Part shown: one piece after another, positions 1 through 64,000 of the stretch
How positions within the stretch are numbered: position 1 is the first letter of the stretch
Layout of the letters: every line of letters starts with the position of its first letter
Source: Bacteroidales bacterium
GTDB taxonomy: Bacteria; Bacteroidota; Bacteroidia; Bacteroidales; UBA10428
DNA: 64,000 bases
Direction: 5' to 3'
Assembly (NCBI GenBank): GCA_016929525.1
Contig: JAFGIP010000045.1
Coordinates: 9,152 to 73,151, forward strand
Position numbers and translations under genes: made by a program
Notes under the pieces: generated by a model
The model's database searches: none
Told to the model about the DNA's origin: nothing
What the model saw: only the letters and a program-made list of their open reading frames with translations

Positions 1-1
1 A

Positions 2-1390
2 TACAGGATTGTTTTCTGGGGTGATGATATTGAAGAGATAGAATCCTTTGATCCTGTAACCGGTAATATGATTGAAACACTTGAGAATGCAACAATTTTT
101 CCGGCAAATATTTTTGTTACCACCAAACACAGAATGCAGGTTGCCATTAACCAGATCCAGGATGACCTTGTAAAACAGGTTGATTTTTTTAATGGTCTGG
201 GTAAAATGATGGAGGCCAAAAGGCTTGATGAAAGGGTAAATTACGATCTTGAAATGATTCGTGAATTGGGTTACTGTCCGGGTATAGAAAACTATTCACG
301 CTATTTCGACGGAAGAGCTCCTGGTACAAGACCTTTCTGCCTGCTGGACTATTTTCCCGACGACTTTCTGACTATCATTGACGAAAGTCATGCGTCGCTT
401 CCGCAGATAAGAGCAATGTATGGTGGTGATCACAGCCGGAAACAAACGTTGGTTGATCATGGTTTCAGATTGCCGGCTGCTATTGATAATCGTCCTTTGC
501 AGTTTGAAGAATTTGAAAGGCTTGTCGGACAGATTATCTATGTCAGTGCCACACCTGCCGATTATGAGCTGGCCAAATCGGAAGGCGTAGTGGTTGAGCA
601 ATTAATCAGACCGACCGGCTTGCTCGATCCGGTTATTGAAGTTAAACCAAGTCTCAATCAGATTGATGATCTTTTACACCAAATAAACATAAGATCTAAA
701 AATAACGAACGAATACTGGTAACAACACTTACAAAAAGAATGGCAGAGGAGTTAACAAATTATCTTCTGCGTTTTGAAATTAAGTGTCGTTATATCCATT
801 CTGATATTGATACTTTAGAAAGAATTGAGATCATGGAAGGATTACGTTCAGGAAAATTCGATGTACTCGTTGGTGTGAACCTCCTTCGAGAAGGGCTTGA
901 CCTGCCGGAAGTTTCTCTCGTAGCTATATTGGATGCCGACAAAGAAGGATTTTTAAGATCGGAGCGTTCCCTTACACAAACAGCGGGCAGGGCTGCCCGA
1001 AACCTGAATGGTAAAGTTATTATGTATGCCGATAAAACAACCCAGTCGATGCAAAAGACTATTGATGAAACAAACAGGCGAAGGGAAAAACAACTTAACT
1101 ATAATCAGAAACACAGTATTGAACCTCAACAAATCATCAAGGCTGCATCGAATATTATGAAAGAAGTAAGAAGTATAACAGGGCAGGCCTATGCTTATGT
1201 CGAACCTGAAAAACCGAATATAGCCGCTGATCCCGTTGTTCAGTATATGAATAAAGAAGCTATTATGAAAGCAATAGAGAACACCAAAGCCAAAATGGAA
1301 AAAGCAGCATCGGAACTTGATTTTATTGAAGCGGCAAGATACCGGGATGAAATACAGGCTCTGAAGGAGTTGCTGGAAAGTAAGGAGTGA
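2..1390 (+). CDS. uvrB: Excinuclease ABC subunit B (UvrB), C-terminal ~460 aa; the 5' end lies upstream of the window
   Basis: The frame is open from nt 2 (YRIVFWGDDIEEIESFDPVTGN) into the listed ORF. It has helicase C-terminal motifs (VGVNLLREGLDLPEVSLVAILDADKEGFLRS, TAGRAARN) and a C-terminal UVR domain (ELDFIEAARYRDEIQALK). Confidence 0.95.
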   Translation, partial: YRIVFWGDDIEEIESFDPVTGNMIETLENATIFPANIFVTTKHRMQVAINQIQDDLVKQVDFFNGLGKMMEAKRLDERVNYDLEMIRELGYCPGIENYSRYFDGRAPGTRPFCLLDYFPDDFLTIIDESHASLPQIRAMYGGDHSRKQTLVDHGFRLPAAIDNRPLQFEEFERLVGQIIYVSATPADYELAKSEGVVVEQLIRPTGLLDPVIEVKPSLNQIDDLLHQINIRSKNNERILVTTLTKRMAEELTNYLLRFEIKCRYIHSDIDTLERIEIMEGLRSGKFDVLVGVNLLREGLDLPEVSLVAILDADKEGFLRSERSLTQTAGRAARNLNGKVIMYADKTTQSMQKTIDETNRRREKQLNYNQKHSIEPQQIIKAASNIMKEVRSITGQAYAYVEPEKPNIAADPVVQYMNKEAIMKAIENTKAKMEKAASELDFIEAARYRDEIQALKELLESKE

Positions 1391-1528
1391 AAATATATAG
1401 TAAACAGTGAACAGTGAACAGTTATCAGAAAAAATTAATAATTATCCCGATTTGCTCTGCAATCTGGATTTGTTCAAAATTTAAATCTCATTTCGCTTCG
1501 TTTCTGAAATTTTTGTTTCATAAAAAAA

Positions 1529-1551
1529 GCTGCCTTATTTAATAAAGCAGC
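1529..1551. terminator. Hairpin between convergent uvrB and rpoD (candidate bidirectional terminator)
   Basis: GCTGCCTTA (1529-1537) pairs with TAAAGCAGC (1543-1551): 9 bp with one mismatch and a 5-nt loop. It is preceded by an A-run and lies between two convergent stop codons. Confidence 0.4.
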
Positions 1552-1588
1552 CTGAGAACTATATAATCTGTGTTTTTAGGTTTTTCCT

Positions 1589-2449
1589 TTAGCCCAAATA
1601 TGTCTTCAGCAGTTTACTGCGAGAAGTATGTCTTAATCTTCTGATTGCTTTTTCCTTGATCTGACGAACTCTTTCACGGGTAAGCCCGAAACGCTCTCCA
1701 ATTTCTTCAAGTGTCATCTCCTGAACACCAATTCCAAAGAACAAGCGGATAATATCGCGTTCTCTGTCGGTCAGCGTTGACAGCGCACGTTCAATCTCTC
1801 TCGTAAGCGATTCATTTAACAGCTTTTTATCTGCTTTTGGTGAATCGTTGTTTACCAAAACATCAAGCAGGCTATTTTCTTCACCGTCGGTAAAAGGAGC
1901 ATCAACAGAAACATGGCGACCGGAAACTCTGAGCGTATCAGAAATTTTTTCTTTTGGCAACTCAAGAGTATCAGCTAATTCCTCAGGAGTAGGTGTTCTT
2001 TCATATTCCTGCTCAAATTTAGAGAAAGCTTTATTGATTTTATTAAGTGAACCAACCTGGTTCAGCGGTAAACGGACAATACGCGATTGTTCTGCCAATG
2101 CCTGTAAGATTGACTGGCGGATCCACCATACAGCGTATGATATAAATTTAAACCCGCGGGTTTCATCAAATTTTTCGGCCGCTTTAATTAAACCGAGATT
2201 ACCCTCATTGATAAGGTCCGGTAAACTCAATCCCTGATTTTGATATTGCTTTGCCACAGAAACAACAAAACGTAAGTTGGCCCTTGTAAGTTTTTCCAAA
2301 GCGGTGCGATCGCCTTTTTTGATACGCTGTGCAAGTTCTACTTCTTCCTCAACCGTAATCAAATCCTCTTTCCCAATTTCCTGTAAATACTTATCGAGAG
2401 ATGCACTTTCACGATTTGTGATTGACTTTGTTATCTTTAATTGTCTCAT
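1589..2449 (-). CDS. rpoD: Primary RNA polymerase sigma-70 factor (RpoD/SigA type, short Bacteroidota form)
   Basis: The 286-aa protein has sigma-70 region 2 ([13 protein letters not shown]), region 3, and the region 4 HTH ([28 protein letters not shown]). Confidence 0.9.
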
Positions 2450-2526
2450 ACTCCTTCTTAAAAATTTACCGCGAATTTAGATTAAAATGTATTTAAATTC
2501 AATATTAATAAGATAATTAGCTCAAA

Positions 2527-2560
2527 TGAAAAAGGGTCCGCAAAATTGCAAACCCTTTAT
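2527..2560 (-). terminator. Rho-independent-type terminator downstream of the htrA-like gene
   Basis: On the minus strand AAAGGGT...GACCCTT forms a stem followed by TTTTTC, about 20 nt after the stop at 2581. Confidence 0.45.
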
Positions 2561-2580
2561 TTTATTATTGATTTGTAATT

Positions 2581-4011
2581 TTACTTCAACCCGAATGCGT
2601 AATACTGAATCACCCCGTTGGGATATATTCCTTCAATATAAACTCCTCCATTAGTCCTTTTAATTGCGTTGCCCAGATCTTCAACGGAATAGATGGGTTT
2701 GTTATTGACTTGTGTAATTATAAAACCCTCTTTAACACCTTCTGCCCTTAGCTTTCCAGCCTTAAGTTCGACAACCTTTACACCGTTTTTAATACCCAGT
2801 TTTGTCTTCTCACTACCTGATACTTCTTCAAAGCGTGCACCAAGAATGCTGTCGAATGAGTCAGCTGATACGTAGCTCGTTTTCCCTTGCAGGTTACGTA
2901 AAGTCACTTCAAATTGTTTCATTTTACCATCTCTTTTTACAACAACGGTAACTATATCGTTAGGACGATAACGGCTGACCTGCTCCTGCAGTTCACCTGA
3001 ACTGTTGACATTAACTCCGTTTATCGATATAATCACATCTCCTTCTTTTATACCCGCTGCTTTTGCGGCACCGTCATCACGAACAGATGCAATATATACA
3101 CCTTCAATTTTATCAAGGTCCTTCTCTTTGGCAAGTTCAGCAGTAATATCCTGGATACTGACACCCAGAATTGCTCTCTGAACCACTCCAAATTCCTTCA
3201 GGTCCTTTACTACCTTAGCTACAATAGCGACCGGCACGGCAAAAGAAATACCTGCATATCCACCTGAAGGTGATATTATTGCGGTATTAATTCCCACAAG
3301 ATTTCCGTTTATATCAACCAATGCACCACCGCTGTTACCGCGATTTACAGCTGCATCAGTTTGTATAAACGATTCCATCCTGTACTGATCCTGGATGATA
3401 CCAATGTTTTTTGCCTTTGCACTTACTATGCCTGCAGTAACAGTCGACGTAAGATTGAACGGATTACCTACAGCCAGCACCCACTCACCAACCTGCAAAG
3501 AATCTGAATTTCCCCATGGAATATAATGCAAACCTTCAGCATCTACTTTTAATAATGCAAGATCGGTACTTGGATCGGTACCAATTACTTTTGCAGAGAA
3601 TTCACGCTTATCATTTAATGTCACATAAACTTTATCGCTTCCTTCCACAACATGATTATTGGTTACAATATATCCTTCGTCCGAGATAATAACTCCCGAA
3701 CCAAAACCCAGAACAGGTTGTGAATCGCGATAGCCATCACCATAAAAGAACTCCAGTATCGGATTATATGACTGTCTTGTTGACTGAGTCTTAACGTGGA
3801 CTACAGCCTCAACAGAATTTTGGGCTGCCCTTACAAAATTGAATGATGTAATATCTGTACCGGAAGGCATATTAGCAAAATTTATTGGCTGGGTAACGGT
3901 TGTGGTGACAACACGTTCCTCTCCGGGAAAAATCTTTGAGTATACAAATACAGCTATCAGCCCTCCTAATAGTGCGATTACAAATGTTCCTGCTGCTTTT
4001 TTCGTTTTCAT
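2581..4011 (-). CDS. htrA: HtrA/DegP/DegQ-family periplasmic serine protease with PDZ domains
   Basis: S1C catalytic contexts (TNNHVV, DLALLK, GNSGGALV) are followed by two PDZ-like segments. The longest ORF runs to 4071; the ATG at 4011 (MKTKKAAGTFVIALLGG) directly precedes the membrane anchor and is the more likely start. Confidence 0.9.
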   Translation of the reverse strand: MKTKKAAGTFVIALLGGLIAVFVYSKIFPGEERVVTTTVTQPINFANMPSGTDITSFNFVRAAQNSVEAVVHVKTQSTRQSYNPILEFFYGDGYRDSQPVLGFGSGVIISDEGYIVTNNHVVEGSDKVYVTLNDKREFSAKVIGTDPSTDLALLKVDAEGLHYIPWGNSDSLQVGEWVLAVGNPFNLTSTVTAGIVSAKAKNIGIIQDQYRMESFIQTDAAVNRGNSGGALVDINGNLVGINTAIISPSGGYAGISFAVPVAIVAKVVKDLKEFGVVQRAILGVSIQDITAELAKEKDLDKIEGVYIASVRDDGAAKAAGIKEGDVIISINGVNVNSSGELQEQVSRYRPNDIVTVVVKRDGKMKQFEVTLRNLQGKTSYVSADSFDSILGARFEEVSGSEKTKLGIKNGVKVVELKAGKLRAEGVKEGFIITQVNNKPIYSVEDLGNAIKRTNGGVYIEGIYPNGVIQYYAFGLK

Positions 4012-4164
4012 GACTATTTTTGTTTTTTCAAATTTACTAAGCATTTTTATTCCAGTTTTGTTTAAAACCAAAATTTCTACCCGTTATTTTTTCGTTTACG
4101 AAACTAACGCAATTATTGCACAGATTGTGCGCGAATATCCGTATTTTTAACAATTATTAACTGC

Positions 4165-4956
4165 ATGAATTTTCAATTCTATAAATATCACGGCGCCGGC
4201 AACGATTTCATTGTAATAGATAACCGGGAAGACAGATTTCCTCAGTCTGACAATAAATTCATAGCCGGATTATGTCAAAGAAGATTCGGCATTGGTGCCA
4301 ACGGATTAATGTTATTGCATAATCATTCAAAGTATGATTTTGAAATGAAATACTATAATGCAGATGGTATGGAAGGCAGCTTATGCGGTAACGGAGGCCG
4401 GTGTATTGTAGCCTTTGCCCATAGACTTGGAATTATTGGTAATAAAACCGTTTTTTTAGCCATTGACGGAGAGCATCGGGCAGTTGTGGTTTATCATGAC
4501 TACATAAGACTTAAAATGAAAGATGTCAGTGAGATAGAAAAAGGTGATGATTATTTCTTCCTCGATACCGGTTCTCCTCATTATGTGACTTTTACCGAGA
4601 AGGTTAAAGAAAAAGATGTTTATAGTGCAGGTAAAGCAATAAGGTACAACGACAGGTTCCGGTCAGAAGGCACCAATGTAAATTTCGTTGAAAGATTGGA
4701 TGACAGTTTGTTTGTCAGAACTTATGAGCGGGGCGTTGAAGACGAAACACTTGCTTGCGGAACAGGGATTGTTGCTTCTGCCATATGTGCAGCAATCAAT
4801 GACAATACAGACATAAATTCTTATCATGTAAAAGCATTAGGAGGTGAACTGAAAGTCAATTTTAAAAGAAATGAAGAGAAAATTACCGATATATGGCTGG
4901 AAGGTCCGGCAGTAAAAGTATTTGAGGGAACGATTGAAACTGAAAGTCTGTGGTGA
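4165..4956 (+). CDS. dapF: Diaminopimelate epimerase
   Basis: YHGAGNDFIVIDN N-terminus, two catalytic Cys contexts (LCGNGGRC, LACGTG) and a typical 263-aa length. Confidence 0.9.
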   Translation: MNFQFYKYHGAGNDFIVIDNREDRFPQSDNKFIAGLCQRRFGIGANGLMLLHNHSKYDFEMKYYNADGMEGSLCGNGGRCIVAFAHRLGIIGNKTVFLAIDGEHRAVVVYHDYIRLKMKDVSEIEKGDDYFFLDTGSPHYVTFTEKVKEKDVYSAGKAIRYNDRFRSEGTNVNFVERLDDSLFVRTYERGVEDETLACGTGIVASAICAAINDNTDINSYHVKALGGELKVNFKRNEEKITDIWLEGPAVKVFEGTIETESLW

Positions 4957-5210
4957 GGTTTTTATTCAAAACAGTTTAATGCCGAATCCGTTTGAACTGT
5001 AGAATATATGCATAAGGAAAAATTAACATCCTTGACTTGAATTCACTAATTACATACATTTGAAAAAGTTAAGGGAAAGAATTGTAAGTTATAAGTAACT
5101 CTGTATCTCTTTGTCATTCAAGAAGGAATGAAATACGATTTAATTAGAATTTCAACTGGTTAAGGCAACATCGCAACTAACAACCCATTACAAATTAAAA
5201 CCTACTCAAA

Positions 5211-7643
5211 ATGAAACCAAGAAGTTATTTATTAATCATTGTATTTACAGTTATCGCAATAATAACTGGTTATTCACAATCGGAAATCAACCTGAACTAT
5301 TTTGAATCTCACCAGGACCTTGGCGGTGAGATAAAACTTGTTAATACAGTTATAAAGGAAGAAGGAGGCATCACCTATCAGATTTTTAACATCCTCTCTT
5401 ATGATAATGGTAATTATTACGTGAATGCCTGGGTTATGGGTATTGAACTGGATTCGGAAGGAAGCGGGAAATTCCTGGAATACGATTACTATGTTAATGA
5501 TGTAAAGCAGGAAGAAAAACTTATCCCGGAAAAAAGTAACTGGCATAATGCTGCTATCAGGGATGTTAAGGGAAAAGAAAAAAAGTCATTTAAGCTCAAA
5601 AAAGGAATGAACCGGATTGCATTTTCCTGCCCTTCTCCCGAAGTTCCTGAAATTGAATTCATCAGGCTTTCAAAAAAACCCTCGGACTCAGAAATACCTG
5701 AAGACAATTATCTCCGGTTTATTGAAAATCTTCATCAGCATAGTACGGAAGAAAAAGGTGAAGTAATGGATGAAGAAGATACATACGCTACCAATAAAAA
5801 CATAAAAGATGAAGGGGATACGGTACCTCCCATGGATTATGTATACGTAAGCGATGTTAATTTCAAATACACCTATTTCAGATATTTTAACCTTGATGCA
5901 GGAGATTATATTCAGATTCATGCCACCGGATTAGGTTTATATTATTCAATTGAATTCTTCTCATTTGATAAACCCGAAAATTATAGTTATATCGCATATT
6001 CAAACCCCGGTTACATTGCAAACCTCAGTGTAACCATTCCGGAACATGGATACTATATATTAAAGATCACCGGCTCTGGTTATGGAGATTTTGTCAAGTA
6101 TATTTATAATATCAATTACGGCAGCGATCATTATGTAAACAAATGTGTTATCTCTAACACAGGATTCACATATCAACATTTTGCATATCAGACCTATAAT
6201 TATTTTACAACCAACTTAACTGGTGACAGTCATATGTGGATAACTGACAACGCCAACAAAATAAGGGCTCATAACGACAATTACCTTGGAAGTAACTCAT
6301 ACGACTGGAATTTAAATTCAAGATTGATATTAGATCCTCCTTTATCAATACGCAGAATTCAGATATCATCACATCTGAGTTACTGGCCTAGTGGAAAATG
6401 TGATCTTTATCTACAATGTCCTACTGTGGACCCATTTTATATTAACATATTCCCACAACTTGATACAAACGATGCAATAAAATCTGCCGACGGGGATGAA
6501 ATATACAATTGTGCCAGCTGGTCTCATGGAATATGGTGGAATAATTATTGGCCACCCAATTATACAGATCCTTATCATGATGACAGAGGTCCATTATATT
6601 CATTTGATAAGTTTTATTCAGATACTATTGGAAATATGATATATACCCGAACAGGAGCAAATGCTTCAAACAGTGTAATTGATTTGTGGTCAAATGATGG
6701 AGAATTTACTCATGCAACAGTTACTGAACCGGGTAATCATCATCTACACGGATATGACTTTGAAAGTAAGCATGGCAGCGGACAACGTTTTTTTCATCCT
6801 AGATTTGCTTTTGATAATTCTGTTTATGGCTTCGTTACACATTACTATATACCTGATCCTTCAGCAAAATCTACGATGTCGTATGGCGAATTATTAGCAA
6901 GAGGATTATCTGTAATTGAAAAAGTTGAACTTAATGACTCTGAGAAAAATTGCATTGAAAGATCTATTAATTCCTTGACACCAGTGCAATTATATGAGCT
7001 TGAGAAAAGATATAAAGCATGGAAGCTAACCTGGAAGAGACCTGAAATCGCCATTCACAGTAATCCAAGAATGTATGCAAAGAGTAAAGAGTACGATGAT
7101 TTTATTGATTATTGCAAATTGCAGGGAGAATCCGTATGGCCTTATGTTTTCAATACGTTTCTCGAAGGTGATTTTTATGTGATCAATGCTATTGAGGATT
7201 TAACCTTTGATGATCATATGGACAAACTCAGAAAAGTAAGAAATGAGTGTGAACTTAACCGTTATAATGAATCCGGGGCTTATATTATCAGATCAATGCG
7301 CAGTTATACAACAAGATATATATTAGAAATCCTTAAATCGAAATATACAATTACTGATGAAGAAACTAAAGTACAGTTTAATAATTCCTTTGATTTTGAT
7401 ATCTTTCCTAATCCTGTAAATTCAAACAGTATATTGTCATTCGATCTTGATACCAGTGCAAAAGTATCAGCACAGGTCCGGAATTTAAAAGGCAGGTTAA
7501 TATCAATTATTATTAACGAACAAATGTTAGATGCCGGCAGCAAGTACTATCCTATTAATTTATATGAGAACTATAAAGGAACTTATCTCGTAGAATTGAT
7601 TGTTAATGATATAGTTAATGTTAAGTTAATCGTAGTTCCGTAA
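5211..7643 (+). CDS. Secreted hypothetical protein with T9SS C-terminal sorting domain (810 aa)
   Basis: Signal peptide (MKPRSYLLIIVFTVIAIITGYSQ). The last ~75 aa fit the T9SS type A sorting-domain pattern (IFPNPVNSNSILSFDL...GTYLVELIVNDIVNVKLIVV). I could not recognise a domain in the rest of the protein. Confidence 0.8.
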   Translation: MKPRSYLLIIVFTVIAIITGYSQSEINLNYFESHQDLGGEIKLVNTVIKEEGGITYQIFNILSYDNGNYYVNAWVMGIELDSEGSGKFLEYDYYVNDVKQEEKLIPEKSNWHNAAIRDVKGKEKKSFKLKKGMNRIAFSCPSPEVPEIEFIRLSKKPSDSEIPEDNYLRFIENLHQHSTEEKGEVMDEEDTYATNKNIKDEGDTVPPMDYVYVSDVNFKYTYFRYFNLDAGDYIQIHATGLGLYYSIEFFSFDKPENYSYIAYSNPGYIANLSVTIPEHGYYILKITGSGYGDFVKYIYNINYGSDHYVNKCVISNTGFTYQHFAYQTYNYFTTNLTGDSHMWITDNANKIRAHNDNYLGSNSYDWNLNSRLILDPPLSIRRIQISSHLSYWPSGKCDLYLQCPTVDPFYINIFPQLDTNDAIKSADGDEIYNCASWSHGIWWNNYWPPNYTDPYHDDRGPLYSFDKFYSDTIGNMIYTRTGANASNSVIDLWSNDGEFTHATVTEPGNHHLHGYDFESKHGSGQRFFHPRFAFDNSVYGFVTHYYIPDPSAKSTMSYGELLARGLSVIEKVELNDSEKNCIERSINSLTPVQLYELEKRYKAWKLTWKRPEIAIHSNPRMYAKSKEYDDFIDYCKLQGESVWPYVFNTFLEGDFYVINAIEDLTFDDHMDKLRKVRNECELNRYNESGAYIIRSMRSYTTRYILEILKSKYTITDEETKVQFNNSFDFDIFPNPVNSNSILSFDLDTSAKVSAQVRNLKGRLISIIINEQMLDAGSKYYPINLYENYKGTYLVELIVNDIVNVKLIVVP

Positions 7644-7668
7644 ATTTGCATTAAATTAAATATGACCA

Positions 7669-9876
7669 ATGCATGATTCCTTAAAATATATAATAGTGAA
7701 AACAATAGTCTTTTACATATTGGTCAATTGCTTAATCCAGCCGTTAATAGCACAATCTCATACGTCATGGTTAAATTATACATTCAGCTTCAGGGTTACG
7801 GATATTGTTATACATGAGAATGATATCTGGATAAGCACTCAGGGTGGTCTGGTTAAGTATAATAAGTTAACAGGCGAAAAAGACTATTATAACCGCGCAA
7901 ATGTTAATTTACCGGATAATAATTTACTTGGTTTATTCTGTTCTGACAATGGTAATGTTTGGGTTACCGGAATGCGTTATGGTGTAGGAAAGTATACAGG
8001 TGAAGAATGCATCATCTATAATACATCAAATTCAGAACTTCCGTTTGATCAATGGAATACCAAAGTTAAAGAGGATAAAATTGGGAATGTATGGCTAATA
8101 TCAATGCGATGGATGGTTAAAATCAACGGTAGTGAATGGAAAACATGGGAAACAGGTAGTGAATTTTCTTCATTTCCTTTGATCACTGATTTCGATATTG
8201 ATAATGAAAACATTGTCTGGATGTTTTCCACCGACGGTATTGGTAAAATTGAAAACGATGAATATACGGTTATTAGTGATATTGGAAGCAGTTTAACAGC
8301 AAAAAACGGTTGTTTGAATGTTGATCCTGATCAAAATATCTGGATCGCGGTTGAGGATGAAGGATTGTATAAATACGACGGATCTGATTTTACCAATTAT
8401 TCAACCTCAAATTCCTGTTTATCCACTAATAAAATATCAGATATATCTTTTGATGCCGATAATAGAATGTGGCTGGCGACACAAGATGGATTGATAAATT
8501 TCAATATAACCGATTGCAGTGTTTATCAACCCCCGGGAAATGAAAAAAAATTACTTGCTTTGGAATGTAGTTTGGGTGATACTATCTGGTGTGGTACTTA
8601 TAGTGGTTACCTGTTATGCTTTGATGGTGATGATTTTACGAAAATAGAGATTTCTAATTCTCCGCTGAAATCCAACTATATTGTAGATATTCTGGCTCAG
8701 GATGAAAATAATATCTGGATCGGGACCGGCGAAAATCTTGTTAAAAAAACCGGTGATCAGTTTTTCACTGTTTATAATAAACAAGCTAATGGAATAGAAA
8801 AAGATAATGATGGGAAAATATGGATTGCATTTGCAGAAGGTGACACAAGCCTGCTCAAATTAGACGGTGAGGAAAGCCTGGTTTTTGATTCACTGAATTC
8901 TCCGTTTAATACTAATTACAATCCAATCCGGGACATTGTATTTGACAAAGACAACCAGATTTGGATTGCAACAGGTGTAAACGGCCTATTTTATTATAAC
9001 GGGATAAATTTTACAAATTATAACACGTCAAACAGCCCTATTCCCTCAACCGGTATATTTGAATTATTAATTGACAAGGAAAATGCTTTATGGGGAGGTA
9101 CTCTTAACGGATTGTTCAAATTTGATGGAGAAAACTGGAAGGTTTGGAATACTGCAAATTCAGACATACCTACGAATATTATACCTGGTTTAGCATTAGA
9201 TTCAGAAAACAAACTATGGTTTTCCTGCATGGATGAAAGAAGGAGAATAGCACCAGAATTAGGGGGAGGAATTGTATCTTTTGATGGCAAGCATATGACG
9301 GTTTATAACAGAGAAAATTCAGATCTAAGTTCTAATACGATCTTTGACATTTATATCGATAATAATGATGCTATATGGGTAACCACTTACTTTACCGGAA
9401 TTATGTGTTTTAGTCAGAAAAATCCATGGGGAATTAAAGCAAATCCGTGGATATCTTATTCCGTGTCTAATTCAGGCTTATCAGATAATGAACCAATTCT
9501 TATTAAAGGAGATATAAACGGCACTCTTTGGATTGGACATAGATATGAAGGAATATCGGTATTTAACCCTGATTCAAGTCTTCAGCCTGTAGCAATTAAC
9601 AATGAAATATATTCTTCTGCTACAGTTTTCCCAAATCCTGCGGGTAGTGAATTGTATATTCGTTTAGGTTCCATCCCTGAGACACCGCTCCGGATAACCA
9701 TATATGACATGAGCGGCAGGTTAATAGATAATATACCTGAAAGTGAGATCATGTATGATAATAATAATATAAGGCTTAACCTGGATCATTCTCATTACAC
9801 AAATCAGATTTACATAATCAACATAATAACCAGGGAGGGGCTTCACTATAGTTCGAAGTTTATATATCTCAAGTAA
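7669..9876 (+). CDS. Secreted beta-propeller protein (two-component-regulator-propeller-like repeats) with T9SS C-terminal sorting domain
   Basis: Many ~45-aa repeats have the N(I/V)W(I/V)(A/G)T..G(L/V)..(Y/F) signature. The C-terminus reads VFPNPAGSELYIRL...IYIINIITREGLHYSSKFIY. Confidence 0.8.
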   Translation: MHDSLKYIIVKTIVFYILVNCLIQPLIAQSHTSWLNYTFSFRVTDIVIHENDIWISTQGGLVKYNKLTGEKDYYNRANVNLPDNNLLGLFCSDNGNVWVTGMRYGVGKYTGEECIIYNTSNSELPFDQWNTKVKEDKIGNVWLISMRWMVKINGSEWKTWETGSEFSSFPLITDFDIDNENIVWMFSTDGIGKIENDEYTVISDIGSSLTAKNGCLNVDPDQNIWIAVEDEGLYKYDGSDFTNYSTSNSCLSTNKISDISFDADNRMWLATQDGLINFNITDCSVYQPPGNEKKLLALECSLGDTIWCGTYSGYLLCFDGDDFTKIEISNSPLKSNYIVDILAQDENNIWIGTGENLVKKTGDQFFTVYNKQANGIEKDNDGKIWIAFAEGDTSLLKLDGEESLVFDSLNSPFNTNYNPIRDIVFDKDNQIWIATGVNGLFYYNGINFTNYNTSNSPIPSTGIFELLIDKENALWGGTLNGLFKFDGENWKVWNTANSDIPTNIIPGLALDSENKLWFSCMDERRRIAPELGGGIVSFDGKHMTVYNRENSDLSSNTIFDIYIDNNDAIWVTTYFTGIMCFSQKNPWGIKANPWISYSVSNSGLSDNEPILIKGDINGTLWIGHRYEGISVFNPDSSLQPVAINNEIYSSATVFPNPAGSELYIRLGSIPETPLRITIYDMSGRLIDNIPESEIMYDNNNIRLNLDHSHYTNQIYIINIITREGLHYSSKFIYLK

Positions 9877-9904
9877 GCAGATCTTCCTTATAATATAGAA
9901 TAAA

Positions 9905-9935
9905 AAGAATTGTTATATAATAATTCTTGTTTTTA
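9905..9935 (+). terminator. AT-rich hairpin plus T-run after the 7669-9876 gene
   Basis: AAGAATTGTT (9905-9914) pairs with AATAATTCTT (9919-9928): 10 bp including one G-T, with a 4-nt loop. GTTTTT follows. Confidence 0.35.
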
Positions 9936-9955
9936 TAAATCTGAATAATTAAAAT

Positions 9956-10657
9956 CTAGATATATTTTGTAGCCTCTCTCCTGCTGAGTCCTGATAATTC
10001 ATGGTTTTCAACAAATCCGGCAACCCATGACGGGTCGGTTTTTGAATATTCGCGTAAAACCCAGCCTATCGCTTTACGAATAAAGAATTCCTTACTATCG
10101 ATAAGTAATTCGATATATCTTGCCAGTAAATCTGTGTTCGTTTCTTTTTTATATTTCAACTGAAATAAAAGCGCCGAACGTTGCAGCCACATATTATCCG
10201 ATTTTACCCAACTGTTTGTTACAGATTTTATCTGCTCTGGATATTTATTAAAATATGTCCCGCACAACCATGCAGCAATTCCGTCGACTGTATCCCACCA
10301 TGATTTACTGGTTATCATATATTCCAGTAACTGAATATCTTCTTTCTTTAGCAATTTCTTAAATTTCATAAGAATTTCTATTGCGGCATATTGAAATTCA
10401 CGTTCCGGAAGATTCCATAAGTACAGTGCACATGTATCAATTCCAGTTTCAGCAGGAGAAACATTATTTTTAAAAAAATCCTTTATAATACCTCTGAAAA
10501 TCTTTGCCTCTATCCCCAGGCATGTGAACTGATTCTTCAGATATTTCATTGACCAGGCAGCTCTGTCGGTATTTCCCGAGGCACGAATTTCCCTGATCAG
10601 CGGATCCAGGTATACTTTACACTCGTTAAGTTGCTTCCGGGTTAAAGACAGTTCCAA
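9956..10657 (-). CDS. DNA alkylation repair protein (AlkD/AlkC-like HEAT-repeat family)
   Basis: Family-typical motifs (SMKYLKNQF.CLGI, WWDTVD, FFIRKAIGWVLREYSKTDP) and a 233-aa length. The stop codon is TAG. Confidence 0.8.
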   Translation of the reverse strand: MELSLTRKQLNECKVYLDPLIREIRASGNTDRAAWSMKYLKNQFTCLGIEAKIFRGIIKDFFKNNVSPAETGIDTCALYLWNLPEREFQYAAIEILMKFKKLLKKEDIQLLEYMITSKSWWDTVDGIAAWLCGTYFNKYPEQIKSVTNSWVKSDNMWLQRSALLFQLKYKKETNTDLLARYIELLIDSKEFFIRKAIGWVLREYSKTDPSWVAGFVENHELSGLSRREATKYI

Positions 10658-10674
10658 GGTATTATCAATTATTG

Positions 10675-11634
10675 TTAATCGCTGTAGTAAGACTTTAATC
10701 TCTTCTGAAATGCCTGTTTATTATATGTATTGATATTTTCAACTATTTTCTCAATCTCTTCTTTCCTTTGGTTCATGACATCATCATCGAGATTGGCTGT
10801 TGCCCTGAACACAATCGATTCAATGTTATAACCATCGACATCGAGTGTCATTGCCGCAGCTGCATCAAATTCATCGAAAATAAGAACAGAAGGCAATTTA
10901 CTTGCTGAATATGTTTTTACGGCATTTTTCACAGCATTACTGATATAATTGATTTGTGGTTCACCCAGATAATTTGCCCCCAGTATAATTTTTACAAGAT
11001 CGATTTTTGCCACCTCATTATACTCCCTGTTTCCCTTTAATTTCAGATATTCTTTATCTGAGGTATTTAAAAATAATTCTATATAGCTTGCCGGTAAATT
11101 CTTAATATCTCCAAGGGCATTTTCTTCCTGTCGAAGTTTATATTCTTTGATCGCTGTTTTCTGATTTACCGGAATATAATATTTCCATTTCTTTGTTCTT
11201 TTCCACGTTTCGGTAACAGGATCGGGTTTCCATTTGGTTTGCGGTCTTTTTAAAATGGGTTCCTGCAAATTCAGCAATTGTGTTTCCAGTGCGTATGCAA
11301 TACAGTTTGTGAAATGTATCCATCCGCCGCCAAGGTTTGCATGGAGAGCACTCCACAGTGTTTTAAACGATGTGGTATCCGTTTTCCCTTCATTTATCCG
11401 TTGGGAGTATTCTGCGCCCGGCGATACAGGATAAAATACAAATTCAGTAGAAAAGTCGGTATTCTGAACATCGGTAATATGAAATAATTCCCGAATATCA
11501 TAAGTATAGTTCGAGTCGTTAGACATTTTAAGGTATATCTCATAATCAAGTTCCCAGTTCATTTCTGCAACCTGGGAATACCCTGAATATACTACCTGAA
11601 CAAATACAAGCAATGTTAAAATTCTGTTCTTCAT
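10675..11634 (-). CDS. Hypothetical secreted protein
   Basis: The ORF is long for an AT-rich genome and has a signal peptide (MKNRILTLLVFVQVVYSGYSQ). No domain recognised. The longest ORF starts at 11655. Confidence 0.65.
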   Translation of the reverse strand: MKNRILTLLVFVQVVYSGYSQVAEMNWELDYEIYLKMSNDSNYTYDIRELFHITDVQNTDFSTEFVFYPVSPGAEYSQRINEGKTDTTSFKTLWSALHANLGGGWIHFTNCIAYALETQLLNLQEPILKRPQTKWKPDPVTETWKRTKKWKYYIPVNQKTAIKEYKLRQEENALGDIKNLPASYIELFLNTSDKEYLKLKGNREYNEVAKIDLVKIILGANYLGEPQINYISNAVKNAVKTYSASKLPSVLIFDEFDAAAAMTLDVDGYNIESIVFRATANLDDDVMNQRKEEIEKIVENINTYNKQAFQKRLKSYYSD

Positions 11635-11933
11635 AATCCGGACCTTTGCGTTCACCCTAAATTATAAAAAACAATGTTAGAAGAATTGTTAATTGAGTTA
11701 AAGTTATCAATAAGAAAAAGGCAGTATTATAAGTACCTTTTATGCCACAAAAACATTAAAACATTTAAATGCTGTAATCTGAACTTTCTTAAAATTAAAC
11801 TTTTGTGTTCCGGTAAACAACGGAATTTATGCTTTTGAGAATTCGCAGCTATAAGCTAATTAATAACTTTGCTGACAGCCTCTTTCAATACTGAATGAAT
11901 ACTTCATACTAACTGATAACTTCAAAAATGTTT

Positions 11934-13919
<1,986 letters not shown>

Positions 13920-14215
13920 TCATTTTTTATACATAAAGCCTAAACCCTTTGACTGTCAGATCAGAAAAAGGATGATCTGTTGGCTCAGTAAAAATTCCAG
14001 GTAGTTTTTTAGGTTTACTGTTATCTTTATTCCAGATGTGAAAAAATTAAAATGATATCTGTCAAATCACTTGATTATCAGTCTGTAAATGTTCACCAAA
14101 TATAGTAAAATTCAAGCTGATATCAGACATTAACAAGCAGAAAAAACCGGTAATTTTCAACAATATTTTAACACCCTAATGGGTTAGCATATAACTACTT
14201 ACAGGAATTTGATTT

Positions 14216-15886
14216 TTAAAATTTATAGGTTATACCCAGAATTATATTAATACGCTGGCCGGGATACCTGTTCCAAAGGTAATATTGCTGTGAAGCCAGG
14301 TTATAGAAATGTAAAAATCCGGTAAGAATATTTGAGTATTTATATTCTATTTTTAAGTTTAGATCAAATATCGGATCAAGTGTAAAATATTCACCATCTC
14401 CCGAAAGATCCTGTGCATATCTCTTACCTAATGTTAAAAGTTCAACACTGGCATAGATCTTCTCCCTGAAATTATATCGGGTTGTAAAATTCAGGTCGTA
14501 TGCAGGTTTATGCCAGGGTTTTTCAATACCTGCCATTTTATATGAGTATACATTTGATCGAATACCGAAATCGAGGTATTTTAACGGGGAATAATATAAA
14601 TCGAAGTAATACTTTATAAGATCAGCTTGGTCATATACTATGTTAAAGGTATTTTCCAGCTCTGATATGGTGTCATTAACGAAAAACGGTGCATTTTCCA
14701 TCGCATCAAATGTTACCCGGGCATGATAAGTTGTATTTCTGCTTAAATGCCCTTCAATGCCGCCATATACAACAAACCGGTGTAAAGTATTGCCAACCTG
14801 CACACCCGGGGTAATATACGGATTCACATCCGACATGCTCTGATAGCTGTTATTTTCCAAATATCCGGTTACACCGAACTTTGTAAACAATGCCTGGTTT
14901 ATTATACGGATTCTTAACGATGCCTCGGGAAAAATATAAATATTGTTCTCTTCATTATTTTCAACAAACAGTCTTCCTGCCAGCTTAATTTCCCATTCTT
15001 CTTTCTTCTTCTTTACATATGGATTTATTTCAAAAATCCCGTCTCCATAATCTTTTCCGTCAGCAGAGAATGAAGCATAATAAGCCGATGCATTTAATCC
15101 CAGCCTGAAACTCTTTATCAGATGGCTTACAGATAAATTAAAGTCAACGTTTGGTTCTTTGGTTGAAAAATGGTCTGCAAAATACTCTCCCTTAAGGTTC
15201 AGTGTATACTGAAATGCTCCTGAATCAGCCTCGGCAGAATAAACGCCGACCTGACCATACAGTTTAAAAAATGATTGTTTGATATCTTTAATTTCAAGAT
15301 CAGGAACAGTATCAAAATTATCTACATTATAACCATAATGTCTCAACCGCCTTGTGTTTAAGCCGATATCACCGGTTACATTTACATCCTTATAAAATCT
15401 TTTACCATATAGAAGAATGTCATTATTGCCATACCCTGCCGGCACTTTATGGCCATTTTCAAGTTTAATTTTGTTATATGAAGATCGGTGAAAAATATAC
15501 GCTCCTATGGAATATTCTTTTGATCGAAGATTATGAATGCTATACTCGGCCACCGGTGTATTATAATTACCAAAACCGGCTTTCAGATAGCTATTATACA
15601 GTTTATCCAGAGGTGTCCCTGCCATCTTTGCCGGTTTGATCGGGCGCAGCTCAAAAGATGATTTCAACCGCGAAGGCAATACAGTGTAATCTGCTTTTGG
15701 TTTATATGTACTTGTATCATCTATCACAGGTAATTTTCCTATTTTGCCGGCATCGCTAACCTCTGGTTTGAAAGATGATACTACATACACTTCCTTATTC
15801 AGGTCCTGAGCTGTTACATTTATAAAAAATGTAGCAGAAACAAGAATTAGCAAAAAGACTATTATATTTTGATTTTCACGAATCAT
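14216..15886 (-). CDS. Putative outer-membrane beta-barrel protein (porin-like), hypothetical
   Basis: Signal peptide, alternating aromatic/hydrophilic beta-strand-like pattern rich in Y/F/N/G, and a C-terminal ...GITYKF ending in Phe. It starts 1 nt after the stop of the upstream TPR gene, which suggests an operon. Confidence 0.65.
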   Translation of the reverse strand: MIRENQNIIVFLLILVSATFFINVTAQDLNKEVYVVSSFKPEVSDAGKIGKLPVIDDTSTYKPKADYTVLPSRLKSSFELRPIKPAKMAGTPLDKLYNSYLKAGFGNYNTPVAEYSIHNLRSKEYSIGAYIFHRSSYNKIKLENGHKVPAGYGNNDILLYGKRFYKDVNVTGDIGLNTRRLRHYGYNVDNFDTVPDLEIKDIKQSFFKLYGQVGVYSAEADSGAFQYTLNLKGEYFADHFSTKEPNVDFNLSVSHLIKSFRLGLNASAYYASFSADGKDYGDGIFEINPYVKKKKEEWEIKLAGRLFVENNEENNIYIFPEASLRIRIINQALFTKFGVTGYLENNSYQSMSDVNPYITPGVQVGNTLHRFVVYGGIEGHLSRNTTYHARVTFDAMENAPFFVNDTISELENTFNIVYDQADLIKYYFDLYYSPLKYLDFGIRSNVYSYKMAGIEKPWHKPAYDLNFTTRYNFREKIYASVELLTLGKRYAQDLSGDGEYFTLDPIFDLNLKIEYKYSNILTGFLHFYNLASQQYYLWNRYPGQRINIILGITYKF

Positions 15887-15887
15887 T

Positions 15888-18800
15888 TCAATCGATATTA
15901 ATTTCCAGCTCCGGATTCTCTGCAGGTTTTTCTTTTCTTTCCTGTATTTCAGTTATGGCTGCCTTTTTTACTTTGGCCATTTCCAGGATACCATCTGTAC
16001 TATTCTCATAGTAGTCGATCAGACTTTGCAGGGTTTGAGTTGCCTGAAAGTACTCTCCGCGCTCAGCAAAGATATCGGCCCAGAGTATGAAGCTTCTCGC
16101 AATCCAATATTCATGTGGCGATGATCTCTCACTAAATTCAATAATTTGCTTTTCAGCATTTGAATAGTCGCCTCTGTTAAAATATAATTCAGCAATGCGA
16201 AATTTACTTTCAGCACCTTCTGTGCTAACTACCTCGCCGGCTATTAATTTATACTCATCAATTGCCAGGGCATCTCTTCCTTCTTCCTGTAACGACCTTG
16301 CGGCAATATAACGGGCCTTTCTCTCAGTAAATTCATCTAATTTGTCAAGAGTTAAAACTTCTTTTGCCGAAGAAAGTGCATCTGAATATTTCTTCTCCTG
16401 AAACTGTGATTCCATCATTGCTATTAAGGCTTCTTTTTTTATCTCGATCCCGGGATTGTTTTGCAGGATCTCCCTGTAATAGCCTGATGCCTTGTTATAA
16501 TTCTTTTTCTGAGATTCTATTCTGGCACAACCAAGCAATGCCTGCATTCGATACACACTTCCCGGCTGATCAATTACATATTTAAAAGAGCTTAAGGCTT
16601 CTTCAAAATCACCATTCTGATAATCACAGTCGGCCTTAAAGAAATGCGCGTTCAATAAAAAACTTCCATTAGGATAATTTGTGATATATTTTTTAAATGC
16701 TTTAGCAGATGCCTCACAATTACCAGCCATATACTGTTTTTCAGCGGAAATATAACTCAGAGAATCCTGTTCATCTGCACTAACAAAAATCGAAGAACCC
16801 TCAAGACTATTTACAAATGCAAAATAATCGTCAACCCTGTCAAGGTCGACATATATATTTTTCAGTCCAAATAGTGCATCTTTAGATGCCTGTGTACCCT
16901 GAAAGCGTTTTACTGCTTCTTTATAATATTTAATTGCTTCGGTGTTGTTATCCCTGTTATAGTAAAGCAGGCCCAGCTGAACATACGAATTTGGAGCATA
17001 CGGACTTTCAGGATTTTCAGCTATTAGCCTTTTAAGCTGTGCAACCGCTTTATCGATCTGTTGCAATTTGATATAACTCTGTGCCATCTCGTATATGCCG
17101 TCATCGGCAAACTTCGAATTCGGATACTGTGCAACCAGTTGTGAAAGCGTATTTACTTTTTCTGAATCTTTATTGATCAGGCCGAGGCAAATACCTTTTT
17201 GCAACAGTGCATAATCCGTATTTGGTCCTCCTTTTTCTATCGCCCTTGAATAAAAATCAACTGACGGATAATATTCTGCCTGTACAAAATAGCAGTCACC
17301 AATGCGAATTAAAGCATCACCTGTATAATTTTTCAGTTCCTGATCAGCATTTGTTACAAATTTTCTGAAGTTTTCAATGGCACTTGCATAGTTCTTTTGT
17401 TTAAACCGGCAATATCCGATATTATAATCCGCAATTTCGAATTCCTCAAGAGTGTATGATGCCGTTGTATTTTTAAATGCATTGTATTCAGTAACTGCTT
17501 CATTGAAATTATTTATCCGGAACTGTGACTCAGCTTTCCAGTAATGTGCCTTAGCTTTTAACAAGTTATCATTATTTCCAAACTTCAGTGATTTGTCGAA
17601 ATGAATTGAAGCCTCTTTATAAGCACGGTTATTGAATAATTCAACACCTCTGTAATAGGCTATCTTTTGGTATGCTGTTTTTAATTCAGGTGTGTTCAGC
17701 GCTGACTTATCCAGTGATTCCAGTGCTTTTCTGTAGTTATGAGCACTCAGATAAGCCTGAATAAGATAATGGTATGCTTCATTAATTCGTTTCGATTCGG
17801 GATATTGTTTGATAAATTCTTCGAATGCCCAAATTGCCTCATTAAACGGATCACTTCCCAGTTCATAGGTAATCAGGGCATAATTAAAGAGTGCATCTTG
17901 TTTTATAACCGGGTCATAATCCATCCCTGATGCAGACTGAAATGCCAGTCTTGCTTTTTGTTTCTCATTGCTTTTCAGGTAGCAGTCGGCAAGATAATAG
18001 GAAGCATTCTGTCCAAGCTGACTTTGCGCACCTGAAACCGAGCTAAACAGATCAACAGCCCTGTCATATTGTTCTGCTTTGTAAAATGAATATCCTGCCT
18101 GGTATTTATCTTCTTTTGTTACGGTTTTTGCACTGTCAAGGAACGTCTGGTAAAAAGGGAGTGATTCTTCATATAATCCCAGTTCCGAATGCGCTTCCGC
18201 TGTAATGTGCGATACTTCTGCAAGTCTTTTGCTTGTCACTTTTTCTATAACTCCCGGAGCAAAATCAATAAGTTCTTTATATCTGCCTTGCTTATAATAG
18301 ATCTGAACAATATAATATGGTGCTATAGGACCAAAGGTCTTATCTTTTAATAATCTCAGGTAACCATTTAATGCTGTTTGATAATTCTCCTCTTCATAAT
18401 GAATATGGGAATAATAATACAAAGCCGGTGGAGTATATTTGGTATCGATATCCTTTATTTTATAAAATGCAAGCCTGGCATCGCTGTAATCCTCTGTCAT
18501 AAAATATGCATAACCAAGCTTAAAGTGATGCTCTGCCATTTGTTCACGATCCAGCCTGTCCGGATTTGTATGCTCATAATATTTAATTGCATCTTTCCAT
18601 TTATTTAGAGAGTAAAAATAACCGGCAAGATTGAAATATGCATCATTTACAAGAGGACTTTCAGGGTTTTCTCCAATAAAACGAAATGTAAGGAACTCTG
18701 TGTCTTCATTAAAGAGTTTTACAGCACAATACGCAATATAATAATTGGCCTGTTCAGCAATATAGCTAAGGTTATTCTTGTTTCTTTCATAAGCTGATTC

Positions 18801-18956
18801 AAATAACTTTTGAGCAGTGCTGTATTTTTCTTTTTCAAGTAATTCTATACCACGCTCAAAATCGCGGTCGACTTTAATATGTGAAAGTGTTTGCTGTGCT
18901 TTAATACAGTTTACCAGGGAGTAAGTTATTAAAAATATCAGGCAGATTTTGCGCAT
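15888..18956 (-). CDS. Large tetratricopeptide-repeat (TPR) protein, secreted or periplasmic
   Basis: More than 15 TPR-like units (A..Y..A..Y...G.Y..A) run along the whole protein. The likely start is ATG at 18956 (MRKICLIFLITYSLVNCIKAQ signal peptide); the longest ORF reaches 19040. Confidence 0.85.
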   Translation of the reverse strand: MRKICLIFLITYSLVNCIKAQQTLSHIKVDRDFERGIELLEKEKYSTAQKLFESAYERNKNNLSYIAEQANYYIAYCAVKLFNEDTEFLTFRFIGENPESPLVNDAYFNLAGYFYSLNKWKDAIKYYEHTNPDRLDREQMAEHHFKLGYAYFMTEDYSDARLAFYKIKDIDTKYTPPALYYYSHIHYEEENYQTALNGYLRLLKDKTFGPIAPYYIVQIYYKQGRYKELIDFAPGVIEKVTSKRLAEVSHITAEAHSELGLYEESLPFYQTFLDSAKTVTKEDKYQAGYSFYKAEQYDRAVDLFSSVSGAQSQLGQNASYYLADCYLKSNEKQKARLAFQSASGMDYDPVIKQDALFNYALITYELGSDPFNEAIWAFEEFIKQYPESKRINEAYHYLIQAYLSAHNYRKALESLDKSALNTPELKTAYQKIAYYRGVELFNNRAYKEASIHFDKSLKFGNNDNLLKAKAHYWKAESQFRINNFNEAVTEYNAFKNTTASYTLEEFEIADYNIGYCRFKQKNYASAIENFRKFVTNADQELKNYTGDALIRIGDCYFVQAEYYPSVDFYSRAIEKGGPNTDYALLQKGICLGLINKDSEKVNTLSQLVAQYPNSKFADDGIYEMAQSYIKLQQIDKAVAQLKRLIAENPESPYAPNSYVQLGLLYYNRDNNTEAIKYYKEAVKRFQGTQASKDALFGLKNIYVDLDRVDDYFAFVNSLEGSSIFVSADEQDSLSYISAEKQYMAGNCEASAKAFKKYITNYPNGSFLLNAHFFKADCDYQNGDFEEALSSFKYVIDQPGSVYRMQALLGCARIESQKKNYNKASGYYREILQNNPGIEIKKEALIAMMESQFQEKKYSDALSSAKEVLTLDKLDEFTERKARYIAARSLQEEGRDALAIDEYKLIAGEVVSTEGAESKFRIAELYFNRGDYSNAEKQIIEFSERSSPHEYWIARSFILWADIFAERGEYFQATQTLQSLIDYYENSTDGILEMAKVKKAAITEIQERKEKPAENPELEINID

Positions 18957-19115
18957 TGTACTATTCCAAATTATAACAGTCCATAAATTTACAGAATACC
19001 TCAAACTAAGTACCGAAGCATTTCCCTTTTTAATTAACATAAAACTGTTAATTCTTGAAAATATTTTAATTTAGGCCACTTATTTAGTAACTGTTTTTCT
19101 ATTAGAAAAAATCGA

Positions 19116-19823
19116 ATGAAAAATAACCCGGTTATAACTTTTACCGATGCTTCAATATTCCAGGATGATTACCTGGTGCTGTCTGATGTTAATTTCGAAA
19201 TTCAAAAAGATGAATTTGTTTATTTGATTGGAAAAGTAGGCACTGGTAAATCGAGTATTATTAAGACTATAAATGCAGAATTACCGTTAAAAAAAGGTAT
19301 GGCCGCTGTTTGTGGTTTTAATGTTGAAAATATTAAAAAGAAACAAATTCCGTTTCTTAGAAGAAAACTGGGTATAGTTTTCCAGGATTTTCAGTTACTG
19401 ATCGACCGTAGTATTCATGACAACCTTGCTTTTATTTTGGGTGCTACCGGTTGGAATAACAAAAAAGAAATAAACGATCGTATTGAAGAAGTATTAACAA
19501 AGGTGGGATTAGAATTTAAAGGATATAAAATGCCTCATCAGCTTTCAGGAGGAGAACAGCAACGTGTTGTCATTGCACGCGCACTGCTGAATGAACCGGA
19601 AGTTATTCTTGCCGATGAGCCGACTGGAAATCTTGATCCTGATACTTCTGATGATATTATGAAGATACTTACAGATATCTGCAACAACGGAAGAGCTGTT
19701 GTAATGGCTACCCATAATTATAACATTATTAAGAAATTTCCGGCACGGACACTTAAATGCGAAAACGGAATATTACGCGAAGTCAGGCAGGGTGAAGAAA
19801 TTGAATTTAATTCACTGATGTAA
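19116..19823 (+). CDS. ftsE: FtsE-like ABC transporter ATP-binding protein
   Basis: Walker A (GKVGTGKSS), ABC signature (LSGGEQQRV) and Walker B ([11 protein letters not shown]), with a ~230-aa FtsE-like size. Confidence 0.8.
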
Positions 19824-19825
19824 AT

Positions 19826-21130
19826 ATGTTCAGGAATTTTCGGCCACGTATTTTAAACTGGAAACAATCGGATTTCAGAAAAAACGTCGCGACTTTGCTT
19901 ACCGGAAATAGTATCTCGCAAATTCTGCCGTTATTGGTCTATCCTGTATTAACCAGACTTTATTCTACGGAAGACTTTGGTGTACTGGCTCTTTTTATGA
20001 GCACCTCCGGAATTTTATCTATACTGGCTACAGGAAGATATGAGTATGCCATTTTACTGCCTCCGAAAGAAAATAAAAGCTTTAACCTGATTGCATTGTG
20101 TACATTTATATGCTTAATAACAAGTCTTATTGTTTTTACAATATCCACTATATGGAACAGACCAATATCTATACTACTTGGTTCTGAAAATATTAAAGAT
20201 TTTCTCCCGTTCGTTGGTCTGATGGTTCTTTTCACCGGTTTCAGCCAGATATTGAATTTAACAGGAACACGTTATAAAGAGTTTAAAAACGTTGCGGGTT
20301 ATCTCGTTATCAACAGTACTGCAAATACAGTATTGAGACTGTTACTCGGAATAGCTGCAGTTGCAGGAGGACTTATTGCAGCAGTTGTCACATCGCAAAT
20401 AATCAGTACGATATATTTCGGCATCAAGATATTAAAAAACAAATTCAGAAATATATTAAAACAGATAAGAATCTCCGAAATAAAAAACGTGTCCCGGGAA
20501 TTCAATTTATTCCCAAGATTTAATCTGCTGCATGCATTTACCAATTTCCTGTCAGGAAATCTTCCAATATTTGCTTTCAGTCGTTTTTTCGGGGACGATA
20601 TCACCGGTTTATATTCTGTTGGATTTACTTTGCTGTTTCGTCCCGTGAACTTATTTACCAACTCCATTTCACAGGTAATGTCACAAAAAATAGTTGAACG
20701 AAACAGAAATGAATTACCCCTTACCGGCATTTTCCTAAAAACGATCGGAAGAATTGTAGCATATTCAGCAATCCCTTTTATTTTTATCTTTCTAATCGCA
20801 CCTTTTGCATTTAAAATTATTCTTGGCAGTGAATGGTATACAGCGGGTGTTTATGTAAGAATTATCCTGCCCTGGATATTTTTCGTTTTACTTTGCGCAC
20901 CTTTTGCATTTGTCCCAATGGCTTTTAAAAGGCAGAAAAAAGCCTTGATCATTGATATTGTTTATTTGTTTTTAAGATTAATTTCACTTGCAACCGGGAT
21001 ACTTTATAATAATATATACCTTGCAATAATCCTGTTTTCAGCTTCAGGGGTTATTATGCTGGGGGCAACGCTGCTATGGTATCATAGGATCTTATTAAAT
21101 GCTGACAGGAATAAAACGATAATTCAATGA
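19826..21130 (+). CDS. Polysaccharide/oligosaccharide flippase (Wzx-like, MOP superfamily)
   Basis: The 434-aa protein has about 12 predicted TM helices and sits immediately upstream of a glycosyltransferase gene that it overlaps. Confidence 0.75.
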   Translation: MFRNFRPRILNWKQSDFRKNVATLLTGNSISQILPLLVYPVLTRLYSTEDFGVLALFMSTSGILSILATGRYEYAILLPPKENKSFNLIALCTFICLITSLIVFTISTIWNRPISILLGSENIKDFLPFVGLMVLFTGFSQILNLTGTRYKEFKNVAGYLVINSTANTVLRLLLGIAAVAGGLIAAVVTSQIISTIYFGIKILKNKFRNILKQIRISEIKNVSREFNLFPRFNLLHAFTNFLSGNLPIFAFSRFFGDDITGLYSVGFTLLFRPVNLFTNSISQVMSQKIVERNRNELPLTGIFLKTIGRIVAYSAIPFIFIFLIAPFAFKIILGSEWYTAGVYVRIILPWIFFVLLCAPFAFVPMAFKRQKKALIIDIVYLFLRLISLATGILYNNIYLAIILFSASGVIMLGATLLWYHRILLNADRNKTIIQ

Positions 21131-22287
21131 AAATACTCGTAATTCCTTCGTGGTACCCTCCCAATGGCGGAAGTTTCTTTAAAGATCAGTGCGAAGCACT
21201 TACTGAAGCCGGTGTTGAGGTGCATGTTCTGGTAACACAGGAGACAAGTCTGAAAAAGATCACGGATTCAAAATCTAAACCGCGTTTCAGAGTATCATAT
21301 AATAAGGAAGGTCCTCTGCTGGTTGTAAGAAAAAAACTATGGAGAATACCTAAAAATGAGAAACAGAATGTAAGGCGGTGGATTCGAATGACCATACGAA
21401 CGTTTGATGATTATTTCAAAAAATATGGTGCCCCTGATTTAATTCATGCACATAGTGTTGTATGGGGAGGTTTTGCAGCAACTTTAATAAAGAAGAAGTA
21501 TAATATACCTGTAGTAGTTACCGAGCACAGAGGAAGATTTAATGCTAACAGTAAAACACATCAGAAGGAAATAAAGACCTGGCACAAACCGTTAATTAAA
21601 AATGCCCTTGAAAACATTGATCTGGTTATTCCGGTCTCAAAATTATTAATTCCAACAATGTCATCATTCACTGATAAAGAAGTTAAGTTCAGGGTGATAC
21701 CAAACATGGCAAATTCTATATACTTTGAGGGATCAGCGAAAAAAGAGCAAAAAGAAAAAACTGTTCTTTTCACACTGACAAATTTTCTGGAGTATAAAGG
21801 AATCGGCATCATGTTAAAAGCCTTTAAAAAAGCACTGGATCAGTCTCCCGATATAATTTTGTTCATTGCGGGTGAAGGTCAGGATGAAAATAAATATAAG
21901 AGAATGGCTGATGAACTGGGAATTGAAAAACACGTCAGCTTCCTTGGGTACCTGTCAAAAGAAAAAGTAAAAGATGAATTATTGAAAGCAGATTATATGA
22001 TTTTATCGAGCTTAAATGAAGCACAACCCGTTTCTATTATTGAGGCCTTTGCGGCAGGGACCCCTGTGATTGTTACCGATGTAATATCGGATGATGTTGT
22101 TACACCGGAAACAGGAATAATTGTTCAAAGTGACAGTATAGAATCTTTTACAGAGGGTATTCTTCAGGGTATTAAATTTAAGGATCGGTTTAAAGAACCG
22201 GCCCTTAAAGAACATGCACGTCGCTTTGAAGATAAACAGATCATCAGTCAGATTACAGATTGTTATCATACAATATTTGCTCAGTGA
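21127..22287 (+). CDS. Glycosyltransferase family 4 (GT-B fold)
   Basis: C-terminal GT1/GT4 motif region (GEGQDENKY...SSLNEAQPVSIIEAFAAGTPVIVTDV). ATGA overlap with the flippase gene. Confidence 0.85.
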   Translation: MKILVIPSWYPPNGGSFFKDQCEALTEAGVEVHVLVTQETSLKKITDSKSKPRFRVSYNKEGPLLVVRKKLWRIPKNEKQNVRRWIRMTIRTFDDYFKKYGAPDLIHAHSVVWGGFAATLIKKKYNIPVVVTEHRGRFNANSKTHQKEIKTWHKPLIKNALENIDLVIPVSKLLIPTMSSFTDKEVKFRVIPNMANSIYFEGSAKKEQKEKTVLFTLTNFLEYKGIGIMLKAFKKALDQSPDIILFIAGEGQDENKYKRMADELGIEKHVSFLGYLSKEKVKDELLKADYMILSSLNEAQPVSIIEAFAAGTPVIVTDVISDDVVTPETGIIVQSDSIESFTEGILQGIKFKDRFKEPALKEHARRFEDKQIISQITDCYHTIFAQ

Positions 22288-23855
22288 TAAATCTAATACA
22301 CAACAACGGATTCAAATGGTACCATGATAATTATCTCTGGGTTAAGGGGTATGCTTATGCAGGAAATGTATTTAAATCAGGAAGTATTCTGCTGAAATAT
22401 CTTAATGAATTTTTAAAAACACACAAACCTGATGATCTTAAAAACGTTAATGGTATTTTTAGTCTGATATATCAGCATAAATCCGTTTTGTATATATACT
22501 CTGATAAATCAAGATTTTTCCCTGTTTTTTACAGATTAACTGATCAAGGATATTTTATTTCTGACGATCCTGAACAATTAACCAATGATAAGGTACAACC
22601 TGATAAAAGTGCATATATCGAATTTAAGGCTGCAGGAATAGTAACCGGGAACAGAACTCTTTACAGGAATATCTTCCAGGTTCAGGCAGGAGAATTGTTA
22701 CAACTTAAAGAGAACGGTATTGAGTCAAAAATCTTATTTAGTTATAAAACAACACGAAAAGAGATTCAGACTTATGATGACTCGGAGTTAGAAATGTACA
22801 GGTATTTAAATAATGCGTTCGAAAAATCAGGGAATTCACTTACCGGAAAAACACCGGTATTGCCATTAAGCGGAGGTTTTGATTCACGCCTGATTGCATG
22901 CAAATTAAAAGAACTGGGATTTGACAATACTATCTGCTTTACTTACGGGCGTCAAAATAAAGAAGTAAAGGTATCGGAAACTGTTGCGAAAAAACTGGGA
23001 TTTAAATGGCATTTCATTGATTATGAAAAAGAATTTAACAACAGAAACTTATTAGAGGAGACTCAGTTTTTAAATTATTTTCCATTAGCAAGCCGCGCCG
23101 TATCAATGTTCTACCTGCAGGAATATCTGGCAGTTGAGAAGTTAAAAAAGAATGGCATGATACCGGAAAATTCAGTTTTCCTTCCCGGTCATTCCGGTGA
23201 TCTGTTGGGAGGCAGTCAGTTCGTTAAGGTGTTCTCATCAAAAATAAAACCTGATAACGTCGCAGCCGGAATACTGAAAACCAAGTTTTTCTTATATCCG
23301 TTGAAAAAACAAGAAAAAATTGAAATTAAGGAATCGGTAAAAACCCAAATCACAGAATTTGACGATTACCTTGGCTATAGCATTCTGGAAGATTGGGATA
23401 TTAAAGAAAAAATTGCAAAGTTCATTATTAACTCATCACAGGTATTTGTTTTTTTCGGGTATGAGGTAAGATTTCCGTTCTGGGATAATGAGCTGGTTGA
23501 ATTTTTCAGAACGCTTTCTCCATTATATAAAAGCGGCATGAAACTATACAATAATTGTCTAAGGAGCCGTTATTTCAACAGGTATCAATTAAATTTTGAG
23601 AAAGAATTGCATCCATCCAACAGACAGTTAAAACTCCAAAGTCTGAAAAACCTGATCAAGTCATTTCTCCCGGGCGGATATAAAAAGAAATTAATATTCA
23701 GATCCGACTGGCCTTATTATTCAAAAATGACAGAAACAATGTTCAAAGAACTGAACAACGATCTTAAACGGGTTCTTCCTTATGAAAACTATAACAGTAT
23801 TATTATTAACTGGTATCTAAAAGAAATGTTCCCGGAATATTTACAAGATTTTTAA
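22284..23855 (+). CDS. Asparagine synthase (glutamine-hydrolysing)-like amidotransferase
   Basis: PP-loop SGGFDSR (LPLSGGFDSRLIA) and an N-terminal GATase-like segment (NGIFSLIYQH...YSDKSRFFPVFY). The GTG at 22284 overlaps the upstream TGA (GTGA), which suggests coupling. The listed ORF starts at a TTG at 22260. Confidence 0.75.
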   Translation: MINLIHNNGFKWYHDNYLWVKGYAYAGNVFKSGSILLKYLNEFLKTHKPDDLKNVNGIFSLIYQHKSVLYIYSDKSRFFPVFYRLTDQGYFISDDPEQLTNDKVQPDKSAYIEFKAAGIVTGNRTLYRNIFQVQAGELLQLKENGIESKILFSYKTTRKEIQTYDDSELEMYRYLNNAFEKSGNSLTGKTPVLPLSGGFDSRLIACKLKELGFDNTICFTYGRQNKEVKVSETVAKKLGFKWHFIDYEKEFNNRNLLEETQFLNYFPLASRAVSMFYLQEYLAVEKLKKNGMIPENSVFLPGHSGDLLGGSQFVKVFSSKIKPDNVAAGILKTKFFLYPLKKQEKIEIKESVKTQITEFDDYLGYSILEDWDIKEKIAKFIINSSQVFVFFGYEVRFPFWDNELVEFFRTLSPLYKSGMKLYNNCLRSRYFNRYQLNFEKELHPSNRQLKLQSLKNLIKSFLPGGYKKKLIFRSDWPYYSKMTETMFKELNNDLKRVLPYENYNSIIINWYLKEMFPEYLQDF

Positions 23856-23944
23856 TGTAATAACCTGATCTAATTAGATAAATTTGTGTAGTTAACACGC
23901 AACCAATTACCATGAAAAACATCTTCCCCATAAATAAAACAACC

Positions 23945-25177
23945 ATGAAAAGAAATATTATCATATTAATGGCTTTAGTACAGTTCTCTTTTGCATGTGA
24001 AAGAGAAAAAGATACTAACGACGGTCCAATGGAACCTGTTCAGATCGAGCTGTCGGATAAGGAACAGGAAGTTGTTGAATCTACCAATGAATTCGGGATT
24101 GATATTTTTACAAGAATTGCAGAGGATGAACCTGCAGATAAAAATATTTTTATATCGCCAACAAGTATCGCTTTGGCTTTGGCAATGACACGTAACGGAG
24201 CCAGAAACGAAACCGAAGAAGCCATGGAAACAGGGCTGCATATGTCCGGTTTGTCATCTGAGGATATCAATTCATCTTTTAAAACACTGATAGAAGGTTT
24301 AACCGGAGCAGATGCAAAAGTTATCCTGGATATTGCCAATTCAATCTGGTACCGCCAGGGATATGTGATAGAAGAAGAATTTTTAGAAGTAAATGAAGAA
24401 TACTATAATGCAGAAATAACAGCATTGGATTTTGATTCACCGGAGGCCCCGGATATCATTAACGATTGGGTAGCGGAGAATACCAACAACAAAATACCCG
24501 ACATTGTCGACGAGATCAATCCGGACCACCTGATGTTTCTTATTAATGCCATTTATTTCAACGGAACCTGGACAACAGAATTCAATTCTGAAAATACACG
24601 TGAAAGTTTATTTTATTTAACCGGTGATAACGAAGTGCAAGTTGAAATGATGAATTACCAGGAACCTGTTGGTTATTTTGAAAATGAGCTTCTTCAGGCT
24701 GCCGAACTAGACTATGGAAGAGGAAATTTCAGTATGGTAGTACTTTTGCCTCGTCCGGATTATACTGTTGATGATATTCTGGAACAAATGACTTCAGAAC
24801 AATGGAATAACTGGATGGCCTCATTCAACGACATTGAAGTTGATTTCTATCTCCCGAAATTCAGTTTTGATTATGAAAAAGAATTGAATCAGATTTTGTC
24901 GCTTATGGGGATGGAAATAGCTTTTGATCCTGACAATGCTGATTTTTCAGGAATTATAAACGATATTGATTTATATATAAGCAAAGTGAAGCATAAAGGA
25001 TTTGTTGAAGTTGATGAGGAGGGAACTGAAGCTGCTGCGGTGACTTCTGTTGAAATCTCATTTACTTCTGTTCCCGATCAGCTGATCATGAATGTTAATC
25101 GTCCTTTTATATTTGCAATAAGAGAAAAGACAACCAATGCAATTGTTTTCTTTGGCAGGCTTGCTGTACCGGAATAA
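23945..25177 (+). CDS. Serpin (serine protease inhibitor) lipoprotein
   Basis: Serpin core motifs (FISPTSIALALAMTRNGARNET, NAIYFNGTW), an inhibitory-type hinge (EEGTEAAAVT) and a C-terminal NRPFIFAIRE. The lipobox-like signal is MKRNIIILMALVQFSFAC. The longest ORF starts at 23912. Confidence 0.9.
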   Translation: MKRNIIILMALVQFSFACEREKDTNDGPMEPVQIELSDKEQEVVESTNEFGIDIFTRIAEDEPADKNIFISPTSIALALAMTRNGARNETEEAMETGLHMSGLSSEDINSSFKTLIEGLTGADAKVILDIANSIWYRQGYVIEEEFLEVNEEYYNAEITALDFDSPEAPDIINDWVAENTNNKIPDIVDEINPDHLMFLINAIYFNGTWTTEFNSENTRESLFYLTGDNEVQVEMMNYQEPVGYFENELLQAAELDYGRGNFSMVVLLPRPDYTVDDILEQMTSEQWNNWMASFNDIEVDFYLPKFSFDYEKELNQILSLMGMEIAFDPDNADFSGIINDIDLYISKVKHKGFVEVDEEGTEAAAVTSVEISFTSVPDQLIMNVNRPFIFAIREKTTNAIVFFGRLAVPE

Positions 25178-25188
25178 CATTCAACAGT

Positions 25189-27303
25189 TTAGTTCTTTAT
25201 ACCAACAAGTTTTAATAAGAAAGCGTATTCAAGAGCTGTTTCCTTATGCTGTTTGAATCTGCCTGATGCACCTCCGTGTCCGGCATCCATATTGGTATAC
25301 AACAGGAGTAAATTATCGTCTGTTTTGATATCCCGCAACTTAGCCACCCATTTTGCCGGTTCCCAGTATTGAACCTGGGAATCATGCAGACCTGCAGTTA
25401 CCAGCATATTTGGATAATCATGTGGTTTCACATTATCATAGGGTGAATAACTCAAAATATACTCATAGTATTTCTTGTCATTCGGGTTTCCCCATTCATC
25501 ATATTCACCGGTTGTAAGCGGGATATCATCATCAAGCATGGTTGTTACCACATCTACAAAGGGAACTGCGGCGATTACACCTTTAAATAAATCGGGACGT
25601 TCGTTCACGACAACACCCATAAGCAAACCACCGGCACTGCCCCCCATCGCCATAAGTCTGTCTGTTTGTGTAATTTTTTGATCCACCAGGTATTGCGCAC
25701 ATGCAATATAATCGGTAAAAGTGTTTTTCTTGTTAAGTAGTTTTCCATCATCATACCAATCCCGTCCATAAAATTCCCCGCCCCGTATATGGGCAATAGC
25801 ATAAACAAATCCCCTGTCGAGCATACTTAATCTGGCAATTCCAAATGTGGGATCAATAGTATTCCCATATGATCCGTAAGCATAGAGTAATAACGGCGCC
25901 GAACCATCAAGCGGAGTATTTTTTTTATATACCATTGAAATAGCGACCTTTTTCCCATCACCCGCCAAAGCATACAGACGTTTACTTTCGTAATCATCCG
26001 GATTATGACCACCAACTATCTCCTGTCTTTTTAAAAGTTTCATTCCTCTGGTCTTCATGTTGTATTCGTATGTAGAAATCGGAGTTGTCAGTGATGAATA
26101 ACCAATGCGCAGCAGTTTACCGGAAAAATCGGGATTTATAGAGATCCATGCAGTATACACTTCTTCATTAAACTTTATATAATGTTCATCATTCTTATCC
26201 GAATCAATAATTCTCAGATTAGTATTGCCATCGATCCTTTCATCAACTACCAGGTAATGATCAAAATTTAAAAAACTCTCAACCAGTACATTCTCACGAT
26301 GCGGAATAACTATTTTCCAATTATCCCTGGCAGTTGCTCCAACCGGGGTTTCCATCAGGCAGAAATTCTTTGCATTCAGATTTGTTCTGATATAAAACTT
26401 ATCACCTTTATGACCAATGGAATATTCCACGCCGCGTTCGCGTTTTTGGAAAACACTGAATTCACCAAACGGATTATCGGCTTTAAGAATTCTGTATTCA
26501 TCGGTAAGTGTCGATGATGAACCAATTACCAGGTATTCTCTTGATCGGCTTTTATATAGAAAAGTATAGAATATTTCATCCTTTTCTTCATAGATGAGCA
26601 CTGACTTTTCTTCTGATCCGGGCTGATACCTGAAAATTTTATCAGGTCTTAATGTCTCAGGGTCTTTCGAAGTATAGAAAACAGTTTTATTATCATTCGC
26701 CCAATAAGCCATACCTGTCGTACCACCGATATTCCCCGGAATAATCTGTTCTGTTTCCAGATTTTTAAAGTGTATGGTATAAATTCTCCTGCCGGTTGTG
26801 TCTGCACCATATGCCATTAATTTATTGTCTTCACTCACAGTAATTCCTGACACATGAAAAAAATCATGCCCTTCGGCAAGAATGTTTACATCGATCATAA
26901 TCTCTTCTTGAGCATCAAGTGATCCCTGTTTGCGGCAATAAACCGGATACTCTTTACCTTCTTCATAGCGGGTATAATAATAGTAGCCGTTTAAAAAGTA
27001 TGGTACCGACATATCTGTTTGCTTAATGCGACTGACTATCTCATTAAAAAGGACATCCTGAAGTCCTTCTGTATCTTTCATCATCTCAGAAGTATAATCG
27101 TTTTCTGCTTTCAGGTATTCCAGCACTTCGGGGTTTTCTCTTTTATTTAACCAGAAATACGGATCAATCCTCTTGTGATCATGTATTATAAGCTCTTGAG
27201 TCTGTTTCTTTGCCTTCGGCGGAATCATACATTTTGTTTTTATACCGGGTAAAAATATCAGGCAGCAAATATACAACGTGTTAACAACTAAACCGGTAAA
27301 CAT
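25189..27303 (-). CDS. ptrB: Oligopeptidase B / prolyl oligopeptidase family S9A serine peptidase
   Basis: N-terminal DPYFWL, a beta-propeller region, and a catalytic domain with nucleophile GGSAGGLL and C-terminal D/H contexts (GLHDSQV, AGHGG). Confidence 0.9.
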   Translation of the reverse strand: MFTGLVVNTLYICCLIFLPGIKTKCMIPPKAKKQTQELIIHDHKRIDPYFWLNKRENPEVLEYLKAENDYTSEMMKDTEGLQDVLFNEIVSRIKQTDMSVPYFLNGYYYYTRYEEGKEYPVYCRKQGSLDAQEEIMIDVNILAEGHDFFHVSGITVSEDNKLMAYGADTTGRRIYTIHFKNLETEQIIPGNIGGTTGMAYWANDNKTVFYTSKDPETLRPDKIFRYQPGSEEKSVLIYEEKDEIFYTFLYKSRSREYLVIGSSSTLTDEYRILKADNPFGEFSVFQKRERGVEYSIGHKGDKFYIRTNLNAKNFCLMETPVGATARDNWKIVIPHRENVLVESFLNFDHYLVVDERIDGNTNLRIIDSDKNDEHYIKFNEEVYTAWISINPDFSGKLLRIGYSSLTTPISTYEYNMKTRGMKLLKRQEIVGGHNPDDYESKRLYALAGDGKKVAISMVYKKNTPLDGSAPLLLYAYGSYGNTIDPTFGIARLSMLDRGFVYAIAHIRGGEFYGRDWYDDGKLLNKKNTFTDYIACAQYLVDQKITQTDRLMAMGGSAGGLLMGVVVNERPDLFKGVIAAVPFVDVVTTMLDDDIPLTTGEYDEWGNPNDKKYYEYILSYSPYDNVKPHDYPNMLVTAGLHDSQVQYWEPAKWVAKLRDIKTDDNLLLLYTNMDAGHGGASGRFKQHKETALEYAFLLKLVGIKN

Positions 27304-27431
27304 ATTTTAATAAAATAAGCTCTTCTTACTTAAAACAGATAAAATAAAAATTCATATTTCCATACATTAAAACAACCAGTTTTAAAATATGTTTCCCTGC
27401 CGGCAATGAAACAGATGTTAGTGAATCCGTT

Positions 27432-28601
27432 TTACTTATCAGGGTCACCGACCATAGTTCTTATCAAAACAATCATTATCAGTGCAACAAATGCTGTAAA
27501 CCAGAATACGGGTTGTATATTCTTATCGATATAAAAAAATGCAACAGTAAGAGGTCCAAGTGTTTGTCCTATACGAAGCACCATACTGTTTATTGACATA
27601 AAAGCTGCACGCTCAGACAGAGGTGCAAGGCTAACTAAAATTGTCTGAATATTCGGAATAAGAAATCCATGTCCGATCCCAAATATAACTATCGCACCGA
27701 TTAAAACGGGCCAGTTAAACGCAACTGAAAGAAGTATTAATGAAACTGCATACAGCATAGAGCTGGAGTAAAGCAGTTTCTGAGATCTTATTTTATTTCT
27801 TATCTTGCCTAACTGTGAAGCACTCACAGCAGTAGTTACCGACATCATCGACATAGAAATTCCGATAATCAATGAATCGGCATTAAAACGTTCTTCCATT
27901 AATATCGGGAAAAACGAAAGCAGTGCCCCGTAAAGAATAATGAATACAAGAATATTTAAAATAAAAAGCCCCCAAACATTTCTTCTGTTTACTGTTTTCG
28001 CAACATTCCTCAGATAATTATTTAAAGAAACATTGTTGTGAATGGCTGGAGTGTCAAGCCGTATAATAATCAGCAATAAATAAGGTATTGCCAACACCGG
28101 CAGAAAAAAAGCATAATGCCACTCAAATGATGAAAGAAAACCTCCCACTGCAGGAAAAGAAGCGGTACCAATACTTAATACACTGGCATTATAACCCATT
28201 GCTTTTATCCTGTCTTTTCCTTCATAGATATCCCCGATCAGAGTAACATTCAGCAGTCCCAATGCAGCAGCACCTGTACCCTGTATGAATCTCATAACGA
28301 GTAATCCGTTATAATCCTTTTGAAATGCACATAGAAATCCGGCAGTTCCAAATAAAAACAGTGATATCAGTAGAATAGGTTTTCGTCCGTATCTGTCGGC
28401 CAGTATTCCCATGAATGGTGATAATACAATCCCGGGAAGAGTGAATACTGTGATTAAATATCCGATTTGTTTTACAGACAGTCCGTAGTGTTTTATTATC
28501 TGGGGAAATGCCGGCGTTATACTCGAAACTCCCATGACTGCAAATAAGGTAACACCGAAGATTATTTGTAAATTCTTACCGGCAAGGACTCTGTTCTTCA
28601 T
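27432..28601 (-). CDS. MFS transporter
   Basis: 12-TM profile and the MFS loop motif GILADRYGRKP. Confidence 0.85.
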   Translation of the reverse strand: MKNRVLAGKNLQIIFGVTLFAVMGVSSITPAFPQIIKHYGLSVKQIGYLITVFTLPGIVLSPFMGILADRYGRKPILLISLFLFGTAGFLCAFQKDYNGLLVMRFIQGTGAAALGLLNVTLIGDIYEGKDRIKAMGYNASVLSIGTASFPAVGGFLSSFEWHYAFFLPVLAIPYLLLIIIRLDTPAIHNNVSLNNYLRNVAKTVNRRNVWGLFILNILVFIILYGALLSFFPILMEERFNADSLIIGISMSMMSVTTAVSASQLGKIRNKIRSQKLLYSSSMLYAVSLILLSVAFNWPVLIGAIVIFGIGHGFLIPNIQTILVSLAPLSERAAFMSINSMVLRIGQTLGPLTVAFFYIDKNIQPVFWFTAFVALIMIVLIRTMVGDPDK

Positions 28602-28720
28602 TTATCATTGCATAAACTGCGCTAATATAATGTTTCTTAATCAGGAAATATATTTATGAATGTCAGTCAGGGTATTTTATTTTTTATGTGTGTTACAACT
28701 GAACCACAAAATAAAAGAAA

Positions 28721-28858
28721 ATGAAAAAGGTAAACGCACTTAAACTGACTGTAATACTTGTTGCCATTTTGATTGGAGCATTTGCAGAGTATTATGAAAA
28801 GAAAGTTGAAAAAGAAAAAGTGAAAGCCAAAACAGAAATTGCTTATCTAATCTATTAA
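28721..28858 (+). CDS. Possible small membrane protein (45 aa)
   Basis: An ATG ORF encodes MKKVNALKLTVILVAILIGAFAEYYEKKVEKEKVKAKTEIAYLIY, one hydrophobic helix plus a charged tail. It is divergent from the MFS gene. There is no other support. Confidence 0.25.
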   Translation: MKKVNALKLTVILVAILIGAFAEYYEKKVEKEKVKAKTEIAYLIY

Positions 28859-29075
28859 GCAGCAAGGAATGATTATTATGAATGACTGGTACCCAAAATG
28901 GACTGACACATTGTATGCTTTTCTTGTATCCCGCCGACTCCGGAATTTGTTCTCTATTAAATAATCAGTTTCTTTAATATTTCATGAAATACCAGGATAT
29001 TTCAAATTCGGCCGAATAAATTAACTTGTTATTCTAATCGGTTGAAAGATGTTATCTGAGTTCGAATAACATGAA

Positions 29076-32000
29076 TTATCTAAAGTACTTATTCAACACT
29101 TTTGCCAATTGAACTGTGCTAATCGGTTTAACCAGAATATCATTAATCCCGGATTCCTTAATCATTCTTACCTCATCAGCAAAGGCATATGCAGTTTGGG
29201 CAATTATCGGGACATTCGGATTTGATTGCCGAATAATTTTTGTTGCCTGAAAACCACTCATTACCGGTAATTTTATATCCATAAGTATGATATCAGGGTT
29301 AAATTGATCAAATTTGCTAATTGCTTCCTTTCCATCCAAAGCACGGATAATTTTTGCCGATGTCTTTAACAAATAAATATTTAATAGATCAAAGTTTGTA
29401 TCTTCATCCTCGGCAATCAAAATTACTTTGTTCTTCATATCCGGATATTCTGAACTCCATTTATGAGTTTCACTCCTTTCATCAGTTTCCGGTATTTTAA
29501 GAACAGGTAATGTAAAATAGAAAGTAGTCCCTTTGTTTAACTCCGACTCATACCAAATTTCACCATCCCACAATCCTACCAGATTTTTACAAATTGCCAG
29601 TCCTAATCCGGTTCCGCTATAAAACAAATCATTGCTATTTTCACTTTTCCTAAAACGATCAAAAATATCATCACCTGATTCTTTTGGAACTCCGATACCT
29701 GTATCTTTCACATAAAAAGTAATAAGGTTATCTTTTATATCACCTCCAAGTTCTATAAACCCGTTATCTGTAAATTTAATTGCATTGGCTGCCAGATTAT
29801 TAATAACCTGTTTCAGTCGTTCTTTATCGGCATAAACATTCAGGGACTGTGATATTTTACTCATTGAAAGTTTTAATTTTAATTTCTTTCTTGAGGCCTC
29901 AAACTGCCAGCCACTTGTTATTTCCCTAAAGAGATTATGAATATTAACTGTGCTGTAATTCAACGTAATCTGGTCTGCTTGTAACTTAGATAATTCGAGA
30001 ATATCGTTAATCAGGACAAGCAAAGTTTCACCGTTCGATGTTATAAAATTGATAAATTGCTCCCTGCTTTTATCGTCTACATCTTCATCTCGCAGTAACG
30101 AAGCAAAACCAATAATCGCATTCATTGGTGTACGAATTTCATGTGACATGTTTGCCAGGAAAGCGCTCTTTAACCTGTCAGATTGTTCAGCTTTATAAAG
30201 TGCTTTTTCAAGTTCCTTGGTTCTCTGCTCTACCAGATGTTCAAGCTTATTTCTGTGTTTATCAAGCTCCTTATTTTGTGCCAGTATTTGTTCTCTTTGA
30301 AGCAATAAGCGCGCGTTTTTTTCCTCTAATTTCTTGTGTTGCTCTTTAATTGCCTCATTTTGAATATTGATTTTTTCCTGCTTCTCTTCGAGCAATAAAT
30401 TTGCTTCCTGCAATTCACATGTTCTTTCTTTTACTTTCTTTGCCAGTAATTGCTGCTGATAATTATAGCTTTTTATTCTTTCCCGAATTAAATGATAAGA
30501 AATGCCAAACACAAGAATACTTATCAGGGCAATGAACCAGAAAGTTTTCCAGAACGGGGGTTTAATAATAACCAGTAATGATTTACCCTCATAATTCCAA
30601 ACGCCGTCATTGTTGGAAGCTATAATACGCAGATTGTATGTTCCCGGATCGAGATTTGTATAAGTTGCAGTTCGTTTATTTTTCACATAGTTCCAGCCTT
30701 TATCGAACCCTTCAAGCATATAAGCATACTGGTTTTGCTCAGGTGTGGTATAATCTAGTGCAGCAAATTCAAATGAAATTACAGTGTGATTGTAATTCAA
30801 AGTTATCTTGTCGCACTCATTAATGTCTTTAGTTAAAATTCCTTTTTCAGCATTTATTAAAACGGGTTCATTAAAAACGGAAAAACCTGTTATAACAACG
30901 TCCGGAGGTATTGTATTACCTCCAAGACTATCTGGGTGAAATATATTAAATCCCTTAGTGCCCCCAAAGAGCAACTGTCCGTTTTTTGTAATACAGCTGC
31001 TTCTTCTGATAAATGATTTTCCCTGAAGCCCGTCGGTATAACGAAGATTATAAAACGATGTATCTTTAGGATTGAATTTAGAGATCCCATTGTCGGTTCC
31101 TATCCAGATATTCCCCTGCATATCTTCTACAAGGCTTGTAATACGATTGTTAGCGAGTCCGTCTTCTTCAAAATAATGTGCGAATTTTTCCGTCACAGGA
31201 TCAAATACGTTCAAACCGTTTATTGTACCAATCCATATAGAAGAGTCGCGAGCCTGTAATAAAACCTGACAGTGGCCGTCGCTGAGTCCGTCTTCTTCGC
31301 TTTCCGTATAATTTTTAAAACGTTTTGTTTCAGTATTAAAAACGGAAAATCCTCCCACATGAGCCAATATAATATTTCCCTTGTAATCTTCTTTTATATC
31401 AATTACCCAGTCATTAGGGATACCACTGTTTTTCGTAGAGTAAGTAATAAATCTTTTTTCCTGAGAATCGTACTGTGATAAACCGACACTGGCAAATGAC
31501 ACCCAGATTCTGGACTTACTATCAACATAAGTGGCAAATATGTTATGGTTGGAAACACCTTCATTAATCTCAGACAATAACGTAAAAGAACCTGTATTCC
31601 TGTTATAACGGTTTAAACCTGTTCCCCATCCGCTTACCCATATATTTCCATCGCGATCAGATCCGATATCCAGAACAGCATCTCCGATTAAATTTGAATT
31701 TTTAGTTGTATAGTGTTTATACTTGCCCGTTTTTCTATCCAGGACATTAATGCCTCCTCCGTCAGTTCCAATCCATAATTTACCATCAAAATCCATATAA
31801 AAACAGCTGACAACGTTATAGCTCAACGAGTTCTGATTGCCATGTATCTTTTTATAGGTCTCAATATTTTTCCTGTTAGACTTATATACATTTATTCCTC
31901 CGGTATAAGTACCAACCCATAAATTATTGGCTTTATCGATATATATCGAGTGAACCGAATTACTGTTAAGTGATCCCGGAATATTCTCATCGAACCTGTA

Positions 32001-32948
32001 ATTCTGTGTTTTAAGGTTTGAAATATTGAAATAACTTAAACCTTCATTTTCCGTTCCTATCCAGAAACCGCCTTGTCCGTCTGAGCACAAAGACAGTATA
32101 TTTCTGGGTTGTGGTATGTTTGTCTGCAAATTGTACCTGATAAAATTTACCTCACCCGTATTTCTGATACTGATCCTGTAAAGTCTGTCAGAATAAGAAC
32201 CAACCCAGATATTACCTTTTGCATCTTTTACCAGATCCCTGCAAATAATCGGGCTTTCATGGTCTGCCCCTTCAGGATCAATATCGAAATGTTTGAATTT
32301 TCCGGTCACCGGATTAAAGCGATCCAATCCGCCTCCATTGGTTGCCAGCCATATATATCCACGCCTGTCCTGTTCAATGGCATATATGGTATTATCAGAA
32401 ATAACATTTGGTCCCTGACTGAGGTGTGAGAATACATTTACAATGTTATTATCGCTTCCTAAAAGACAAAGACCATACTGATAAACGCCAAGCCATATTC
32501 TGCCTTTTTTATCTTCGAATATTTTGCTTACTCCTATTGATCTTGCCTGTATCTCATCGTTCGAAACACCACTGTAATTAATAAAATTATCCAGCTCCCG
32601 GTTATAAATACTATATCCCCTGTTATGTGCTATCCACAGATTACCTTTACTGTCAATCAGAAGATCTTCAATCCTGTCACCGGGAATTGACACACTGTCT
32701 TTCTTATCACTATTGTAGATCTTAAAAGTATAGCCATCATATCTGTTTAAACCATTCCTGGTCCCAAACCACATAAAACCTGTAGAATCCTGGACAATAG
32801 TTGCCACAGTCTGATGGCTCAAACCATTGTCGGTTGTGAGATATTCGAACTGAACAGCTTTTTCCTTTGCAAAAACTGAGAAATTACTAATACCCAAAAA
32901 CCCAACTACACAGAGTAAGAACTGAAACTTTTTACTTACAGGAGACAT
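29076..32948 (-). CDS. Hybrid sensor histidine kinase/response regulator with periplasmic beta-propeller sensor (HTCS-like but without a DNA-binding domain)
   Basis: Domain order: signal peptide, two runs of Reg_prop-type repeats, a Y_Y_Y-like Ig region, a TM helix (FWFIALISILVFGISYHLI), a coiled coil, the H-box (SHEIRTPMNAIIGF), N/G boxes (GTGLGLAICK), and a receiver (ILIAEDEDTN...DIILMDIKLPVMSG...KP). The protein ends right after the receiver. Confidence 0.9.
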   Translation of the reverse strand: MSPVSKKFQFLLCVVGFLGISNFSVFAKEKAVQFEYLTTDNGLSHQTVATIVQDSTGFMWFGTRNGLNRYDGYTFKIYNSDKKDSVSIPGDRIEDLLIDSKGNLWIAHNRGYSIYNRELDNFINYSGVSNDEIQARSIGVSKIFEDKKGRIWLGVYQYGLCLLGSDNNIVNVFSHLSQGPNVISDNTIYAIEQDRRGYIWLATNGGGLDRFNPVTGKFKHFDIDPEGADHESPIICRDLVKDAKGNIWVGSYSDRLYRISIRNTGEVNFIRYNLQTNIPQPRNILSLCSDGQGGFWIGTENEGLSYFNISNLKTQNYRFDENIPGSLNSNSVHSIYIDKANNLWVGTYTGGINVYKSNRKNIETYKKIHGNQNSLSYNVVSCFYMDFDGKLWIGTDGGGINVLDRKTGKYKHYTTKNSNLIGDAVLDIGSDRDGNIWVSGWGTGLNRYNRNTGSFTLLSEINEGVSNHNIFATYVDSKSRIWVSFASVGLSQYDSQEKRFITYSTKNSGIPNDWVIDIKEDYKGNIILAHVGGFSVFNTETKRFKNYTESEEDGLSDGHCQVLLQARDSSIWIGTINGLNVFDPVTEKFAHYFEEDGLANNRITSLVEDMQGNIWIGTDNGISKFNPKDTSFYNLRYTDGLQGKSFIRRSSCITKNGQLLFGGTKGFNIFHPDSLGGNTIPPDVVITGFSVFNEPVLINAEKGILTKDINECDKITLNYNHTVISFEFAALDYTTPEQNQYAYMLEGFDKGWNYVKNKRTATYTNLDPGTYNLRIIASNNDGVWNYEGKSLLVIIKPPFWKTFWFIALISILVFGISYHLIRERIKSYNYQQQLLAKKVKERTCELQEANLLLEEKQEKINIQNEAIKEQHKKLEEKNARLLLQREQILAQNKELDKHRNKLEHLVEQRTKELEKALYKAEQSDRLKSAFLANMSHEIRTPMNAIIGFASLLRDEDVDDKSREQFINFITSNGETLLVLINDILELSKLQADQITLNYSTVNIHNLFREITSGWQFEASRKKLKLKLSMSKISQSLNVYADKERLKQVINNLAANAIKFTDNGFIELGGDIKDNLITFYVKDTGIGVPKESGDDIFDRFRKSENSNDLFYSGTGLGLAICKNLVGLWDGEIWYESELNKGTTFYFTLPVLKIPETDERSETHKWSSEYPDMKNKVILIAEDEDTNFDLLNIYLLKTSAKIIRALDGKEAISKFDQFNPDIILMDIKLPVMSGFQATKIIRQSNPNVPIIAQTAYAFADEVRMIKESGINDILVKPISTVQLAKVLNKYFR

Positions 32949-33296
32949 TTACATTTTTTTTTGTCTCAAATTAAACAATACACTAAATGATGAAAGACAG
33001 GTGATGTTCAGATATTTTAAATGATTTTTATCAGAACCGGTTGTTTCTCAACAAAAAGATAGGATTTTTTTTTGATTTTTATATTACAAAAAAGTAAAAT
33101 TTATCAGAATCCTGTTCAAATAACACGTCTGAAAATTTATATAAAATCCTATAATTATAAATTTAATTCTTTGAAAATAAGTTAGTTTCAGACTTGATTA
33201 ATATTTTCAGATATACTACCTTACCGTCATCAAATTGAGTATGCTTTTCTCAGGTTATAGCGAGTCAACATCTTATCAATCTAATACAAAGAAGCC

Positions 33297-34415
33297 ATGC
33301 CGACCTATAATGATCTTCGCCCCGATTCCGATTTTAATCAAAAAGATTATGCTTTGCTTTTTTCCGAACTGGATACAGTTACCAAAAAGCGAATAATACA
33401 GAACCTGCTTGATCTCAGAACAGCATTAAGCACGAACATTTCTAAAAAAATTGCTGATAAGAATCTTATTATTGCCAGTTGGAATTTAAAAGAATTCGGA
33501 CACACAACACAGCGATTGCCCGAGACTTATTTTTATATAGCTGAAATTATTAACAGCTTCGATCTGGTAGGCGTTCAGGAGATTAAATCCGGAATGCGTG
33601 ATCTGGAGATCATCAGTAGTCTATTAGGTAATGACTGGTCCTTTATAGTGAACGATATTACCGAAGGAAATGACGGTAATTCAGAGCGCAGTGCTTATTT
33701 GTATAATAATAAAAGAGTGAAATTATCTGGATTGGCCGGCGAGCTGGTGCCATGGAAGAAAATAATTGACAGTTCACCGATTGATCAGTTTAAAAGAACA
33801 CCTTATATAACCGGATTTACTGCAAGATGGAAATCATTTGTGCTGATAAATCTTCACCTGCACCCAAAAGATAAACCAGAGGATGTTGAAAGGCGCCGCA
33901 ATGAAGTCACTCTACTGTTGAATATGCTTAAATTTAAAAAACAAAATAAAAGACTCTGGAATGAAAACCTTGTAATTATGGGAGATTGTAATTTTTACAG
34001 GGGTACAGAGAAAGATGATAATACAATAGCACTTTTTAATAATGCAGGTTATTTCGAGGTAGAAGGATTAAAAGGCAAAGACACTAATGTATCTAAAACT
34101 CAGGTATACGATCGTCTGTTTTTTACAAACAACAATTATTTTAAGTTGGCAAGGAATAATAATAATGAAACCGTTGGCGGAGTGTTCAATCCGTTTAACT
34201 ATATTTATAGACTTGGGCAGGAAAGCATTTACAGGAAAGAAATGAAAGATGATTATACCGGAAACAAGAACATGAACGACCCTGATAATCTGAAGTCATA
34301 TTTCAAACACCCGTGGCGAAAAAACCAGATATCAGACCATTTTCCAATCTGGGCGGAATTATTAATCGATTCTTCCGATGATTTTCTGCAGAAGAAGCTT
34401 GGTGAGCTGGGTTAA
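33297..34415 (+). CDS. Endonuclease/exonuclease/phosphatase (EEP, DNase I-like) family protein, no signal peptide
   Basis: EEP motifs: IASWNLKEFG (N-terminal Asn/Glu), GVQEI, IMGDCNF, and C-terminal SDHFPIWAEL. Confidence 0.85.
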   Translation: MPTYNDLRPDSDFNQKDYALLFSELDTVTKKRIIQNLLDLRTALSTNISKKIADKNLIIASWNLKEFGHTTQRLPETYFYIAEIINSFDLVGVQEIKSGMRDLEIISSLLGNDWSFIVNDITEGNDGNSERSAYLYNNKRVKLSGLAGELVPWKKIIDSSPIDQFKRTPYITGFTARWKSFVLINLHLHPKDKPEDVERRRNEVTLLLNMLKFKKQNKRLWNENLVIMGDCNFYRGTEKDDNTIALFNNAGYFEVEGLKGKDTNVSKTQVYDRLFFTNNNYFKLARNNNNETVGGVFNPFNYIYRLGQESIYRKEMKDDYTGNKNMNDPDNLKSYFKHPWRKNQISDHFPIWAELLIDSSDDFLQKKLGELG

Positions 34416-34435
34416 TTTTATAATTATGCTTTTCA

Positions 34436-37400
34436 TTAATCTTTCACACAGCGTACTGAGAAGCCATTAGTTCTTGTGCCATTCATTGTACTCGGATAAA
34501 ATCGATCTGTCAAATAATTAAGACCTGCATATCTGGAGTACATATAATCAAGTTCCTGTGAAGACCAATGGTAACCGTTTGTTCCCATATTATAAGAAGT
34601 ACCGTCACTATACCCTCTTACGCCACCAGGTAAACCTGTAAAACCGGTTTCATTTGTTGCCCCGGTATTTGGAGAAGTCCAATGAGTTGTTCCGATTTCT
34701 TTTAATTTACCCCCGGCAACTTCCTCTCCACCGAGAAAATCTGATAATTCAACCCACTCTGCACTGCTCGGAACATGCCATCCATTCGGGCATACACCCT
34801 GCACACCACTGGGATTAGCAGTGCTGCTGGATTCATCATTCATTACTGCAGCCCAAGTATATAGCAACCCATACGTTTCTTTATTTGCTATATCATCATT
34901 ATAAACAAACCAATATTTTGTCGTATAATCACCTGTTATACTTCCAACTCCTGTTCCGTCTACCAAAGGCGTTCCATCAGAATAATATGTTGTCTCCAGA
35001 TTTTCTGCCATCCACCACTGATTGCCGATTTTAACGGTATTATATACGTTGCCGTCGTAGTCGGTAACTGTACCTGTTGTGGCCCCTGATCCGGGATAAA
35101 CATGCACCGTGAACTCATCTTCCCAGCATAAATCCTCGGAATGTGCACAAATATATAGTGAAAATACTACATCTTTTTCCGGGCAGTCCTCAGAGACAGT
35201 AAATGTAAAACCGGGATTATTATCGGTAGTGCCCGCCATAATATCACCATAATATACTTCACCATCCTGGACTTCACTTATATATTCTACATACAGATCA
35301 TCGGTCGAATATATAACATCTACGTTATGTGCATCACCATCGCCGTTGTTGATCAGTGTAATGGTCATGTTAATAAATTCACCCGGCTCAACAAGACCGT
35401 CATTATCGCCATCGGAATCGTCAATTGAATGACTTAGGTATTCAATGACCGGGGTTGGAATTTCTTCCTCGTTTACCTGAACTGTTCTGGTTGTTTCATC
35501 AGTTAAACCTTCTGTATCTCTTACCTCCATTCTAACAGTATATGTTCCGTTAGTCGCATATTGATGATATTCAACCTTATTTGTTAACCAACCTGTATCC
35601 CAAATACCATTATTTTCCCAATCCCACCTTACCTGAAGTAATGATACAGGATCCTGGCCATCGCTGGATGCAGAAGCATCGAATCTGAAATTGGTTGTAG
35701 TTGTTCCGGATGAAGGATCAATGTAAAAATAAGCATCCGGTGCAGTATTTTCTTCATTTACCTGAACAGAACGTGTTGTCTCATCTGTTAAACCACCATT
35801 ATCTCTCACCTGCATCCTTACTGTATATGTTCCGGGAGTTGAATATTGATGATACGTAACTTTATTTGTTGAAAACCCGGTATCCCAGCTTCCATTATTC
35901 TCCCAGTCCCATCTAACCTGTAGCACAGACACAAGATCCTGGCTGTCGCTGCATCCGGAGGCATCGAACCTGAAATTTGTTGCTGTTGTACCGGAGGAAG
36001 GATCAACGTAGAAATCAGCATCCGGTGGCGTATTTATTTCATTTACCTGTACCGAACGTGTTGTCTCATCTGTTAATCCACCACTATCTCTTACCTGCAT
36101 CCTCACTGTATATGTTCCGGGAGTTGAATATTGATGATACGTAACTTTATTTGTTGAAAATCCTGTATTCCAACTCCCATTGTTTTCCCAGTCCCACCTC
36201 ACCTGCAGCGCTGATACAGGATCCTGGCTGTCGCTGCAATCAGAGGCATCAAATCTGAAATTTGTTGCCGTGGTACCAGATGAAGGATCAACGTAGAAAT
36301 CAGCATCCGGTGCAGTATTCAGATATCCCTCATCTTCTGCAATGATTTGCTCCCACCTTGCCAGATTCATCGGAGGAGGCATAGGTAAACTATATCCTAA
36401 TATCTCAGCCTCTATTCCAACGTTGGCATCCACTCCACCAGCTAATAACCAATGCCAGTACAGCTCAGATAGTTCAACTTCACCAGCAAATCGTAAATAT
36501 GGTTCAAGTTCCAAATAAGGACCAACAACTTCATAAAATGTGACGCTTATTCTTGGTGCAACATAAGCCCTGGCTGCAACATCTCCATGTAAATCCCAAT
36601 CTGGTTCATGCATATTAAAGTCACTCCTTTGCTCCCAAATAGGCTGCCATTCATCCCTTCTGTTATAATAATAATCAATACCAACTTCTAACGACTGAGT
36701 TGCATCAAATCCAGTCGTGAAACTCCCATTAATATCAAGTGATGTTTCAAATCCTACAAAAAGCTTGAGTTCAATTACCATTACAAAAATTCCAATGGGA
36801 ATAGGATAGGTATTTTTATAAACCATTCTTTCGCGTGAATACTCCAGCGGATAATCACATAATAATTCCAAATCACAATCAAAATAGAGTTCACCTTCTG
36901 CTGAAAGCATAAATTCATATAAAAAAGGTGGAAAAATTCCTATATCCAGTTTACGATGTATTGTAGGTGTGAATTGAATCAAACCATTCTTAATCCTTGC
37001 ATTTAGACTAATTCCTTCAACATTACCAGAGTATAATTCAAAGTTTGAAAGACTGATTGATATCGGATCAAATTGAGTGCTTTCTTCATACTTACTGTTT
37101 CTTTTAATACTTGCTCCTTCAGCTAAATAATCTATTCTTGACGGGAAGATATTACTGGCTGCTGATGTTGGATATTCATCATTTCCAAATAGTGCGATAG
37201 AATCAATTATAGTACCGTCTTCAATAAGATCCGTCAGTCTTCCTTGTGCAGTAAAAAGAATCACTTGATCTCCATCTTGCACAATATGAATAATAATTCT
37301 TAAATAACCCCCATTGTCATAATTGACAAGCACCTGCCCTACTTCAAAATCATCAATGTCAGCATTTTCATATATATAAAGTCCATCAGCAAGTTCCAGC

Positions 37401-37804
37401 GAATCGCTCACTAGTGTTATCACATTTGTATCAACAACAAATACATTACGTTTGTATTTAATAACATTCACATTCGCAGTGTCTGAGTTGTATGCCGGGC
37501 AACCGCTTACTGTAACACGGGCTTTATAATAAGCAGAGCTGTCCGCAACAACATAAATCGTGTCGTTTGTGGCACCTTCAATATCTGTCCAGTTAACAAG
37601 GTCATAAGACTTTTGCCACTGAATATTGCCAAAATAGTCCCTGAGCTCTATCATAATGGTATCACCTTTATTCACTGTTTCATCCGGACCATAATATACA
37701 GCCTGTGAATAGGTTTCGACACAAAATAAAGAGAGGATAAAAACAAAGAATAAGTTTATTCGAAAGTTTGTATCTTTTTTATTCAATAATGATTTTGCTG
37801 ACAT
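34436..37804 (-). CDS. Large secreted protein: novel N-terminal region, 3 PKD domains, Ig-like/CARDB-like region, C-terminal FISUMP (Fibrobacter succinogenes major paralogous) domain
   Basis: Signal peptide. Three 95-aa PKD-type repeats (FYVDPSSGTTATNFRFDAS...YTVRMQVRD). The C-terminus fits the FISUMP pattern (DYDGNVYNTVKIGNQWWMAENL...CPNGWHVPSSAEW...GGKLK...GFSVRCVKD). Confidence 0.85.
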   Translation of the reverse strand: MSAKSLLNKKDTNFRINLFFVFILSLFCVETYSQAVYYGPDETVNKGDTIMIELRDYFGNIQWQKSYDLVNWTDIEGATNDTIYVVADSSAYYKARVTVSGCPAYNSDTANVNVIKYKRNVFVVDTNVITLVSDSLELADGLYIYENADIDDFEVGQVLVNYDNGGYLRIIIHIVQDGDQVILFTAQGRLTDLIEDGTIIDSIALFGNDEYPTSAASNIFPSRIDYLAEGASIKRNSKYEESTQFDPISISLSNFELYSGNVEGISLNARIKNGLIQFTPTIHRKLDIGIFPPFLYEFMLSAEGELYFDCDLELLCDYPLEYSRERMVYKNTYPIPIGIFVMVIELKLFVGFETSLDINGSFTTGFDATQSLEVGIDYYYNRRDEWQPIWEQRSDFNMHEPDWDLHGDVAARAYVAPRISVTFYEVVGPYLELEPYLRFAGEVELSELYWHWLLAGGVDANVGIEAEILGYSLPMPPPMNLARWEQIIAEDEGYLNTAPDADFYVDPSSGTTATNFRFDASDCSDSQDPVSALQVRWDWENNGSWNTGFSTNKVTYHQYSTPGTYTVRMQVRDSGGLTDETTRSVQVNEINTPPDADFYVDPSSGTTATNFRFDASGCSDSQDLVSVLQVRWDWENNGSWDTGFSTNKVTYHQYSTPGTYTVRMQVRDNGGLTDETTRSVQVNEENTAPDAYFYIDPSSGTTTTNFRFDASASSDGQDPVSLLQVRWDWENNGIWDTGWLTNKVEYHQYATNGTYTVRMEVRDTEGLTDETTRTVQVNEEEIPTPVIEYLSHSIDDSDGDNDGLVEPGEFINMTITLINNGDGDAHNVDVIYSTDDLYVEYISEVQDGEVYYGDIMAGTTDNNPGFTFTVSEDCPEKDVVFSLYICAHSEDLCWEDEFTVHVYPGSGATTGTVTDYDGNVYNTVKIGNQWWMAENLETTYYSDGTPLVDGTGVGSITGDYTTKYWFVYNDDIANKETYGLLYTWAAVMNDESSSTANPSGVQGVCPNGWHVPSSAEWVELSDFLGGEEVAGGKLKEIGTTHWTSPNTGATNETGFTGLPGGVRGYSDGTSYNMGTNGYHWSSQELDYMYSRYAGLNYLTDRFYPSTMNGTRTNGFSVRCVKD
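35465..36319 (-). repeat. Three tandem 285-bp coding repeats (PKD modules) inside the 34436-37804 gene
   Basis: Unit boundaries are at 36319, 36034, 35749 and 35465 (the Asn codon of the NT(A/P)PDA motif recurs every 285 nt). Units 1 and 2 share long identical stretches such as ACTGTATATGTTCCGGGAGTTGAATATTGATGATACGTAACTTTATTTGTTGAAAA. Confidence 0.9.
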
Positions 37805-38162
37805 AATGGGCTTTTTCGTTGTAAATTATTAGCAGGTAAACACCTTTACGGTCGCTTAAATTTATTTCCTGTATCCTGTTTTCTTTATTGAAAAATAGTT
37901 GTTGGTCAAGAACTGTTGCACCTGAGATCTCAATGACTTTTAAGTTTAGTTCATTAATATTCCCATCAACTTCAATCGAAAACATTCCGCGGTTCGGGTT
38001 TGGATATACCTTTACTTCGGTTTCGAGAAATGTATTTTCAATATTGGTTATACAGTCGTTAATGCCGGTTTGATCAATCTCAAGGATAATATGCTTATCC
38101 TGTGACATTAAACTACAGCTTAACATAAGCACGATAAATATTATAATTACTCTCATTTTCAA
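37779..38162 (-). CDS. Small secreted protein that is essentially a signal peptide plus a T9SS C-terminal sorting domain (127 aa)
   Basis: MKMRVIIIFIVLMLSCSLMSQ signal. The tail fits the T9SS type A sorting domain (VKVYPNPNRGMFSIEVDG...IEISGATVLDQ...GVYLLIIYNEKAHYVSKIIIE). Its 3' end overlaps the start of the downstream 1122-aa gene by 26 nt. Confidence 0.7.
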   Translation of the reverse strand: MKMRVIIIFIVLMLSCSLMSQDKHIILEIDQTGINDCITNIENTFLETEVKVYPNPNRGMFSIEVDGNINELNLKVIEISGATVLDQQLFFNKENRIQEINLSDRKGVYLLIIYNEKAHYVSKIIIE

Positions 38163-38336
38163 TGATTTTGAGGCAAATTATAATTTAATAAATCTAAAGT
38201 CAAGATATTTTTGACTAATTAAATTAATAAGATTTCATATTGCACGTATTTATTTATAAACAAGCCGGTTAACAACTATATGAGGATCACTAATGTGATT
38301 ATACAGATTTTTAGACGCAACCTGATATTACTTATT

Positions 38337-38504
38337 TCACAAATGATATCGCGTAACTCACAAATGATATCGCGTAATTCACAAATGATATTGCTTCTTT
38401 TACAAATGATATCGCTTCTTTCATAAGCGACATTGGAAATTTTATAAGTGACGCTGCATGTTCCAACAAGGATGTTGCGAATTTCAAGAATGATATCTGA
38501 CGAC
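38337..38504. repeat. Eight degenerate 21-bp tandem direct repeats
   Basis: The units in order are TCACAAATGATATCGCGTAAC, TCACAAATGATATCGCGTAAT, TCACAAATGATATTGCTTCTT, TTACAAATGATATCGCTTCTT, TCATAAGCGACATTGGAAATT, TTATAAGTGACGCTGCATGTT, CCAACAAGGATGTTGCGAATT and TCAAGAATGATATCTGACGAC. The phase is exactly 21 nt, and similarity decays towards the hairpin array. Confidence 0.85.
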
Positions 38505-38743
38505 CCAACTCGCGCGCTTTTATAAAGCGTGCGGTATCTATTATATACTTATTTAAAATGATCAGAACTATAAACCAACTCGCGCGCTTTTATAAAGCGT
38601 GCGGAATCTATTGTATAAGTAATAGTGTCAGTTGCCCTATACCCAACTCGCGCGCTTTTATAAAGCGTGCGAAATCTATTGTATAAGTACTATTGTCAGT
38701 TGCCCTATACCCAACCCACGCGCTTTTATAAAGCGTGCGGTAT
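38504..38743. repeat. Array of four ~68-bp units, each with a GC-rich hairpin (REP-like), abutting the 3' end of the RAYT-type gene
   Basis: The hairpin CGCGCGCTTTTATAAAGCGTGCG occurs at 38511-38533, 38581-38603 and 38649-38671, with the variant CACGCGC... at 38717-38739. Each is preceded by CCCAAC(T/C)C and followed by ATCTATT. Confidence 0.9.
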
Positions 38744-39292
38744 CTATTTAACGAGTACTATTGGCAGATGGCCAATACCGCCAGCATAGTTTATGGCAGA
38801 TGAATATTTGTAATCTTCTTCGTTTACTACCAATTCTTCGGTTACAGGATTTTCGTGGATGTAATTAAGTTTTTGTTCGAGAATTTCTCTTGTTGTCAAT
38901 TCAATAGGATGAAATCCGTCTTTCCATATCTTATAATTTTGACCTCTTTTAATCCGGTTAGCAGCAAAGGCAAATTTCTTTAACAACCATTCCCTTCTGC
39001 TTTCCGGATATTCGTTTATGGCTGTAATGAACTTCTTTGCTGTAAATTTCTTGAAGTCTCTGATTGTATTTGCCAATCTGAAGTTTTCACCTGAACTGAC
39101 GATTAGATGAATATGATTTGACATGATTACATAGGCATATATAACTAATTCTTTATTATGTATACAATGTTCCAATGATTCAATAATAATATGTTTATAA
39201 ACCGGTCTAGTAAAAAGATCTACACAGTTTATTGTAGTACACGTAATAAAATATAATCCTTCAGGGTTTCTGACTTTGTATTTTTCTGACAT
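38744..39292 (-). CDS. IS200-like HUH/Y1 transposase family protein, REP-associated tyrosine transposase (RAYT)-type
   Basis: HUH motif in SNHIHLIV and a catalytic-Tyr context LNYIHENPV near the C-terminus, with a ~180-aa size. The likely start is ATG at 39292 (MSEKYKVRNPEGLYFITCTT); the longest ORF extends to 39409. Hairpin repeats flank it. Confidence 0.8.
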   Translation of the reverse strand: MSEKYKVRNPEGLYFITCTTINCVDLFTRPVYKHIIIESLEHCIHNKELVIYAYVIMSNHIHLIVSSGENFRLANTIRDFKKFTAKKFITAINEYPESRREWLLKKFAFAANRIKRGQNYKIWKDGFHPIELTTREILEQKLNYIHENPVTEELVVNEEDYKYSSAINYAGGIGHLPIVLVK

Positions 39293-39455
39293 TAACGAAT
39301 TTAATCCTTGACAAATGTAAATGTTTCGGATTACAAATCCTATGTTATTGTTGTCAAATAACAGACTGGCACACTTAACATAAGCGCGCCAGTGGATAAA
39401 CTTCATCATTCAAACTTTGCCAAACCCCTGCCTGCATTTTTATAATAAGTTCCGT

Positions 39456-40640
39456 TTAAACAGAAGGTTTCCTGAACCTTATTCCAAAGTCCATATAGGT
39501 TAATGCCCGCCATACCCATTCTAAAGGTCCATAATAAAATTTCTTATTCCAGTAATCGCTGAAGACTGCCTGCAATGTGAAGATCATTAATCCGAGAATC
39601 AGGCTCCATGTCGATCCGAGGTATTTGTATAATGCAAACCCGTAACCGTAAAAAATAATAACACCAAGAACTGCCTGAAAGATATAGTTCGACAAGCTCA
39701 TTTTACCATAAGCGGCAAAAAGCCTGAAAATATAAGCATTTTGAAATTTCAGGTATATCAGAATAATCAATGTAGTTATAACAGATGTGATCGCGAGATT
39801 GGAATAAGAAGTCAAAATAGTACTTATTAGCGATAATTGCAGTCGGGTATATGAACTGTCTGTAAAGAACTTTCCTGAATAATAAAACACAAAAAACAGA
39901 ACAATACTAATTACCAACACTTTAAATAAAGATCGCTTATAATCTGATATCTTTTCAAAAACCCGGGTTCTTCCCAGGATCATACCCACTATAAAAAGTG
40001 TAATAAGCTGCAGGTATCTGCCGTTATAAATAGTCCATGCCCACACAGAGATCCTGCCTTTCCAGAAATTATATTTTACAACATCAACAAAATTCCCCGT
40101 TGCATACACATTGTTACCTTCTGCCCAGTACTGGGGAATTTTGTTTGCATATTCATATTCAGGTACACTGAATGACCTGATCAAATGATAAATCATTGGT
40201 ATTTGCAGAACAAGAAGAACGGAAATGCAAAGCAAAATTTTTGTATTCACCCTGTAGATGAATAATAACGGTATTGCCAGCAGCGCATATATGTGTAAAA
40301 TATCACCCCTGTATATTAATGAGTGAATAAACCCCATCAACAGCAATATTGTTAACCTCCAGATAAACCTTCCCATAAAATTGACCCCTTCGTTCTTTTT
40401 TCGATCCATCTGGATGAAAAAGCTAAATCCGAATAACAATGCGAAAATGGAATATGCTTTACCGCTTATTATAATGAAGATCCACTCCATAACCCTGTTG
40501 TCGGTTTCCTGCGAAAAGAGGAAGTTTATTTCGGGATTCATAAAGAAATCGAAGTGTTCTACGTAATGAATTAATACAATTAATAATAGTGCGAATCCGC
40601 GCAGGGTATCTACAATTAAAATTCTTCCGGTTTTATTCAT
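39456..40640 (-). CDS. DUF418 (YeiB-like) family integral membrane protein
   Basis: N-terminal RILIVDTLRGFALLLIVLIH, multiple TM helices, and the C-terminal family signature GPLEWVWRALTY. Confidence 0.8.
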   Translation of the reverse strand: MNKTGRILIVDTLRGFALLLIVLIHYVEHFDFFMNPEINFLFSQETDNRVMEWIFIIISGKAYSIFALLFGFSFFIQMDRKKNEGVNFMGRFIWRLTILLLMGFIHSLIYRGDILHIYALLAIPLLFIYRVNTKILLCISVLLVLQIPMIYHLIRSFSVPEYEYANKIPQYWAEGNNVYATGNFVDVVKYNFWKGRISVWAWTIYNGRYLQLITLFIVGMILGRTRVFEKISDYKRSLFKVLVISIVLFFVFYYSGKFFTDSSYTRLQLSLISTILTSYSNLAITSVITTLIILIYLKFQNAYIFRLFAAYGKMSLSNYIFQAVLGVIIFYGYGFALYKYLGSTWSLILGLMIFTLQAVFSDYWNKKFYYGPLEWVWRALTYMDFGIRFRKPSV

Positions 40641-40790
40641 TTCCTGAAACTGAGATTTGTGAATTGATTATCATGAGTCTTTTGGCGTTTAATTGAAGGT
40701 TGTTAAAATAATAACATCATAGAAATTATTAAAATATATAATTGCGAAAATCAGTTGTTTCAAAATAATATTTGTTCTGCAGGCGATCAC

Positions 40791-40920
40791 TTAACCCGCG
40801 CGCTTTTATAAAGCGTGCGGAATCTACTGTATAAGTACTAGTGTCAGTTGCCCTATACCCAACTCGCGCGCTTTTATAAAGCGTGCGGAATCTATTGTAT
40901 ACTTATTTATAATGACCAAA
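40791..40920. repeat. Two further REP-like hairpin units, same orientation as the 38504-38743 array
   Basis: The hairpin CGCGCGCTTTTATAAAGCGTGCG occurs at 40797-40819 and 40865-40887. The first unit's tail, CTGTATAAGTACTAGTGTCAGTTGCCCTATA, matches the tails at 38611-38640 and 38681-38709. Confidence 0.9.
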
Positions 40921-41143
40921 ATTGCAAATCCTTGCACATTGCTGTAATCAGTAAATTAGTCACGCATCATTCAACTTCGCTAGCACTTTCACTAAAAGTT
41001 ACAGTGCTCAAGGAAAGCTTCGTTGAACAAAGAATGCACGCCAGTGGGAATTTCGTCTTTACGGGATTAACATTTATTTACCTGTTAACAAAATTTAAAG
41101 GACAACGAACCCAACTATTTATTACCTTTGATGCACTTAAATT

Positions 41144-41491
41144 ATGAGAGCATTAGCGCTGATATTATTTGTATTCCTTTTCTATCTGGGTAATTCTTAC
41201 GAATATTTTCAGGTCAATTTCGGTTTGGATTATAGTCTGGACAATTCCGAAATACCCTCAGAATTATTCTTCAATGTAACCAAAAGTGAGTTATGTGAAT
41301 ATCACCTTCAGGAAGGAACATTGAGTAACCCGGAGAAGGATGATAACATAGATAAGTCTGTTGTTCAGATATCACACCGCTGTTATCTTTTTAATATTCA
41401 TAGTAAGATCTTTGATCTTACCGATCTTTCAGATAATTACTTACAACATCTATCATTTCTTTTATTAGATCTGCCTCCACCATTGATTTAG
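41144..41491 (+). CDS. Hypothetical small protein with N-terminal hydrophobic segment (115 aa)
   Basis: ORF only, with N-terminus MRALALILFVFLFYLG. No recognisable domain. Confidence 0.4.
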   Translation: MRALALILFVFLFYLGNSYEYFQVNFGLDYSLDNSEIPSELFFNVTKSELCEYHLQEGTLSNPEKDDNIDKSVVQISHRCYLFNIHSKIFDLTDLSDNYLQHLSFLLLDLPPPLI

Positions 41492-41589
41492 AAATAACAG
41501 TCCTGCTAATAAAGTTACATTAACATTTTTTACAACAATATTCCTTTAGTAAATATTGTTATTACAATATAACGGTATATAAATTTATT

Positions 41590-42198
41590 ATGATGACTAG
41601 AAATTTAAAGGATTTAACAGACAAAGAACTTGAATCATTAATAAATGATGAGAAAGAAGATTTCGGGTTACGCAAAGATGCTTTGCAGTACATAAAAAAA
41701 GCCGAAATAATCTACAAAATCGCTGAAACCTCTGAAAATGACTGGATCAGGCTTGAAGCAGCCACACTATCAAATAATCGAAAAGTACTTAAAAACCTTG
41801 AACTAAATCAGGATAAACAAATAAAACTACAGGCTGCTGTTGAACTTAAAGATCAGGAAATGCTTAAACAAATTGCCGAGGACAGATCGGAAGATGTAAA
41901 TAGTATTATCGCCCTGAATAATATTTCTGATAAAAACACGCTTGAAAAAATAGCATTAAACGGTGCCAGCGATAAAATAAGGACAGAGGCCGCCATCAGG
42001 GTCAGAGATACAAAAATTATTAAGAAGCTGGCGACCGAAATTCATAATGACTGGCTAAGATATAAACTATGTCTTTATGTAAATGATTTAGGTCCGTTGC
42101 AAGAGTTGGCAAATTCAACAAGCGACAAGCGGCTTCAATCCATTATTAATGAAATACTTGAAGTAATTAACCCTGCAAATGAAGAGGATATCGATTAA
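41590..42198 (+). CDS. Hypothetical alpha-helical repeat protein (HEAT/PBS-lyase-like repeats)
   Basis: About five ~30-aa repeats of the pattern (D/N)..(I/V)R..AA......(L/I)..(I/L)A (DWIRLEAATL, QIKLQAAVEL, DKIRTEAAIRV and others). Confidence 0.55.
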   Translation: MMTRNLKDLTDKELESLINDEKEDFGLRKDALQYIKKAEIIYKIAETSENDWIRLEAATLSNNRKVLKNLELNQDKQIKLQAAVELKDQEMLKQIAEDRSEDVNSIIALNNISDKNTLEKIALNGASDKIRTEAAIRVRDTKIIKKLATEIHNDWLRYKLCLYVNDLGPLQELANSTSDKRLQSIINEILEVINPANEEDID

Positions 42199-42221
42199 TT
42201 GAGGTCAGGTTTTTTATTGAA

Positions 42222-43688
42222 ATGAATAATATTAAAGATCTGATTAACGTCAGAACGATTATCCATTTGCTGGGACTGGCCGTAATTTTTGAAAGTGGAT
42301 TCATGCTCATAGATCTGCTGATTTGTGTCATTTACGATATGAGCAGTTTTAAATCCATATTTCTTTCATTTATTATTACCTGCACTTCCGGGGTAATTCT
42401 GTTCTTTACAACCAGTAAGAATAATGGAAAGTATCCCACGCGAAAGGATAGTTATGTCCTGGTATTTTTAGCCTGGATATTTCTTTCTTTATTTGGAACA
42501 CTGCCATTTTTAATCAGCACTGCTATACCAAAATTCACCAATGCGTTATTTGAATCAGTTTCAGGATTTACGACAACCGGAGCTTCAATTTTAAATGACA
42601 TTGAAGCTATCCCAAGGGGGATACTTTTCTGGAGAAGCGAAACACACTGGATCGGAGGTATGGGAATAATACTGTTTATGCTTGCAATATTCCCGTTCTT
42701 TAAAAGCGGAGGTGTGCATCTGCTTAGTGCTGAAAGTTCTTCTGTAATCTTCGAGCGAATAAAACCCAAACTTATTGATACCATAAAACGCCTTTGGTTA
42801 ATATACCTGCTTCTTACAGTTATTGAAACAATATTTCTCCACATCGAAGGAATGGATGTTTTCGACAGCCTTTGTCATGCTTTTGGAACAGTGGCAACTG
42901 GCGGGTTTTCAACAAAGAATAACAGTATTGAAGGATTCTCAAAGTATATTCAGTATACAGTGCTCATTTTTATGATCCTGTCAGGGATAAATTTTACCCT
43001 TCACTATTTTCTGATAAAAAGAGAATTTAAAAAGTTCATAACAAACGAAGAATTAAAACTCTACTTTTCGATACTGGTTATTGCCGGAGTAATAGTTACA
43101 CTTAGCGAATCGGCCCAATAGCACCAACCCTTCGAGAACGTATTCAGAAAATCATTTTTCCAGGTTGGCTCTATTCTTACTACAACGGGATTTTCTACAG
43201 CGAATTATAATAGCTGGACACCTTTTTCCAAAGCCACAATATTACTTTTAATGCTGGTTGGCGGATGCGCTGGGTCTACCAGTGGAGGAATTAAGATCAT
43301 CAGAATTGCAATTGCCAGGAAAAATATAGCGCTTAGCTTCAGGAAAGCGTTTAATCCTAACATTATTGACAACGTTAAATATAACGGTAATGCTATTATC
43401 CGAAATGATATAAACAGAATAGTCGGCTACCTCATTATCTATCTTATTATTGTAACCTCAGGAATGCTTTTATTAATGCTGCTGGGATCAGATCTTCCTA
43501 CATCCGTGGGCAGCATAGCAACGTGTCTTGGAGGTGTAGGGCCCGGATTCGGGCTCACCGGACCTGCAGGCAATTATTTTCTTCTTTCCGGCATCACTAA
43601 ATATATACTTATGTTTTTTATGGTACTGGGCCGATTAGAGATCTTTACCGTACTGGTACTTTTTACATCATCATTCTGGAAATTTTGA
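42222..43688 (+). pseudogene. trkH: TrkH/KtrB-family potassium uptake protein interrupted by one in-frame TAG (43119-43121)
   Basis: ORFs 42222-43121 and 43251-43688 are in the same frame (1029 nt apart). The 129 nt between them also translate into TrkH-like sequence (HQPFENVFRKSFFQVGSILTTTGFSTANYNSW...). The total of ~487 codons equals a full-length TrkH. Confidence 0.85.
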
Positions 43689-43855
43689 TTTAAGCAAATT
43701 TCTTATCGGAAAAAGCATTTTGAATTTTTTTAGTTCGTTTTCATTCCAGACCTGATCCGAAATCCATATACCATGGTTCAAGTTTTTAACTTGGACCAGG
43801 TCTTATTTAATAATTTTTACTCAGCACAAGTCATAACTTGACCCGCCCGAGGCAG

Positions 43856-44002
43856 GAATCTTGCTCCGTGTTTGATAGAACTGCACTGCAATGTACACAC
43901 CCCCTGTTTCCCCCTCTCGAGGGTGGGAGGTATAACATTCCAATACTTTACGATCTTCGATGGGGGTGTGTACTATTCAACACCCTGGCACAGCGAGGAT
44001 TC
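43856..44002. ncRNA. Candidate structured RNA or inverted-repeat element (G+C-rich nested hairpins) between trkH and tex
   Basis: A 12-bp perfect inverted repeat, GTACACACCCCC (43893-43904) with GGGGGTGTGTAC (43962-43973). An inner stem-loop at 43907-43929. An outer pair, GAATCTT (43856-43862) with AGGATTC (43996-44002). The region is visibly G+C-richer than its surroundings. Identity and strand are unknown. Confidence 0.3.
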
Positions 44003-44110
44003 AATTCATCACTTCATCACTTCCTCAATAAATATCAACAGTTAAACGATTAAAAGATTACACAATAAAGAATTAGGCTCATATGACTTTACGCACCAGT
44101 GCAATTCCTT

Positions 44111-46240
44111 TTACTTCTCTGCCTCTTTAAGACTTAACTGTATTCTCTTTCTGGCCACATCTACCTCAAGTACTTTGACCTTCACATGCTGATTAAGCTG
44201 CACCACCTCATTCGGATCAGAAACAAACCTGTCGGCAAGCTGTGAAATATGCACAAGACCGTCCTGTTTGACGCCGATATCAACAAAAGCCCCAAAGTTG
44301 GTAATATTTGTTACTATACCCGGTATAACCATACCCGGTTGAACATCCTCTATTTTATATATGCCCTCGGCAAACTCAAAAACCTTAACTTTTGTTCGCG
44401 GATCACGTCCGGGTTTCACCAACTCATTCAAAATGTCTTTTAATGTTGGTATGCCAATCTTTCCTCCAACATACTGCTGAATATTTATCTTTTTCTGAAG
44501 ATCTTCATCAGCGATCATCTTATTGATATCGACCCCCATATCTTTTGCCATTTTATGGACAATATGATAGCTTTCAGGGTGAACTGCACTGTTATCGAGT
44601 GGATTTTTTGCATTACGGATACGCAAAAAACCCGCAGCCTGCTCAAAAGCCTTTGGTCCTAAGCATGGAACATTTTTCAAATCTTCTCTTGAAGTAAATG
44701 CACCATTCTCATTTCTGAAATCAACAATATTTTTTGCCATCTGCTGGCCTAATCCTGAAACATAAGTCAGCAGGTGCATACTGGCGGTATTAAGATCAAC
44801 GCCAACAGCATTGACACAGCTTTCTACAACTTCATCAAGAGAAGCTTTAAGTTTTCCCTGATCCACATCGTGCTGATACTGCCCCACTCCTATCGATTTC
44901 GGGTCGATCTTAACAAGTTCTGCCAACGGGTCCATCAGTCGTCTGCCAATTGACACTGCTCCGCGAACTGTTACATCGTACTGAGGAAATTCCTCGCGTG
45001 CTATCTTCGATGCAGAATATATTGAAGCTCCTGCTTCGTTCACAACAAAAACCTGAAGATCGCGATCGAAACGCATTTTTTTAACAAATCGTTCTGTTTC
45101 TCTGCTGGCTGTTCCATTACCAATTGCAATTGCTTCGATCTTGTACATCTGTACCAGGCTCGATAGTTTATGTGCCGATTTTTTGGTATCACTTTGTGGC
45201 GGATGAGGAAAAATGGTTTCGTTGTGTAACAGAGTTCCTAATTCATCTATACACACCACCTTACATCCTGTTCTGTATCCCGGATCAATGGCAAGTATGC
45301 GCTTCTCTCCAAGCGGCGATGCCATAAGCAGCTGACGTAAATTCCCGGCAAATACCCTGATTGCTTCCTCATCGGCTTTTTCTTTGGAGAGGGCCCTGAA
45401 CTCATTTTCAATAGAAGGATGAAGCAGTCGTTTATAGCTATCCTGCACTGCCATACGTACCTGTTGCGAAACATCATACACACCATGAACGAACAAATCT
45501 TCCAGTGCCTCCAGTACTTTCTCATCATCGGGTTCAATCGATAATTTTAAAATACCCTCATCCTCTCCCCTTCGCATAGCCAGAATTCTGTGCGACGGGC
45601 ATCGTGAAAGTTCTTCTTTATATTCAAAATAGTCGGTATATTTTACGCCTTCTTCTTTTTTACCCTTTACCAGTGATGATATAATTACAGCACTTCGCTC
45701 AAAGTGATGCCTTACTAACGAGCGTGCCCGTTTGTTTTCATTGATCCATTCCGAAACTATATCACGTGCGCCTTCCAGGGCAGATTCTCCATCAGGTACC
45801 TCATCATTAATAAATGCAGCTGCCTTACCGTAAATATCCATCTCTTTCTGTTTCATCAGAATCGCAGCAAGCGGTTCCAGACCTTTATCTCGCGCAACAG
45901 TTGCACGGGTTTTTCTTTTTGGCTTATAGGGTAAATACAGATCTTCAAGCTCTGTAAGCGATTCAGCTGCTTCGATTTTGGTTTTTAGTTCCGGGGTAAG
46001 TTTATCCTGATCCTCAATTGTTTTTAAAATGGTCTCCCTGCGTTTATCAATTTCAATAAGCTTATTCATTAAATCCCTGACATCCGATACCTGCACCTCA
46101 TCCATGCTTTCGGTCATCTCCTTACGGTACCTGCTTATAAATGGAATTGTTGCACCATCGTTCAACAGAGTAATGACATTTTTTACATATTTTTCTTCCA
46201 GTTGTAGCTGACTGCTTATTTTCACAGCATAATCCCTCAT
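44111..46240 (-). CDS. tex: Tex (YhgF)-like transcription accessory protein with C-terminal S1 RNA-binding domain
   Basis: N-terminal Tex signature (VKNVITLLNDGATIPFISRYRKE), a YqgF/RuvC-like centre, HhH motifs, and a C-terminal S1 domain (GIVTNITNFGAFVDIGVKQDGLVHISQL). Confidence 0.95.
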   Translation of the reverse strand: MRDYAVKISSQLQLEEKYVKNVITLLNDGATIPFISRYRKEMTESMDEVQVSDVRDLMNKLIEIDKRRETILKTIEDQDKLTPELKTKIEAAESLTELEDLYLPYKPKRKTRATVARDKGLEPLAAILMKQKEMDIYGKAAAFINDEVPDGESALEGARDIVSEWINENKRARSLVRHHFERSAVIISSLVKGKKEEGVKYTDYFEYKEELSRCPSHRILAMRRGEDEGILKLSIEPDDEKVLEALEDLFVHGVYDVSQQVRMAVQDSYKRLLHPSIENEFRALSKEKADEEAIRVFAGNLRQLLMASPLGEKRILAIDPGYRTGCKVVCIDELGTLLHNETIFPHPPQSDTKKSAHKLSSLVQMYKIEAIAIGNGTASRETERFVKKMRFDRDLQVFVVNEAGASIYSASKIAREEFPQYDVTVRGAVSIGRRLMDPLAELVKIDPKSIGVGQYQHDVDQGKLKASLDEVVESCVNAVGVDLNTASMHLLTYVSGLGQQMAKNIVDFRNENGAFTSREDLKNVPCLGPKAFEQAAGFLRIRNAKNPLDNSAVHPESYHIVHKMAKDMGVDINKMIADEDLQKKINIQQYVGGKIGIPTLKDILNELVKPGRDPRTKVKVFEFAEGIYKIEDVQPGMVIPGIVTNITNFGAFVDIGVKQDGLVHISQLADRFVSDPNEVVQLNQHVKVKVLEVDVARKRIQLSLKEAEK

Positions 46241-46469
46241 AGTGCCTTCGATTTTTTAACAGAGCACAAAAGTATTGATAAAAACAGGTTTTTCAACCCA
46301 TTGTTGACAACTCCTTTCATAATAACATAATACTATTTTTTATATATCTACATATATCTAGATTATTAAATATTTTTCTTTTTAAAATTTACTTTTTAAT
46401 TTTTTTTTAAATGTTCTTGACTTTTAATGATATTTTTAATAATCTTGTTCGCTCAAAGAAAAATTTTTC

Positions 46470-47681
46470 ATGGAACTGTGGGAATCCGATATTAACCAAA
46501 AGTACGCAGGTAAGGACTTAAGAAAGATCCTTCAGAAGAAACGTATAATCAGGTACCTGCACAACAAGGGTCCACAGTCCAATGCATATCTAGCAAAAAA
46601 ACTTAATATCAGTGTTCCTACAATTCAAACCATACTTAACGAGCTTATTGAAAATGAGCTTGTAGAAGAACAAGGGCAGGGAGACAGCAGTGGCGGCAGA
46701 CGTCCTAATATTTATGGTCTGGCTGATAAATCGTTTTATACCATGGGCATCGATATCGGGAGATATACTACTCGCATTGCTATATATAATCACCTGAATG
46801 AAAATATTACCGGTACTCAGATCCTGAATCAAACCCTGGAAAGCAGTCTGGAATTTGTTGATCAGACTGCCAGCTTTGCACTGAAGCTTATCAGCGAAAA
46901 TAAAATCAGTTCTGAAAAGATCATTGGTATCGGTATTAATATGCCGGGATTGATCGATTCCGACTTAGGTATTAATTATACATATCTGAATTTCGAAAAA
47001 CCCATCAGAGAAATATTTGAAGAAAAGCTCGGTGTAAGAATCTTTATTGAGAACGATGCCCGTGCACGGGCATTGGCTGAACTTAAATTCGGAGTTGCAA
47101 AAGGCCATTCCAATGTACTTGTTCTTCATGTTGACTGGGGCGTTGGTCTGGGCATGATCCTCAATGGAAGACTTTATCGGGGATCTTCAGGTTTTTCGGG
47201 AGAATTCAGTCATATACCAATAATCGACCAGGGAGCACTCTGCAACTGTGGTAAACACGGCTGTCTTGAAACCATAGCTTCAGGAATGGCACTGGCAAAA
47301 AGAGTAGAGGAAGGCATTGCTGCAGGAAATGAATCGATGCTGAAGAATTTGAATGCAGACAATCATAAATATACCCTTGAAACCATTATTGATGCAGCTA
47401 ACAGTGGCGATCACTTTACCATAAGTCTTATTTCCAATATGGCCCAGTACCTTGGAAAAGGCATTGCCACACTTGTACAAATTCTCAACCCCGAACTGAT
47501 CATCTTGGGGGGAAGAGTATCTAAAGCCAACGAATATTTAATAACACCCATAAAACAAGCTCTATACCTCTATTGTATTCCTAAACTCCGCGAAAATACC
47601 GATATCATAATATCGGAATTTGATAAAGAGGCAGGAGTTCTGGGTGCAATTGCTGTTGTTACCGAACGGATTTTTGAATAA
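46470..47681 (+). CDS. ROK-family transcriptional regulator (NagC/Mlc-like)
   Basis: N-terminal winged HTH (NAYLAKKLNISVPTIQTILNELIENELV) plus a ROK sugar-binding domain with the zinc motif CNCGKHGCLE. Confidence 0.85.
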   Translation: MELWESDINQKYAGKDLRKILQKKRIIRYLHNKGPQSNAYLAKKLNISVPTIQTILNELIENELVEEQGQGDSSGGRRPNIYGLADKSFYTMGIDIGRYTTRIAIYNHLNENITGTQILNQTLESSLEFVDQTASFALKLISENKISSEKIIGIGINMPGLIDSDLGINYTYLNFEKPIREIFEEKLGVRIFIENDARARALAELKFGVAKGHSNVLVLHVDWGVGLGMILNGRLYRGSSGFSGEFSHIPIIDQGALCNCGKHGCLETIASGMALAKRVEEGIAAGNESMLKNLNADNHKYTLETIIDAANSGDHFTISLISNMAQYLGKGIATLVQILNPELIILGGRVSKANEYLITPIKQALYLYCIPKLRENTDIIISEFDKEAGVLGAIAVVTERIFE

Positions 47682-47888
47682 AAACTAACATTTATTAACC
47701 CTAAAACTAATACAACCTGCGAATGAAGAAACCAGCTCATATCCACTAATTAAAGAAAAGCTCCCTTTTTATAAAACGGGAAATAAAATTTTAAAACGGT
47801 TTACTGGCAGTAAAGCTGCTATTAGCCACATGTCAATAATATGTATCACCAGATATTTAAATTTTTAACACTATTAAACCCTAGAAGA

Positions 47889-50800
47889 ATGAAAAAGAAT
47901 CTATTATTAGCTTTCATGCTCATCTTTGCATTTGAAAGCTTCTTGTTCTCGCAAGAAAAAACCATTACCGGTAAGGTGACTTCGATGGAAGACGAATCAC
48001 CTCTGCCGGGTGTAAACATTGTGCTAAAAGGAACCAATGTTGGAACTATCACTGATGTTTCAGGTGAATATACCATTATGGTTCCTGAAAGCGGAGCCGT
48101 GCTGAGCTTCTCTTTTGTCGGATATTTATCTGAGGAAGTAGAAGTTGGTACAAAATTTACGATTGACGTCGGACTTACTCCTGATATTTTAGGGCTTGAA
48201 GAGGTAGTAGTTACAGCTTTGGGTATCCAAAAAAAGGCTATTGGCCTTTCCTATTCTACGCAAGATGTAGATGGAGAAGAATTAACACAGGCAAAAGAAG
48301 TAAATATGATAAATTCGCTTGCTGGCAAAGCTGCCGGTGTAAGTATTTCCAGAAGTGCATCAGGAGTTGGAGGTTCATCCAGAGTAATTATAAGAGGTAA
48401 TAAATCAATTACTTCATTAAACCAACCTCTTTATGTTATTGATGGTATACCAATGAATACTTCTACCTTAGGTCAACCGATCGAATTTTATTATGCAGTT
48501 GACAATGGTGATGCGGTATCTAATTTAAACCCTGAAGATATTGAAAGTATCAATGTTCTTCGCGGAGCTGCAGCTTCAGCACTATATGGCAGTCAGGCTG
48601 CAAACGGAGTAATTTTAATTACAACTAAAAAAGGTACAAAAGGAGAACCAAAATTTGAATTTTCATCAACTGCATCATGGGAAAATCCATTAATGCTGCC
48701 GGAACTCCAGGACACTTATGGACCTGTAGACCCTGAAAACTCAGTATCTACGTGGGGTAACGCTGATAATGGTTCAAGCAGTTCACATGTAAAGGACTTT
48801 TTTGAAACTGGTTCTAATTATATTAATAGTCTTTCTGTTACATCAGGAAATGAACTTGGTAGTTTTTACGCTTCATACGCAAATACAAGTTCAAAAGGTA
48901 TTGTTCCAGAAAATACAATGCAAAAGAACAATTTTACGGTAACGGGATCAACTAAAGCCTATGATAAGCTTACTATTGAGGCAGGAGCAAATTTCATAAA
49001 TCAAAAAATTGAAAACAAGCCATATCTGGGTACATATTACAATCCTGTGTTGTCTACATATCTTTTTACAGAGACTGCAGAACAGTTCGAATACTATCGG
49101 GATAATTATGAGGTATTCGATCCGGTAAGAAATATGTACGTACAGAACTACCCTACTGCACATATTAACCAAGTATTCACTACCGATAACCCATACTGGC
49201 TTACAAATAAAAACTACAACGAAAGTTTAAGGAACAGGGGGATTTTCAACTTTAAAGCAAAACTTGAAATAACTGAAGATTTGAGTTTACAAGGTCGTAT
49301 TAATTATGATCGCGTCAGTGATAAATTCGAGCATCGCGTATATGCTACAAGTTCTAACGTTGTTAACCAGGATAACGGGGAATATTTTACACGAAGCCAG
49401 ATAGCAACTCAAATGTATTCTGACATACTCCTGTCTTATAATAAGATCTTTTCTGACATGGTTTCTGTAGATGCAACAGCTGGGTTCAGTAATACATATA
49501 GTACAAGTTATGCAAACCTGTTTAATTCAATTTCAACTGGTTCAAGTCTTTATTTTGCAAACCTTTTTAATGTGCGCAATCTGGAACCAGGATTTGAAAA
49601 ATATGAAACAGAATCAGAAGTTTTATCACAAGCACTATTTGGAACGGCTCTTATTGGTTTTAAAAACCTTGTTTTTGTTGATCTCACTGGGCGTAGCGAG
49701 TGGTCATCAACTTTGTCAGATCCAAATAAACCATATTTTTATCCTTCTGCAGGTTTGACATTTGTTGTATCCGAACTAACCGGCACAAATAACATTTTCA
49801 ATTTTGGCAAAGCCAGATTCTCATATAGTGAAGTTGGTAATGCGTTGCCATTTGGATATGCTAACATGAATCAACCATATACACAAGGATTCGATGGATC
49901 TGCAGTTGCACCGACAGTAATGCCTTTAAGCGAATTAGAACCTGAAAGAACCAGTTCAATTGAACTTGGAGCCGATGTAATTCTGTTTAACAATAGTGTA
50001 AATCTTGATTTTACATATTATAGCAATACAATTAAAAATCAGGTATTCCAGGTTATTGCTCCCGTTGGTTTTCCAACAGCAAATGCATATATAAACGGTG
50101 GAGAAATAAAAAACAGTGGTATAGAAGCAGTTATAGGTTACAAGGCAGTAGTTGGTTCAGATTTCAAATATGAGACTTCATTTAATTTTGCAAAAAATAA
50201 AAATGAGGTAATAGATATTGACGATAGTCTAGCAAATAATTATTATGTTGTAACACCATATATAGCAGGCAGAATTGCCGAAATAAGAGTAGCAGAAGGA
50301 GGATCATATGGAGATTTTTATGGACTTGATCTGGCACGTGAAGAAAATGGAGACCTGCTACTTAATGAATCTGGTGCGCCTGTACCGACTGGTACTGATT
50401 CTTTACTTTACATGGGAAATCCAAATCCCGACTGGCAACTTGGATGGTCTAACACTTTTACATATAAAAATTTATCGTTAAAGATACTTATAGACGGAAA
50501 ATTTGGAGGTGAAGTTATTTCAATAACTGAATCGGTACTGGATGCTAATGGCAGAAGTTTGCGATCAGGTGAAGCTAGAGATGCGGGTGGTGTAGTATTC
50601 GAAGGACAAACTTTTGATACAGAGTTATGGTACACAAATACTGGAGGTTTAAGTGGAGTAACTTCACAATATGTCTATGATGCTACAAATATAAGGTTGA
50701 GAGAAGTAGTACTTAGTTATACAATACCAGGTTTATTTGGCAATGCAATTGATAAAGTTACTATATCCGCCTTTGGTAGAAATCTGTTCTTCTTTAAAAA

Positions 50801-50918
50801 CGATGCTCCCTTCGATCCGGAAAGTACAGCAACTACCGGAAACGGGCTCCAGGGAATTCATATGTTTGGAATACCCACCACAAGGTCTTTCGGATTTAAT
50901 CTTAAGGTAACTTTCTAA
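47889..50918 (+). CDS. SusC/RagA-family TonB-dependent outer-membrane transporter
   Basis: Signal peptide, a carboxypeptidase-regulatory-like domain (ITGKVTSMEDESPLPGVNIVLKGTNVGTITDVSGEYTI), plug, a large beta-barrel, and a C-terminal ...FNLKVTF. The longest ORF starts at 47841. Confidence 0.9.
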   Translation: MKKNLLLAFMLIFAFESFLFSQEKTITGKVTSMEDESPLPGVNIVLKGTNVGTITDVSGEYTIMVPESGAVLSFSFVGYLSEEVEVGTKFTIDVGLTPDILGLEEVVVTALGIQKKAIGLSYSTQDVDGEELTQAKEVNMINSLAGKAAGVSISRSASGVGGSSRVIIRGNKSITSLNQPLYVIDGIPMNTSTLGQPIEFYYAVDNGDAVSNLNPEDIESINVLRGAAASALYGSQAANGVILITTKKGTKGEPKFEFSSTASWENPLMLPELQDTYGPVDPENSVSTWGNADNGSSSSHVKDFFETGSNYINSLSVTSGNELGSFYASYANTSSKGIVPENTMQKNNFTVTGSTKAYDKLTIEAGANFINQKIENKPYLGTYYNPVLSTYLFTETAEQFEYYRDNYEVFDPVRNMYVQNYPTAHINQVFTTDNPYWLTNKNYNESLRNRGIFNFKAKLEITEDLSLQGRINYDRVSDKFEHRVYATSSNVVNQDNGEYFTRSQIATQMYSDILLSYNKIFSDMVSVDATAGFSNTYSTSYANLFNSISTGSSLYFANLFNVRNLEPGFEKYETESEVLSQALFGTALIGFKNLVFVDLTGRSEWSSTLSDPNKPYFYPSAGLTFVVSELTGTNNIFNFGKARFSYSEVGNALPFGYANMNQPYTQGFDGSAVAPTVMPLSELEPERTSSIELGADVILFNNSVNLDFTYYSNTIKNQVFQVIAPVGFPTANAYINGGEIKNSGIEAVIGYKAVVGSDFKYETSFNFAKNKNEVIDIDDSLANNYYVVTPYIAGRIAEIRVAEGGSYGDFYGLDLAREENGDLLLNESGAPVPTGTDSLLYMGNPNPDWQLGWSNTFTYKNLSLKILIDGKFGGEVISITESVLDANGRSLRSGEARDAGGVVFEGQTFDTELWYTNTGGLSGVTSQYVYDATNIRLREVVLSYTIPGLFGNAIDKVTISAFGRNLFFFKNDAPFDPESTATTGNGLQGIHMFGIPTTRSFGFNLKVTF

Positions 50919-50945
50919 TTTTTAACTCAATAATTTAGAAACGTC

Positions 50946-52514
50946 ATGAAAGTAATTTATAAAAATATATGTATGGTGGCACTGCCACTGATATTCACCA
51001 TTGGTTGTACAGAAAGAATGGAAGATATGAATGTGGATCCAAGAGGATTCCAAGAAAGTGACCTGTACGCTGATTTTCAGAATGTAAAATCATTTATTCC
51101 TACATTAGAAAACAACATTAATGAAGTCACAACTTCATGGATGTACCAGGTACAACAGAATCTGAATGCAGATCTGTTCTCTGGATATATGATGAGTGCA
51201 AACTTTTTCGGAAGGGCAAGCGATAACTCAAATTACAACCTTGTTGATGGTTGGAATGGATTTATTGCCAGTGTTCCTCAAACTACATTGTCCACAATGC
51301 TGCAGTTTGAAGAAGAATTACAAACATTAGCTGTATCTGGTGATTATCTTTCTGTAGGTTTGATCATTAAAGTAATATCGGTTCACAGGATGATAGATGC
51401 TTTTGGCCCTTACCCATACACAAGATATGGGGAAGGTACTGATGTAGCGTGGGATGACATTCCGGATATTTATGATGCCTTCTTTGAAGAACTTGATTTT
51501 GCTATTGACACTTTATCTTCATATATCGGAACCGATTTTGAGAACAGAATTGGTGATGCTGATATTTCAACATTTGAAGGGAATTATATTAAGTGGATTA
51601 AACTGGCAAATACAATGAAACTACGTCTAGCAATGCGCATTTCATTAGTAGACCCTGCAACTGCACAGGAAAAAGCAGAGGAGGCTGCTAATCATGAATA
51701 TGGAGTTCTAGAGCAAGCAGATGGTATTTTTGCTATCAATCATAATTTCTCTCATCCGCTTTGGACTATTAGTCAGTCCTGGAAAGATATCCAGATGGGA
51801 TCAGATATGGAATCGTTTTTAAGTGGTTTTGCTGATCCTAGGATTGGAGAATTTTTCACACCAGCTGCTGACCCTGTTGTTGCAGGACAGTATAAAGGAA
51901 TCCGACAAGGAATTCTAAGAGATGATAAAAGTGTTTACCAGGATTACTCAGGAATAAACTTTAGACAAAGTTCACCCGTAGTAATAATAACTGCAGCAGA
52001 AAGTTATTTCCTGAGAGCTGAAGCTGCATTAAATGGATGGGATATGGGAGATACGGACGCTCAGACCCTGTATGAAGATGGTGTTAAAGCTTCCTTTAGC
52101 CAATATGGTTTGGGAGGTGCAGATGCTTATCTTACAAGTAGTCTAACTCCAGAAGATTATACAGATCCTAAAAACTCTGATTATGACTATAGTGCAATAA
52201 CTACAGTTACGCCGAACTGGGCGGATGCCGCCACAGATGAGGAAAGACTTGAAAAGATCATAACTCAGAAATGGATTGCTATCTTCCCGGATGGTGCGGA
52301 AGCCTGGGCAGAATTTAGGAGAACCGGTTATCCACAACTACAACCTATTTACAGTAATCAAAGTACTGAAATACCCATAGGTGAATTTATAAAAAGGATA
52401 CCTTATCCTAGTATTATTACTTCAGCGAGTGCCAATGCATATTCAAACGCTATAAATTCATTTTTAGGTGGTATTGATAGTCCGAATACAAGATTATGGT
52501 GGGATGTAGATTAG
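50946..52514 (+). CDS. SusD/RagB-family nutrient-binding outer-membrane lipoprotein
   Basis: It lies immediately downstream of the SusC-like gene and has a lipoprotein signal (LPLIFTIGC). Its TPR-like helical sequence includes AEAWAEFRRTGYP, typical of SusD-like proteins. Confidence 0.9.
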   Translation: MKVIYKNICMVALPLIFTIGCTERMEDMNVDPRGFQESDLYADFQNVKSFIPTLENNINEVTTSWMYQVQQNLNADLFSGYMMSANFFGRASDNSNYNLVDGWNGFIASVPQTTLSTMLQFEEELQTLAVSGDYLSVGLIIKVISVHRMIDAFGPYPYTRYGEGTDVAWDDIPDIYDAFFEELDFAIDTLSSYIGTDFENRIGDADISTFEGNYIKWIKLANTMKLRLAMRISLVDPATAQEKAEEAANHEYGVLEQADGIFAINHNFSHPLWTISQSWKDIQMGSDMESFLSGFADPRIGEFFTPAADPVVAGQYKGIRQGILRDDKSVYQDYSGINFRQSSPVVIITAAESYFLRAEAALNGWDMGDTDAQTLYEDGVKASFSQYGLGGADAYLTSSLTPEDYTDPKNSDYDYSAITTVTPNWADAATDEERLEKIITQKWIAIFPDGAEAWAEFRRTGYPQLQPIYSNQSTEIPIGEFIKRIPYPSIITSASANAYSNAINSFLGGIDSPNTRLWWDVD

Positions 52515-52541
52515 ATTAGGTTAGGGCTGATTTAGTTCCCT

Positions 52542-52624
52542 AAGGGCTGCAGATTTAGACATATTAGGTTAACAAAACTTTAACGGGTTCAGGTATTACG
52601 TAATGTCTGACATTTGCAGCCCTT
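52542..52624 (+). promoter_or_regulatory. Long intergenic stem-loop between the SusD-like and NagB-like genes
   Basis: AAGGGCTGCA (52542-52551) pairs perfectly with TGCAGCCCTT (52615-52624). An inner pair, AGACAT with ATGTCT, extends the stem. Confidence 0.35.
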
Positions 52625-52680
52625 CACACTTAACAGTTGTTTGAAGGTTAGAAGTTTTTAGTAATATTTATAAGGAGAAA

Positions 52681-55008
52681 ATGAAGAAAGCAGAGTATTC
52701 CGAGATTGAAAAACTGTTCATAGAAAATGGTGAACCACACAGATTAAAAACAAATATTCCATACATCACTGTCGATAATTTTCCATTGCTGGGTTTTCTG
52801 ACATCCGTTCGTTTTCTCGAGTGGGTTTCACATAATCCGGAAGGAGTTATATCTCTCCCTACCGGAAAAACACCGGAATATTTTATTGTCTGGACAGTTT
52901 ATATGCTGGAGAACTGGAATACCGCCAAAGGAAAAAGAATAAGGGCTAAATACGGGCTGGAGAATTATGATAAACCGGACCTCAGTCAGTTGAGATTTGT
53001 GCAGATCGATGAGTTTTATCCGATAAGCTCAAAACAACACAATAGTTTTAATAACTATGTGAAAAAATTCTATCTAAACGGATTCAATCTTGATCCTGAC
53101 AAGGCATTACTGATTAATTCTGATGAGATTGCCCTTGCTGAAGGGAAACACTTCTCAGAGATGTTCCCTGATTCACAGGTGGATTTATCGTTGCGATACC
53201 GTGAGCCAAAGAATGCAAAAGAACTTCTTCAGCAGGAATCGATTTTTGCGATCGATAACTGGTGCACTAATTATGAGGCGAAGATCAGAGAAATGGGAGG
53301 TATCGGATTCTTCCTTGGAGGAATTGGCCCCGATGGTCACATTGCTTTTAATACCAAGGGATCTGATCATCATTCAACTACGCGGCTTACAGCTACTAAT
53401 TTTGAAACACAGGCAGTATCAGCTGCCGATCTGGGTGGTATTGAGATTTCAAGGAACAGGCTTGTAATTACCATAGGCCTTGAAACAATCACATATAATC
53501 CTGACTGTGTAGCCATAATTTTTGCATCGGGTGAAGCAAAAGCCCCAATGGTTAAAGATGCTCTTGAAAACAAACCTTCAAACCTCTTTCCGGCTTCTGT
53601 TTTGGCAAAATTGCCAAATGCACGCTTTTATCTGACATCAGGTGCTGCGTCAATGCTGGAGGAATCTGTCGAAACATATTATAAACAAGGTGAATGGAAC
53701 CAGGAAAAAACTGACAGGGCTGTAATCGACCTTTGCAGGAAACTGGATAAATATGGTCATCATTTAACAATCGATGACCTTAAGGCCGATAAATACTGTA
53801 AGCTGATTCCCGGTTTAAATTCAAAGATGGTTGACACTGTTATTCAGTCAACCCTTAATAAAATGAAGAAAGGAATGCAGGGTGAAAGCAACCAGGTATA
53901 CTATCATACAGGCCCACACCACGATGATATCATGCTTGGTATTTTACCCCATATACACAGGTTGATGAGGAATGAAACCAACAAGGCTGAATTTACTGTT
54001 CTTACGTCCGGATTCACTGCTGTGACCAATTCGTTTATCATAAACACCCTTGAGGATACACGTTACTTCCTGGATAATGGTCTGATACAAATGGTAAACT
54101 ATTCCGACTTCTTTAAGGTAGGATACAAACACAAGTGGGATAAAGATGTTTACCATTATCTGATCAAGGTTGCATCCGGTGAACCTGAGGAACGCAGAAG
54201 AGGGCTGTCGCACAGAATAGTAAGAGCAATTGTTGAAATATACGGAGTAAAAGATACTGAACAGCTCAGAGACCAGATTAATGAAATACTGGCTATCCTT
54301 AAAAAAAGTTACGACGGAGAAAAAAACCCGCCGAATATTCAGCGCCTGAAAGGAATGATTAGAGAGTTTGAAGAAGAATTGGTATGGGCCTACCTTGGTA
54401 TTAAAACAAAACAAGTCCATCACCTGAGGTTAGGTTTTTATACCGGCGATATTTTTACGGAACAGCCAAAAAAAGAACGAGATGTTGAACCTGTGTTGCA
54501 GCAACTGAGAACCATTAAACCTACCGTGATCAGCCTTGCTTTCGATCCCGAAGGCAGCGGACCGGATACACATTATAAAGTACTGCAGACTATTGCAGAA
54601 GCATTACGTTTGTGGCAGCAGGAGGAAGATCTTTCGAAATTACGAATATGGGGGTATCGGAATGTATGGTACAGATTCCACCCTGCTGAAGCCAACGTAA
54701 TTGTTCCGGTATCGCTAAATGCAATGGGGGTAATGGATAACGCTTTTACCAACAGCTATCTGAGCCAGGTCGAAGCTTCTTTCCCCAGCTATCAGCACGA
54801 TGGAAAATTTAGTGAACTGACTCAACAGATATGGGTTGACCAGTTAAAAACTATTCAGCTTTTGTTGGGAAAGAACTATTTCTATCTGAACGATAGCCCA
54901 AGAATAAGGGCATCGCACGGATTACTGTTTTTTAAAGAGATGAAAATTGATGAATTCCTGCTTCATGCCAGAGAACTGGAGAAATCTATGGAGGGTATGG
55001 TAGACTGA
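52681..55008 (+). CDS. nagB: Glucosamine-6-phosphate deaminase-like domain fused to an LmbE/PIG-L-like (putative deacetylase) domain, 775 aa
   Basis: N-terminal NagB/6-phosphogluconolactonase-type motifs (ISLPTGKTPEYF, QIDEFYPI, GIGPDGHIAFN). The C-terminal half has PIG-L-type motifs (YYHTGPHHDDIMLG, AFDPEGSGPDTHYKV). Confidence 0.8.
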   Translation: MKKAEYSEIEKLFIENGEPHRLKTNIPYITVDNFPLLGFLTSVRFLEWVSHNPEGVISLPTGKTPEYFIVWTVYMLENWNTAKGKRIRAKYGLENYDKPDLSQLRFVQIDEFYPISSKQHNSFNNYVKKFYLNGFNLDPDKALLINSDEIALAEGKHFSEMFPDSQVDLSLRYREPKNAKELLQQESIFAIDNWCTNYEAKIREMGGIGFFLGGIGPDGHIAFNTKGSDHHSTTRLTATNFETQAVSAADLGGIEISRNRLVITIGLETITYNPDCVAIIFASGEAKAPMVKDALENKPSNLFPASVLAKLPNARFYLTSGAASMLEESVETYYKQGEWNQEKTDRAVIDLCRKLDKYGHHLTIDDLKADKYCKLIPGLNSKMVDTVIQSTLNKMKKGMQGESNQVYYHTGPHHDDIMLGILPHIHRLMRNETNKAEFTVLTSGFTAVTNSFIINTLEDTRYFLDNGLIQMVNYSDFFKVGYKHKWDKDVYHYLIKVASGEPEERRRGLSHRIVRAIVEIYGVKDTEQLRDQINEILAILKKSYDGEKNPPNIQRLKGMIREFEEELVWAYLGIKTKQVHHLRLGFYTGDIFTEQPKKERDVEPVLQQLRTIKPTVISLAFDPEGSGPDTHYKVLQTIAEALRLWQQEEDLSKLRIWGYRNVWYRFHPAEANVIVPVSLNAMGVMDNAFTNSYLSQVEASFPSYQHDGKFSELTQQIWVDQLKTIQLLLGKNYFYLNDSPRIRASHGLLFFKEMKIDEFLLHARELEKSMEGMVD

Positions 55009-55100
55009 TATATAATTTTCAAACCTGAATAATAGTACATTTGAACCATTGGTCGCCGGTACGGCACATTAAAAACTTATTATAACAAAAAAGATAAAGT

Positions 55101-56912
55101 ATGATAATATCATCATTCGATTGGTTGATAATTGGCCTGTATTTTCTGATAAGTATCGGGATTGGCATTTTAATGTCGAAACGTGCAGGGAGAAGTACCG
55201 GGGATTTCTTTCTCAGCGGGAGAAAATTACCATGGTATATTGCCGGCACCAGTATGGTTGCTACCACATTTGCAGCCGATACACCATTGGCCGTAACTGA
55301 ACTGGTAGCTCAAAATGGTATTGCCGGTAACTGGCTGTGGTGGAACATGTTGTTTGGTGGTATGCTTACAGTATTTTTCTTTGCAAAATTGTGGCGAAGG
55401 GCAAACATACTCACCGATGCAGAATTCGTATCGATACGTTATGACGGTAAGCCGGCTAATTTTCTACGCGGATTCAGGGCTATTTACATTGGTATTTTCA
55501 TGAATGTAATTGTCATGGCCTGGGTTAACCTTGCCATGTTGAAGATATTGAAGGTAATGTTCCCCGGGCTTACTTTCTTCGGAATAGAATCAGTACATTT
55601 TTTAGGTGCCGAACTTTCGGCGCATATAATATATGTTGGGCTGCTATTACTCTTTGTTGCTATTTACTCGGCATTGTCAGGTCTGTGGGGTGTATCAATT
55701 ACCGATACTTTTCAGTTTATTATGGCGATGACCGGGAGTATAGCACTTGCCATATTTGCTTTAAAGGAAATAGGAGGAATAGAATCATTAAAAAACAGTC
55801 TGTCAGAAAGTAAATGGGTATTTGAATTTCTCCCGGCAGTTGGTAAGGAAGCCGGTACAGGTATTAGTTCAACAGGACTCCTGAAAATGAGTATCACTGC
55901 CCTGGTAGCATACCTTGGCGTACAATGGTGGGCAAGCTGGTACCCCGGTGCCGAACCAGGCGGAGGAGGATATGTTGCCCAAAGAATGATGTCGGCTAAA
56001 GATGAAAAAAATTCTCTGTTGGCAACACTCTGGTTCCAGGTAGCTCATTATGCCCTGAGACCCTGGCCATGGGTAATCGTTGCACTGGTAACTCTTGTAA
56101 TATATCCCGCTGCACCCGACCGTGGAGCTACATACGTAATGATGATCCGCGATCTGATGCCTGCCGGTCTTTTAGGATTATTACTTGCAGCATTCTTTGC
56201 AGCATATATGTCGACAATTGCTTCGCAAACTGTATGGGGAACCTCATACATAATCAACGATTTCTATCGTCCGTTTATAAACCGGCAAAGCAATGAAAAG
56301 ACCTATGTAAAAGTATCACGGATTACTACATTTATCCTTATGCTGTTCTCATTGACTGTTACAACGCAGTTTGAAAGAATCAGTGACGCATGGCGACTGG
56401 TTTTAACGCTAAGTGCAGGTATCGGTCTTGTGTTGATACTAAGATGGTTCTGGTGGAGAATAAACGCCTGGAGTGAGATTTCAGCCATGTTTGCACCATA
56501 TCTTATATACCCGGTATTAAAGTATGTTTTCAAACTCGATGTTATCAGTTCCGATTTTGAAATCTGCCTTATAATTATTGTTATCTGGTCTACTCTGGTC
56601 TGGCTTGTTGTCACCTTCCTGACACCAGCTACCAGTAATGAAAAGCTGAAAGAATTTTTCTCCAAAGTACACCCGGGAGGTATAGGTTGGAAAAAAATAA
56701 GCGGAGAACTGAAAAATGTAAAAGGCGATACCGGCTATAAATACCTGTTCATGAACTGGCTCTGCGGTTGCATTCTGGTTATGTTCAGTTTGTTTGGTTT
56801 TGGTAAAATAATCTTCCATGAATATATACATGGTATTATTTATATAATCATCGCTTTAATGGCAGGAGCTTTAATTATACTGAATTTGAAAAAGGTCAGC
56901 CTGAGAAATTAA
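55101..56912 (+). CDS. Sodium:solute symporter (SSS) family transporter
   Basis: About 14 TM helices, the SSS N-terminal pattern (DFFLSGRKLPWYIAGTSMVATTFAADTPL) and GGGGYVAQRMMSAKDEK. Confidence 0.9.
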   Translation: MIISSFDWLIIGLYFLISIGIGILMSKRAGRSTGDFFLSGRKLPWYIAGTSMVATTFAADTPLAVTELVAQNGIAGNWLWWNMLFGGMLTVFFFAKLWRRANILTDAEFVSIRYDGKPANFLRGFRAIYIGIFMNVIVMAWVNLAMLKILKVMFPGLTFFGIESVHFLGAELSAHIIYVGLLLLFVAIYSALSGLWGVSITDTFQFIMAMTGSIALAIFALKEIGGIESLKNSLSESKWVFEFLPAVGKEAGTGISSTGLLKMSITALVAYLGVQWWASWYPGAEPGGGGYVAQRMMSAKDEKNSLLATLWFQVAHYALRPWPWVIVALVTLVIYPAAPDRGATYVMMIRDLMPAGLLGLLLAAFFAAYMSTIASQTVWGTSYIINDFYRPFINRQSNEKTYVKVSRITTFILMLFSLTVTTQFERISDAWRLVLTLSAGIGLVLILRWFWWRINAWSEISAMFAPYLIYPVLKYVFKLDVISSDFEICLIIIVIWSTLVWLVVTFLTPATSNEKLKEFFSKVHPGGIGWKKISGELKNVKGDTGYKYLFMNWLCGCILVMFSLFGFGKIIFHEYIHGIIYIIIALMAGALIILNLKKVSLRN

Positions 56913-56993
56913 TTTGTTTGTAACTATATAAGAAAAGGTAGCGTGCTGAAATTTGAAACTTAAAGCTGATTTTAGATTACAGGAAAATAATTT

Positions 56994-57881
56994 GTGAATT
57001 TTAAAATGAAAGATGTTAAAATAGTTGGAGTTGATATTGGAGGTACAAAAATCTCAGGGGGACTGGTAGTTAATAGTCATATCACGCAAAAAGCCACGAC
57101 ATGCACCGGTTCTGAGGGATCGAAGGAAGAAATTTTAAGTAATCTGTTCCGGACTATTGACAAAGTTATTATGCCCGATGTTGATGGAATTGGAATTGGT
57201 GTGCCCGGAATTATTGATATAACAAATGGCGTAGTGTATGATGTTAAAAATATCCCTACATGGAAAGAATTGCATCTCAAAGAAGAAGTTGAAAAAAAAT
57301 ACGAGGTTAAAACATACCTGAATAACGATGCGAACTGTTTTATCCTTGGTGAAAAAATATTCGGGAAAGGAACACCTTATAAGAATCTTGTTGGTCTTAC
57401 GCTTGGCACAGGACTCGGAACAGGTATACTGATAGAAAATAAGATATATTCCGGACTTGCCAATGGTGCAGGTGAATACAGTATGCTGCCCTATCGCGAT
57501 GCAAATTTTGAAATGTACTGTAGTGGCAAATTTTTCAGCCACATAAAAAAAGTCAGCGGAAAGCTGACATATGAAGCTGCCACAGTGGGAGACAAAAATG
57601 CGCTCTGGCTATGGGAAGAATATGCCATGCATCTTTCAGAACTAATTAAGGTAATTATTTATTCTATAGCCCCTGAAGCTATTATATTAGGGGGCTCTGT
57701 TAGTAAAGGATTTGAGTTCTTCATTGATCATTTAAAAAATAAATTGGGCAGGCTTGAATTGCAAAGGGTGTCACAAAAACTTATCATTGAGCGATCTGAG
57801 GTGCCCGATGTATCTATTCTGGGAGCTGCAGCTTTGTATATCAACAATAACATCATAAAAGATCAGGCACATCATGCTTAG
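56994..57881 (+). CDS. ROK-family sugar kinase (glucokinase / N-acetylglucosamine kinase-like)
   Basis: ATP-binding N-terminus VGVDIGGTKISGG and the ROK core (LNNDANCFILGE, GTGLGTG). The listed start at 56994 is GTG; the ATG at 57006 (MKDVKIVG) is an equally plausible start. Confidence 0.85.
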   Translation: MNFKMKDVKIVGVDIGGTKISGGLVVNSHITQKATTCTGSEGSKEEILSNLFRTIDKVIMPDVDGIGIGVPGIIDITNGVVYDVKNIPTWKELHLKEEVEKKYEVKTYLNNDANCFILGEKIFGKGTPYKNLVGLTLGTGLGTGILIENKIYSGLANGAGEYSMLPYRDANFEMYCSGKFFSHIKKVSGKLTYEAATVGDKNALWLWEEYAMHLSELIKVIIYSIAPEAIILGGSVSKGFEFFIDHLKNKLGRLELQRVSQKLIIERSEVPDVSILGAAALYINNNIIKDQAHHA

Positions 57882-60225
57882 TAATTCTAAAAACGTAATT
57901 AATAAAATGAAAAATATATTATCTGGTTTTCTTCTCCTTGCCATAATCACAGGATCTCTATCCTGTAAACGAAACAAATTACTGCCTGTGCAGGATGTTT
58001 CTCTTTTACCTGCCCCTGCCAAACTATTCCAACAGGAAGGCCGGCTTATTATGGAAAATCCTGTTAAAATTTACACCGACACGTCAATTGAGAATATCGG
58101 ATATGTGGTTTCATATCTCGATGATTTCTTATCCGAAATATATGGCATTGCTATAACCGAAACAAAAGATAACCTCACTGCCAATATTATACTTAATAAA
58201 AATGAAAATATTGCAGGTAATGAAGCTTATCATCTCCTGGTAAGTGACAAAGTGATTATTGAAGCAAAAGAAGCACACGGAATATTCTATGGAATACAAA
58301 CCCTGCTGCAATTATTACTTCCTCAACAGGGACTATACAGCGCTGTTACATTATCGAAAGTTGATATTGAGGATAGTCCGGCTTTTAAATGGAGAGGAAT
58401 GCATCTTGATGTCAGCAGACATTTTTTCCCCGTTGAAACAGTTAAAAAACTGATCGATCTTTTAGCAATGCATAAAATGAATACTTTCCACTGGCATCTG
58501 ACCGATGACCAGGGATGGCGCATTGAAATAAAACAGTATCCGAAACTTACTAAGATCGGGGGATGGCGCAATGGGACTGTTATCGGACATATGGCAAATT
58601 ATCCGCTTCAGTCCGACAGTATACGATATGGTGGATATTATACACAGGAAGAAATAATAGAGGTAATTGAATATGCAAACAAAAGGTTTGTAAGAATTGT
58701 GCCTGAAATTGAAATGCCGGGGCATGCCATGGCTGCCCTGGCAGCTTATCCCCAGTACTCTTGCACCGGAGGCCCTTTCGATGTATGGACAGAATGGGGG
58801 ATTAATGCCAATGTTTACTGTCCGGGAAAAGATTCGACCTTCACATTTCTTGAAAATGTACTTACTGAAGTATTTGCTTTATTCCCCGGTGAATATATAC
58901 ATATTGGCGGTGATGAATGCCTGAAAGATCAATGGCAGGAATGCAGTTATTGTCAAAAAAGAATTGATGATGAAAATCTGGAAGATGAACTGGAGTTGCA
59001 AAGCTACTTTGTCAAGCGTATTGAAGAATTCGTAAACAAGCATGGAAAAAAGCTGATCGGCTGGGATGAAATTCTCGAAGGAGGATTGCCGGAAAGAGCT
59101 GTGGTTATGTCGTGGCGGGGTACCGACGGTGGTGTAATCGCTGCCTCACATGGTCATGATGTTGTAATGACCCCCAACCCCCACCTGTATTTCGATCAAC
59201 ACCAGAGCAATTATTACGAGCCCCTTGCCATTGGCGGAATAACAACAGTTGAAGAAGTTTATAATTATAATCCAGTCCCAGCAGAACTTGACGTTAAGAG
59301 CAGAAGCCACATACTAGGTGCCCAGGCCAATCTATGGACAGAATATATCACAACACCGGAACACCTGGAATACATGATTTACCCCAGACTCTGTGCGTTG
59401 GCAGAAAGATTATGGTCCCCGGAAGAAAATATAAACTTCGATGATTTTAACAGCAGGCTTTCTGTGCATCTTCAACGTCTCGATTTATTTGGAGTAAATT
59501 ACAGAATTGATTATCCGAACGGGATTTTACCTGTCCAGTACTACTCCTCAGATACCGCAGTTATTAATCTCCTCTCCCCTGTACCCGGAGGTGAAATTCG
59601 ATATACACTAAACGGAACAGAACCAGAATCATCTTCATATATATGTGATTCGGCATTGGTTATCCACCTTAAAAAGGATACTACAATTCTTAAATTAAAA
59701 TTGTTTCTGCCATCGGGTAAATCAGGAAACAGTTTTAAAAGCTATCTGATTCGCACACCCGGTCTGCAACCTGAAATAATTGAAGACATCGAAACCGGTT
59801 TGAGTTACAGACTTTTTAATGACATTTCAACGTTAAAAGCCAGGGAAATTACTTCTTTAAAGAGTACAGTTACAGGTACAATTTCAAACTTTCAAATTCC
59901 TCCGGATACACCTTCAAATTTTTTTGGTATCGAATTCAATGGCTATTTAAGAATTGATGCCATTGGTCAATATGTATTTTCCCTATATGCCGACGATGGC
60001 GCCATTCTTTTCATTGATGACCTGGAGTTAATCACAAACGATAACTATCAGTATGGTAGTGAAAAAGCCGGTTCTATAGAATTTAGCAGTACAGGGTATT
60101 ACCCGATACGTCTTTTATATTTTAATGCTAAGTATGGAAGCGAACTTAAACTGGATTATGAAGGCCCGGGGGTCAGCAGAACTGCATTAAACAAGGCGTC
60201 CCTCTTCAGAAAATCAGACATATAA
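57874..60225 (+). CDS. GH20 beta-N-acetylhexosaminidase lipoprotein with C-terminal PA14 domain
   Basis: GH20 catalytic region (RGMHLDVSRHFF, FHWHLTDDQGWR, HIGGDEC with the Asp-Glu pair, W..EY). The C-terminal PA14-like segment reads YVFSLYADDGAILFIDD...YYPIRLLYFNAKYGSELKLDY. The lipoprotein signal ...ITGSLSC suggests a start at ATG 57907. Confidence 0.9.
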   Translation: MLSNSKNVINKMKNILSGFLLLAIITGSLSCKRNKLLPVQDVSLLPAPAKLFQQEGRLIMENPVKIYTDTSIENIGYVVSYLDDFLSEIYGIAITETKDNLTANIILNKNENIAGNEAYHLLVSDKVIIEAKEAHGIFYGIQTLLQLLLPQQGLYSAVTLSKVDIEDSPAFKWRGMHLDVSRHFFPVETVKKLIDLLAMHKMNTFHWHLTDDQGWRIEIKQYPKLTKIGGWRNGTVIGHMANYPLQSDSIRYGGYYTQEEIIEVIEYANKRFVRIVPEIEMPGHAMAALAAYPQYSCTGGPFDVWTEWGINANVYCPGKDSTFTFLENVLTEVFALFPGEYIHIGGDECLKDQWQECSYCQKRIDDENLEDELELQSYFVKRIEEFVNKHGKKLIGWDEILEGGLPERAVVMSWRGTDGGVIAASHGHDVVMTPNPHLYFDQHQSNYYEPLAIGGITTVEEVYNYNPVPAELDVKSRSHILGAQANLWTEYITTPEHLEYMIYPRLCALAERLWSPEENINFDDFNSRLSVHLQRLDLFGVNYRIDYPNGILPVQYYSSDTAVINLLSPVPGGEIRYTLNGTEPESSSYICDSALVIHLKKDTTILKLKLFLPSGKSGNSFKSYLIRTPGLQPEIIEDIETGLSYRLFNDISTLKAREITSLKSTVTGTISNFQIPPDTPSNFFGIEFNGYLRIDAIGQYVFSLYADDGAILFIDDLELITNDNYQYGSEKAGSIEFSSTGYYPIRLLYFNAKYGSELKLDYEGPGVSRTALNKASLFRKSDI

Positions 60226-60399
60226 ACATCCACGTATACTTACCAAAGAGAATTAAAATGTGAATTCTGAAGTAAAAACACCCTGGAATTTTCACGTTAT
60301 CATCTAATTATTTATCGTTGACAAAGAACAAAATGCCATAGATATTTGTATATCTAATTGTTACCATATTCTGGTAATTAATTTAAACCTGAACCGTTT

Positions 60400-61398
60400 A
60401 TGCAGCCTGCAGTCTCAGTAATAATGCCTTATTATAATGCAGCTGAATCGTTAAAAGCAAGTATCGGCAGCATCCTGAATCAGGATTATGATGATTATGA
60501 ATTAATACTTGTTGATAACAATTCTGATGATGAAAGTTATGATATAGCGTCGCAGTATTCTAAATCAAGCAAAAAGATCAGACTGATCAAAGAATTAAAA
60601 AAAGGGATGGTATTTGCCCTCAATGCAGGAATTGAGAATAGTGCGGGAAAATACATTGCTTTCTCAGATATAAATACAATTTCTGATGTTAGTCGATTAG
60701 GGCTTCAATATGAATTTCTGGAAAGAAATCCTGATGTCGATCTGAACTCGTGCTGCGTAAAATTTGATGGAAATGAGTTAAATGAACCGCAATTATTTGA
60801 GTATATACAGTGGAATAACCGCCTTATTTCACATGATGATATTTTTTTAAATCAATTTATTGAACCACCTGTTATTCATTCTTCACTAATGTTAAAGAGA
60901 AAATTAATTGATAAATATGGCAAGTACAGAATTGGATGCTTTCAGCATGAATACGAGCTAATACTTCGGTTTTTGAACAACAGCGTTAAAATGTACAAGC
61001 TTACAAATTCCCTGGTAGAATTGAATGACAGTATAAACAAGCTTTCAGAAATCAGCAATAATTATTCAGAGCATGCATTTTACGAAATAAAAAGTTATTA
61101 CCTGTATAAATGGTTGAAGCGCAATAACAGGTTTTTCCCGAAGATTGTCGTTTGGGGTGCCGGACGCGATTCCCGGCAAAGATTTTCATTTTTACAGGAT
61201 CTTGGTATTTCTCCAAAATTTTTCATCGATCAGTGGGCTAATCCACCGCGAAATGTCATTGAATACAAACAGTTATCCACTGCAGGTAAAAATTTTATAG
61301 TAAGTTATGTTAAAAATCGCGAGGCACGGGGAACAATAAGAGAGTTCCTGGTAAATTTGAGATATACAGAAGGAAAAGATTTTATTTGCGTGACATAA
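60400..61398 (+). CDS. Glycosyltransferase family 2 protein with uncharacterised C-terminal extension
   Basis: GT2 N-terminus (VSVIMPYYNAAESLKASIGSILNQDYDDYELILVDNNSDDES) and a D.D-like FSD motif. The last ~120 aa are unassigned. Confidence 0.8.
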   Translation: MQPAVSVIMPYYNAAESLKASIGSILNQDYDDYELILVDNNSDDESYDIASQYSKSSKKIRLIKELKKGMVFALNAGIENSAGKYIAFSDINTISDVSRLGLQYEFLERNPDVDLNSCCVKFDGNELNEPQLFEYIQWNNRLISHDDIFLNQFIEPPVIHSSLMLKRKLIDKYGKYRIGCFQHEYELILRFLNNSVKMYKLTNSLVELNDSINKLSEISNNYSEHAFYEIKSYYLYKWLKRNNRFFPKIVVWGAGRDSRQRFSFLQDLGISPKFFIDQWANPPRNVIEYKQLSTAGKNFIVSYVKNREARGTIREFLVNLRYTEGKDFICVT

Positions 61399-61423
61399 CT
61401 GTTCAGAATTACTTTTATACCGA

Positions 61424-62041
61424 TTATTCAAGAATAAACTCGTATTCATCAGTTAGCTCGCAGTTTTCGTATTCACTCATTATTTCATTTAAATTTGAAT
61501 ACCCGTATTGCCCTTTCTTTATTTTGTATTCAAGTTCCGGACAGTCCGAAAAGTGTTCCAGTAATGACTCTTTCTCAAAAGTTTTCGATATTGGTGGTCT
61601 TAACCATCCGTTATTCCATAAATAATACAAAGCAGTAAAGGATAGTACTGTTGAATGCAGGTTAATCTCAAGAAACTGATACAACGAATATTCTCCTTTG
61701 TATACGATCCGTAAAAACAATCTGCCCATGTCATTTGGATTCTCCATACTATGGAATTCCACTTCTGAAGCCTGATTATTATACTTAAAGCCTTTCAGAT
61801 CCTTGGGCGTAAATGTTTCTTTTTCATTACCTGCTGTATCAACTGTTGTAACACAAAACTGCAAATTGAACTGATTAATATAAAATGCTTTTGTTTTAAT
61901 TGTATCACCCTCATTAAGCCATAACTCAAAATCATATATGTACTCATCGTCGGTTTGCAGGCAAATAATAGTTGAGTTATAAACCAGCAGAATTGAACCC
62001 AAAATAATAAAAAGACTGAATTTCTTTAGTTTATTCAACAT
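61424..62041 (-). CDS. Hypothetical protein with N-terminal signal/anchor
   Basis: A 205-aa ORF with N-terminus MLNKLKKFSLFIILGSILLV. It overlaps the rlmI stop by 11 nt, so it is probably co-transcribed. Confidence 0.55.
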   Translation of the reverse strand: MLNKLKKFSLFIILGSILLVYNSTIICLQTDDEYIYDFELWLNEGDTIKTKAFYINQFNLQFCVTTVDTAGNEKETFTPKDLKGFKYNNQASEVEFHSMENPNDMGRLFLRIVYKGEYSLYQFLEINLHSTVLSFTALYYLWNNGWLRPPISKTFEKESLLEHFSDCPELEYKIKKGQYGYSNLNEIMSEYENCELTDEYEFILE

Positions 62042-63209
62042 AAAGTACTAAACCTTTAAGATATTCTCCTTCCGGATGATAAATACTTACCGGATGATCT
62101 GAAGGTTGAGATAGCTGATTCAGTATTCGAATATTTCGTTTGGCATTGGCTGAAGCAGCAAATACCGATTTACGGAAATTTTCTTTCGATACTGCCTGTG
62201 AGCAAGAGAATGTAAATAATATACCACCTGGTTTAAGTTGCTCAAGAGCTTTCTGGTTTAATCTTTTATAACCCTGCAATGCATTGTGCAATACCTTTTG
62301 ATGTTTTGCAAATGCCGGCGGATCAAGTATAATAATATCATACCTGTCTTTAATATCATGAAGATACTTAAAGGCATCCGCTTCAAATGCCTCATGCTTT
62401 GAATCCTTAAAGTTTAAAGCAATATTTTCATTAACCAGTTCAACTGCTTCTGCCGAACTATCAACTGAATGAACCAGCTTTGCCCCGCCCTTTAACGCAT
62501 AAACAGAAAAACCTCCTGTATAACAAAACATGTTCAAAACATCTTTTCCGAATGAGTATTCCTGCAATAATTTACGGTTTTCGCGCTGATCAATAAAAAA
62601 ACCCGTTTTTTGACCCTTTGTCCAGTTAACTTTAAAACTAAGTCCGTTTTCCTGTACTATTGTATCCTCAGCATTACCAAGCAAATATCCGTTTGACTTA
62701 TCTGTTTTTGTCTGAAAGGGTAATGTGGATTCACTTTTGTTAAAAATGCCAACAAGGTTTTTACCATACACTTTTTTTAAAGCAGGCACAATTGAATCAA
62801 GATTTTTATACATACCAACCGAATGCAACTGAATTACTGCATGGCCGTTGTAATAATCAATGATTAGTCCCGGCAGTGAATCCCCCTCTGCGTTGACCAG
62901 CCTGTATACATTGGTATCTTTACATTCTGCAATACACAGAGTTCTTCTTATCTCAAGTGCATTAGCTATTCGTTTATTCCAGAAATCCTGATCGGTATCT
63001 GTATTGTCAAAAGAAAGAATCCGAACCGCAATTGTACCTGCTTGGTAATGCCCTGTTGCTAAAAGATTATCTTTATTATCAAAAACGTTAACAAGGTCTC
63101 CATTTGCTATATTTGCATCCATCTTTTTAATTGCACCTGAAAAAATCCACGGATGACGTCTTAGCAAAGACACATCCTTACCCGATTTCAGAACTACCCT
63201 TCCCTTCAT
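62031..63209 (-). CDS. rlmI: Class I SAM-dependent 23S rRNA m5C methyltransferase RlmI-like
   Basis: PUA-like N-terminus (LKSGKDVSLLRRHPWIFSGAI), the SAM-binding motif (VLNMFCYTGGFSV), DPPAF, and the catalytic-Cys context FSCS. The start is placed at ATG 63209 (MKGRVVLK); the longest ORF reaches 63296. Confidence 0.85.
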   Translation of the reverse strand: MKGRVVLKSGKDVSLLRRHPWIFSGAIKKMDANIANGDLVNVFDNKDNLLATGHYQAGTIAVRILSFDNTDTDQDFWNKRIANALEIRRTLCIAECKDTNVYRLVNAEGDSLPGLIIDYYNGHAVIQLHSVGMYKNLDSIVPALKKVYGKNLVGIFNKSESTLPFQTKTDKSNGYLLGNAEDTIVQENGLSFKVNWTKGQKTGFFIDQRENRKLLQEYSFGKDVLNMFCYTGGFSVYALKGGAKLVHSVDSSAEAVELVNENIALNFKDSKHEAFEADAFKYLHDIKDRYDIIILDPPAFAKHQKVLHNALQGYKRLNQKALEQLKPGGILFTFSCSQAVSKENFRKSVFAASANAKRNIRILNQLSQPSDHPVSIYHPEGEYLKGLVLYVE

Positions 63210-63813
63210 ATCCGTTGATTCTTTTTGTTTTTTGCAAAACCGAATAGATTTGATAACAAACCCAGGCATCGGTTGCTGCATATTCAATTTGTGCAACAGT
63301 TAATGTGTCTGCTTCCCAGTTCGAAGTTTGTTGCCGTTTACTGATTCTGAATCCGAGTATATTACCGGTGAGTTTCTTTAAACCCTGATCTTCAATTCCA
63401 TAATTTTTAACATGTTCCTGTAACTCAATAAATCCTCCGGGGTTAAAATGACTGAGTTTTTTTAGCCCTGCAAGATCATCTTTGATCGCAACCCCTGTTT
63501 TTATAATATCATCGTTTGCTAATATTTTCATAAGTGAATCAGGAAGCCCGATTTTATTTACCCTGAAAATAAACGCTTTGACGCCGGTACTGAGTTGCAG
63601 TAACGACACCTTATTCATGTTACCTTTTCTAAAACTGGGTCTTGTTTCTGTATCGAATCCAAATATTGTCTCTCTTTCGATTTCCGGTAATACTTTATGA
63701 TACTTATGGAATGAATCAACGAAGATTATTTCTCCTTCAAACTTTTTCCGTGGCAAAAGGTTTAATTCCTCTCTTGTTATTTTTACTTTAAACAGACTAT
63801 TTTTCATCATCAC
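63178..63813 (-). CDS. 3'-5' exonuclease (DEDD/RNase D-like domain) protein
   Basis: ExoI FGFDTETRP, ExoII context (ILANDDIIKTGVAIKDDL) and ExoIII YAATDAW. Confidence 0.85.
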   Translation of the reverse strand: MMMKNSLFKVKITREELNLLPRKKFEGEIIFVDSFHKYHKVLPEIERETIFGFDTETRPSFRKGNMNKVSLLQLSTGVKAFIFRVNKIGLPDSLMKILANDDIIKTGVAIKDDLAGLKKLSHFNPGGFIELQEHVKNYGIEDQGLKKLTGNILGFRISKRQQTSNWEADTLTVAQIEYAATDAWVCYQIYSVLQKTKRINGYEGKGSSEIG

Positions 63814-64000
63814 TATAATCTTCTTGCCTCTTACTTATAATCCAGTCACTGGTATCAAGATCATCAGGCAGTTCATCAGAATTCTGTATAAAATTTTCAT
63901 CTTCTATAATCTCTTCATCTGTATAACGAAGAAAATGTAAGGCTCTTAATGCATTTGTGAGCCTTTGCCCCCAATAGGTTTCAAATGCCTGCCTGCATTC
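63800..64000 (-). CDS. 3' end of an unidentified gene running off the window (acidic C-terminus ...DWIISKRQEDYSDDEK)
   Basis: The minus-strand frame is open from the window edge to the TAG at 63800-63802. That stop overlaps the ATGATG start of the exonuclease gene, which suggests translational coupling. Not in the ORF track because no start codon lies in the window. Confidence 0.5.

Follow-up and report, generated by a model that had tools for sequence, protein, structure and literature searches.

Is a single HUH/Y1 transposase gene that sits among GC-rich hairpin repeats in a Bacteroidales genome a REPtron, and if so, of what kind? The question is raised by a locus of ~2.5 kb inside a 64-kb stretch of DNA from a Bacteroidales bacterium (contig JAFGIP010000045.1; the whole stretch analysed is called the window below), where an initial annotation had noted six same-orientation copies of a hairpin. 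The sequence CGCGCGCTTTTATAAAGCGTGCG is indeed found six times, always on the + strand, with starts at 38511, 38581, 38649, 38717, 40797, and 40865; the copy at 38717 bears one mismatch (CACGCGC), and no copies are expected by chance (100 shuffles). As had been stated, the hairpins contrast with an AT-rich background: GC content is 37% in the whole window and about 35% in the spacers flanking the hairpins, and six of the seven GCGCGC hexamers in 64 kb sit in hairpins of the locus. The seventh, at position 30309, is part of a long ORF and forms no hairpin. A scan of the 64-kb window with a covariance model built solely from hairpin copies of other genomes found no hairpin copies beyond the 2.5-kb locus.

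The locus is most probably a REPtron of the Bacteroidetes RAYT branch, i.e., of TnpA_Y1 subclass 2.6 or RAYT Group 5, an assessment that takes in the mechanism proposed below and an assignment that is made by motifs, host, and hairpin design. That an HUH/Y1 RAYT-like gene is accompanied here by cognate REP-like hairpins, as the initial annotation had read the locus, is supported by protein models, the predicted fold, the architecture conserved in relatives, and stem covariation. The central features are as follows:

38717-38739, + strand: right-end REP (u4), antisense to the RAYT gene, 4 nt past its stop codon
38744-39292, - strand: RAYT / TnpA_REP gene, 182 aa, with the HUH motif (NHIH) and the catalytic Tyr (YIHENP)
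39328-39340, - strand: palindromic GGATTTGTAATCC box within the leader that separates the upstream REP from the ATG
39367-39392 (hairpin 39368-39390), - strand: left-end REP CT-GGCGCGCTTATGTTAAGTGTGCC-A, sense, 75 nt upstream of the ATG
39456-40640: DUF418 gene, between the RAYT gene and the right-hand hairpin copies

The 182-aa ORF, whose stop codon was correctly placed 4 nt from the fourth hairpin copy, encodes a protein that matches Pfam Y1_Tnp (PF01797) with 33.7 bits against a curated cut-off (GA) of 23, and the NCBIfam model NF047646 ‘REP-associated tyrosine transposase’ (REP_Tyr_transpos) with 98.3 bits against a cut-off of 80. The HUH motif and the C-terminal Tyr context recognized earlier are present as NHIH and YIHENP, and H60, H62, and Y144 are invariant among 33 homologues. 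An AF2 model of the protein (pLDDT 90.2) finds its best Foldseek match in 4ER8_A (E 2.8e-8, TM 0.65/0.71), the complex of E. coli TnpA_REP with a REP hairpin; the ISDra2 and IS608 TnpA structures rank below it. A profile search of the PDB also places 4ER8 TnpA_REP first (E 5e-6); a PDB search with the single RAYT sequence gave no match. The sources label the protein Bacteroidales or Bacteroidota.

The REP itself is roughly 33 nt long and consists of a CT foot, the 23-nt hairpin, and an AATCTAT tail. Its stem of 10 bp has an outer part of the form [C/G]GCGCG...CGTGC[G/C] with a fixed G·T wobble and closes on a small A/T-rich loop; the inner stem and loop of the window hairpin read TTT-TAT-AAA. 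When folded as ssDNA, the top strand reaches -10.7 kcal/mol (z -4.6), and the bottom strand only -8.2 kcal/mol, owing to an A·C mismatch in place of the G·T wobble; the covariance model scores the two strands at about 50 and about 10 bits, respectively. It is in the 3′ tail of u4 that the RAYT gene proper ends; the stop codon lies inside the conserved REP tail.

The claim that all copies are direct has to be abandoned, since a diverged inverted copy at 39368-39390 on the - strand, 75 nt before the ATG, had been missed. It matches the covariance model with 33.6 bits (E 2.9e-9), has four mismatches to the G-type consensus, and folds on the - strand only (-6.4 kcal/mol, z -3.5). Its position matches that of the upstream REPs of three related loci (L001, L006, and L045), and because this diverged partner sits where orthologous loci have theirs, the classical inverted flank is present. 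The copy has decayed, with two G·T pairs and six differences from the downstream copies, and therefore may be a substrate no longer. The GGATTTGTAATCC box in the leader is kept in L007, L041, and L043 and in a relic at 40921-40931, and to judge from its sequence it is a candidate operator or promoter element. As for the proposed bracketing of the transposase gene, hairpins do lie on both sides, but the DUF418 gene separates the RAYT gene from the two right-hand copies, u5 and u6, so the bracket takes in two genes.

The same arrangement recurs in related loci that carry the gene: a sense REP lies 43-142 nt upstream of the RAYT gene in 15 of the 16 loci, and an antisense REP lies 2-5 nt past the RAYT stop in 12 of them, at exactly 4 nt in nine. 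Loci found by a DNA-pattern scan share the stem by construction, and thus independent support for stem conservation comes only from the seven of 16 that were picked by protein similarity alone (L005, L006, L007, L041, L042, L043, and L045, the last being the cultured Saccharicrinis sp. 156 with a RAYT orthologue 65% identical). All seven have the antisense REP after the stop, and the scan places a sense REP at most 142 nt upstream in six; the upstream REP of L042, with a nested hairpin, was spotted by eye only. In a set of 19 REPs, 96.8% of cells are compatible with stem pairing versus 82.3% in shuffles (0 of 500 reaching 96.8%), changes on both sides are seen in five of the 10 stem pairs, and G·T occupies pair 4-20 in 18. 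Across 58 copies, position -1 is T in 56 and position -2 is C or A in 57, with a foot of CT in 42 and AT in 15, and the canonical 5′ GT[AG]G guide is absent at the hairpin foot. Even between RAYTs of only about 50-75% identity, the outer stem stays the same.

Relatives also have solo copies and tail-to-tail inverted doublets, mostly between ORFs, on contigs without a detected RAYT; hairpin loci number about 16 without RAYT versus seven with it. The exact 21-mer occurs at four loci in 185,579 reference genomes, a set that excludes the source MAG and a pattern that overlooks loop variants, with one match in a complete 4.47-Mb chromosome. Nine of 32 metagenome loci found with a degenerate loop were excluded as chance occurrences in GC-rich coding DNA (loops CCG, GAG, or CAG, no CT foot). 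A 21-nt tandem repeat adjoining u1 has no match in any related locus fetched. No Rfam family matches at the hairpins in a scan of 37500-42000 (E ≤ 1); the same scan gave two chance-level matches away from them (E 0.65 and 0.9).

Some of these features would also suit an autonomous IS200/IS605-type element, in which an active Y1 transposase would use the hairpins as ends and the whole gene would be mobile. Hairpins adjoin both gene ends, the gene neighbourhood is not conserved among loci at 60-77% protein identity, and the fold is common to IS608 and ISDra2 TnpA; as in those elements, a Y1 HUH enzyme is found with subterminal imperfect hairpins near the gene ends, the right one abutting the stop codon. 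Such an element is nevertheless highly improbable here. The score against the IS200 equivalog NF033573 is below its cut-off (23.3 vs 55), whereas the REP-transposase model passes, and TnpA_REP is the best structural match. The ends of IS200/IS605 elements, as known from IS608, are direct on the active strand, whereas the window hairpins are inverted, and there is no tnpB. Nor does the gene appear to be multi-copy: there is one RAYT gene in the 64-kb window, and most homologue clusters occur on 1-2 contigs.

A REPtron, the preferred reading, would amount to one domesticated gene for an HUH/Y1 ssDNA endonuclease-ligase, with a copy of its cognate REP on either side in inverted orientation. From what is known of E. 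coli TnpA_REP, we infer that binding by the enzyme would be restricted to the folded top strand, the two strands being told apart by the G·T wobble, to which an A·C mismatch corresponds in the bottom strand, and that the enzyme would cut and rejoin ssDNA near the hairpin, with a putative role for the CT foot. Cut-and-rejoin would copy REPs locally and rarely elsewhere, and the extra copies in the window would be products of the REPtron locus. The extra copies are arranged in the following units:

38504-38573, + strand: u1, hairpin 38511-38533, ‘B-type’ tail; 50.2 bits with the covariance model
38574-38641, + strand: u2, hairpin 38581-38603, ‘A-type’ tail
38642-38709, + strand: u3, hairpin 38649-38671, A-type tail (GIGQLTIVLIQ*)
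40790-40857, + strand: u5, hairpin 40797-40819, A-type tail (GIGQLTLVLIQ*); upstream of the DUF418 gene
40858-40925, + strand: u6, hairpin 40865-40887, B-type tail
40888-40990, - strand: RAYT leader relic, comprising the 3′ half of a left-end REP (TGATGCGTGACTAATTTACTG, 40949-40969) and a GGATTTGCAAT box (40921-40931)

Tandem Repeats Finder reports a 68-bp period across 38503-38779. The initial annotation had regarded the long unit of ~68 bp as the element, but each unit joins a ~33-nt REP to a RAYT 3′-end relic, and it is this combination that was duplicated in tandem. In reverse complement, the tail of u2 reads GIGQLTLLLIQ*, a relic of a RAYT C-terminus, and in the A-type units u2, u3, and u5, which are pairwise 91-94% identical, the relic corresponds to the last 11 codons. 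A CRISPR array was rejected: the 45-nt ‘spacers’ repeat too, and whole u2/u3/u5 units share that identity. Units u1 and u6 are 87% identical, and the u6 tail aligns with RAYT leader sequence. In local alignments with the leaders of the L007 and L041 RAYT genes, the leader relic scored 32 and 35, where 300 shuffles averaged about 17 (sd about 2.5) and reached 25 at most, and near 40949-40990 a decayed eighth hairpin copy is found on the - strand. Because the leader relic directly adjoins the last codons and the REP of u6, the remnant at 40865-40990 reads as a gene-less REPtron and, as far as its sequence goes, looks like a REPtron minus its gene, i.e., a REPIN-like doublet.

In the REPtron reading, each of u2, u3, and u5 would combine the right REP with the final 11 codons of RAYT, and u6 together with the relic at 40888-40990 would be what is left of a REPtron after loss of its gene. 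It is possible, if somewhat doubtful, that the enzyme had no part in this growth, and that u1-u3, u5, and u6 arose by slippage or unequal recombination of the 68-bp block, also between arrays, the association of gene and hairpin being real all the same. The units follow one another strictly head-to-tail and repeat every 68 bp, u2, u3, and u5 are as similar as given above, about 38 nt of flanking gene sequence is included in them, as is typical of segmental duplication, and L043 and L001 have similar duplications of the gene end along with the REP. Such a process fits less well with the A-type unit u5, which lies 2 kb away with two genes between, and with the repeated duplication, in separate lineages, of specifically the REP-proximal gene end. 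Moreover, the A-tail relic (GIGQL...) is nearer to related RAYT C-termini than to the resident gene (GIGHLP...), which suggests import from another allele over simple local slippage. No single rearrangement history could account for the unit order B-A-A-gene / A-B.

The hairpins might instead be mainly host regulatory structures (terminators, insulators, or mRNA-stabilising 3′ structures), with the RAYT gene incidental. A simple terminator scan gave six sites versus 1.7 expected and flagged the upstream REP, 63 nt past the DUF418 stop and on the DUF418 strand, as well as four + strand copies; REPs have been reported to terminate transcription and to stabilise mRNA (PMC6006769). Yet the T-run is weak (5/8), the RAYT coding strand has AGTTGGG rather than T after the downstream hairpin, and four tandem copies would be superfluous for termination. 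A host role would also fail to account for the conserved CT foot and G·T wobble, and for hairpins being tied so strictly to the ends of RAYT genes in different genomes. An intrinsic terminator was rejected as the primary role on account of the weak T-run and the wrong strand for the flanking genes. Host regulation as the main function is thus improbable, and a regulatory role would be at most secondary and co-opted.

How does this REPtron compare with known systems? High-copy dispersal is a hallmark of classical REPs, and E. coli TnpA_REP with REP/BIME was reportedly the subject of work by Ton-Hoang in 2012 and Messing in 2012. The window shares with the E. coli REPtron an HUH/Y1 fold (4ER8 being the best PDB match by profile and structure), an apparently single-copy gene between inverted REPs (one copy in 64 kb), and an imperfect palindrome whose irregularity sets the two strands apart (Corneloup 2021, PMC8266576, for the E. 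coli REPtron with REP/BIME). However, the window protein is only about 18% identical to E. coli TnpA_REP, the GTAG guide tetranucleotide of the E. coli REP is replaced by a CT or AT dinucleotide abutting the stem, and the irregularity is a G·T wobble instead of the A12A13/G26C27 bulge. While E. coli REP/BIME comprise hundreds of dispersed copies, those in the window are confined to the locus within 64 kb. Like Pseudomonas REPINs (Bertels & Rainey 2011, PMC3116915), four loci on contigs without a detected RAYT (L010, L026, L033, and L036) contain tail-to-tail inverted REP doublets, 19-90 nt apart, and the window has a decayed one at 40865-40990. Unlike REPINs, the doublets in relatives join two REP subtypes that differ in the closing pair (G-C vs C-G), their abundance appears low, and most window copies are direct tandem repeats.

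The closest counterpart is TnpA_Y1 subclass 2.6, equivalent to RAYT Group 5 of Bertels et al. 2017 (PMC5581495). In Quentin et al. 2018 (PMC6006769), this subclass is described as mostly from Bacteroidetes, with ‘atypical’ flanking hairpins without GT[AG]G; its signature is NH[LIV]H, WQ, YIH[QN]NP, and SS with a median length of 179 aa (Table 1), and the hairpins of Table S1 have a CT-foot GCGC...GTGC design, e.g., GCTGGCGCGAGCATATGCTCGTGCC. The same gene-hairpin arrangement is thus already published for this branch, and in light of that source neither the view that the locus belongs to a family with undefined repeats nor the view of its Bacteroidota context as a departure can be kept. The window protein agrees with the description of subclass 2.6 in host, length (182 aa), NHIH, C-terminal SS, an apparently low gene copy number, and flanking hairpins without GT[AG]G. 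A comparison by eye with Table S1 shows the CT foot, [G/C]GCGC...GTGC[C/G], and a G·T wobble close to the foot in both; entries of like design are GCT-GGCGCGAGC-ATAT-GCTCGTGCC from Spirosoma and GCTA-GCGCTCGTA-TTT-TACGAGTGC from Zobellia. There are also differences: the inner stem and loop are particular to the window hairpin, and the protein and its closest relatives carry W-K for W-Q (the 33 homologues are divided between K and Q at this site) and YIHENP for YIH[QN]NP. Furthermore, 68-bp units with a RAYT 3′-end relic and a gene-less remnant find no mention in the available part of PMC6006769.

A further-reaching reading, which we regard as rather unlikely, is that a Bacteroidota clade has its own logic of REP recognition, with CT at the stem, G·T as discriminator, and no GTAG, and that the window preserves intermediates of REP birth. 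CT is the usual cleavage dinucleotide of TnpA_REP, and so the CT here could possibly, by analogy, be the cleavage site itself; the intermediates may be the units with the last 11 RAYT codons and the gene-less REPtron turned into a REPIN-like doublet. If true, such intermediates would give a direct view of REPINs deriving from REPtron ends, and the unchanged outer stem would imply that the hairpin is under selection over and above the rapid co-evolution of enzyme and repeat seen in Proteobacteria.

The current picture of REP/RAYT systems is unchanged by this locus. It provides a clean, well-resolved example for a RAYT subclass annotated so far by manual hairpin calls, along with a testable definition of the REP for the subclass, namely a hairpin with a CT foot and a G·T wobble that comes in a left-end and a right-end variant and has the stop codon within its conserved tail. 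Saccharicrinis sp. 156 is a cultured organism with the same hairpin. The RAYT-end relics and the gene-less remnant offer small but concrete clues to how REPs and REPINs are generated from a REPtron.

The HUH/Y1 identity proposed for the transposase in the initial annotation is confirmed by Pfam Y1_Tnp, which the protein passes with 33.7 bits against a curated cut-off of 23. It also passes NCBIfam NF047646, "REP-associated tyrosine transposase" (RAYT; 98.3, cut-off 80), and fails the IS200/IS605 equivalog (23.3, cut-off 55). All homologues begin with MSxKYK, and the gene is therefore set at 38744-39292 (-), encoding 182 aa. Across 33 homologues, no variation is seen in the HUH histidine pair, the catalytic Tyr (within YIHENP), a Trp, or the C-terminal SS. 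Among solved structures, the homologue profile matches E. coli TnpA_REP (4ER8) best (E 5e-6). The top Foldseek match of an AlphaFold2 model (pLDDT 90.2) is 4ER8_A, the "REP associated tyrosine transposase bound to a REP hairpin" (E 2.8e-8, TM 0.65/0.71), with the ISDra2 and IS608 TnpA structures ranking below it. The protein family is large, with >3,200 matches, nearly all of ~180 aa. The majority of its 90% clusters are represented by one or two contigs each, and their sources are named as Bacteroidales, Bacteroidota, or Cytophagia.

The 23-mer hairpin CGCGCGCTTTTATAAAGCGTGCG (REP) indeed occurs six times in the 64-kb window, always on the + strand as first described, where no copy is expected by chance; the copy at 38717 carries one mismatch. 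The elements of the locus are as follows:

38511, 38581, 38649, and 38717, + strand: REPs of units u1 to u4
38744-39292, - strand: RAYT gene
39328-39340, - strand: palindromic box GGATTTGTAATCC, found also at 40921-40931 and in the RAYT leaders of loci L007, L041, and L043 from other genomes or metagenomes
39358-39396, - strand: seventh REP
40797 and 40865, + strand: REPs of units u5 and u6

The first four copies form a tandem array with a 68-bp period (Tandem Repeats Finder), and the last two are likewise spaced by 68 bp. The fourth ends 4 nt from the RAYT stop codon, again in agreement with the initial annotation. As ssDNA, the + strand pairs over 10 bp around a 3-nt loop (-10.7 kcal/mol, z -4.6); folding of the opposite strand is weaker (-8.2 kcal/mol), because the G·T wobble turns into an A·C mismatch. 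The GC content of the window is 37%, and only 7 GCGCGC hexamers are present, 6 of them inside the hairpin elements. A covariance model of 59 sequences, comprising copies from other genomes only and run unfiltered over the whole window, gave exactly 7 significant matches, including the six known copies at 30-51 bits, and none in the 64-kb window outside the 2.5-kb locus. Unit u1 is abutted by a 21-nt tandem repeat, TCACAAATGATATCGCGTAAC (about eight copies, 38320-38503, right half degenerate), which has no match among the 45 fetched loci and could represent protein-binding iterons or a heptad-coding relic.

The seventh match (33.6 bits, E 3e-9) had been overlooked when all copies were described as direct. 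Its sequence, CT-GGCGCGCTTATGTTAAGTGTGCC-A, shows four differences from the "G-type" consensus and only its - strand folds. The distance from its end to the RAYT ATG is 75 nt, and the left copy, i.e., the sense copy upstream of the gene, lies at 71 nt in L001, 74 nt in L006, and 81 nt in L045; thus, the RAYT gene has a classical inverted flank. In L025, L031, L007, and the window, the closing pair is G-C in the left copy and C-G in the right (antisense) copy, and these are two REP subtypes. Between the left REP (~28 nt away) and the ATG (~35 nt away) sits the box GGATTTGTAATCC, which may act as an operator or promoter controlling RAYT expression.

The link between gene and hairpin was examined in 16 RAYT loci. 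Seven orthologous loci (L005, L006, L007, L041, L042, L043, and L045, the last from cultured Saccharicrinis sp. 156) were chosen by protein similarity alone (59-77% identity) and constitute the independent evidence; nine more came from DNA pattern scans and share the stem by construction. Of the 16 loci, 15 have a sense hairpin of this design 43-142 nt ahead of the ATG, and 12 have an opposite-orientation copy 2-5 nt beyond the stop codon, the spacing being exactly 4 nt in 9 of these. The outer stem [C/G]GCGCGC...GCGTGC[G/C] is common to them, while the inner stem and loop vary and covary (TTT-TAT-AAA, TTT-TGC-AAA, AT-CTGTG-AT, ATT-TAT-AAT, ACT-TGT-AGT). Among 19 copies, 96.8% of cells are paired versus 82.3% in column shuffles (reached by 0/500), 5 of 10 stem pairs have changed on both sides, and 18 copies retain the G·T wobble at pair 4-20. 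Flank position -1 is T in 56/58 copies and position -2 is C or A in 57/58. The stem is followed by a tail like GAATCTAT, which in right-hand copies holds the complement of the RAYT stop codon.

Several loci depart in detail. The loop of the upstream REP of L042 (~610-660) holds an additional nested hairpin, TCCCGAAATTTCGGGA, and the right REP of L043 is a perfect palindrome with G-C in place of G·T. In L044 (Roseivirga sp. 4D4, 9640-10640, ~59% protein identity), the arrangement is altered: the downstream REP reads in the sense direction and is set 48 nt beyond the stop, and both sides carry another type of hairpin, GGTCCGCACTGCAAGTGCGAACC, which is related to the inner REP stem. In L007 (880-1010 and 1730-1860; also in L008), the antisense REPs flanking the RAYT gene on either side are joined to a ~130-nt module, agtcccagcgcggcg...gcaatgacgt, so that here, too, the gene is bracketed by REPs of one orientation. 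L001 and L045 likewise have antisense REPs ahead of their left REP.

In a reference-genome collection of which the source MAG is not a member, the exact 21-mer was found at 4 loci in 3 MAGs, 3 of them away from an intact RAYT. When the loop was allowed to be degenerate, a metagenome scan yielded 32 loci, of which 9, in GC-rich DNA, were rejected as chance matches. The other 23 are genuine: 7 carry RAYT (L023 as a partial match only) and 16 lack it within the contig; the RAYT-free flank exceeds 6 kb on at least one side in 2 of the 16 (L022, L037). Most RAYT-less copies lie between ORFs. Tail-to-tail inverted doublets of G-type and C-type copies, 19-90 nt apart, occur in L010, L026, L033, and L036; their geometry is that of a REPtron (RAYT gene with cognate REPs) minus its gene. 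The hairpin is thus dispersed in relatives, and ~2 RAYT-less loci per RAYT locus, with few total matches on biased short contigs, suggests few copies per genome, not hundreds.

In u2, u3, and u5, the hairpin is followed by a shared ~14-nt tail and then by sequence that, once reverse-complemented, encodes GIGQLT(I/L)(V/L)LIQ* in frame, the stop being placed as in the resident GIGHLPIVLVK*; close RAYT relatives have C-termini GIGQL... Each of these units is therefore a right REP plus the last 11 RAYT codons (91-94% identity among themselves, 79-82% to the resident gene end). An independent duplication of the same kind is found in L043 (~3400-3500), where the last ~60 nt of RAYT plus a REP recur 220 nt beyond the first copy, and a solo REP in L002 retains a similar C-terminal relic (GLHILANIL). 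The tandem array was probably built by the enzyme; slippage and recombination are a less likely, though realistic, origin. In L001 (complete 4.47-Mb chromosome OY969556.1; 4340-4830 and 5499-6841), the 3' end of an upstream 267-aa gene is duplicated along with REPs, and RAYT is followed by repeat blocks of ~600 bp that contain additional variants of the antisense REP.

Units u1 and u6 share another, "B" tail (87% identity). On the - strand, the u6 tail is followed by a box, GGATTTGCAAT, and by TGATGCGTGACTAATTTACTG, which corresponds to the 3' half of a left-type REP. This region aligns with the RAYT leaders of L007 and L041 at scores of 32 and 35 (shuffles: mean ~17, maximum 25 in 300 trials). 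Hence, judged by sequence, 40865-40990 looks like a decayed doublet of REPs (REPIN-like), that is, a REPtron with its gene deleted.

The DUF418/YeiB-like gene between the two hairpin clusters was not found as a conserved neighbour in other RAYT loci and is treated as a bystander. Farther away, a 285-bp x3 tandem repeat (35465-36319, 83% matches) within an 1122-aa ORF (34436-37804, -) consists of coding domain repeats; an adjoining small ORF (37779-38162, -) has a T9SS C-terminal sorting domain. L002 (4290-4620) bears other short repeat families, cccactggcgcgattctgtgaatcgt x2 and a 56-nt unit x2, and a HigB/HigA pair adjoins its solo REP.

Curated models, the 4ER8 fold match, and the gene-hairpin link across loci make the REP/RAYT interpretation essentially right. 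The suggestion of a family with undefined repeats did not hold, as Quentin, Siguier, Chandler and Fichant 2018 (PMC6006769) already describe this kind as TnpA_Y1 subclass 2.6. There, the subclass includes the 40 RAYTs that Bertels et al. 2017 assigned to Group 5, is mostly from Bacteroidetes (median 179 aa), has motifs NH[LIV]H, WQ, YIH[QN]NP, and SS, and is flanked by structures without GT[AG]G. Its Table S1 hairpins, including GCTGGCGCGAGCATATGCTCGTGCC (Spirosoma), GCTAGCGCTCGTATTTTACGAGTGC (Zobellia), and GCTGCCGCGCGGCTGTGCCGCGTGTGC (Owenweeksia), resemble those of the window in the CT foot, the GCGC...GTGC outer stem, and the G·T wobble. According to Bertels et al. (PMC5581495), the 16-mers flanking Group 5 genes are moderately abundant, at ~31 per replicon. 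The locus is probably a REPtron of the subclass 2.6 type, together with the REPs cognate to it. Proteobacterial enzymes recognize one strand via stem irregularities or loop bases and usually cleave at CT (Corneloup et al. 2021, PMC8266576); the mechanism proposed for this RAYT is modelled on them and would operate by analogy, the available text of PMC6006769, PMC5581495, and PMC8266576 reporting no assays of subclass 2.6 members. The local details of the locus remain descriptive: the RAYT-end relics in tandem units, the gene-less REPtron remnant, and the left and right REP subtypes may interest specialists, as may the position of the stop codon within the tail of the REP and the conserved leader palindrome.

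Follow-up and report, generated by a model that had tools for sequence, protein, structure and literature searches.

A REPtron of a Bacteroidales bacterium in which tandem hairpin units carry the 3' coding end of the RAYT gene

The locus described here is a known kind of element, a REPtron, and three of the five extra hairpin units near its RAYT gene contain a copy of the coding end of that gene joined to the hairpin. The available passages of Quentin 2018 (PMC6006769) and Bertels 2017 (PMC5581495) describe the flanks of such genes in general terms and mention neither units bearing a gene's 3' end nor re-copying of a gene end. Judged from sequence, units of this composition recur in about 1 locus in 6 among the subclass 2.6 relatives that we surveyed. 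The gene piece reveals the direction of descent, from the gene-proximal hairpin to the repeat, which bare hairpins cannot do. It also reveals the two boundaries of the copied segment, which would correspond to the predicted cut sites of the enzyme, and it serves as a relative clock, pointing to one old founder and then a recent spread. The window, that is, the whole stretch of DNA analysed (64,000 nt), comes from a draft assembly of 122 contigs and 4.06 Mb (G000:C83:9152-73151). Nearby T9SS sorting domains indicate an affiliation with the Bacteroidota.

Layout of the locus and class of the RAYT

The RAYT protein matches the NCBIfam model REP_Tyr_transpos (NF047646) over residues 5-164 with 99.2 bits against a cut-off of 80, and Pfam Y1_Tnp with 34.3 bits against a cut-off of 23. 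The HUH motif NHIH (in SNHIHLIV) and a single catalytic-Tyr motif, YIHENP (in LNYIHENP), can be read in the translation. For subclass 2.6, the available part of PMC6006769 (Table 1) lists NH[LIV]H, WQ, YIH[QN]NP, a length of about 179 aa and occurrence in Bacteroidetes. NHIH and the length of 182 aa fit this signature, the Tyr motif has E in place of Q/N, and WK is found instead of WQ. By motifs and length, not by tree, the RAYT fits TnpA-Y1 subclass 2.6, which is RAYT group 5, and hairpin-dependent cleavage and rejoining of single-stranded DNA is its putative activity. The score against the IS200 model (NF033573) is 23.2 bits, under the cut-off of 55. The genome holds two RAYT paralogues of 46-47% identity, and the gene itself is single-copy. 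An IS200/IS605 insertion sequence was rejected on these grounds, the IS200 score being under the cut-off and near-identical copies of the gene being absent. A PDB sequence search found no solved structure related to the RAYT, and an Rfam search gave no credible match.

On the + strand the order is eight 21-nt repeats, four hairpin units, the RAYT gene in antisense, a DUF418 gene and two further units (Table 1). The four units of the proximal array (38503-38778) stand head to tail and measure 68-70 nt each; TRF reports a 68-nt period with 4.0 copies and 82% matches. The distal pair, units 5 and 6 (40789-40931), lies on the far side of the DUF418 gene, with unit 5 about 150 nt upstream of the DUF418 start. 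A 22-nt palindrome (GCGCGCTTTTATAAAGCGTGCG) is present in each of the six units, and all six hairpin copies are on one strand in direct tandem orientation. A hairpin foot of 7-9 nt, GAGTTGG(GT), forms the gene-strand end of every unit and reads CCAACTC on the other strand. Folding of the downstream hairpin gives -11.4 kcal/mol on the + strand versus -9.5 on the other (a G-T pair versus an A-C mismatch). On the + strand the conserved CCAACTC occupies the position of GTAG in classical REPs. GT[AG]G is absent from the 5' foot, the gene strand having ATAG (including the stop codon) 4 nt from the stem and the other strand CCAACTC. The RAYT stop codon is TAG (38744-38746), and the cognate hairpin begins 4 nt past it.

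The diverged inverted hairpin upstream of the RAYT start aligns with counterparts in G005, G004 and G017 (CCACT.GCGCGCTT...AAG.GTGC). Because it aligns with orthologous upstream ends, and the layout is that of G005, the locus is, on this sequence evidence, a canonical REPtron, with the gene between an inverted upstream hairpin and a downstream cognate hairpin. The same upstream hairpin also scores as a terminator-like stem 3' of the DUF418 gene, and a small hairpin (GGATTACAAATCC, 39328-39340) lies between it and the RAYT start codon. The DUF418 orthologues in G022 and G017 (58-67% identity) have no RAYT within 1.5 kb, and a search of their contigs did not find the hairpin pattern. The eight phased 21-nt repeats (TGATATCGCGTAACTCACAAA, 38323-38497) adjoin unit 1 and are one of many 21-nt-period arrays in the genome; others are found at G000 C33:18376-18771, C45:22615-23028 and C120:6752-7261 and on C44, C87, C64 and C99. 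Several loci of the genome have paired arrays of a different 21-mer family (ATGGCATNCGAGTAA...).

Table 1. Positions of the features in the window
Feature	Position	Strand	Basis
Unit 1: tail B (43 nt, non-gene) + hairpin (core 38512-38533) + foot GAGTTGGGT; adjoins unique DNA	38503..38572	-	
Unit 2: tail A + hairpin (core 38582-38603) + foot	38573..38640	-	
Unit 3: tail A (pseudo 3' end, IGQLTIVLIQ and stop) + hairpin (core 38650-38671) + foot GAGTTGG	38641..38708	-	
Unit 4: real last 11 RAYT codons + stop (38744-38778), cognate hairpin (variant core 38718-38739), foot GGGTTGG	38709..38778	-	
Intact RAYT gene, 182 aa from MSEKYKV	38744..39292	-	ORF list, Pfam Y1_Tnp, NCBIfam REP_Tyr_transpos; orthologues share start Met
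Diverged inverted hairpin copy upstream of RAYT start, REPtron left end	39365..39393	+	Alignment with G005, G004, G017
DUF418/YeiB-like membrane protein gene between the two hairpin arrays	39456..40640	-	Pfam DUF418, 134 bits
Unit 5 (distal): tail A + hairpin (core 40798-40819) + foot variant GGGTTAAG	40789..40856	-	
Unit 6 (distal): tail B + hairpin (core 40866-40887); tail continues into unique DNA	40857..40931	-	

With up to 4 mismatches allowed, the hairpin core is found six times in the genome, each time inside a 2.4 kb stretch at this locus, and blastn-short found no further copies of either unit type in the genome. The earlier note had envisaged genome-wide hairpin copies whose tails could be compared; none was found outside the locus, the six being local only. 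There is no dispersed REP family in this genome and, because the hairpin is not dispersed, no sign of ongoing transposition. In 25 genomes from the genus, copies of the hairpin family number 0-6 in each. No inverted REP doublet (REPIN or BIME) was found, the six copies being all on the same strand.

Tails derived from the gene end and the direction of copying

The tail of unit 3 (38674-38710) and that of unit 4 (38742-38778) align without gaps at 29 of 37 positions, exactly as an earlier hand count had given. The translation agrees with the previous reading of the second segment as the antisense of ...GIGHLPIVLVK and the TAG stop. Unit 2 (tail 38606-38642) and the distal unit 5 (tail 40822-40858), whose tails had been placed in the same family, belong there: each of the two tails matches the gene tail at 27 of 37 positions, and the tails of units 2, 3 and 5 match one another at 35/37. 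AT-richness had been named as a source of similarity that would undo this reading. In an ungapped scan of the whole genome on both strands (8.1 million positions), the chance matches to the gene-end 37-mer were one of 25/37 and three of 24/37. Only the tail-A copies lay above 25/37 (27-29/37), at the register fixed by the hairpin. Since the null does not exceed 25/37 and the register is set by the hairpin, the similarity is not an effect of AT-richness. The distal 26 nt of the tails alone match at 19-21/26, the best chance matches being one of 19/26 and ten of 18/26. A local-alignment test between the gene end and the distal 24 nt of tail A gave P about 2e-4.

The earlier claim that each hairpin unit has a gene tail was too wide. 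Units 1 and 6 carry a different tail, tail B, and the repeated module of gene 3' end plus hairpin holds for units 2, 3 and 5. Tail B of unit 1 (38536-38572) and of unit 6 (40890-40926) agree at 30/37 and match the gene end at 12/37. Beyond the 14 hairpin-proximal nt (TATA[CT]AATAGAT[AT]C), tail B has no significant similarity to the gene end (P = 0.27 and 0.99). An origin of tail B as an older gene-end copy, which a MAFFT alignment had suggested, was ruled out by these values, and an origin as a copy of the upstream-end flank was ruled out as well (P = 0.66-0.90). Because tail-B units exist in the locus, the repeat does not require a tail derived from the gene. Whatever adjoined the source hairpin became the tail, with no special tie to the gene.

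The draft is metagenome-derived, and the units might in principle be a product of repeat mis-assembly or of chance similarity in AT-rich DNA. The assembly is in 122 contigs, and a second assembly leaves out units 1, 2 and most of unit 6. However, the matches at fixed register exceed the highest value of the genome null. Sequence differences at several positions also set the units apart, so collapse or expansion of identical copies is ruled out. Furthermore, an independent Logan contig (SRR13394437) reproduces 38642-40868 base for base. It stops within the repeated hairpin and foot at both ends, and it confirms units 3, 4 and 5 and the branching repeats. An artefact is therefore scarcely credible. 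For units 1, 2 and 6, number and order are as given by one short-read draft assembly. Apart from this one Logan contig, the metagenomes gave no same-species contigs, the best RAYT match being 67%. No orthologous empty site was found, divergence within the genus being too great: the DUF418 orthologues are without shared neighbours, and only the orf202-trkH synteny survives.

The closest orthologues of the RAYT are those of G013 (71-77% identity), G005 (70%), L069 (67%, the closest metagenome orthologue) and G017 (63%). All end in YKYSSA..Y[AT].G.G.L... and have a related hairpin a few nt after the stop (40 nt in G013). In G005 and G017, a single hairpin copy is located downstream of the gene, 4 nt past the stop. 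Because it is conserved in these single-hairpin orthologues, the juxtaposition of gene end and hairpin is ancestral and tail A is derived from it. Read in this way, the sequences give the direction as gene to repeat. In L069 (Ga0299912_10000264, 3001-3728) an insert of about 147 nt follows RAYT codon 19, with hairpin-like repeats (CTCAATCTCGATAGCGAAGTGTATCGAGATTG...) inside the coding region. The RAYT of G013 is split over two contigs (L065/L064, C463 and C686). Directly upstream of its start are tandem 33-nt bare hairpin units, in which GTAGATTT precedes the hairpin and TAAG follows it, oriented like the downstream hairpins.

The frame and the TAG stop are intact in the three tail-A copies (IGQLTIVLIQ, IGQLTLLLIQ and IGQLTLVLIQ, each followed by the stop). 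Tail A and the gene differ at 8 nucleotides, none of them at a second codon position; most of the changes are synonymous or conservative. G013 and L069 have the Q (CAA) and I of tail A as well as the P or the K of the gene; tail A retains the ancestral Q and I, the gene the ancestral P and K. Five of the 8 differences could be polarised by outgroups, and three of these lie on the gene lineage and two on that of the copies. The word "decayed", used previously for the copies, suits the two changes on the copy lineage, but frame and stop are kept and three changes fall on the gene lineage. Tail A is therefore both a decayed copy and, to the same degree, a fossil of an older gene end. Alternative C-terminus cassettes were considered and are unsupported; frame and stop are kept, but 3-4 substitutions are too few for a selection test.

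The tail-A units differ among themselves at 4-6 of 68 positions; compared with unit 4, the gene's own, the differences number 12-14 of 68. This low divergence between copies, compared with the high divergence from the gene, indicates that a single founder duplication is old and that its spread, which included the distal site, is recent. Tail B of unit 6 continues into unique DNA, and that of unit 1 begins at the foot of unit 2; because of these boundaries, unit 6 is likely the source and unit 1 the copy. The arrays have probably exchanged units both ways, tail A going to the distal array and tail B back to the proximal one. New units are always found directly after the foot of an existing hairpin. 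The earlier note had seen here the right end of an IS200-like element, serially re-copied and with one copy moved. The tandem re-copying and the copy past the DUF418 gene stand; the element is a RAYT gene in a REPtron and not of the IS200 type.

Gene-end copies in related RAYT loci

The survey covered 80 metagenome loci and 20 genome loci encoding RAYT relatives, dereplicated to 78 for a 36-nt test, in which a second copy nearby had to match at 25/36 or more. The last 36 nt of the gene were duplicated nearby in 15 of the 78 loci. Segments 50 and 100 nt further in were duplicated in 9/78 and 5/78, a mid-gene segment in 3/78 and the first 36 nt in 4/78 (Fisher test for the last 36 nt, P = 0.005 versus mid-gene and P = 0.013 versus the gene start). 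The 36 nt after the stop were repeated in 38/78 loci. By blastn, direct hairpin copies reached 15-125 nt into the gene in 13 of 82 loci. Copies extended by at least 388 nt, which are second, near-full gene copies, were found in 3/82, and none ended between 125 and 388 nt.

Six tandem cases with unrelated hairpins are independent of one another, namely the study locus, L077/L078, L145, L148, L088 and L108. On the far side the break comes 5-9 nt after the last hairpin foot, on the genic side it varies between 27 and 87 nt, and the junctions share 0-3 nt of microhomology; no common cleavage dinucleotide was found at the junctions across these loci. The boundaries were set by manual inspection, because modules with several hairpins, and X-drop termination in diverged tails, blurred the automated extension statistics. 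L077/L078 is nearly a twin of the study locus, with three 87-nt units, each ending the gene piece in ...INIITEI and stop and followed by a double hairpin. An exact-pattern scan for the L077-type double hairpin (strict, one match) located a Mariniphaga MAG, which was then searched itself. Two of its three orphan double hairpins on other contigs have decayed copies of the gene's last 12 codons. The earlier suggestion that such units are a trace of the origin of REP-like arrays gains weight from the 13/82 loci and from these orphans; on the other side, the study genome has no genome-wide family.

Gene-end modules of another kind are present in two relatives. In G005, six near-identical modules of about 150 nt of gene end plus hairpin are elements with an internal deletion in which the upstream end is retained. 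In G004:C171 (L025, 29119-29415), inverted hairpins 270 nt apart enclose the first ~20 and the last ~24 RAYT codons. The modules of G005 and G004 arose by another route, internal deletion with both ends kept. They lend some support to the idea that the tails of the study locus are relics of a whole gene, such that the REPtron was duplicated or its RAYT replaced, deletions left 37 nt and the hairpin, and this stump was amplified. The near-full second gene copies in 3/82 loci and the mostly synonymous or conservative differences between tail A and the gene are also consistent with this. However, tail A directly adjoins the preceding hairpin foot, with no upstream end and no 5' gene trace between them, and the tail-B units are not gene-derived. 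Two steps are needed compared with one for direct duplication. Moreover, the fragments cluster at 15-125 nt, with a gap to 388 nt, and are not spread over the 540-nt gene. We consider an origin from whole-gene relics quite improbable.

The modules of G005 form two clusters (G005:C1, 540.5-543.5 kb and 3628.8-3631.4 kb), with RAYT copies 97% identical over 728 nt. One of these RAYT copies has an in-frame TGA, the clusters have one versus two internally deleted derivatives of ~300 nt, and in one of them a second, different RAYT paralogue is located between the modules. In G008, five modules (C2, 3053105, 3053693, 3055436, 4085454 and 6011915; L026, L035, L037, L039) consist of an upstream-end hairpin and ~45-130 nt of gene-side flank (GGGATTACAAATCCC...). 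The only RAYT match in G008 is partial (residues 58-165 of 182) and lies elsewhere on the chromosome, and the modules look like orphaned left ends. At L123 (~1000-1130) and L115 (~3550-3600), the loop of the post-stop hairpin is interrupted by another hairpin, and an orphan copy at the locus is uninterrupted. This points to nested insertion into the hairpin loop.

Candidate mechanism and relation to known elements

On single-stranded circles, TnpA-REP of E. coli nicks 5' or 3' of REP at a dinucleotide, over a range of more than 400 nt (PMC3333891, PMC8266576). Its cleavage requires an intact REP, and strand transfer has been shown. In E. coli REPtrons, a single BIME lies on the 5' flank and a varying number on the 3' flank. 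In the amplification model described in the same papers, the 3'-OH left by a first nick is extended, the new strand is nicked next to REP and the ends are rejoined, and the product is an added tandem unit made up of REP and the DNA between the two nicks. With one nick placed within the final 40 nt of the RAYT's own gene, this model would give the anatomy seen at the study locus. On balance we lean towards the view that the extra units were made by RAYT-mediated copy-and-rejoin, following the BIME amplification model of Ton-Hoang 2012. RAYT would bind the hairpin on single-stranded DNA, nick once at a fixed site by the foot and nick again at a loosely specified site tens of nt away, here inside its own coding region. 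Copy synthesis and rejoining would then add a tandem unit (Ton-Hoang 2012, Fig. 7B), and excised or copied units might integrate beside an existing hairpin (Fig. 7A). Such integration would lead to the mixed order of units and to the exchange between the arrays. The sequences show the anatomy, the homology, the gene-to-tail direction, the recent amplification of one founder copy and the recurrence in the family; we infer the involvement of RAYT, the positions of the nicks, the active strand and the order of events. Members of subclass 2.6 are without the GTAG tag, and this counts against the reading.

At the founder junction, the foot (...GGGTTG/GGT) is joined to the gene (...GCTGGC/GGTATT), and 3 nt, GGT, are shared. 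The junctions, with 0-3 nt shared and no common dinucleotide, are equally expected from slippage or from illegitimate joining, and errors of host replication could also have produced the array. In that case the hairpin would stall synthesis, and the nascent strand, re-primed further upstream through 1-3 nt of microhomology, would yield the first 68-nt tandem duplication. Unequal crossing-over among the units would then alter their number, and a rare template switch or recombination would place units beyond the DUF418 gene. The GGT at the founder junction, the microhomology of 0-3 nt at the five other tandem junctions and the lack of a consistent cleavage motif agree with this, as does a breakpoint near the hairpin foot, which stalling predicts. 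Slippage and unequal exchange explain the tandem founder equally well, but they fit poorly with same-boundary copies 2.2 kb away, with the tail-B unit copied back and with the orphans on other contigs of the Mariniphaga MAG. The breakpoint follows a foot that is conserved among orthologous hairpins (GAGT[TG]G), which argues for a functional element end. Furthermore, none of the other 21 tandem arrays of period 40-200 in the genome, many of which are 21-nt-phased, has a unit of hairpin plus adjacent sequence. Replication error as the source of the whole array is thus rather unlikely in our judgement.

RAYT-mediated copy-and-rejoin could also be a habit of the family. It is conceivable, and we suggest it tentatively, that subclass 2.6 RAYTs routinely place the second nick in their own coding region, so that REP-like offspring are born with a piece of the gene. 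If this were true, gene-tail units would map the cleavage geometry, the fixed cut lying 5-9 nt past the hairpin and the loose one at a distance of 15-125 nt, and they would be the clearest sequence record so far of the birth of a REP from a gene-proximal hairpin.

As in the E. coli REPtron (PMC3333891, PMC8266576), one Y1/HUH gene resides at the locus between hairpins of its own; the 5' side has a lone structure, and a variable array in tandem occupies the 3' side. In contrast to the E. coli element, the protein fits subclass 2.6 (E. coli, 2.2), and the locus has no GTAG tag and no C/T junction motif. Its hairpins are six in the same direction, not head-to-head BIMEs, its copies are six and not hundreds, and its units contain RAYT coding sequence. 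With the subclass 2.6 or RAYT group 5 REPtrons, as far as they are covered in the available passages of PMC6006769 and PMC5581495, it shares the phylum, the length (182 versus ~179 aa), NH[LIV]H and YIH.NP. The same passages report that "atypical secondary structures" without GT[AG]G, with a few copies at other places, flank these genes, and such structures flank the gene here as well.

The IS200/IS605 elements, as presented for the IS608 model in the available parts of PMC8266576 and PMC6006769, also combine a Y1 HUH enzyme with subterminal hairpins. In that model, a short sequence 5' of the stem directs cleavage, which falls at a set distance from the foot of the hairpin. Counterparts of their miniature derivatives, internally deleted with both ends kept, are present in the relatives G005 and G004. 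In contrast to IS200/IS605, the flanking hairpins of the study locus are inverted as in REPtrons, and there is no sign of movement of the gene. REPINs (PMC3116915) are likewise short non-autonomous repeats, thought to be descendants of RAYT flanks copied by RAYT. REPINs consist of two REPs in inverted orientation and are scattered, in tens to hundreds of copies, whereas the units here are single hairpins in direct tandem, local, and with a coding-derived tail.

For annotation, short ORF-like stubs after RAYT genes are to be treated as repeat units and not as genes. The gene end of the Mariniphaga MAG (L163, G041:C390) reads ...DYVGTK, stop, MINIITEI, stop, so that an in-frame TGA precedes the normal stop by nine codons, and this TGA is shared with the orphan tails of the metagenome loci L078 and L079.
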